The translations under genes were made by a program, and so were the position numbers. Below the pieces are notes generated by a model, which saw only the letters and a list, made by a program, of their open reading frames with translations, did no database searches and was not told the DNA's origin. Of a stretch of 32,000 bases of DNA, positions 1 through 32,000 are shown one piece after another. The DNA lies in contig JAUWGH010000002.1 of NCBI GenBank assembly GCA_030606485.1, positions 270,001 through 302,000 of the forward strand. The letters run 5' to 3'. The DNA is from Promethearchaeota archaeon. Its GTDB lineage: Archaea; Asgardarchaeota; Lokiarchaeia; Sigyniarchaeales; SOKP01. Every line of letters begins with the position of its first letter. The stretch's first letter is position 1.

Positions 1-48
1 AAAGAAATTCCGATTTATATTGATCTCCAAAAGCAATTAGATTCTTAA
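1..48 (+). CDS. 3' end of an upstream gene (partial, ...KEIPIYIDLQKQLDS*)
   Basis: Frame 1 is open from the window edge to TAA at 46-48, followed by a T-rich tract convergent with the next gene. Confidence 0.35.
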   Translation, partial: KEIPIYIDLQKQLDS

Positions 49-72
49 AATTTTGTTTTCTATTTTTTCTTT

Positions 73-489
73 TTATTTGATAAAATTATATTTTTTTAAA
101 TATTTCATTAACTTTTCACTTGTACGTCGTCGTTCTCTCCAGTCCAGATAAAAGTTATTACGTCTTGGGCAATCGGTGTCAAGGGAGCATATACCAATAT
201 CTTCAAGATAAATTAGAGGATAATACCGACATCCTTCAGGTCTAAACTTATAAATACTGCATAATTTGGTTTTTTCATCAAAAAAGTAGCAATGTTTATT
301 CACATTTTTTAATTGCCAGTACCCATCTTCATTTTTAAATGTAAAATCATCGACTTTTAAAGGTGCATTGTAATTATTAAGAATTATTTTAATATCATCA
401 TCGGTTATTAACATTTCAGTTTTAAAGCAGCAAATTCCACAGTCTTTACAGAGCATTTTTAACTCAATAAAATATAATCTAAAAATCAT
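73..489 (-). CDS. YkgJ/UPF0153-family cysteine-cluster (putative Fe-S/Zn) protein
   Basis: CxxCxxCC (CKDCGICC), C-x-F, CSIY-x-x-RP-x-x-C-x-x-YP motifs. The real start may be the ATG at 456 (MLCKDC). Confidence 0.85.
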   Translation of the reverse strand: MIFRLYFIELKMLCKDCGICCFKTEMLITDDDIKIILNNYNAPLKVDDFTFKNEDGYWQLKNVNKHCYFFDEKTKLCSIYKFRPEGCRYYPLIYLEDIGICSLDTDCPRRNNFYLDWRERRRTSEKLMKYLKKYNFIK

Positions 490-547
490 TAAATTCTTTT
501 TTAGATAGGTTCTTCTTTGATTCTAATTTTTTACTTGAAAGTAAACA

Positions 548-556
548 TTTATATAA
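548..556 (+). promoter_or_regulatory. Putative archaeal TATA box for the 620 gene; SD-like AAGGTGA at ~607-613
   Basis: TTTATATAA preceded by purine-rich GAAAGTAAA; GGTGA a few nt before ATG 620. Confidence 0.35.
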
Positions 557-619
557 GTTAAAGTAGAGAAATAGACATTTAAAATTAAAATAATTTTTAA
601 AAAAAAAAGGTGAAATTTA

Positions 620-1030
620 ATGTCTGAAGATGTTAATGTCCGGTGGGGTTTTTTAAAGTTTATGTATGCATATGCTGGTATTTCAGTAGCTGGTTTTGGA
701 TTGATAATACTTATCATTCCAGACCAATTCAGTTCCTTATTAGGAGCTCCCAGTTTTGAACCAGTCGTTTGGGGTATTTGTGGTAGCGTTTGGACTGGGC
801 TAGGGCTACTCTGTTTTTTAGGTTTACGAGATCCACTCAAATTTCTACCACTTCTCTTATTTCAAGTTGTTTACAAATCGATCTGGTACCTTGCTGTTTG
901 GCTACCCCTTTTAATTATGGGACAATTTCCAGCATGGGGATTATTAACTGTGTTATTATTTTGGACCTATATTGTTGGAAATATAATCGCGATACCTTGG
1001 TCATATCTCTTTAAAAAATCATCTGATTAA
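620..1030 (+). CDS. Hypothetical integral membrane protein (~4 TM helices)
   Basis: 136 aa, hydrophobic segments, good SD-like site. Confidence 0.8.
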   Translation: MSEDVNVRWGFLKFMYAYAGISVAGFGLIILIIPDQFSSLLGAPSFEPVVWGICGSVWTGLGLLCFLGLRDPLKFLPLLLFQVVYKSIWYLAVWLPLLIMGQFPAWGLLTVLLFWTYIVGNIIAIPWSYLFKKSSD

Positions 1031-1141
1031 TAGATGTTGAAGCCACTGAAATTGATTAAACATAATATTTAAATAAAAATTAAATCATTCTTTTTTTCTT
1101 TTTAAAATAAATTTTAAATAAAATTTAGGCAAAATAATCTT

Positions 1142-2449
1142 ATGGAAAAAAATGAAAGAATTAATGAGTTAGAGTTAAAGAGTAAATCACCTACTTTTCA
1201 AATCGTAATAATTGGTATAATAACTGCGGGCTCCTCTATCTTTGGATTTTACGAATTTTCTCTTTTTAATACTTATATTGAACATATTCTTAATTTAGAA
1301 TATATCTATATTTCGATAATGGTGAGCGTAAGCGCTATAATGGGACTTATATTTAATATAGTATTTGGAATTTTGAGCGATAATACTCGTACAAAATACG
1401 GTCGGAGAAGGCCTTATTTACTATTTGGAATTCTTGCTGGAATTGCCATGTACCTTTACGCGTTTTCGCCCAATTTTTTGTGGTGCTTTATCTTAGACGC
1501 AATCATAATAGGAGTTGTTTCAAATGCTTTTTATGCGGGTAGTTATGTATTAATTCCTGATTTAGTTGGTATGGAGCGCAGAGGTAGGGCAAATGGAATA
1601 GTTCAAATTTTTTCTTTGGTTGGTTCAATGCTACCTACTGCATTAATTTTATACGTGAATGAATTTTATTCAACGCAAAGTGTTGAAGGCACGATCATAA
1701 CCCAAGAAGGATACATTCTTTCGTTAGCATTTGGAGCATTAGCAATAATTATTGTCTCCATTTTAGGTTTTTTATTAATAAGAGAGAAACCCGTTTCAGA
1801 ATTGCCCCCTAGAAAAAAATTTTTGGTTGATTTAAAAGATACTTTTCAATATAAAGAATTAAAAAAACATAAACATTTCTTTAGAATTATTATTGCCCTC
1901 ACTGTCTTCAATATTGGGACAAGAATTATTTTACCTTTTATATGGAATTACTTCTTTAGTCTATCACTCACTACATTAGGTCTCATTTTACTATTTGGAA
2001 TCTCTCTCCCAGTATCTATCATAATAATGTATGTTCTTGGAAAAATCGTAGATAAGTATGGCAGGAAAAAGTTTTTAGCCCCCCTCATTTTGATATCTTC
2101 AATCGGGTTTTTTATAATTCCTTTTTTCTCGCCAGATACTATTATTACTTTTATTATTTATGTAATTGCATTCACTTTAATATTAATTGCATTAATGGGG
2201 CTTGCTGTTCCACTTATTACATGGCGGCATGATCTCCTTCCTGAACATGAAAGAGGAAAGTATACTGGGATTCAGAATATAATGGACACGATTTCTCAAA
2301 TTCCCGGGGCTATAATTGGAGGGTTAATTGCTGATGCTTTTGGAATTCAATGGATTTTTATTGTTGTTCCTATTTTTTTGATAGGTTCAATCCCATTTTT
2401 CATGACCGTGAGAGAAACTCTATCAAAAAATGTAATAGAAGAAAAATGA
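1142..2449 (+). CDS. MFS transporter, GPH/sugar-porter-like
   Basis: ~12 TM segments; motif A-like GILSDNTRTKYGRRRPY and GKIVDKYGRKK. Confidence 0.9.
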   Translation: MEKNERINELELKSKSPTFQIVIIGIITAGSSIFGFYEFSLFNTYIEHILNLEYIYISIMVSVSAIMGLIFNIVFGILSDNTRTKYGRRRPYLLFGILAGIAMYLYAFSPNFLWCFILDAIIIGVVSNAFYAGSYVLIPDLVGMERRGRANGIVQIFSLVGSMLPTALILYVNEFYSTQSVEGTIITQEGYILSLAFGALAIIIVSILGFLLIREKPVSELPPRKKFLVDLKDTFQYKELKKHKHFFRIIIALTVFNIGTRIILPFIWNYFFSLSLTTLGLILLFGISLPVSIIIMYVLGKIVDKYGRKKFLAPLILISSIGFFIIPFFSPDTIITFIIYVIAFTLILIALMGLAVPLITWRHDLLPEHERGKYTGIQNIMDTISQIPGAIIGGLIADAFGIQWIFIVVPIFLIGSIPFFMTVRETLSKNVIEEK

Positions 2450-2471
2450 TTCAGCTTAAAGAAATATTTTT

Positions 2472-3221
2472 TTATAAAAGCGATGCGGAATCCTTATCTA
2501 AATAACAATATGCATTATTATGTACCTTCAAAATTGAAGCTGGATGGATTGGAGTTATGGGGGAACTCTCTAATAAGCATTCACGAACTGCCTTAGCCTT
2601 TCTCTTTTCTGGGCAAGTACAAATTATATTTTTCGCTTTTAAAATCTGATTTATAGACATAGAAATTGCTTTTTCTGGAACTTCTTCAATTGAATTGAAC
2701 CATCCTTCACCTACTTGTTGTTTTCGACATTGTTCGTCTAACTCTACTATTAAGTAAGGGGCTTTAATTTCAAAATCCGCAGGAGGATCATTAAAAGCTA
2801 GGTGACCATTTTCTCCAATACCGATGAACGCTATATCAATTATCTTTTTTGAAATGATTTCGCTTATTCTTTTACATTCTAAAGCAGTATTAATCGCATC
2901 TCCTTTAATAAAATTAATTTTACCAGGATGAATTTTTTCGATAAGACGCTTATTTAAATAGTAGCGAAAACTGGCTGGATGTGTAGCTGAAAGTCCTATG
3001 TATTCGTCTAAATGAAACATTTCCGTTCTTTTCCAATCTATTTCGTCGTGTTTACAAAGTGATTCAAGAAAGTCAAATTGAGATGCTCCCGTTGCTGCAA
3101 CAAAACATACGGTCGATTTAGTATCGAGGGCTGATTGAAGAATTTTTGCTGCTCTGTCTGCTGCCGCATTACTCGCTTCAAGTTTTGTAGGAAAAACATT
3201 AACATTTACCAAATCAATCAC
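2472..3221 (-). CDS. nagB: Glucosamine-6-phosphate deaminase/isomerase family (NagB-like)
   Basis: ATGASQ, FHLDEY, GIGENGHLAFNDP, P-x-x-AISMSI motifs; GTG start. Confidence 0.85.
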   Translation of the reverse strand: MIDLVNVNVFPTKLEASNAAADRAAKILQSALDTKSTVCFVAATGASQFDFLESLCKHDEIDWKRTEMFHLDEYIGLSATHPASFRYYLNKRLIEKIHPGKINFIKGDAINTALECKRISEIISKKIIDIAFIGIGENGHLAFNDPPADFEIKAPYLIVELDEQCRKQQVGEGWFNSIEEVPEKAISMSINQILKAKNIICTCPEKRKAKAVRECLLESSPITPIHPASILKVHNNAYCYLDKDSASLL

Positions 3222-3407
3222 CCAAATTATTTAAGAAGACCTACTCTTTAAATTAATATTTAATTTTAGATTTAAATTTAAGGAATCCTTTGCATAATAA
3301 ATTTATTACCAGAAGAGAGGTTTTGTACTAACCCGATTACAAGATTATATTTAGAACGGCTGAATGGAAAATCCATGAAATTTGTGTTTTCTAACTCTTT
3401 CATAAAA

Positions 3408-4730
3408 TTATTTGAAATTAGGCAAATATTTTTTCTGGAGCTCGGTCATTTCGTTATATATTGCTTCAGCCATTTCAAAACTACCACAGTTTACATCCAT
3501 TGCCAAACAAGCAATTGCTAAATCCTTAGATTCTTTTAAAATTGCTTCAACGCAAACATCTTGAATTGAAGCTTCAATGCGGAGTATGGAAGCAATATTT
3601 TTTGGAATATTACCTAATTTTATACCGTGCACACCGTCTTTATTTACAATAGCAGAACATTCTATTACTAAATCCTGAGGTAGATTGTTAATAATTCCAT
3701 TATTTGGAATATTAACTGCAACTTCATGGGAATTTTTATCTTCTATTATTGCTTCAATAATTGGTATTCCCCGCTCTCCAGACCCACCTCTGCTAAACAT
3801 GCCTCTTTTAGGATATCTCCCTTTTTTAAGTCTACTGTAATATCTAATAAGCTTATCATTTCCTCCCTTATTTGTCTGCTCCATTCTTGCAATCCAGTCT
3901 ATTAAATCCTGAACCTTTGTGTATTTAGAACCAATCTGTAAATATTCGCAAAGATGGTTGTCACCAACATAAGGAAAGTATCCAAACCTTTTATACACCT
4001 CGAATGTTAGATCTGCGAAATTAAACCTGTCCCATTTGTTCTTGAAGTATTCCATACATTTTGAATTAAATTCCTGCATGAGATCTTCACCGTTAGTTAA
4101 ATCCTTCAGTCCAAGTAGAAAAGCAAAATGGTTTAATCCTCCAGTTGTTAATTGTAAATCTTTAAATTTTCGATTTAACATTCTTGGTAAATGAGGTAAT
4201 AATAAGTGTATTTGATGACAAAGACCGACGAATTTCAGGTCAGGAATTGCTCTTTTGAGCGCTAAACATATGCGAGACATGGGATTAGAGTAATTTATAA
4301 AAAAAGCTTCAGGACAAGTTTTTTTAACATCCTTAGCAATTCTAACTATCTCTGGAATTTGGCGTGCTGAGTGAAAGAAACCTCCAGGCCCACCATTTTC
4401 GGCCATCATTTCCGTTGAACCGTGTTTTCTGGGGATTGTATTATCTTGCCATCTCAACTCGAACCTGTCTCCCTTTTCAATCGAGGAAATTATGAAGTCC
4501 GCATCTTTAATTGCCGTTGCTCTATCAGTTGTTTGTTCTATATTGTACTTATTTCCGAGTGTCTTATTATCTTGAGCAACGATTTCATAAACCATTTCCA
4601 ATTTATCTTTATTAATATCGTGAAGAACTATTGTAGAACCGGTTAGAACCTTGCTTGCATTAAGATCGATTAATGTAGCTGGTCCAAATGATGCACTTCC
4701 CGCCCCAATTAAAACGATTTTCTTATCCAT
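3408..4730 (-). CDS. Glycoside hydrolase family 4 (NAD+/Mn2+-dependent), probably an alpha-glycosidase
   Basis: N-terminal Rossmann IVLIGAGSASFG, ENGGPGG, NYSNPM, GLCH metal-binding Cys, GLNH, VNIPNNG. Confidence 0.92.
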   Translation of the reverse strand: MDKKIVLIGAGSASFGPATLIDLNASKVLTGSTIVLHDINKDKLEMVYEIVAQDNKTLGNKYNIEQTTDRATAIKDADFIISSIEKGDRFELRWQDNTIPRKHGSTEMMAENGGPGGFFHSARQIPEIVRIAKDVKKTCPEAFFINYSNPMSRICLALKRAIPDLKFVGLCHQIHLLLPHLPRMLNRKFKDLQLTTGGLNHFAFLLGLKDLTNGEDLMQEFNSKCMEYFKNKWDRFNFADLTFEVYKRFGYFPYVGDNHLCEYLQIGSKYTKVQDLIDWIARMEQTNKGGNDKLIRYYSRLKKGRYPKRGMFSRGGSGERGIPIIEAIIEDKNSHEVAVNIPNNGIINNLPQDLVIECSAIVNKDGVHGIKLGNIPKNIASILRIEASIQDVCVEAILKESKDLAIACLAMDVNCGSFEMAEAIYNEMTELQKKYLPNFK

Positions 4731-4956
4731 TATTTTTAACCGTTTAAATTTTAACCATTTAAGTTAAATTGTATATGTAATGCTTAAAAGTTAATTATTT
4801 TTTAAATAATTTTCAAAATTCACGAGCATTATGTTATTCAGTAATTCTTCCGATTATTCCAGAAGTATAAATAATATTTCTTTAATACTAAAAAATTTAA
4901 TAAATTTGATGAGAAAATTATATATCTATATAATTGATACAATTCTAGTAAGAATT

Positions 4957-5841
4957 ATGGATGAAATTGACTTAATCATTCTGACAAAATTATTAGAAAA
5001 CTCTCGCCTGACATATCGAGAATTAGCGGAAATGACCAATATGTCAATAAGCGCAATTCATAAACGTATTAGAAGCCTCGTAGACGGTGGGATTATCAAT
5101 GCTTTTATTGCACGACCAAGTGTAATGGCATTAAAATGTCTATGGGTTTTGATTTTTGGCACTTCTAATGCAAAATCAATAGATGCAGTTAGTAAAGAAC
5201 TTGGGCAACATGAGAGCATTTATTTCATTGGCATAGCAGGAGGTAAATTTCTATATATTGTAGCTTTTTTAAGGGATATATCAGAGCTTCAAGATTATAC
5301 CACTTATGTTTCAAAAACAAGTCAAATTAGTGAGCCAACAATAGGAATTATAAATGTGCCTTATTTGACTTTACCAGAACCACTAACAACTTTAGATTAT
5401 AAAATATTAAAGACTTTAAATAGAGATGCAAGGAAACCTATAACAGATATTGCAGATGATGTTGGGCTCTCTGCCAAAACTGTTAGAAAACGATTAGATC
5501 GAATGATTGAGAATAAGTTAGCTACGTTTACCATTGAATGGACGCCGTTGTACGAAAATAGTTTTATAACGGTTTTTCATCTAATTTTAAACGAGGGAAC
5601 TAATATGAATTCTACAATTCAACAAATATATAAGGTATATTCTCAAAATGCTGCTTATTGCCTAAGGTATAGTAATATTCCTAACTTTATTACAATGCAC
5701 ACATGGACAAAAACTTCAAGAGAATCCCAGAAAATTCAAGAAAAACTACAAACTGAAGGATTCAAAGATATAATTCCACGAATTGTATTATCTGCAAATT
5801 ATTATGATTGTTGGGTCGACCAATTACTTAGAACTAAATAA
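4957..5841 (+). CDS. Lrp/AsnC-family regulator with two tandem HTH-effector modules (start re-called at ATG 4957, not 4831)
   Basis: MDEIDLIILTKLLENSRLTYRELAE and TTLDYKILKTLNRDARKPITDIADDVGLS are both Lrp HTH starts. The 42 extra N-terminal codons in the ORF track look like AT-rich intergenic DNA. Divergent from the GH4 gene. Confidence 0.88.
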   Translation: MDEIDLIILTKLLENSRLTYRELAEMTNMSISAIHKRIRSLVDGGIINAFIARPSVMALKCLWVLIFGTSNAKSIDAVSKELGQHESIYFIGIAGGKFLYIVAFLRDISELQDYTTYVSKTSQISEPTIGIINVPYLTLPEPLTTLDYKILKTLNRDARKPITDIADDVGLSAKTVRKRLDRMIENKLATFTIEWTPLYENSFITVFHLILNEGTNMNSTIQQIYKVYSQNAAYCLRYSNIPNFITMHTWTKTSRESQKIQEKLQTEGFKDIIPRIVLSANYYDCWVDQLLRTK

Positions 5842-6133
5842 TTTAATATTTTCTATTCCATCCCAAATCTCAACCAAATAGAAAAAATATTGGTATTTTT
5901 TGTGTCAATTCATATCCATTTCAGTGTAAAGAAGTGAATTTTATTGATATTTTAGATTATTTTTTTATTTTAAGATTTTATAATTTCGATGATAAATTCC
6001 ATTCTTTCTATTTAATGACTATAAGCCCCCGTTGTTAATTTTTTTCCTTATCAGTGAACATGCTCTTATTAGAGTCCTAATCTGTATTATAATTAACAAA
6101 TAAAAATATAAATAAAAAAAAATCATTTGGAGA

Positions 6134-6361
6134 GTGGAAGATTTGTATAATTATAAAAAATTAGTTGGCGAACTGTTAGGCGCAGCTATAGCAGTTGTTT
6201 GGATATGTTTTGCTCTACTCTATAGTTTTTTGGATATTATGGGGGCTCGGGTGTTTCTCGTTGTTGCCATTTCCCTTACTATATTGTTGGGTGTATTATC
6301 TGGAGGTTTTCTTAAGCTAAGCAAAAAAGATAAAGAAAGCGCTAAAACTAAAGAAAGCTAG
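6134..6361 (+). CDS. Small 2-TM membrane protein
   Basis: 75 aa, GTG start, two hydrophobic helices and a basic C-tail, followed by a poly-T tract. Confidence 0.7.
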   Translation: MEDLYNYKKLVGELLGAAIAVVWICFALLYSFLDIMGARVFLVVAISLTILLGVLSGGFLKLSKKDKESAKTKES

Positions 6362-6373
6362 GAACTTCTAATC

Positions 6374-6404
6374 TATTTTTTTTTTATTTTTTTTATTTTT
6401 TTTT
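6374..6404 (+). terminator. Oligo-T terminator
   Basis: ~30-nt T tract just after the 6361 stop. Confidence 0.6.
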
Positions 6405-6412
6405 ATAAATCC

Positions 6413-6473
6413 TTACCCCTTTTTACTATTGAATTCTCTCTCTAAACTAAATTAAGACAAAAATAAATATGAG
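6413..6473 (+). repeat. 61-bp direct repeat, copy 1 (copy 2 at 8030-8090)
   Basis: TTACCCCTTTTTACTATTGAATTCTCTCTCTAAACTAA(A/C)TTAAGACAAAAATAAATATGAG, 60/61 identical. Confidence 0.95.
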
Positions 6474-6850
6474 TCAAATTTTTAACTATTAGATAGACAA
6501 ATTCTGAAATATATTGGAAATTTTTTAAGGAATCAAGGTCATCTCCTCAAAGACCGCAAATATAGGAGTATTATAAGACTGGGCTCAATATTTTTTAAAG
6601 AAGGTAATTACGCAAGTAATTTTACCTCGTGGGATGCAGAATTAACCGAAAGGATACTCAGTGGTAATTCGTTTAAAGTTCTAGGGAATTGAAATGAGAA
6701 TAACTTGTCACACATTTAGAAAATAAAGGGTTGCATGTGGAAAATCGGAAAATTTTATTCAACAACAAAACTGGAGAGGTAAATTCAGAGTCTGATTTCC
6801 ATGAAAATTTCTTTGAAAAGACGAAGTCGCGTAATTATTTGGCACCCTAG
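6469..6850 (+). pseudogene. Probable decayed ORF of unknown function
   Basis: ATG 6469 lies in the repeat. A 1-nt shift would join it to a 68-codon open frame (6486-6692, LLDRQILKYIGNFLRNQG...); a second open piece spans 6704-6850. Confidence 0.35.
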
Positions 6851-6937
6851 AAGAATTAAGAGTTTTAAATCTAAAAGAATGATCACATTTATATTATTAA
6901 ATGACAAAGTATTCCACTGTAATTTAAAAAAAAGAAG

Positions 6938-7999
6938 ATGATAAAAATTTTATTACAAAATTTCAACACAGCTTGGGCATGGCCTTGGTATACGGTTATG
7001 GTGACTATTAACGTCCTGGGCCTGGTGTTTTGTGCAGTTGTTTACAAACGATCCCTGATTCCAAGGGATGGAAAGGATTCAACATATAGGAAACGGATGC
7101 GAATTATGGGGGTAATCTTTACGTTAGTTTCTGCATATCGAGCGATTGGTGTATGGTCTTTACCATATACTTTCCGACTACCGAACACGGTAGCGGAAGT
7201 TTCATTCAGTGGGTTAATTGCGTATGCGATGTTACGATTCAATACTTATTTGCCTGCTACCGACGACGCACGTGCTAATAAATTCAAGTCATTCATAACA
7301 AAGACTCCCTATATCCTAGTAGGATGTATAGTTATATCACAATTCATTGACACATGGGGGGGGATCACCCATTTTGCAATAAGGGGTGCATTCGTGGAGA
7401 CATTATGGGGGATTGGGTTCCTGTCAGTACTCCCACTTGCTATTATACAACTGCGCCGTGTTTTCTCGATAAAAGATAAGGAGGCAGTAGAACGGTTACG
7501 AATACTGAAGTATTCTGCGATAATAATTGCAGCTTGGTGCGTGATTTATTGTATGTACAGGTGGGTCTTTACTTTACCGGGAATGTGGGGTAGGGCGTTA
7601 TATATATTAGAAACGGGGTTACCTGAACTTGAAACTGGCATACAAGCGATAATTGATGCCTTGGGAATTAGAACGCGAACATCGCTAGAGTACCGCGATT
7701 GGGGTTTTAGTTTTCTAATATGGCACTCTGCCTACTTTAGCATCTTAACTTGGATTTCAATATTCTTAATGAAAGCGCCACGACCCCGGGAAATTTCCGG
7801 GAAACATAACGCTAAGCTAACGCTAATAACGCTAGCGCTAATAACGATAGCGCTAATAGCGCTAATAACGATAATTGGCTTACCAGCTGACATTGATGAG
7901 ATAATTATTCTTTTGGTTTTGGGAGGCTTATTTCTCGTACCAATTGCCTACATTTTCGTTTTGGAAATCAAGCGTGTTAAGTTAAAGACTATAGAATAA
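6938..7999 (+). CDS. Polytopic membrane protein of unknown function, compositionally foreign
   Basis: 353 aa, many TM segments. Two sampled 60-nt lines (7021, 7561) are each 27/60 GC (45%), versus ~30% in neighbouring genes. Confidence 0.8.
   Translation: MIKILLQNFNTAWAWPWYTVMVTINVLGLVFCAVVYKRSLIPRDGKDSTYRKRMRIMGVIFTLVSAYRAIGVWSLPYTFRLPNTVAEVSFSGLIAYAMLRFNTYLPATDDARANKFKSFITKTPYILVGCIVISQFIDTWGGITHFAIRGAFVETLWGIGFLSVLPLAIIQLRRVFSIKDKEAVERLRILKYSAIIIAAWCVIYCMYRWVFTLPGMWGRALYILETGLPELETGIQAIIDALGIRTRTSLEYRDWGFSFLIWHSAYFSILTWISIFLMKAPRPREISGKHNAKLTLITLALITIALIALITIIGLPADIDEIIILLVLGGLFLVPIAYIFVLEIKRVKLKTIE
7808..7873 (+). repeat. In-frame 9/15-nt tandem repeat (GCGCTAATA[ACGATA]) encoding LTLITLALITIALIALITI
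   Basis: Units read directly from the sequence. Confidence 0.8.
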
Positions 8000-8000
8000 A

Positions 8001-8021
8001 TTTTAATTTTTTTTTTTTTTT
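8001..8021 (+). terminator. Oligo-T terminator
   Basis: T tract immediately after the 7999 stop. Confidence 0.6.
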
Positions 8022-8029
8022 CTCAATCA

Positions 8030-8090
8030 TTACCCCTTTTTACTATTGAATTCTCTCTCTAAACTAACTTAAGACAAAAATAAATATGAG
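8030..8090 (+). repeat. 61-bp direct repeat, copy 2
   Basis: One mismatch versus 6413-6473. Confidence 0.95.
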
Positions 8091-8144
8091 ATTAATCATT
8101 AACTAATATAAATTAATGAAAACCACAATAATGTTCTGGTTAAA

Positions 8145-9608
8145 ATGAATTTAGAGAAGTTATTTAAACCGAAATCTATGGCAGTTGTTGGAATTTCAAA
8201 GAGAAATCATCTTAGTCCAGGTCGTATTATTTTACTTAAAAATGAATTCGAAATGAATGTGAAAGTTTACGGGATTTATCCAGATGGAGGACAAATTGAA
8301 GGAATTAAGCTATATGACCGTTTGGATAAATTGTCAGAAATTCCTGATATGTTAGTATTAGCAATCGGGCCGGATGACACGCTAAAATATATACAAGAAT
8401 GTGCGGATTTAGGAATTCCCGCGAGTGTTATCATTGGAGGCGGTTTTGCAGAAATTGGAGGAGAAGGAATAATACGCCAAAAGAAATTAGAGAGAATTGC
8501 CTTTGAAAATGATATAGCTGTTCTTGGGCCGAATTGCCTTGGGGTTTACGCACCTCCATTAGTTGATACGATATTTTTACCTACAGAACGTATCACAAGA
8601 CCTCCGAAAGGTTCTGTAGCGTTAATAAGCCAATCGGGAGGCGTGCTCGTAGATTCGTTTTTTAATAAATTTTTCGAAAGAAATATAGGAGTTTCTACCG
8701 CGGTTTCTATTGGTAATCGAGCAGTTGTTGATGAGGTTATGTTATTAGAATATTTTAGCAAAATTGATAAAGAAACAAGTAATATTGCTTTTTATTTAGA
8801 AGGATTTAAAGAAGGTAAAGCAAGAGATTTTTTAAGGCTGGCAAAGGAATCAGAAGATACGGTTATTACATTTTTTGGAGGTAAAACGAGCGAGGGAAAA
8901 GTTGCAACTCAGTCTCATACCGCCAGTTTGGCAGGAGACTTTAAAATCATTTCAGCTGCGTTAAGGCAACATCAAATAATTCAACCAAATTCAGAAAGAG
9001 AGTTATTAACGTGTTTAAAAGTTTATGATGTCCTTTCCCATCGAAAAAACCCTTTTGGTAAAAATGTAATAACGTATGGAGATGTTGCGATAGTATCCGT
9101 TTCTGGTGGTCATGCTGTGTTAGCGAGCGATATGTTAAAGAAATACGGGTTGAACGCCGTAAAATTTACAGATCAAGAGAAGAAAGAGTTAAAAGGATTA
9201 ATGAATCCTGTAGCTCAAAAAATTGCTTCTTTTAATAATCCTATTGATTTAACTGGGTCGGTTCTCGATAAAGATATTGAAGATATTATCCGTTATCTGT
9301 CTGATATTGAAAGAATTGAATGTATTATATTATTATTGCTCCCTTATCCGCCTAATATTTCATTCCAAATCGGTAGAAGAATTGCTAATATAGTATCAAC
9401 TAAAAATAAGCCATTGGTTTGTTTTATACCATATGTTTCGAAGTATTCTTTAATAATCGAGTCTTTAGAACTTGCTAATATACCTGTTTTTCATTCGATA
9501 AAAGAATCTGTCCAAGCAGTTTCTGCGCTTAAGCATCGAACTAGAATAGAAAATATTAAAAGTGGAAACATTTTCTGGGAAAAAAAACTTAGTTTCTTAA
9601 AAAAGTAA
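8145..9608 (+). CDS. Acetate/acyl-CoA ligase (ADP-forming) alpha-subunit-like protein (CoA-binding + ligase domains, no ATP-grasp)
   Basis: LFKPKSMAVVG, GPNCLG, ISQSGG, SIGN, phospho-His region SHTASLAG, NPIDLTG. Confidence 0.88.
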   Translation: MNLEKLFKPKSMAVVGISKRNHLSPGRIILLKNEFEMNVKVYGIYPDGGQIEGIKLYDRLDKLSEIPDMLVLAIGPDDTLKYIQECADLGIPASVIIGGGFAEIGGEGIIRQKKLERIAFENDIAVLGPNCLGVYAPPLVDTIFLPTERITRPPKGSVALISQSGGVLVDSFFNKFFERNIGVSTAVSIGNRAVVDEVMLLEYFSKIDKETSNIAFYLEGFKEGKARDFLRLAKESEDTVITFFGGKTSEGKVATQSHTASLAGDFKIISAALRQHQIIQPNSERELLTCLKVYDVLSHRKNPFGKNVITYGDVAIVSVSGGHAVLASDMLKKYGLNAVKFTDQEKKELKGLMNPVAQKIASFNNPIDLTGSVLDKDIEDIIRYLSDIERIECIILLLLPYPPNISFQIGRRIANIVSTKNKPLVCFIPYVSKYSLIIESLELANIPVFHSIKESVQAVSALKHRTRIENIKSGNIFWEKKLSFLKK

Positions 9609-9736
9609 GTTAAATATTTATTAATAGACAGATTACTCTTTTTTTAAATATAGCAACATACTTTTAACTATTTTTTTATTAAAAAATAGATTTTTTAAAC
9701 CTTTTTTAAAATTTAATAAATTAATGAAATTCGATG

Positions 9737-10002
9737 TTTATGCTGAATAATTTATTTTTATTGATAAAGGAAGATCCCGTGAAGACGAACCGGCCCAAAT
9801 CGTAAAGCTTCCAGTTTCAGCTTTGAATTTATGCTCTTGTTCCGAATAGAATTCGAATGCTGATTCATTTAATGTGATTGAAACAGTTTTTTTCTCTCCA
9901 GGTTCTAAATAGACTTTTTCAAAGCCTTGCAGTTCTTTTGGTGGGCGATCTACTGAACATTCATCATCACTAAGATAGGCTTGAACAATTTCCGCTCCCA
10001 GT
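9737..10002 (-). pseudogene. Orphan 3' fragment of a GH3 beta-glucosidase (Fn3-like tail); direct repeat of 15261-15526
   Basis: 266 bp with 13 mismatches by manual alignment. Translates LGAEIVQAYLSDDECSVDRPPKELQGFEK...LSIKINYSA*, with no own start. Confidence 0.93.
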
Positions 10003-10111
10003 CTTCCTTCGAGCTTTTCAAAATTGGTTCAATCTTTTCTAAATTATTAAACATTTCGTTAACTGCCGATTCTAAGCCTTGTTTAGTATCGACTATAAAC
10101 ACTTCTGTCAT
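10003..10111 (-). pseudogene. Truncated 5' end of another gene (MTEVFIVDTKQGLESAVNEMFNNLEKIEPILKSSKE), joined out of frame to the GH3 fragment
   Basis: ATG at 10111 and 36 protein-like codons up to the junction; the frame then stops at 9950. Resemblance to the N-terminus of archaeal DUF362 proteins is from memory and unverified. Confidence 0.55.
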
Positions 10112-10182
10112 TCTTTAAACACCAATTATATTTAGTAGCAATATTGTTTATTATAATATTTATAATATTTCATAACAAAATT

Positions 10183-10205
10183 TATATATCAATAATCGAT
10201 ATATA
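10183..10205. promoter_or_regulatory. Palindromic operator candidate TATATATC-N7-GATATATA overlapping a TATA-like TTTATATA
   Basis: Perfect 8-bp inverted repeat ~65 bp upstream of the PadR gene. Confidence 0.5.
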
Positions 10206-10270
10206 TCCATAACTGAGATATTATATAATTTATATTTTCTTATAAACTATTTTTTTAAAGGTTTAACGCG

Positions 10271-10858
10271 ATGGTTGAAGAAATTACAAAGAATTTTGAA
10301 AAAGCAATGAAAAAAGGCTTTATTAGCGCGCTTATATTGTTAATTCTCGAGAAGAACCCCTCATACGGTTATAAAATTAGCAAAGACATGACTAGCCGAA
10401 CTCTCGGAATATGGTCCCCTCCCGCATCTACAATGTATACAGTGCTTAAAGAAATGACTAAAAATGGCTTAATTACATACATAGAGCAACAAGAAGAAGG
10501 GAGAACTAGGAAAATTTACGAAGTAACAAAAAAAGGAGAAGAAACACTAAAATTGATGCTTGAAAAGCAACAAATAATTAATGAGTCAATAGAAACACTA
10601 ATGGCGGCAACAATAGGCTCAGATAAGAAATTATCAGGACATTTTTTTCCAAGACATGGGCCATTTAACTTCTTTTTCGAAAAACTTGAAGAAAAATCCG
10701 AAGAGGAGAAATTAAAATTATTAGAGTTTCATAAATTGAAACTTTCGGGAAAAATCAAACGATTAAACGAACAATATCAGAAAATTGAGGAAGTAATCTT
10801 ACAATTAAAAAATAAAGCGTTTGATAAAAACTCAGAGGAGGAGCAAAAAGTAGTATGA
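10271..10858 (+). CDS. PadR-family transcriptional regulator with C-terminal coiled coil
   Basis: LILLILEKNPSYGYKI, S-T-M-Y-T-V-L, GRTRKIYEVTKKG. ATGA overlap with the next gene. Confidence 0.92.
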   Translation: MVEEITKNFEKAMKKGFISALILLILEKNPSYGYKISKDMTSRTLGIWSPPASTMYTVLKEMTKNGLITYIEQQEEGRTRKIYEVTKKGEETLKLMLEKQQIINESIETLMAATIGSDKKLSGHFFPRHGPFNFFFEKLEEKSEEEKLKLLEFHKLKLSGKIKRLNEQYQKIEEVILQLKNKAFDKNSEEEQKVV

Positions 10859-12642
10859 ATACTTTTAAAATGATTTTAAAATATTGGATGAAATCTAAGA
10901 AGGATTTCATTCTCGAAATAATCTATTTATTAATGTCTACGCTGTTTTTAGTAATCATCCCAATATTAATAGGAAGAATGATTGGTGGTTTAGATCCGAA
11001 TCTTTCAGTGCTTTCTAATGCTAGTGAGCTAATCATTTCATTTAGCTTAATTCTTATGTTTGGTTTTCTAGCCTTTATGTTGGAAAGAGCCGCGCGATTA
11101 AGAGGAGCTGAGGTTTCCTCAAGAGCAGTTTATTATCTTCGCACAGATATCAACAACGCCATTTCTCGACAATCTTTTTCTTATTTTGATAAAACTGAGA
11201 CGGGTCAATTAATTTCACGAGCTACAAGTGATGTGGAAGAAAGCGAACAAATCTTTGGTATGGGGTTGAATTTAGGACTTAGATCCATTCTCCAATTAGG
11301 AGGTGTCACTATCGGGTTCATTTTTTTTAGCATAGAATTATCTTGGTTATTGTCAATAGCCATTGGAAGTTCTCTTTTATTATCGTATTATCTTGCTAAA
11401 AAGTTAAAACCAATATTTTTAGAGACTCGGAATAGTTTTGGGGAATTAACTAATACAATTAGAGAAAATATAGTGGGCGCTCAAGTAGTAAGGATGTTTA
11501 ATACTCAAGGTAAAGAACGTCAAAAATTTTCTAAAAACAATGAGCGGTTTTATAAAGCTAGCGTTCATTCAGTAAAATTGAATTCACTCTATATGCCAAG
11601 CATATACATAATAATCGGCTTCATGACCGTATTCACATTATTAGTTGGTGGAATTTGGGTAATAGAAGGGGTAATGACGTTAGCTACCTTGATTACTTTA
11701 CAATCATTTATCGCGACTCTTGGATTCCCTTTAGTTATGTTAGGACAAATTATGTTGATGTACATTCAAGCCGATGCAGCTTTAACTCGCGTGAGAGATG
11801 TTTTAGAATCAACTCCAGAAGTTAAAGATTTACCAGACGCAACCCCAATTGAACATATGAAAGGTGATGTAGAATTTGAAAACGTTTCTTTTGGTTACAC
11901 TTCTGACCATAGGATTTTAAAAAATGTGTCATTTAATATTGCTTCTGGAAAACAATTAGCAATCCTCGGAACGACAGGTTCGGGAAAATCTACAATTATC
12001 AATTTAATTCCTCGGTTTTATGAAGTAAATGATGGCTTAATCAAAATTGATCAAGAAGATATCCGGAAGTATCGTCTAGAGGATTTAAGGAAAAATGTTG
12101 GGATTGTCTCTCAAGAAACATTTTTGTTCAATAAAAGCATTGCTGATAATATTTCGTATGGCAAAGAAAACGCAACTATGGAAGAAATAATTGAAGCGGT
12201 TAAAATTGCCAATTTACATGATTTTATCATTTCTTTACCAAAAGAATATGATACTATAGTAGGTGAACGTGGTACAAGGCTGTCAGGGGGTCAAAAACAA
12301 CGTCTTTCTATTGCTCGTGCGTTAATTATAAAGCCAAAAATTCTAATTTTTGACGATTCTACCAGTTCTGTAGATGTTGAGACTGAATTTGAAATTCAAA
12401 AAGGATTAGAAAAAATCACTAAGGGAACTACAACTTTCATTATTACTCAACGAATTTCGACTATTCGTAATGCTGATAAGATATTAGTTTTAGATAAAGG
12501 AAGGGTAATAGGTTTTGGTATTCACGATGATTTAATTAAAACTAATGTGTTATATAGACAAATTTATGAAACATTATATTACAAACAAAAGTCATTACCA
12601 GATTTTAAACAAAATACTAGTAATAAAGGTGATCTTCCATGA
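10855..12642 (+). CDS. ABC exporter TMD-NBD subunit 1 (TM287/TmrB-like half with degenerate Walker B and switch)
   Basis: 6-TM domain, Walker A GTTGSGKST, LSGGQKQR, Walker B IFDD (D for E), switch ITQR (Q for H). Confidence 0.93.
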   Translation: MNTFKMILKYWMKSKKDFILEIIYLLMSTLFLVIIPILIGRMIGGLDPNLSVLSNASELIISFSLILMFGFLAFMLERAARLRGAEVSSRAVYYLRTDINNAISRQSFSYFDKTETGQLISRATSDVEESEQIFGMGLNLGLRSILQLGGVTIGFIFFSIELSWLLSIAIGSSLLLSYYLAKKLKPIFLETRNSFGELTNTIRENIVGAQVVRMFNTQGKERQKFSKNNERFYKASVHSVKLNSLYMPSIYIIIGFMTVFTLLVGGIWVIEGVMTLATLITLQSFIATLGFPLVMLGQIMLMYIQADAALTRVRDVLESTPEVKDLPDATPIEHMKGDVEFENVSFGYTSDHRILKNVSFNIASGKQLAILGTTGSGKSTIINLIPRFYEVNDGLIKIDQEDIRKYRLEDLRKNVGIVSQETFLFNKSIADNISYGKENATMEEIIEAVKIANLHDFIISLPKEYDTIVGERGTRLSGGQKQRLSIARALIIKPKILIFDDSTSSVDVETEFEIQKGLEKITKGTTTFIITQRISTIRNADKILVLDKGRVIGFGIHDDLIKTNVLYRQIYETLYYKQKSLPDFKQNTSNKGDLP

Positions 12643-15179
12643 GTAATGCAGAAGAAAAAAAAGAGAGAAATGAAGAAAAAAAAATCAATCAGCCGTCTTT
12701 AGGTTTTCATCGGCGTCCCTCGTTTGGAGAAGGTAAACCAGACTTAGAACATCCTAGCAAGGTTCTGTGGAAATGGATGCTTTCATATCTAAAATCGCTT
12801 AAATGGAAATTTGTGCTGTATACTATACTTCTATTATTAGGGACCATAATTTTAACCATAAGTCCGCTAGTTTCTGCGACTTTAATAGATAATGGGATTA
12901 TAGCAAAGGATCCATATTACGTAATAATCATGAGTGTAGTGTTTTTAAGCCTACTCGTCTTCATGGCAATCACAACTTATATTTCTCAATATGGTATGGG
13001 AAAAATATCGCAAGAAGTTACATACAAAGTAAGAAATGATCTCTTTTTTAAATTGCAAGACATGTCTCTTAATTATTTTGATCAACGTCCATCAGGAGAT
13101 ATAATCTCAATTACAACTAACGACGTTACTCAACTAAACTTACTAATAGGAGGGCAATTTGTACAGATAATAACCAATATTGTATCCATTAGTATTACTA
13201 TATTAATTATGTTCTTGCTCAACGTCTATTTAGCCTTAATCAGCTTGATAATAATTCCGATATTTTTTGTTTTGGCATTTTTTATTCAAAAAATTATAAT
13301 AGGTGTTTTTAAGAAGGCTAGAGAAACGATTGGTCAAGTTACAACTTCAATTCAAGAGAATATTGCAGGAGCGAAGATAGTAAAAGCATATGGGCAAGAA
13401 AAAAGAGCATCCTCCGAATTTGATCAAGCAAATACAGCTAATTATAAGATAATGGTTAAGATTAGAAGAATCATGGCGACAATTTTCCCTCTATTTACCT
13501 TAATAGTTACGGTTCTCACAGTGATTATACTATTACTTGGAGGCTTTATCGCAATTGGAGAAATTAATGTTTTTGGTATAACTGTTTCGATTGGAGTTCT
13601 AGTTGCCTTTATTTCGTTACTTTCTCAATTTTTCCGCCCATTCATGATGTTATTACAGATGCAACAGATTATAGGAAGCGCTTTGGCAGCTTCAGATCGT
13701 ATATTATCTGTATTGGAAGAGAACGTAGAAATACCTGAGCCAATAAGTGCGAAAAATTTTTCCGAACCTAAAGGAAGTATTGAGTTTATTAACGTTAGTT
13801 TTGGCTACATTTTAGATAATAATAAGGGAAAACAATCACCCGAAATTACATCTGGATCTCAAGCACCTGACGCACGAAAACTCATGTTGCAAAATCCAAT
13901 GATTAAAAAAGCAATAGAAATGATGAAAACTTTCCCGGAACCATATTCCTCTTTCATGCTTAAAAACAGTATGGACATGCCTCAAAATGTTCGACAGAAA
14001 TTGTTCATGAGCTTAATGGGAGTTAAGCCCGAGGAGGTCCCTAAGATAATTGATGAAATTTTAGACGAATACCATTATGCCGTTCCAAATACAGATTTAG
14101 CAGAAAAACATCCTGAATATGACACATCCTTTAAAAATAAAGATGGCGATCTAAAGAAAGGCATGCCTTCAAAAGATCAATTGTCAATGGGGCAAATAAT
14201 TCCTCCCAAAATGATCGAAATGATGGTTAAAAACTTAGAAAAAATGCTTCGCTCAAAATCAGGTTTTAAACAACCAACTAGTGGTGGAATGGGGGGAGAC
14301 AGTCAAGGACTAATGGGCGTTGGCGCAATGCAGATGCCTCCTCAAGCAATCCTCGAAACACTTGCCAGCATATCAATTCCTCCGGAGATCTCAAATAAGA
14401 TTCCAAAAGTAGTGAAAGATGCTATAGAAGAAAAAAAGATATTAATTAAACGCCAACAATCTAAAGGTTACGTATTAAAAGATTTAAATCTTAAGGTACC
14501 TCCTGGCGCTACTCTGGCGATTGCTGGTGAGACTGGCGCAGGAAAAACAACGTTAGTAAAACTTCTCGCTCGATTTTACGACGTAAATATCGGAAAAATA
14601 CAAGTTGATGGGATCGATATTCGGGAAGTAAACAAAAAGGACTTACGAGGATTAATAGGATTTGTTCCTCAGGATGCCTATCTTTTTACGGGAACTATCA
14701 AAGAGAATTTACTCTATGGCATTGATAATCCCACCCCTGAAATCGAAAATAAGATGTTTGAAGTTTCTAAATTCTTAGGATTACACAATTTTGTTGAAAC
14801 TTTAAACAAGAAATACGATAAAAGAATAAAAGAAAATGGGTCTAACATTTCTATAGGACAACGCCAATTAATAGCTTTTGCTCGAGCTCTAATTACTGAC
14901 CCTAAAATTTTGATTTTAGACGAAGCAACTTCTTCTGTGGACCCATATACCGAGACTTTGATCCAAGACGCTTTAAATAAAGCCCGTAAGGGTCGTACCA
15001 CCATTATCATCGCACATCGCTTATCAACGATAAAGAATGCAGATCAGATAATAGTTCTAGGTTCTGATAAACATGGTATCGTAGAACAAGGGGACCATGA
15101 AAGTTTATTAGCTTTAAACGGTAAATATAAACGTCTTTTAGAAATGCAACGCCGAGATATTGAAATTAACAATCAATAA
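12639..15179 (+). CDS. ABC exporter TMD-NBD subunit 2 (TM288/TmrA-like) with ~220-aa insertion in the NBD
   Basis: Walker A GETGAGKTT, degenerate signature ISIGQRQL, Walker B ILDEAT, IAHRL; insertion at 13809-14468. Confidence 0.92.
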   Translation: MSNAEEKKERNEEKKINQPSLGFHRRPSFGEGKPDLEHPSKVLWKWMLSYLKSLKWKFVLYTILLLLGTIILTISPLVSATLIDNGIIAKDPYYVIIMSVVFLSLLVFMAITTYISQYGMGKISQEVTYKVRNDLFFKLQDMSLNYFDQRPSGDIISITTNDVTQLNLLIGGQFVQIITNIVSISITILIMFLLNVYLALISLIIIPIFFVLAFFIQKIIIGVFKKARETIGQVTTSIQENIAGAKIVKAYGQEKRASSEFDQANTANYKIMVKIRRIMATIFPLFTLIVTVLTVIILLLGGFIAIGEINVFGITVSIGVLVAFISLLSQFFRPFMMLLQMQQIIGSALAASDRILSVLEENVEIPEPISAKNFSEPKGSIEFINVSFGYILDNNKGKQSPEITSGSQAPDARKLMLQNPMIKKAIEMMKTFPEPYSSFMLKNSMDMPQNVRQKLFMSLMGVKPEEVPKIIDEILDEYHYAVPNTDLAEKHPEYDTSFKNKDGDLKKGMPSKDQLSMGQIIPPKMIEMMVKNLEKMLRSKSGFKQPTSGGMGGDSQGLMGVGAMQMPPQAILETLASISIPPEISNKIPKVVKDAIEEKKILIKRQQSKGYVLKDLNLKVPPGATLAIAGETGAGKTTLVKLLARFYDVNIGKIQVDGIDIREVNKKDLRGLIGFVPQDAYLFTGTIKENLLYGIDNPTPEIENKMFEVSKFLGLHNFVETLNKKYDKRIKENGSNISIGQRQLIAFARALITDPKILILDEATSSVDPYTETLIQDALNKARKGRTTIIIAHRLSTIKNADQIIVLGSDKHGIVEQGDHESLLALNGKYKRLLEMQRRDIEINNQ

Positions 15180-15260
15180 TTTTAATTTTTTTTAATTCTT
15201 AAGTGAAAAAACTAAATTAATTTTGATGCGACTTTTTTTAGAAAAACAGTTGGAAAAAAA

Positions 15261-15526
15261 TTTATGCTGAATAATTTATTTTTATTGATAAAGGAAGATC
15301 CCGTGAAGACGAACCGGCCCAAATCGTAAAAGTCCCAGTCTCAGCTTTGAATTTATGCTCTTGTTCCGAATAGAATTCTAATGCTGATTCATTTAATTTG
15401 ATTGAAACAGGTTTTTTCTCTCCAGGTTCTAAATAGACTTTTTCAAAGCCTTGAAGTTCTTTTGGTGGGCGATCCACTGAACATTCATCATCACTAAGAT
15501 AGATTTGGACAACTTCCGCTCCCAGT
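15261..15526 (-). repeat. 266-bp direct repeat, copy within the intact GH3 gene
   Basis: ~95% identical to 9737-10002; the first 70 bp are identical. Confidence 0.95.
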
Positions 15527-17322
15527 TTGTCTCCAATGTTCTTTACATCTACAGAAACCGTAAATGTTCCCTGTCCTTGGAGATTGGATTTGTCTAATTG
15601 AATATTGGACATTTCAAAAGTTGTGTACGATAGGCCAAATCCGAATGGGAAGAAGGGTTCAACTTGATGTTTATCGAAGTATCGATATCCAACGTATATG
15701 CCTTCATCGAAGTAAATTTTCAGTTCCTCTAAATCACCGGGGAATCGTTTTTTAGATTTATGTGCCGGGTGATCTTCGAGTTTCTTGGGATAGGTCACCG
15801 GTAATTTACCGGATGGGTTTATCTCTCCAAATAATACTCGAGCGATTGCATCTCCACCCATCATCCCTGGATACCACGCATTAAGAATCGCAGGTACATC
15901 CTCAAACCATTCTGACAAATCAATAGGACTGCCAGCTATTAATATAACTACAGTATTCGGGTTTTTCGCCAAGGTTTCGCTTATTAATTTCTGTTGTTTA
16001 TCGGGCAGAGCATAATGGGTACGGTCTCTACCTTCGGTATCCCCCTCCCTTTTAGTGAGGAATAGCCTTAATATATTTCCTCCATGGTTAAGACCCAAAA
16101 TCAAGAACACGACATCAGCATCCTCTGGATTGGATATTATTTCAGACTTTCCAGAAACATAATTAACTATCCCGTCGTATGGTGATATAAATTTAGGTGG
16201 AACTACTGCGGAGCTCCCACCTTGCAATGGTTTACCAAATATTTTTTTTGCATTTGGACCTAAAATTGCTATTTTCTTAACTTTATCTGCTTTTAATGGC
16301 AAGAAATTTGAATCATTTTTAAGTAATACCATTCCCTCTTCAGCGATCTGTTGGGAAATTTTCTGATGCTCTGGTATATCCAATACTTTCTTAAAATGTT
16401 GTTCTGTCTTTTCAAATAATCCTACACGCATAAAAGTCCGGAGCAAAGGTCGCACGATATAATTTAAATCGTCTTTATTTATATCTCCTGCATCTAATGC
16501 CTTCTGAACATTCTTGGGCGTCATTTTTTTAAATAAAAAGAAGCCTGGCATTTCTAAATTTAGTCCTGCTTTAATGCATCCTGTTGCACCAGATGTACGT
16601 CGTGCAGCACCCCAATCTGTAACTACATGACCTGTAAATCCGAGTTGATCCCTTAAAACATCCCGAAGAATATATTTATTTTCTGCTCCATGAATTCCAT
16701 TAATTTTGTTATAACAAACCATTATACCCCAAGGGTCGGCTTTTTCAATTATTCTTTTATAATTTTTTATATAAATTTCTTGTAATGCCCGTTCACTGAT
16801 TTCGGTGCTTATTTTCATTCGTTTCGTTTCTGAATTATTCGTTAGATAATGTTTTACACAAGAAGCTATTTTTTGAGATTGAATCCCTTTTACCACTTCA
16901 GCAACAATATCGGATGATAGTACAGGATCTTCACTTAAATATTCGAAATTTCTGCCACATAATGGAGATCGAATGATATTAACCCCCGGTCCGAGAATTT
17001 GATGACGGCCTGATAATTTCACTTCTTTACCAATCGCTTCCCCCATTTTATAAGCTAATTGTTTGTTCCAAGTCGATGCAAGCCCGATTGTGGCAGGGAA
17101 TCTCGTTCTATGCCCTCTATGACTTGAATGCCATGCGACCCCAAGAGGACCATCAGTCATACCAAAAGAAGGTATCTTCAACCGTTCGATCGGGTTGGTG
17201 GTCCAAAAATCACGTCCTCGAATTAAAAGAATTTTTTCTTCAATCGTTAGGCGGTTCAAAAGGTCTTCCACGCGATTTTCCTCAGTAGCATTTTGATCTA
17301 GATATAGGATATTTTTCTCCAT
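15262..17322 (-). CDS. bglX: Glycoside hydrolase family 3 (beta-glucosidase/xylosidase, BglX-like)
   Basis: TDGPLG, GPGVNIIRSPLCGRNFEY, KHY, YNKING, nucleophile region VVTDWGA, NPSGKLP, PFGFGLSYT, Fn3-like tail. Confidence 0.95.
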   Translation of the reverse strand: MEKNILYLDQNATEENRVEDLLNRLTIEEKILLIRGRDFWTTNPIERLKIPSFGMTDGPLGVAWHSSHRGHRTRFPATIGLASTWNKQLAYKMGEAIGKEVKLSGRHQILGPGVNIIRSPLCGRNFEYLSEDPVLSSDIVAEVVKGIQSQKIASCVKHYLTNNSETKRMKISTEISERALQEIYIKNYKRIIEKADPWGIMVCYNKINGIHGAENKYILRDVLRDQLGFTGHVVTDWGAARRTSGATGCIKAGLNLEMPGFFLFKKMTPKNVQKALDAGDINKDDLNYIVRPLLRTFMRVGLFEKTEQHFKKVLDIPEHQKISQQIAEEGMVLLKNDSNFLPLKADKVKKIAILGPNAKKIFGKPLQGGSSAVVPPKFISPYDGIVNYVSGKSEIISNPEDADVVFLILGLNHGGNILRLFLTKREGDTEGRDRTHYALPDKQQKLISETLAKNPNTVVILIAGSPIDLSEWFEDVPAILNAWYPGMMGGDAIARVLFGEINPSGKLPVTYPKKLEDHPAHKSKKRFPGDLEELKIYFDEGIYVGYRYFDKHQVEPFFPFGFGLSYTTFEMSNIQLDKSNLQGQGTFTVSVDVKNIGDKLGAEVVQIYLSDDECSVDRPPKELQGFEKVYLEPGEKKPVSIKLNESALEFYSEQEHKFKAETGTFTIWAGSSSRDLPLSIKINYSA

Positions 17323-17619
17323 TTTTACCTCACAAATATAAATTTACGTATTTATACACAGAATTAGTTTCTTATGAATATTTCAATAAATATTGATAAA
17401 ATGATACTAAAAATTTTATAAACAAATCTAATTTTGGGTAATAATTAGTTTCTTGAAAATATAAATTTTATATTAAATAATAGAAAGATATCTCTCTTTT
17501 TAATTACAAATTCTTGTTTTTTAAATAAAAAAGCAAAAATTTTTGTAAATATTTAAAAACCACATCTATAAATATTTAATATACTATTTTAATCTAAAAA
17601 GGCAACGTTTGTATAGACA

Positions 17620-17976
17620 ATGAATGAAGATAGTGAATATGTGAAAAAGTTGTATAACTGTCCAGTGTGCAAGGAAACACACACTGTAAATCTTCCTAAA
17701 AATTTAGCTGATAATCGAACAAAATATCCATTTACTTACGTTTTTCTGCATGGAGAATTAAAGGACTTATTAACTACACTTTATATTGATAAAAATTTGC
17801 AAATCCGTGGAGAACGTGTAATAAAATTGATGGATGATAATATATTTTCTAAAGATCAAGTTTTAAAGATTACACAACAATTAATGAATGAGATTGTTAA
17901 TTTACAAAATGAAAATACTCACCTTCGATATGAACTAGATAAATTGAAGAAAAGTAAAATCACTGAAATTCATTAA
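17620..17976 (+). CDS. Hypothetical protein with CxxC..H putative Zn site and C-terminal coiled coil
   Basis: YNCPVCKETH, then LMNEIVNLQNENTHLRYELDKLK heptads. Confidence 0.8.
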   Translation: MNEDSEYVKKLYNCPVCKETHTVNLPKNLADNRTKYPFTYVFLHGELKDLLTTLYIDKNLQIRGERVIKLMDDNIFSKDQVLKITQQLMNEIVNLQNENTHLRYELDKLKKSKITEIH

Positions 17977-18167
17977 ACTAAGAATAATGTAGATATCAAT
18001 CTTTTTTTTAAAAGAGAATTACTTATTAAGCTTCTTAATTTAAGTAACATTAAAAGATCTTTAAGAAAATACAAGTTTTTAGAGTCTAATTTAATAGAAT
18101 TTTGCAAAGAGATAATTTAATAAAGTTATCTTTATATTATTCTTAAGAAATTTAAAGTTCTAAAAAA
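17893..18167 (+). repeat. 275-bp direct repeat, copy 1 (last 27 codons of the 17620 gene plus downstream DNA)
   Basis: 17 mismatches versus 19266-19540 by manual alignment (~94%). Confidence 0.95.
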
Positions 18168-18190
18168 TAATTGTTTTCTCGAATGATACT

Positions 18191-18247
18191 TAATATTATT
18201 TAATCTTATTGAATCTTATTGAATATTATTTAATATTATTTAATATT
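18191..18247 (+). repeat. 10-bp tandem array, (T/G)AAT(A/C)TTATT x5.7
   Basis: taatattatt taatcttatt gaatcttatt gaatattatt taatattatt taatatt. Confidence 0.85.
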
Positions 18248-18541
18248 GAACAAATATGGAGAGATTTATTTATCAATTCTTCTCTTGCATAAAATCTAAC
18301 TAGACTTCGTGGATTGAACTCTCCTATTTTTGATCAATACATTTTTGTCATTAACTACATAATTTTGTAGGTATCATCATCAAGCTGGATTGGGTTGTTA
18401 ATCTTTGCTGAAATATGTAAATATTCAAATATATATTTCAATATTAATCCCATGATAAGTAACTTTAATAACAAACACATCCTATATTTATTTAATGAAT
18501 AAAATACATTATAATGATTTTAAAAAAGGAAGTGAATAAAA

Positions 18542-18706
18542 ATATCAGAAAAAAAAGAAGAGAAAGAAGAAATAAAACACATTTTAGTTACTAATTCAAT
18601 TCGAAGAAAACTGAAAGTTAAAGTTGCTCAGAAAGACAAATCAATAGTTCAAATAGTAGAAGAATTAATTTATAGGGATAAGAATAAAAATGCCCAAGAA
18701 GAATAA
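18542..18706 (+). CDS. Ribbon-helix-helix-like small protein (54 aa; ATA start or lost ATG)
   Basis: KHILV-TNSIRRKLKVKVAQ-KDKS-IVQIVEELI fits the beta-alpha-alpha pattern. SD-like AGGAAGTGA upstream; the frame is bounded by TGA at 18533 and has no ATG. Confidence 0.55.
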   Translation: MSEKKEEKEEIKHILVTNSIRRKLKVKVAQKDKSIVQIVEELIYRDKNKNAQEE

Positions 18707-18848
18707 AGAAGGGATAATTAAAAGTCTATTGGAATTAGGAGAAATCAAAATCCAAGAAGTATGGGGAATATATGAAGAAATTGAGAGAATAAAGAATAAT
18801 AAAAAAATTGAAAAAACTGCATACAAGTTGCATACAGGAGAATATTAA
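18690..18848 (+). CDS. Small hypothetical protein (52 aa, MPKKNKEGIIKSLLELGEIK...LHTGEY)
   Basis: ATG overlaps the previous ORF end by 17 nt; its stop overlaps the next ATG (TAATG). Confidence 0.6.
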   Translation: MPKKNKEGIIKSLLELGEIKIQEVWGIYEEIERIKNNKKIEKTAYKLHTGEY

Positions 18849-19123
18849 TGAAAATTTCAGGCACATATAAATTTCAGGTTAGCTTGAAAGAGAAGGAGGA
18901 TTGTGATTTATGTGAATTAGTTATGAATCACATAGAAGAATGTATGGAAAAAGATTCTCGGAAACGCCAAGGAAATAACATTTTTGTTAGAAGAAGCGGT
19001 AAAATAACAAATAGAGATATTCTTATTTGTTTAATGAACTATTATAAAAGATATGAAATGAAGAAGAAATCAGAATATTCTGATGATGTTAAGAGAATTG
19101 CTGAAAAAATGAATAATCCATAA
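18848..19123 (+). CDS. Small protein (91 aa) with CxxC and RHH-like spacing
   Basis: YKFQVSL strand, helix with CDLC, TNRDILICLMNYY helix; TAATG coupling. Confidence 0.65.
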   Translation: MKISGTYKFQVSLKEKEDCDLCELVMNHIEECMEKDSRKRQGNNIFVRRSGKITNRDILICLMNYYKRYEMKKKSEYSDDVKRIAEKMNNP

Positions 19124-19200
19124 AGAGTAAAAAAGAATATCTTATATCGAGTTGTCTTAACTTTTATGTTTCGTAAAAGTTTAATTTTATCACTTTCATA

Positions 19201-19245
19201 CTAATTGTATCCTAACTGCTTTCTAATTGCATCCTCAAAGGATAC
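19201..19245. repeat. Two 13-bp direct repeats CTAATTG(T/C)ATCCT at 22-bp spacing plus an inverted AGGATAC half-site
   Basis: 19201-19213, 19223-19235 and 19239-19245. Confidence 0.6.
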
Positions 19246-19265
19246 ATCTTGTATAGATATATATA

Positions 19266-19540
19266 ATTGTTAATTTACAAAATGAAAATAATCACCTTCG
19301 AAATGAGCTAGATAAATTAAAGAAAAGAACAATCACTGAACTTCATTAAACAAAGAATAATGTAAATATCAATCTTTATTTGAAAAGAGAATTACTTATT
19401 AAGCTTCTTAATTTAATTAATATTAAACGATCTTTAAGAAAATACAAGTTTCTAAAGTCTAATTTAATAGAATTTTACAAAGAGATAATTTAATAAAGTT
19501 ATCTTTATATTATTCTTAAGAAATTTAAAGTTCTAAAAAA
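19266..19540 (+). repeat. 275-bp direct repeat, copy 2 (orphan gene 3' end IVNLQNENNHLRNELDKLKKRTITELH*)
   Basis: ~94% identical to 17893-18167, followed by a local ~20-bp duplication TAAAGTTCTAAAAAATAGAA. Confidence 0.95.
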
Positions 19541-19612
19541 ATAGAATTCTTAAAGTTCTAAAAAATAGAAACATAATATATTTTATGCATATCTTAAAAA
19601 ATTTTGATTAAA

Positions 19613-20641
19613 ATGACTAAAAAAGGAATTGATAAGGAAAGAAAAAATAGAGAAGAGAGTTCGGAAGAGAAAATACTGACAGAGGAATATGTGGATAAAT
19701 TTAAAATAATAGCAGAAAATATTCATAAAACATATCTTCTTGGTACTACAGCGGTTGCAGCCTTGAGAGGTGTAGATCTTAATGTCAAAGATCAAGATTT
19801 TGTAATCATTATGGGTCCAAGTGGAAGCGGAAAAACAACGTTATTAAATCTTATAGGGGGATTAGATACTCCAACACGGGGGAAGATCTTTTTAGAAGGC
19901 CAGAATATAAGTATGCTTTCTGATAATCAGTTAGCTGATATTAGAAGAGATAAGATTGGTTATGTGTTTCAATTTTATAATTTGTTACCCCAAATGACAG
20001 CTTTAGAAAATATTATGGTCCCGCTTCATTTTGCAGGTAAATTTAGCCGTAGGGGTAAGCAAAAGAGAGCTATGGATTTACTTGAAATGGTTGACCTTGA
20101 TGAACGAGCACATCATACACCTTCAGAGTTATCTGGTGGAGAACAGCAGCGGGTTGCAATAGCACGGGCATTCGCAAATGATCCAGCAATATGTGTCCTA
20201 GATGAACCTACGGGTGATTTGGATAGTAAGACGGGTCAGATGGTAATGAATTTATTACGAGATTTAAATAAGAGGGGTGCAACATTTGTTGCAGTAACAC
20301 ATGATGCGAAAGTAGCAGAATTTGGAACAACAACACTTCATATGCTTGATGGCAAGATTGTAGAAGAAAGAATTGCGGATGGGCTCAAAGAAACAAGAAT
20401 GATGAAAAAGATACGACAAACTGAAGCAGAAGCAAATAAATCTAAGTGTGAGTCTCATATATTTAAATATCTTTTTAAAAATCAAGGGCAAACCGAGTAT
20501 ACTATTTCCATAATAAAGCAATCAATTCCGAAACCAATTCTTGATAATATTCCTTTGCATTTTAATGATATTCTCCAAGGAATGATAGATGATGGAAAAT
20601 TGCCCGGAAAGGTTCAAGGTCAAATGCTTATATTTGGATGA
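19613..20641 (+). CDS. ABC ATPase, LolD/MacB/FtsE family, with ~90-aa C-terminal extension (start re-called to ATG 19613)
   Basis: [46 protein letters not shown]. Confidence 0.92.
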
Positions 20642-20726
20642 TTTATATTTTTCATTAAAACTAACTAAATGTTATATTTAATTCTTAAACTAAAAAATCG
20701 AATGATGAATAAAGAATAGGAACATA

Positions 20727-23714
20727 ATGACAAATATTAAGACAATTTTATCTTATAGCTTTAGAGACCTTCGCCGTCAGAAAGTTCGGGCTTTTTTAGG
20801 TATTTTCGGTGTTATGATTTCTGTAGCTTTACTTACTATAGTTTTATTTTTATCTGATAGTATCTCAACATCTTTTATTGATTATCTTACTACAGATGCA
20901 GGGAATCAAGATATTAATATTTCAGTGCGTCACTATGACACCGAACCAGAAAATAGATCTAGCTATTTCAAGTATGCTGAAATGAGCGAAAACATCTTGA
21001 AAAATGTTTCAAAAATTAAGAACTGTATTCCAAGATTTGAATTATATTCAGAAGTTAATGAAACGGCAAATTTCTCTACAATGGAAACAATCAATGTCAG
21101 ACGTGGAGCAAGGATTATTGGAATTAATTTCACACTTGAAAATGAGATAAAATTTGGTTCTTTTGAAAAAGATGAAGAACCAATGATAATTGAAGGATTA
21201 GAGCTTTATCATTTCATGGTTTATGAGACATTTAATGAAAATTTAAGATTAATAGGAGGGGACACAGTTAATTTCACGATATTTTATGATAATGGATCAG
21301 ATTGGATAGAAAAAAATATCACTTTAATTTTTGACGGTATTTTTAATTTTGAAATAAAATTTCCATCAAATTATCGGGGGCATACTATAATTTTAAGCCT
21401 TGAAACAGTTTATGCAATGCTAGGTGAAGAAGATTATGAGGGACAATGTTCCCAATTAATTTGTACTTTTGAAGAGGGAGAAATTATATATGATATTAGG
21501 GATGTAGAGACTTCATATTATAATGTAAAAACAATAGCTGAAGATATCCAATATCTTGTCGGTTTTGATTATTATATAGATTTACCGAAACTTGAATATC
21601 TAGGATTTAGTGAATTTCTTTCAGTTGCTCTTTCTATAATTTTCGTTTTTATCTCCATTATATCTATGCTTATAGCTGGCATATTAATAAATGGAATTTT
21701 ATCAACTTCTGTGGAAGAAAGAATAAGGGAATTTGGCGTTTTCCGAACTTTAGGCGCACATAAAGTATTTAATCTATTTATTGTTTTAGGACAAGGACTT
21801 ATATTATGCCTTATTGGAACAACTTTAGGTATTATATTAGCGATTTTTGGAACTCAATTAATGTTAATTATAGTCAACATAATTTTTTCTGACTTAGTTG
21901 GGTCATTTTTAGCTGGTGGATTGGTTTTTTCATATTCTATTAATTCCATTTTAATATCGTATATAATGGGGATAATTGTTAGCTTAATGGTTAGTATAAC
22001 TCCTGCAATTAAAGTTATGAAATTACAAATAGTTGAGGCAATAAATCCTTACCGGAGAGAGGATGTTTTATATCATTTAAGAAAAAAATCCTCAGTTAAT
22101 TATAAATTAATATTAGTAGGCATTATATTAGCATCAAATGGTGGATTTATATATTTAGTCATACCTCAATTACTTCTTACTATGGATTTTGCTCTTATAG
22201 CAGGAGTTCTAATCGCAATTTTATTACTCTTTTTAATAGGGTTAACATTAGCCGGTTTGGGGTTAATGCCAGTAATATTAAATATTGTAATCAATCTTTT
22301 TAGACCTCTTTCAAGAAAACTCCATTATATTATTAAGATATTTGTTAATAGATTTCAAAGGAGAAACAGTAACACTGTTGTAATGTTCGCCTTTTCATTT
22401 TCTTTTGTCATATTTACATCTACCTTATTAGGATCTTTACAGGGTCAAATTGCAGATATGCAAAAGATCAATACCGGAGCAAGTTTAGTTGTGAGAACAA
22501 CTACTTTTAGTAGCGAAGGTGGAGGTGGAGGTATGTTTGGAGGCGGGGGTATGTTTGGAGGCGGAGGTTTTGGCTTATTTACTGAAACAAATAATGTTCA
22601 TGGAATTCATATTTCTAACGAGATTGATCCAATAAGCACACTTACAACGGAATTTCAACAAGAACTTATGACAATAGAAGGAATTGAACGAACATCTTCA
22701 GTAATCGTAAGTCCAAATCAATTATCGCAAGTTTATGTGGAAATTGGTAAGGAATTTGATGCAGATATTGCTGATTATGTTGGTTTTCAATCACATACGA
22801 TAAGTTTATATGGAATTGATGAACATTACAAATCTACTATCTTTATAGAGGAAGTAAAATTTTCACAAGGGGATATTTCTAGTTTTGATAAATTGTTTGA
22901 AACAGATAAAAACTATTGCATAATATCTGAAGCCATAGTACAATCCTTAGATTTTAGATTAGGAGAAGAAATTAGAATCACTTTTACAAGAGGAGATGAG
23001 ATTGAATATGTTCCTTTTTTCATTGCAGGAATCGCCAATACTATGCCAGGTTTTTCAAGATTTAAATCTTCAGTGTCAGCAGCAAACCGTGGAGGTGTTT
23101 TGATAGCTCAAGAAAATTTTATTGAATATATGGATATTCCTGAGCCTGCATTTATTGATAAAATATTTATTAAACTTACTGATAAAAAATTACCCCAAAT
23201 AGATCAAATTGAAGTAGAAATCGAAAACAAATTTGAATCAAATTATGATTTCTATATTACAAATGTAGAACGATCTATAAGAAATCAAGAACAGACCTTT
23301 AGGTACCTTAACATGCTTTTCCAATTAATAACAATGGCGACGGTTGTAATCTGTTTATTTGGATTGCTTTCTGCATCATATTCTACAATCTTAGAAAGAA
23401 AGAAAGAGATTGCAATAGTAAGAACCTTAGGATTAAAAGGTAATAGTGTTAATCGAATGTTCATAATTGAGGCATTTATTATAATGATTTCTTCTGGAGC
23501 TATTGGAGTTTTAGTGGGTTGGCTTACAGCATGGTTATTGACATCAAATATGACAACATTTACTGATATGCCATTTCATGGTTCTTTCCCATGGGATTCA
23601 TTATTTTTAGTTTATGGATTGTGCTCAATTGTTACTTTTATTGGAATGCATATTTTATTAAAAAAGGTCCGAACGGGAAATATTATCGAAATTTATAGAG
23701 AGTCAGGGGTATGA
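20727..23714 (+). CDS. FtsX/MacB-family ABC permease, internally duplicated (two 4-TM units with large extracellular domains)
   Basis: ERIREFGVFRTLGA and ERKKEIAIVRTLGL motifs; 995 aa. Confidence 0.92.
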   Translation: MTNIKTILSYSFRDLRRQKVRAFLGIFGVMISVALLTIVLFLSDSISTSFIDYLTTDAGNQDINISVRHYDTEPENRSSYFKYAEMSENILKNVSKIKNCIPRFELYSEVNETANFSTMETINVRRGARIIGINFTLENEIKFGSFEKDEEPMIIEGLELYHFMVYETFNENLRLIGGDTVNFTIFYDNGSDWIEKNITLIFDGIFNFEIKFPSNYRGHTIILSLETVYAMLGEEDYEGQCSQLICTFEEGEIIYDIRDVETSYYNVKTIAEDIQYLVGFDYYIDLPKLEYLGFSEFLSVALSIIFVFISIISMLIAGILINGILSTSVEERIREFGVFRTLGAHKVFNLFIVLGQGLILCLIGTTLGIILAIFGTQLMLIIVNIIFSDLVGSFLAGGLVFSYSINSILISYIMGIIVSLMVSITPAIKVMKLQIVEAINPYRREDVLYHLRKKSSVNYKLILVGIILASNGGFIYLVIPQLLLTMDFALIAGVLIAILLLFLIGLTLAGLGLMPVILNIVINLFRPLSRKLHYIIKIFVNRFQRRNSNTVVMFAFSFSFVIFTSTLLGSLQGQIADMQKINTGASLVVRTTTFSSEGGGGGMFGGGGMFGGGGFGLFTETNNVHGIHISNEIDPISTLTTEFQQELMTIEGIERTSSVIVSPNQLSQVYVEIGKEFDADIADYVGFQSHTISLYGIDEHYKSTIFIEEVKFSQGDISSFDKLFETDKNYCIISEAIVQSLDFRLGEEIRITFTRGDEIEYVPFFIAGIANTMPGFSRFKSSVSAANRGGVLIAQENFIEYMDIPEPAFIDKIFIKLTDKKLPQIDQIEVEIENKFESNYDFYITNVERSIRNQEQTFRYLNMLFQLITMATVVICLFGLLSASYSTILERKKEIAIVRTLGLKGNSVNRMFIIEAFIIMISSGAIGVLVGWLTAWLLTSNMTTFTDMPFHGSFPWDSLFLVYGLCSIVTFIGMHILLKKVRTGNIIEIYRESGV
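22530..22565 (+). repeat. 18-nt in-frame tandem repeat (GMFGGG)x2
   Basis: GGTATGTTTGGAGGCGG(G/A) twice, within GGGGGMFGGGGMFGGGGFGLF. Confidence 0.85.
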
Positions 23715-23763
23715 AATTCTAAAATTAATATAAACAAAATGAGAGGAAGGTAATAGGAATAAA

Positions 23764-26700
23764 GTGATGTTTAAAAACAAAAAGAATCGAATATTAGGGT
23801 TTGCATTGGTTATTTTAATGTTAAATATACCTAATTTTATTCTTTTTGGAACAGTTGATAGTTATTATAATAATGAAAATATTGCAGATAAGCATTTCAA
23901 CGATGATAATATTCAAGATTTAAAAAAATCAGATGTTGCTGGTTCCGAATTATATTCCGAACAGATAAATGCATATGTGGCAGGGGCTAAAAGTATAATC
24001 CAACAATCTCTCTTTACTAATGATAGTAATATTTTTCCAAACATGGATTTTAATGATCCAGCTTTTTATCTCTGCACCATGATGTTAACTGCTTCAAATG
24101 GAAAAGTATCCGAAATATTTCCTTCTATTTTAGGTGAAAATGTTTTCAGTTCTCAACTTTCACTATCCCATAATTCATTTTTTGGTTTTTTATTTTATGA
24201 GGAAGAAATTGAACATGAAGATGCACAGAAAAGAGCAGAGAGGGCATTCAAAATTATTAAAAATTTATTTGAAATAGATTTATTTAGAATTGATACCTCT
24301 GAAAAAAACTTTTTCCCCTTTATCGGGTATTATCCCAATTGGGAAATTGTATTAAATAGACTTTATGCGAATCTTCCGAAGGACGGTTACTGGAAAGCGC
24401 TTGATTTAGATCGCTTATTGAGTAATGAATATTTAGAAAAACAACACTTAAGTTTCTCAATTCTTTTATTAAATTCGTTGGAAATCTATAATGAAGGTAT
24501 TAATATCACATCATCTCAATTTAATTACGATATTTCTGATTATGCTTTACCGTTCTTAGAAACATTTAATATGGGTGAATCTAATGAAACTACAGAAGGA
24601 TTAGAAGGTCTGTTCGGTGGATTTGGAGAATTCTTAGGTATTGAAGATCTTAATCAGACTTTTTTGGAGGGTTTTGATGCAATTTTAGGATCAGGTGGAG
24701 GAATGTTGGATGAAAACAATCGATATATAACGATGAAAATCCAATATGAAGGAAACCCTGAAGGAATTGAAAAAATTACTGGTTCTAACAATTATACTTT
24801 TGATTTATTTAAAGCAATGGGATATAATGAAACCACTTTATATCCTAGTGAGAAAATGTTTATCGCCATTATTGGAACTTTCATGAGTGAAATTGAGGTT
24901 AATATTCTTTCCACAGACATAATAGATGTATCTCCTAAAAATTTTCAATTTTCGGATGATCTGATTGAAGACCTCGAAGAAATAATTTGGTTAACAGATG
25001 TAGATTTTGATATAAATTCATTAAAAAATTATGAATTTATTCCAAACTGGGTAAATATTTTAGGAGTTAATAAACTATACACGCTTCCGATTAACCCAGT
25101 AAATGAATCAGATATTATTAATTTCTTAGATATAATTGGATTTGATGGATTACCTTATATCTTGACAGGTTTGTTAAATCCAATTGAATCTATAATTGTT
25201 AGTTATTCTGTTGCAAATTCAGAACCGAATTTAAGAATTACAAAAATTGTTGAAAATGCTTCCTATGGGATTGATCGTACATTTCAAATAAATATTACTG
25301 CAGAAAATGTCGGAAACACTACTGCATGGGGTGTACCAACTAAATTACCTGTAGATTACGAAGAATTACTCAATGCAGTTTTTTTTTTACCAGGTAGTAG
25401 GGAGGATATAGAAGATTATTTTGAAGAAAGTTTGATAACACTTCTAAATTTAGATGAAGATCCAAGACTGTTTCACTTTGATTCTTCTAGTATTGGAACA
25501 ACAGATACTTTTTATCCTAATATAACCAATCTTTTACCATATAATGAAGAATTCGTTGAATATTTAGTAGATCATCCACCCTATAACATTTATGCTCCTT
25601 TTTTTAATAATTCTGATAGTATTTTCAATGAAGAAAATTGGAAACTGGAACCAGGAGAATCAATTTCTTACACACTTACTAACATATCAATTGAAAATTT
25701 AGATACATATACACCATTTGCAACTAATAATTTTATTGAAAACGAGGAAATTCCACTTCCTGCAATAAATTATGGATCAACTCATATAGGCACTAAACCA
25801 AATAATGCTCATACTCAAGATGGAATTGATTGGATCATAGATTCGGAGGAAAAAATTGTAGATTATCATATTATTGATATTGATTTTGTATTTGAAAACA
25901 AGTCTTTTATTGATCTAACAAATAATATATTAAATAGTGTTAGAATTTATATGAATGCTACTTCTGATGGTTTTTCCGAAGATGTTTCTTTTAATTTTTA
26001 TAATTTTACATCAGAACGACTGGAAAATATTACAGAGATTTCAAGTGACAATAACACATATATTTTCGGATTTATCGATGATGAAATTAATGGATTATTT
26101 GATCCCGCATCAAATAATCACACCCTATTTTTTAATTTAAAAATTATATCCAATGATACTTTTAATTTATCAATTGATAGTATTTACGTTAATTTTTCAT
26201 TTAGAGAAATTGTTCCTTACCTCGTACAATCTGCAAAAGTATCTTATAGTAGTGAATTGGGACTAGTTACTTATTCTGCTACTTCAAATAATTTATATCT
26301 TAGCACATATAATATGTCTTCAATTTTAGCAATTGCATCCTTGGAAAATTATGCATCATATCCTGGTCAAGAAAATACATATTTTGTGGAGCTCACAAAT
26401 ATTGGAAGTATGAATGCTGAGAATGTTTATTTTTCTATGCCTATACCAGGGATAATTAAAAATAAAAATTCTTTTCAAGTAAAGAATGGCACAATAACTC
26501 AAAAAATGACAGAAATTAATCCAGGTCAAACAATTAAATTAAGTTTTACATTTTATTCTCCAAATTCAATAAATATTTTGAACAGTACTGTTGTTTTTAA
26601 AAATCAAAAAATTATGAATGAAAGCCAATCTTCATTGACTATCCATTCCAACGATGTTTATATTTCAGCTCCTATTGATTATGAGAATCGTTATCCTTTT

Positions 26701-27606
26701 TTGCACATAATTAAAATCAATTATTCAACAAATAATACTCACCCTAAATTAAACGATTTTATTAATTTATCTATACAAATTGAGAATCAAGGACCCGCAA
26801 ATTTTGATATTCCTGATATCTTAATTGAAATATCTGACAATATCGAAGGATTAAAACGTTTAGATAATGATACTTTAGATATTACTGACTTATCTTGGAA
26901 AGAAACTAAAGTAATGTCGATGATCTTCCAAAAGACATCTTATAGAGGATATTATTACCCACCGATAAATGTTATTTTAGGCTCCGAATGCTCCACTTTA
27001 CGAATTATTACATCTATACCAATTATATTAGGCTATTTTGATTTTGAGATTAATAAGAATGTTTCTGAAGAACAAGTGATTATTGGTAAGGAAATATATG
27101 TAACGGTTGAAATTATTAATATGGGGAATATTGCAGCACAAAATGTTTCATTAGATGATATGAATAGTTTTTTTCAACAGCAATTTTATTTGATTGAGGG
27201 CACCTTGGTTCATTTCATTCAAGTTCTTGAGCCAGGAGAAACATTCACATTTTCTTACACAATAATAGGAAAAGAACAAGGAGAACATAATCTATCCGCT
27301 GCTTGCATTGATTATTATTATTTAATTAAGAGACCCGTTGAATCTAATTCTATTCAAATGAAAATTATTTTAGATCCAAATATGCAGAGACTATCTATAA
27401 TCATTCCATGTGTAATTGTTCTATTTTTTATCGGATCTTACGGATTTCTGAAAAAACGGTATAGATCAAATATGCTTGAGAAAAAAAGAAATGAAGATGA
27501 GATTTTAAATGCAACTAAATTTACGACTATTTTAAGGCATAAAGAGACTTTAAATGATTCATTAGAAAGAGTGAATACACTCTACGGAGGTAAATCAAGA
27601 AAATGA
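23764..27606 (+). CDS. Large membrane-anchored cell-surface protein with several DUF11/CARDB-like Ig domains
   Basis: N-terminal basic-hydrophobic signal; four segments of the type V/I-x-x-x-N-x-G (ITAENVG, VELTNIG, IQIENQG, VEIINMG); many N-x-S/T sequons; C-terminal TM followed by KKRYR and a ~45-aa tail. Confidence 0.75.
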   Translation: MMFKNKKNRILGFALVILMLNIPNFILFGTVDSYYNNENIADKHFNDDNIQDLKKSDVAGSELYSEQINAYVAGAKSIIQQSLFTNDSNIFPNMDFNDPAFYLCTMMLTASNGKVSEIFPSILGENVFSSQLSLSHNSFFGFLFYEEEIEHEDAQKRAERAFKIIKNLFEIDLFRIDTSEKNFFPFIGYYPNWEIVLNRLYANLPKDGYWKALDLDRLLSNEYLEKQHLSFSILLLNSLEIYNEGINITSSQFNYDISDYALPFLETFNMGESNETTEGLEGLFGGFGEFLGIEDLNQTFLEGFDAILGSGGGMLDENNRYITMKIQYEGNPEGIEKITGSNNYTFDLFKAMGYNETTLYPSEKMFIAIIGTFMSEIEVNILSTDIIDVSPKNFQFSDDLIEDLEEIIWLTDVDFDINSLKNYEFIPNWVNILGVNKLYTLPINPVNESDIINFLDIIGFDGLPYILTGLLNPIESIIVSYSVANSEPNLRITKIVENASYGIDRTFQINITAENVGNTTAWGVPTKLPVDYEELLNAVFFLPGSREDIEDYFEESLITLLNLDEDPRLFHFDSSSIGTTDTFYPNITNLLPYNEEFVEYLVDHPPYNIYAPFFNNSDSIFNEENWKLEPGESISYTLTNISIENLDTYTPFATNNFIENEEIPLPAINYGSTHIGTKPNNAHTQDGIDWIIDSEEKIVDYHIIDIDFVFENKSFIDLTNNILNSVRIYMNATSDGFSEDVSFNFYNFTSERLENITEISSDNNTYIFGFIDDEINGLFDPASNNHTLFFNLKIISNDTFNLSIDSIYVNFSFREIVPYLVQSAKVSYSSELGLVTYSATSNNLYLSTYNMSSILAIASLENYASYPGQENTYFVELTNIGSMNAENVYFSMPIPGIIKNKNSFQVKNGTITQKMTEINPGQTIKLSFTFYSPNSINILNSTVVFKNQKIMNESQSSLTIHSNDVYISAPIDYENRYPFLHIIKINYSTNNTHPKLNDFINLSIQIENQGPANFDIPDILIEISDNIEGLKRLDNDTLDITDLSWKETKVMSMIFQKTSYRGYYYPPINVILGSECSTLRIITSIPIILGYFDFEINKNVSEEQVIIGKEIYVTVEIINMGNIAAQNVSLDDMNSFFQQQFYLIEGTLVHFIQVLEPGETFTFSYTIIGKEQGEHNLSAACIDYYYLIKRPVESNSIQMKIILDPNMQRLSIIIPCVIVLFFIGSYGFLKKRYRSNMLEKKRNEDEILNATKFTTILRHKETLNDSLERVNTLYGGKSRK

Positions 27607-30600
27607 GAAATATTAAAAAATTCATATTAACTTTCTTGTTCATATTTTTTTTCCTACTTTCTACATTCAATCCGAACTTTTATACTTCAAGTATTAATGA
27701 ACAGCAAAATAGCACGGAAAGTAATAATTTAGAAATTCCAGTATTATCAAATAGCGAAGTTTTAGTAAATATCATTGTTTCCTTTAACAAAGAATCATTT
27801 AATCAAACTGTCATAAATAAATTTGAAGAATTAGGGGGAATTATAAAGGATGGGCCTTGGAATAAGACATTTTTAACAATTTCTGGATTCTCCGGGATTT
27901 TTCCATCAGAAAATTTAACATATTTTAAAAGCTACTATCCAGAAGCAAATATTGAATCTAATGAATTAATTGAAGTACAAATGAATTATGTAGTGGCTCA
28001 ATCCAATGCAATGAATAGTACTTGGAGTCTAAATGGATACACTGGGAATTCGAATTGTTCAACTGCAGTTTTAGATTCGGGAATTGATTCAAATAATACT
28101 TTTTTCCCAACAGGAATTAATCCAATAAATCTCACAGGAAATATCATAAGTTGGAAAGATTTCATACATGAATTGCCAAATCCGTATGATGACAACGGAC
28201 ATGGAACATTCATATCATCTATCATTGTAGGGACAGGAACTGAACCCTATAATTCTACAAACAAAATCAATATGACCTTTTCTGGTAATTATTCTCATAT
28301 GGATACGTTTGATGAGTATATGATTGGAAGTAACTTTACTTTTAAACTAGCTACTTTTAATGTATCAAAAGAAAATTCTCAGGTTTTTGTGAATTCGAGT
28401 TGGAAAGAAATTATAGCGGGAATTGATGAATTTTGGATCGAGCTACATAACGAAACCTCATTGGTAAATAAATCTAAAAATATTAAAAATGAAACATTTT
28501 ATCAAATTTATCATAATAATTCTTTGAGTGGTATTGGTTTATATGATATTTTTATAAAATATCACAAATTGAATTATGTAAAACCAGAATTTTCCTTAGA
28601 CCTGGAACTCTCTTTTTTTCCCGAATATTATATTGTAAATAAAACCCATTTTACAGGAATTGCAAATGCATCAAAAATTGTTAACTTTAAAATTGTAAAT
28701 GCAACTGGTTTTGGAAATGTGTCAAGTTTAATTTCTGCTATGGAAAATGTTTTTCTAAATAGATCTAAATTACATATAACCGCGATTTGCCTTAGTGTTG
28801 GAACTTTAGGCGATGAAGTGTCAACAATAAATGAAGTTATAAATGATATTATTGATAATGGAACTCTTGTTGTTATTGCAGCAGGAAATAATGGTTTAGA
28901 ACCAAATTCATTAAATAAATTAGCTTCCAATAAAAAAGCAATTGTAGTTGGAGCAATAAATGATAGAGATCAAATTACAACATATAGTAGCATTGGAAAA
29001 ATAATAGATGAAGATCAACCCAATGAGGTAATAAAACCTGATTTAGTGGCTCCTGGTGGCAGTAAAATAAAAGGGTATAGATCTATTGTTGGCACGAATT
29101 TAGAAAATGAAACATCTGCCTACTTTGGCACTTCTATTGCCACAGCGGTAGTTAGTGGAGCGATTCAATTATTAATTGAAGCGAAATGGAAAAATTGGAC
29201 ATCTTGGAACTCCTTAAATACTACTGAATTAGCAAAAATTGTTAAAGCAACATTATTAATGACTGCAACCGAAACACAATTAAATAGAGAAGAAGATCCT
29301 GAAACCGATGAAATAGAGAGTAACTATTCACCTAATACAAATTACGGTGGTAAAGATATTCATGAAGGATACGGACGATTGAATGTTGAGGCTGCAATCG
29401 ACGCATTGACAAAAAATATAAGCACAGGGATAATTAAATCTACCTTCAATTTAACATCATCAGAAATAAATCCTCTAGGAAAACATGTATATGCCAGAAA
29501 AATTACACTAGAACCGAAAAAACAGTATTTATTTAATTTAACGGTAGAACAATCTTCAGCCACTATTGATATGTATTTATACTCTAATGAAACTAACAAA
29601 TTTGGAGAACCTATATTATTTTCTTGTGCTTATGAAACTAGACCATTTTATACAAATTTACTTTACTTTTCTCCCAGAATGAATGAAACAAAATGCATTT
29701 TAGTAATCAAGGCTCTGAGTGGAAAGTCTAATTTTACTTTAAATATTAGTGAGGTTGAAAACAATTATTCTCCAAGTTTAAGCAACTGCTTTGTTGAAAG
29801 CACTAATCCTGATTGTAATTATACTTTAAATCGATATAATTTCTATGTTAATTATACAGATAATGATACTTCTAACTTTCCAGCTCAATTTGTATACTTA
29901 GAAATTAAAGAATTAAATCAAAACTTTACTATGAATAAAGATCCTAACGATTTTAATTTTACAAATGGAGTAGAGTATTCTATTACGAATTTTGAATTTA
30001 AAGAAATAAAACTTTATCATTTTATCTTCTGGGCAAGTGATGGATACAATATAACTCGATATCCTCTGGGGGGTAATCTCACTATTGAAGTAAAGCCTTT
30101 TTATGCTATTAATATCCCATATTACGAAAACTTTACGAGTATTACTCATAACTGGGCTGTAGAAGGTACTGGATGGAAAAGACTAGGACAAGAAAACTTC
30201 GATCTTATGGGTCAGCCTTTTGATGATAGAAATAGGATATTTCCTTCTAATGATTTTAATCCTGATTGGTATTGTTTTTATTATGGTAATACTAGCACAC
30301 CACTTACTCCTTATTCATATGAACCTTTAGAATTAAATGGAGATGGAATTAATAGTTCGTTAATAAGTCCAATAATAGATCTAACTGAAATAGATGAGAG
30401 CTATGATCTAATAGCTAAATTTGGCCTTAGAGTTAGTATAAATGCATTAGATTTCATATACCTACAAATTAATATCAATTGTTCTATGAATTGGGTGACA
30501 CTCAGAACCTACACAAATATGGAACGAGAATGGTTTATGGAAGAGATTGGTTTATCACCATACTTGAGTAATTATGTTCGTTTTAGATTTTATTCTGATC

Positions 30601-32000
30601 TTAATGAACAGAGAGATTTACAGAATTATAAGGGATTTATGGTAGATTATGTAGCAATTGAAAATTACTCCAATTATTATGATCCTCAAATAATAACTCA
30701 ATTTACCGAGATAGTATCTCCTGGAATTGATGAAGTCCAATATGAGTATGATATCTATACATTCTCAATTGATGTATATGATAATGATAATAATTATCCA
30801 GCCTATGTGTATGTTGAAATAAATGATAATAACTATACGATGAATAACATTTACGGAGATTGGAACATCTCATCAAATATTTCAATAGAAGACACAGGTA
30901 TTCGATTTGAAAAGGGATTATATATTGAAGACTTTGACGATTTGACATTTAGATTTCACGTATATGATGGGAATAATATTAATTCAACCGAATGGTATAA
31001 TACGGAAGAGAACCCCCTAATTGAATTTTCTAATCCAATACCTTATAATTACTCCTCGGATTTTGGGTACGAATTTAATGTTCAGTCTTTTGATGAGTTT
31101 TATATAACAGGCATTCCAGAACCGAGAGAATATACAATTTGGCTTTCAGCAGATGATACATGGCATTATATGAATTCCTCAATATATTGCGGAATTGGCC
31201 AAACGAATATAATAACTAGTGATAATGGATATGGAGAAAACTGGAATGCAAAATTAATAACTCACCCGCTGAATTTAGGAACAAAAAGTAAGAATTATAT
31301 TCAATTTTTTCAAAATATAACTTTAGAAAATGAGAACGCGACATTCTATGAGGGAAATGATTATGATCAATGCAATATTTCAATATCAACCGACTTCGGA
31401 GCAACTTGGCATGAATTAAATAAATATACCTATTTGAACAATAGTGAAGGTTATTATTATATTGATATCTCTAACTTCAATGGTGAGATTGTTATGGTTA
31501 AGTTTGAACTAGATTCAAATAATGAAACAAATCCATCCGGACTTGGATGGTTTATAAAAGATTTATTTATCGGTTATAGCGTCTTAATTGATTTTGTGAA
31601 TCCGATAAATGAAATTGTTGTAAATGGTGTTCAAATAATTAATATTTCTATATCTGAGAAGCATGGATATGATTTAACACAAATTAAATTATACATTAAT
31701 GATACATTAGTTAATGCTACCTATGAAAATGGAACATTGAATTTTGTTTGGGATACTTCATTATATTTAGATGGGGAATATATAATAGAAATTGTCGTAT
31801 ATGATAATTACGATAATAAGATAGATACTTCAATTGTTATAATAGTGGATAATATACCTATTTGGATTGATTGGCTTCCCTGGATAATTCTTATTGGTGT
31901 GTCGATAAGTTTATCAATAATTATAGGATTAATTACTGTTAAAAGAGGTAAAGTTTTGATTGATGGAATTAAAGCAAATCGCAGTGAAATAAAGAAAAGA
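27603..32000 (+). CDS. Giant membrane-anchored S8 (subtilisin-family) serine peptidase, 3'-partial (>1466 aa), absent from the ORF track
   Basis: ATG 27603 overlaps the previous stop (ATGA). Signal peptide; D158 (AVLDSGID, 28074), H200 (DDNGHGT, 28200), N429 (IAAGN, 28887), S511 (GTSIA, 29133). The same frame gives Ig-like, TM and tail sequence at 31620-32000. Confidence 0.92.
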   Translation, partial: MRNIKKFILTFLFIFFFLLSTFNPNFYTSSINEQQNSTESNNLEIPVLSNSEVLVNIIVSFNKESFNQTVINKFEELGGIIKDGPWNKTFLTISGFSGIFPSENLTYFKSYYPEANIESNELIEVQMNYVVAQSNAMNSTWSLNGYTGNSNCSTAVLDSGIDSNNTFFPTGINPINLTGNIISWKDFIHELPNPYDDNGHGTFISSIIVGTGTEPYNSTNKINMTFSGNYSHMDTFDEYMIGSNFTFKLATFNVSKENSQVFVNSSWKEIIAGIDEFWIELHNETSLVNKSKNIKNETFYQIYHNNSLSGIGLYDIFIKYHKLNYVKPEFSLDLELSFFPEYYIVNKTHFTGIANASKIVNFKIVNATGFGNVSSLISAMENVFLNRSKLHITAICLSVGTLGDEVSTINEVINDIIDNGTLVVIAAGNNGLEPNSLNKLASNKKAIVVGAINDRDQITTYSSIGKIIDEDQPNEVIKPDLVAPGGSKIKGYRSIVGTNLENETSAYFGTSIATAVVSGAIQLLIEAKWKNWTSWNSLNTTELAKIVKATLLMTATETQLNREEDPETDEIESNYSPNTNYGGKDIHEGYGRLNVEAAIDALTKNISTGIIKSTFNLTSSEINPLGKHVYARKITLEPKKQYLFNLTVEQSSATIDMYLYSNETNKFGEPILFSCAYETRPFYTNLLYFSPRMNETKCILVIKALSGKSNFTLNISEVENNYSPSLSNCFVESTNPDCNYTLNRYNFYVNYTDNDTSNFPAQFVYLEIKELNQNFTMNKDPNDFNFTNGVEYSITNFEFKEIKLYHFIFWASDGYNITRYPLGGNLTIEVKPFYAINIPYYENFTSITHNWAVEGTGWKRLGQENFDLMGQPFDDRNRIFPSNDFNPDWYCFYYGNTSTPLTPYSYEPLELNGDGINSSLISPIIDLTEIDESYDLIAKFGLRVSINALDFIYLQININCSMNWVTLRTYTNMEREWFMEEIGLSPYLSNYVRFRFYSDLNEQRDLQNYKGFMVDYVAIENYSNYYDPQIITQFTEIVSPGIDEVQYEYDIYTFSIDVYDNDNNYPAYVYVEINDNNYTMNNIYGDWNISSNISIEDTGIRFEKGLYIEDFDDLTFRFHVYDGNNINSTEWYNTEENPLIEFSNPIPYNYSSDFGYEFNVQSFDEFYITGIPEPREYTIWLSADDTWHYMNSSIYCGIGQTNIITSDNGYGENWNAKLITHPLNLGTKSKNYIQFFQNITLENENATFYEGNDYDQCNISISTDFGATWHELNKYTYLNNSEGYYYIDISNFNGEIVMVKFELDSNNETNPSGLGWFIKDLFIGYSVLIDFVNPINEIVVNGVQIINISISEKHGYDLTQIKLYINDTLVNATYENGTLNFVWDTSLYLDGEYIIEIVVYDNYDNKIDTSIVIIVDNIPIWIDWLPWIILIGVSISLSIIIGLITVKRGKVLIDGIKANRSEIKKR

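Follow-up and report, generated by a model that had tools for sequence, protein, structure and literature searches.

How does a piece of about 1.1 kb that carries no recombinase gene come to lie between two copies of the same gene end in an archaeal genome? The question is raised by the contig JAUWGH010000002.1 of a Promethearchaeota archaeon, of which positions 270,001 to 302,000 (32,000 nt, here called the window) were analysed. The evidence suggests that the insert is probably the integrase-less, truncated left end of a Promethearchaeia integrative element of the L056 type, lying at the attachment site of that element family. The features of the locus are listed in Table 1.

Table 1. Features of the insert locus, with positions counted from the first nucleotide of the window.
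Feature	Position	Strand	Description
Target gene p118	17620..17976	+	118 aa, left intact
Left repeat O_L	17893..18167	+	p118 3' end and downstream spacer up to the candidate attachment core; native copy
attL-like junction	18157..18183	+	host-side 13-mer GTTCTAAAAAATA, then putative element arm ATTGTTTTCTCGAAT...
Insert between repeats	18168..19265	+	1098 nt
10-bp array	18190..18247	+	units TTAATATTAT and CTTATTGAAT; Tandem Repeats Finder, 5.8 copies
RHH-like ORF	18536..18706	+	56 codons between stops; no ATG/GTG/TTG start
p52	18690..18848	+	52 aa, small helical protein, middle gene of the module
p91	18848..19123	+	91 aa, third gene of the module
13-nt direct repeats and inverted partner	19198..19254	+	repeats at 19201-19213 and 19223-19235, 22 nt apart; inverted partner 19239-19254; just before the putative truncation junction
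Right repeat O_R	19266..19540	+	orphan second copy of p118 3' end and spacer
Host attachment region, attB-like, right of insert	19530..19567	+	two tandem 25-nt units
ABC ATPase, MacB/FtsX-type transporter (right flank)	19604..20641	+	Pfam ABC_tran, E 1.5e-35

The layout seen in the initial annotation holds: the two direct repeats, which include a gene 3' end, are 275 nt each and 94% identical (17 substitutions, no gaps), with a start-to-start distance of 1373 nt, and the 10-bp array, the three packed small ORFs and the 22-nt-spaced repeats are all present between them. O_L comprises the last 84 nt of the intact p118 gene and 191 nt 3' of it. The p118 protein has an N-terminal CPVC motif and a C-terminal coiled coil and matches no Pfam family; its own family is Promethearchaeota-specific, with orthologues at 92% identity within the genus and 40-55% across the order, and in the Atlas it clusters among hypothetical proteins of Promethearchaeota. 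No recombinase ORF is present in the insert, which thus does not carry the integrase of its own expected of a complete integrative element; this bears out the claim of recombinase-less mobile-element DNA. Its ends at 18168 and 19265 have no terminal inverted repeats and it occurs once in this genome, so that neither the ends nor the copy number of an IS or MITE are found. Rfam gave no matches and no tRNA genes were detected.

Is the insert a fixed part of the locus? The conspecific L038 and L054, which are 96-98% identical over 14 kb, have one repeat copy without the insert, and run X4, the major strain of run X2 and the sister species G002 lack it as well. The ABC gene follows directly after p118 in the empty site of L038, in G002 and in another genus (G015). 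A search for empty sites had been proposed, and clean ones are found in conspecific strains and in the sister species, as expected of an integrative element; fixation in all relatives, named at the outset as an objection, is not what is seen, and the insert is a presence/absence polymorphism among strains. The insert DNA had no match when searched in 40 relatives, nor was it found at other sites or in other species in any collection searched. A simple k-mer scan of this genome found no CRISPR arrays.

The other objection raised was a strain-mixing assembly artefact. Contigs of independent public runs, from three studies, join the insert to right-copy-specific bases with 0-1 differences, and a contig from one further run matches the insert at 98%. 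Since the independent contigs reproduce both the insert and the right-copy-specific bases, strain mixing cannot explain the duplication, and the artefact is ruled out. The last 63 nt are identical between both repeat copies; therefore k-31 contigs cannot tell which copy lies left of the insert, and the left copy-to-insert link rests on the genome assembly (13 contigs). Could the chromosome be empty, with the insert and the right repeat forming a free 1.37-kb circle that was threaded in by the assembler? The identical 63-nt right ends mean that short-word contigs fit both arrangements. However, such a circle is very improbable: in three runs the depth is near, slightly below, that of the chromosome, no replication gene is present, and 150-nt reads span the 63-nt block, which makes a mis-join unlikely in a 13-contig assembly. 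In the probable source run the insert has a depth of 58 against 65-67 in the flanks, with no copy-number excess, and no Rep-like family was found, so that neither depth nor gene content marks an autonomous replicon. Run X3 leaves 18156-18660 without cover, for which filtering or low complexity may be the cause. In one run dominated by an empty-site strain, an identical insert is present at low depth, an observation also compatible with ongoing movement.

Where does the right repeat come from? O_L equals the single copy of the empty-site L038 at 12 of the 17 differing sites, the other five being private to O_L. O_R shares seven sites with the sister species G002 against O_L and L038, with five private and none conflicting, and the tree ((left copy, L038), right copy) has seven supporting sites and none in conflict. 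The left repeat is native and the right repeat non-native. Because O_R branches outside the alleles of the species, it is not a fresh in-place duplication, and it appears to come from an older or foreign allele. O_R differs from L054 by 7.6%, compared with about 1-2% further right, and the divergence profile does not discriminate between the routes by which the right junction may have formed. On this side the host core is preceded by duplicated host DNA, without an element arm. A mid-repeat crossover had been hinted at by differences in a contig of run X4; the full sequence of L038 shows the left copy to be native throughout, and the idea was dropped.

The coding content of the insert leads to its relatives. 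The RHH-like ORF has ATA at 18542 where a relative has ATG, 3' of the Shine-Dalgarno-like GGAAGTGA, from which the canonical RHH start appears to be lost; the ORF has no indel in the variant L037 or in contigs of runs X1 and X2. Against Pfam RHH_10 the ORF scores E 0.0022 (18.6 bits, below the cut-off of 27), and it matches no solved structure. Its counterpart in L056 has RHH_10, FitA and ParG matches with E about 1e-3 (0.0012 for RHH_10), and the two RHH sequences match weakly (29% over 35 aa, E 0.32). The middle gene is more clearly placed, p52 being 70% identical over 27 aa to p43 of L056 (E 2e-11) and 47% over 45 aa to p53 of L041 (E 4e-6), with no further relatives among 5.8 billion proteins and no relatives of p52/p53 among IMG/VR viral contigs. 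For p91, whose ATG is preceded by GGAG 9 nt upstream, p109 of L056 is 43% identical over 88 aa (E 4e-29), and an exhaustive HMMER search gave five matches; its models reach a mean pLDDT of 49.6 (single sequence) and 46.4 (4-sequence alignment) and give no fold. Neither p52 nor p91 has a match in Pfam, PHROGs, PADLOC or NCBIfam, and no toxin partner is recognisable. L056 has the order integrase C-terminus, 420-nt spacer, RHH gene, p43, p109, and the order in L041 is the same (integrase, RHH, p53, p100), with no BLASTP alignment of p91 with p100 or of the window RHH with RHH50. TTCAATATT, considered as an operator motif common to the window and L041, is not enriched and was dropped.

Are these genes maintained? 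The copy L037, which is 98% identical, differs from the window by 12 substitutions, 9 of them inside ORFs, of which about six are non-synonymous, two are synonymous and two shift stop codons. Given the lost RHH start and the neutral-looking substitutions, the genes of the insert seem to be decaying. Conservation between insert copies is no lower in the non-coding parts than in the ORFs, which could mean that the non-coding parts hold functional sites.

The left junction ties the insert to an integrase. Host-sequence similarity stops at 18167/18168, and the exact host-side 13-mer recurs in L056, 84 nt after the integrase gene (0.002 occurrences expected per contig). From ~18160 to 18275, a stretch that takes in the array and the insert's first ~110 nt, the window is colinear with the integrase-adjacent spacer of L056, where a homologous 10-bp array (L056:361-410) takes the same relative position. 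The left junction reads as attL. The array, which is longer by one 10-bp unit in L037, is a family-conserved arm feature, probably made up of protein-binding or bending sites; the 13-nt repeat set at the right end of the insert has no counterpart in L056 or L041. To the right of the insert, each 25-nt unit carries the palindromic TTCTA(A)nT(T)AGAA (also written GTTCTAAAAAAT(T)AGAA), a candidate core motif for the family integrase, and L038, G001 and G002 have the same tandem palindromic motif at their empty sites. In this genome the 17-mer TTAAAGTTCTAAAAAAT occurs only at the insert locus. The long repeats are not att sites in the usual sense: the attachment core is, as deduced from sequence, a short motif located at the right-hand edge of each repeat.

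The site is also used by a larger element. A sister species has an element of at least 16 kb with an integrase gene (in L039) whose left junction is no more than 8 nt away from the one described here, and together with the 13-mer and the colinear arm this amounts to the shared attachment core expected of an integrative element. In L039 a different, repeat-bounded insert and the incoming integrase element lie in tandem at this site. The carriers of the large element are 99.5% identical to G001, which itself is without it. The large element matches Pfam Phage_integrase (PF00589, E 2.9e-21), and the integrase C-terminus of L056 shares 84% identity with its L041 counterpart (E 8e-51). A Xer-like enzyme, the family integrase has no detected separate arm-binding domain. 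The element family is not uniform: L041 has its junction upstream of both a 176-aa gene and the integrase gene, and not in the interval from integrase gene to array. The right end of the L041-type large element was not recovered, as the contig breaks off within the element and those found upstream of the ABC gene begin within the repeat. The only two PF00589 matches in this genome are unrelated to the family integrase (23% identity; one with an internal stop).

The gene module and the arm thus have homologues in integrase-bearing relatives, and the position of the junction is shared with the large element. How could the present structure have formed? The parent would be a site-specific, virus-like or plasmid-like element with a Xer-like tyrosine integrase, from a family that would integrate at the short palindromic motif ~190 nt downstream of p118. 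In the L056-type relative, the attachment site falls between the integrase gene and the 10-bp array, which the RHH-p52-p91 module follows; an element integrating there would have its array and module on the left, as they are found here, and its integrase on the right. The course of events that we infer is that everything past p91, integrase included, was lost in this genome, and that the truncated end was fused illegitimately (19265/19266) to an extra copy of the 275 host nt preceding the core, drawn from an older or different allele. The resulting piece would be immobile, or movable only through an integrase supplied in trans or through host homologous recombination between the repeats. Of the two readings offered initially, a minimal satellite-like element or a remnant, it is the remnant that fits best; a self-contained element of a new kind is unsupported, because the three genes and the array are the module found beside the integrase gene of a larger family. 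Among the points against a remnant, no full-length element carrying the exact module was recovered, so that the case for truncation comes from relatives with 43-70% protein identity, and the right junction demands an extra illegitimate event.

Alternatively, the insert may be an active non-autonomous mini-element (a satellite, or mobilisable in cis or trans) that excises as a 1.37-kb circle, through recombination of either the directly repeated cores or the 275-nt repeats, and is re-integrated by the integrase of a full-length relative or by the host RadA, carrying hitch-hiked host DNA between strains. Its polymorphism among strains about 98% identical would be explained in this way, as would the 98-100% identity of insert copies across studies whose flanks are ~2% different. 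The core motif is kept in direct orientation at both flanking sites, core-only recombination is plausible for a Xer-like integrase with no detected arm-binding domain, and a foreign-type right repeat is what would be expected had it been carried along with the element; the L039 tandem is also in keeping with such traffic. However, this genome has no helper integrase, the insert does not exceed the chromosome in depth, it has no second copy in the genome, the collections searched gave it at no other site and in no other species, and the start codon of the RHH gene is lost, with substitutions that look neutral. An active mini-element is accordingly somewhat unlikely. Its more specific form, a working hitch-hiker in which a core-only integrase in trans or host recombination moves the 1.37-kb circle together with the 275 nt of host DNA, is unlikely.

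Did a recombinase take part at all? A circle or fragment from a related lineage, with homology to the p118 3' end, might have entered by host homologous recombination, either of the Campbell type or as homology-facilitated illegitimate recombination, the position at the integrase attachment motif then being incidental and the insert one product of a general process of repeat-bounded insertion in this genome. About ten other direct-repeat pairs occur in the genome (93-97% identity, 1-15 kb spacers), some of which duplicate the 3' end of a gene, and in G001 an unrelated cargo of 2.1 kb lies between 78-107-nt repeats of the same region, not at the core. The longest block of identity between the copies, 63 nt, lies at the right end, where a homologous crossover would give a native left and a foreign right repeat. 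Against this route, the left junction falls at the family core and the arm beside it has its homologue in the L056 spacer, a combination that homologous recombination by itself would not produce. In addition, the neighbouring 'GH3 tail' is not Campbell-like, a conspecific strain having the cargo without the orphan copy. Gain without a recombinase is quite improbable.

A truncated element remnant, the preferred reading, has parallels in known systems. Cis-mobilisable elements (CIMEs) are described as derived from ICESt1/ICESt3-type elements of Streptococcus in one account (PMC5704250, citing Pavlovic 2004 and Bellanger 2011). Like the insert, they are decayed, have lost their integration genes and lie between recombination sites, which here are putative, beside the 3' end of a target gene, and incoming integrase-bearing elements can integrate in tandem with them (accretion), as in L039. 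Derivation from an integrative element by gene loss, which characterises a CIME, is seen here in the module and arm homology without an integrase, and the truncated remnant is most likely comparable to a cis-mobilisable element. Unlike CIMEs, the insert is archaeal, is only 1.1 kb long and has no conjugation context; its right site is an attB-like core after a diverged 275-nt host duplicate and not an armed attR.

In defective prophages and in specialised-transducing derivatives such as lambda dgal and dbio, one att-bearing end is kept, the other end and a recombination gene are lost, and adjacent host DNA is joined illegitimately. The insert likewise keeps one end with an att junction and has host DNA at what would be an illegitimate junction, but its host piece is only 275 nt and there is no evidence of packaging or a virion. 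The integrated elements of Atabeyarchaeia range from 1.3 to 40 kb and include Yucahu-i, with an 11-bp att motif, and mini-Yucahu-i; their circularisation was shown by read mapping, and none was reported with long duplicated host flanks (PMC11529989). They and the present family share an Asgard host, tyrosine integrases, short AT-rich att motifs, presence/absence variation, very small elements or sub-elements, and the use of one att motif by unrelated elements. The host class here is, in contrast, Promethearchaeia, and the likeness is one of description. Type II toxin-antitoxin cassettes also resemble the insert, as small RHH genes overlapping small downstream genes in a strain-variable stretch of ~1 kb; unlike them, the insert has no recognised toxin family, its module is fixed beside the integrase gene in relatives and its RHH start is lost.

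As an element remnant, the insert would be an ordinary kind of object and not a new class. The integrase-bearing family is apparently undescribed: neither the integrase among IMG/VR viral contigs nor a 956-aa protein among GenBank phage records has a relative, and the integrase finds only matches of about 25% identity in the latter. Few mobile elements have so far been described from Asgard archaea, and the locus provides a strain-resolved example from Promethearchaeia. It defines an attachment hot spot downstream of a lineage-specific gene, with a decayed derivative at the same site, and the candidate att core and integrase form a pair that may serve as a genetic tool. If the insert were a working hitch-hiker, it would represent gene flow resembling specialised transduction or CIMEs in the archaeal lineage closest to eukaryotes, and the same traffic would account for the repeat-bounded insertions nearby. 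The locus illustrates how small accessory fragments and duplicated gene tails originate in these genomes.

Everything that the initial annotation described for the insert, namely the direct repeats, the 10-bp array, three small ORFs and the 22-nt-spaced repeats, is present in the window (C1:270001-302000). The source genome (3.75 Mb, 13 contigs), whose close relatives are MAGs labelled Promethearchaeia/Promethearchaeota, contains a single copy of the insert, and the right repeat copy is an orphan. In a sister species (G002), p118, the host gene to the left, continues directly to the ABC ATPase gene across a single repeat copy. A conspecific JGI contig (L038/L054), 96-98% identical to the window across 14 kb, keeps the GH3, p118 and ABC genes in window order, again lacking the insert and having a single repeat copy. 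In a public sequencing run (X4) one contig passes through the repeat and on to the right flank, the insert having zero cover. The ABC gene directly follows p118 in a more distant genus (G015) as well, and the empty arrangement is therefore ancestral. The insert is also found at 98% identity, with an array longer by one unit, in a contig from another run (L037). In run X2 the insert contig matches the window without differences and has depth 11, whereas the flanks of a 98%-like strain reach depth 56-78. The insert is a real polymorphism rather than an artefact. Could the insert be a free circle? The k-31 contigs are compatible with this form and cannot discount it, because both repeat copies end in the same 63 nt; the insert depth in the probable source run X1 (58, vs 65-67 on the flanks) argues against it, as does the lack of a replication gene.

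Coordinates of the insert, its surroundings and related features (window positions unless a contig is named; C1-C13 are contigs of the source genome, L-numbers contigs of relatives)
Feature	Coordinates	Remarks
Direct repeats	17893-18167 and 19266-19540	275 nt each, 94% identical, gap-free
p118	17620-17976	intact 118-aa gene; its last 84 nt and 191 nt downstream form the left repeat copy
Insert	18168-19265	1098 nt between both repeat copies
10-bp array	18190-18247	within insert
RHH-like frame	18536-18706	no ATG/GTG/TTG start
p52	18690-18848	52-aa ORF
p91	18848-19123	91-aa ORF
13-nt repeats	19201-19235	spaced 22 nt
Tandem 25-nt units	19525-19570; L038:5533-5580; L024:3548-3594	
Larger integrase-bearing element	L039:7760-10354; L041:9424-20924; L044:1-15163	
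PF00589 match 1	C1:146.7 kb	Xer-like gene
PF00589 match 2	C1:390705-391235 (C1:390.7 kb)	frame with internal TAA stop
Homologues of larger-element genes	C1:207524-207865; C1:5849-6019; C2:327563-329218	
p118-like starts of ~730-aa proteins	C4:125222-125458; C4:133922-134203	
Direct-repeat pairs (examples)	C1:3044-3224/10835-11015; C1:7667-8008/9263-9604; C1:395951/397683; C4:53008/57248; C4:201976/216633; C13:48502/58478; C10:459949/465362	

The gene content links the insert to a family of integrase-bearing elements. No relative of p91 exists among 154 genomes of the order, and a word-indexed search of 5.8 billion proteins returned its own variant only; an exhaustive HMMER search matched two proteins, P0005 (43% identity, E 1.7e-17) and P0008. 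P0005 is encoded on a 1.7-kb scaffold (L056) that runs from a tyrosine integrase C-terminus through a 420-nt spacer to an RHH gene (RHH_10, FitA and ParG matches at E about 1e-3), a 43-aa gene and a 109-aa gene. The 43-aa product is 70% identical to p52 (E 2e-11) and the 109-aa protein is the p91 homologue (E 4e-29). Since module order and overlaps are kept between relatives at only 43-70% protein identity, the module consists of real genes in this family. Family-profile searches assigned none of the insert ORFs to a toxin, defence, replication or structural family, and neither structure model was usable. Two small zinc-ribbon ORFs precede a third p91 homologue (85 aa, 36% identity; L057:161-867), and the weak match of one of them to a PSV ORF131-like domain (E 0.0034) hints at a viral context.

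A larger element, present on contigs L039, L041 and L044, encodes a 307-aa integrase that shares 84% identity (E 8e-51) with the L056 integrase fragment; the L041 copy of this integrase matches Pfam Phage_integrase (E 2.9e-21) and looks XerA-like by NCBIfam. This element has the same order as L056, integrase, RHH (50 aa; RHH50), p53 and p100, with p53 47% identical to p52 (E 4e-6). The element covers at least 16 kb before the contig ends, its right end lying beyond the recovered sequence; its products include a 956-aa protein (weak MCM_OB match), an HNH-like 205-aa protein and a 176-aa RHH plus MarR-like protein. It has zero relatives in IMG/VR or GenBank phage records, and occurs in strains 99.5% identical to the relative G001 while missing from G001 itself. 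The insert is mobile DNA that lacks a recombinase, genuine and strain-variable. The source genome has no integrase of the L041/L056 type, its PF00589 matches numbering only two. Several diverged direct repeats lie close to the stop-bearing match, at C1:383-398 kb. Homologues of larger-element genes also occur in the source genome (p138, 53% identity; p60, 75%; fragments of the 956-aa protein), the p60 homologue inside the repeat-bounded segment C1:3224-10835, which suggests further related elements or remnants.

Both DNAs occupy the same site. The larger element begins directly 3' of TTAAAGTTCTAAAAAATTAGAATT and the insert directly 3' of TTAAAGTTCTAAAAAATA, so their left junctions lie at most 8 nt apart, both inside the palindrome TTCTA(A)nT(T)AGAA. 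At empty sites this palindrome occurs twice, once in each of two tandem 25-nt units, which could be a double attB or a scar left when an earlier element integrated and was excised. The host-side 13-mer GTTCTAAAAAATA has an exact copy in the L056 spacer, 84 nt past the integrase stop codon (0.002 occurrences expected per contig from its frequency in the source genome), and is followed there by a 10-bp array. In a MAFFT alignment, the window from ~18160 to 18275 is colinear with this spacer across the TTATTGAA units and further. From these alignments, the attP of an L056-type element would lie between integrase gene and array, and the left junction may be read as attL, with a host arm and an element arm. 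Once integrated, such an element would carry the integrase at its right end, with array and RHH-p52-p91 module at its left end. Junction, arm and module arrangement together argue that the insert is the left end of an L056-type element.

How did the right junction arise? In L056, nothing in the arm on the integrase side resembles the p118 tail, so attP of that relative does not natively include the right repeat. Of the 17 positions that distinguish the repeat copies, 12 have the left-copy base in the empty-site copy L038, and the other five are private changes of the left copy; the right copy has the G002 state at seven of those 12. The tree ((left, L038), right) has zero conflicting sites. 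This pattern dates the split of the right copy before the divergence of this species' strains and after the separation from G001 and G002, so that it is either left over from an old event or derived from a sister lineage. The right copy diverges from L054 by 7.6%, and over the next few hundred nucleotides rightward this drops to about 1-2%. The 19265/19266 junction is illegitimate. An aberrant excision may have taken left-flank DNA along before re-integration at the core. Alternatively, a resident element could have lost its right part to incoming empty-site DNA that was anchored through ABC-region homology, or unequal exchange could have been followed by excision. All three routes are compatible with the observed structure.

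The RHH frame has ATA (18542) where L056 has ATG, preceded by a Shine-Dalgarno-like GGAAGTGA, and the ATA is the same in all independent contigs. The window and L037 differ by 12 substitutions, nine within ORFs (about six non-synonymous, two synonymous, two shifting stop codons); these small numbers would roughly fit neutral expectation. If it still moves, the insert would do so in trans or via recombination between the repeats.

Other repeat-bounded insertions are present. At the p118 tail of the sister species G001 lies a different 2.1-kb insert (L024:1224-3348; L039:5412-7536), flanked by 78-107-nt repeats of 84-94% identity, with junctions away from the integrase core; it encodes on the minus strand a 383-aa membrane protein (CBM96, Kre9/KNH, TM helix, C-terminal zinc ribbon). 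A 1.5-kb segment between 61-bp repeats (window 6478-7998) is missing from L054, which has one repeat-region copy and is another empty site. A 462-nt stretch with an orphan copy of the GH3 3' end (window 9682-10143; copy at 9737-10002) is likewise missing from L054. The PadR-ABC-ABC module is present there without the orphan tail, so the variable part is the tail and not the module, and Campbell integration of the PadR-ABC module is unsupported as stated. The whole source genome has about ten direct-repeat pairs (130-900 nt, 93-97% identity, 1-15 kb apart), in several of which one copy overlaps a gene 3' end. p118 has many shorter paralogues across the order, and its N-terminal roughly 90 residues weakly resemble the starts of two ~730-aa proteins (24% identity, E 0.004-0.007). 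A simple scan of the whole genome (exact 22-mers at least four times, 50-95-nt spacing) detected no CRISPR array.

Altogether, the best explanation is that the insert derives by truncation from a family of integrase-bearing elements and occupies the attachment hot spot which that family uses. Bacterial cis-mobilisable elements (PMC5704250) and the ends of defective prophages are comparable cases, and small integrated elements are already known from Asgard archaea in a range that includes this one (PMC11529989). What makes it interesting is mostly its attachment site, together with the parent family, which is apparently undescribed.
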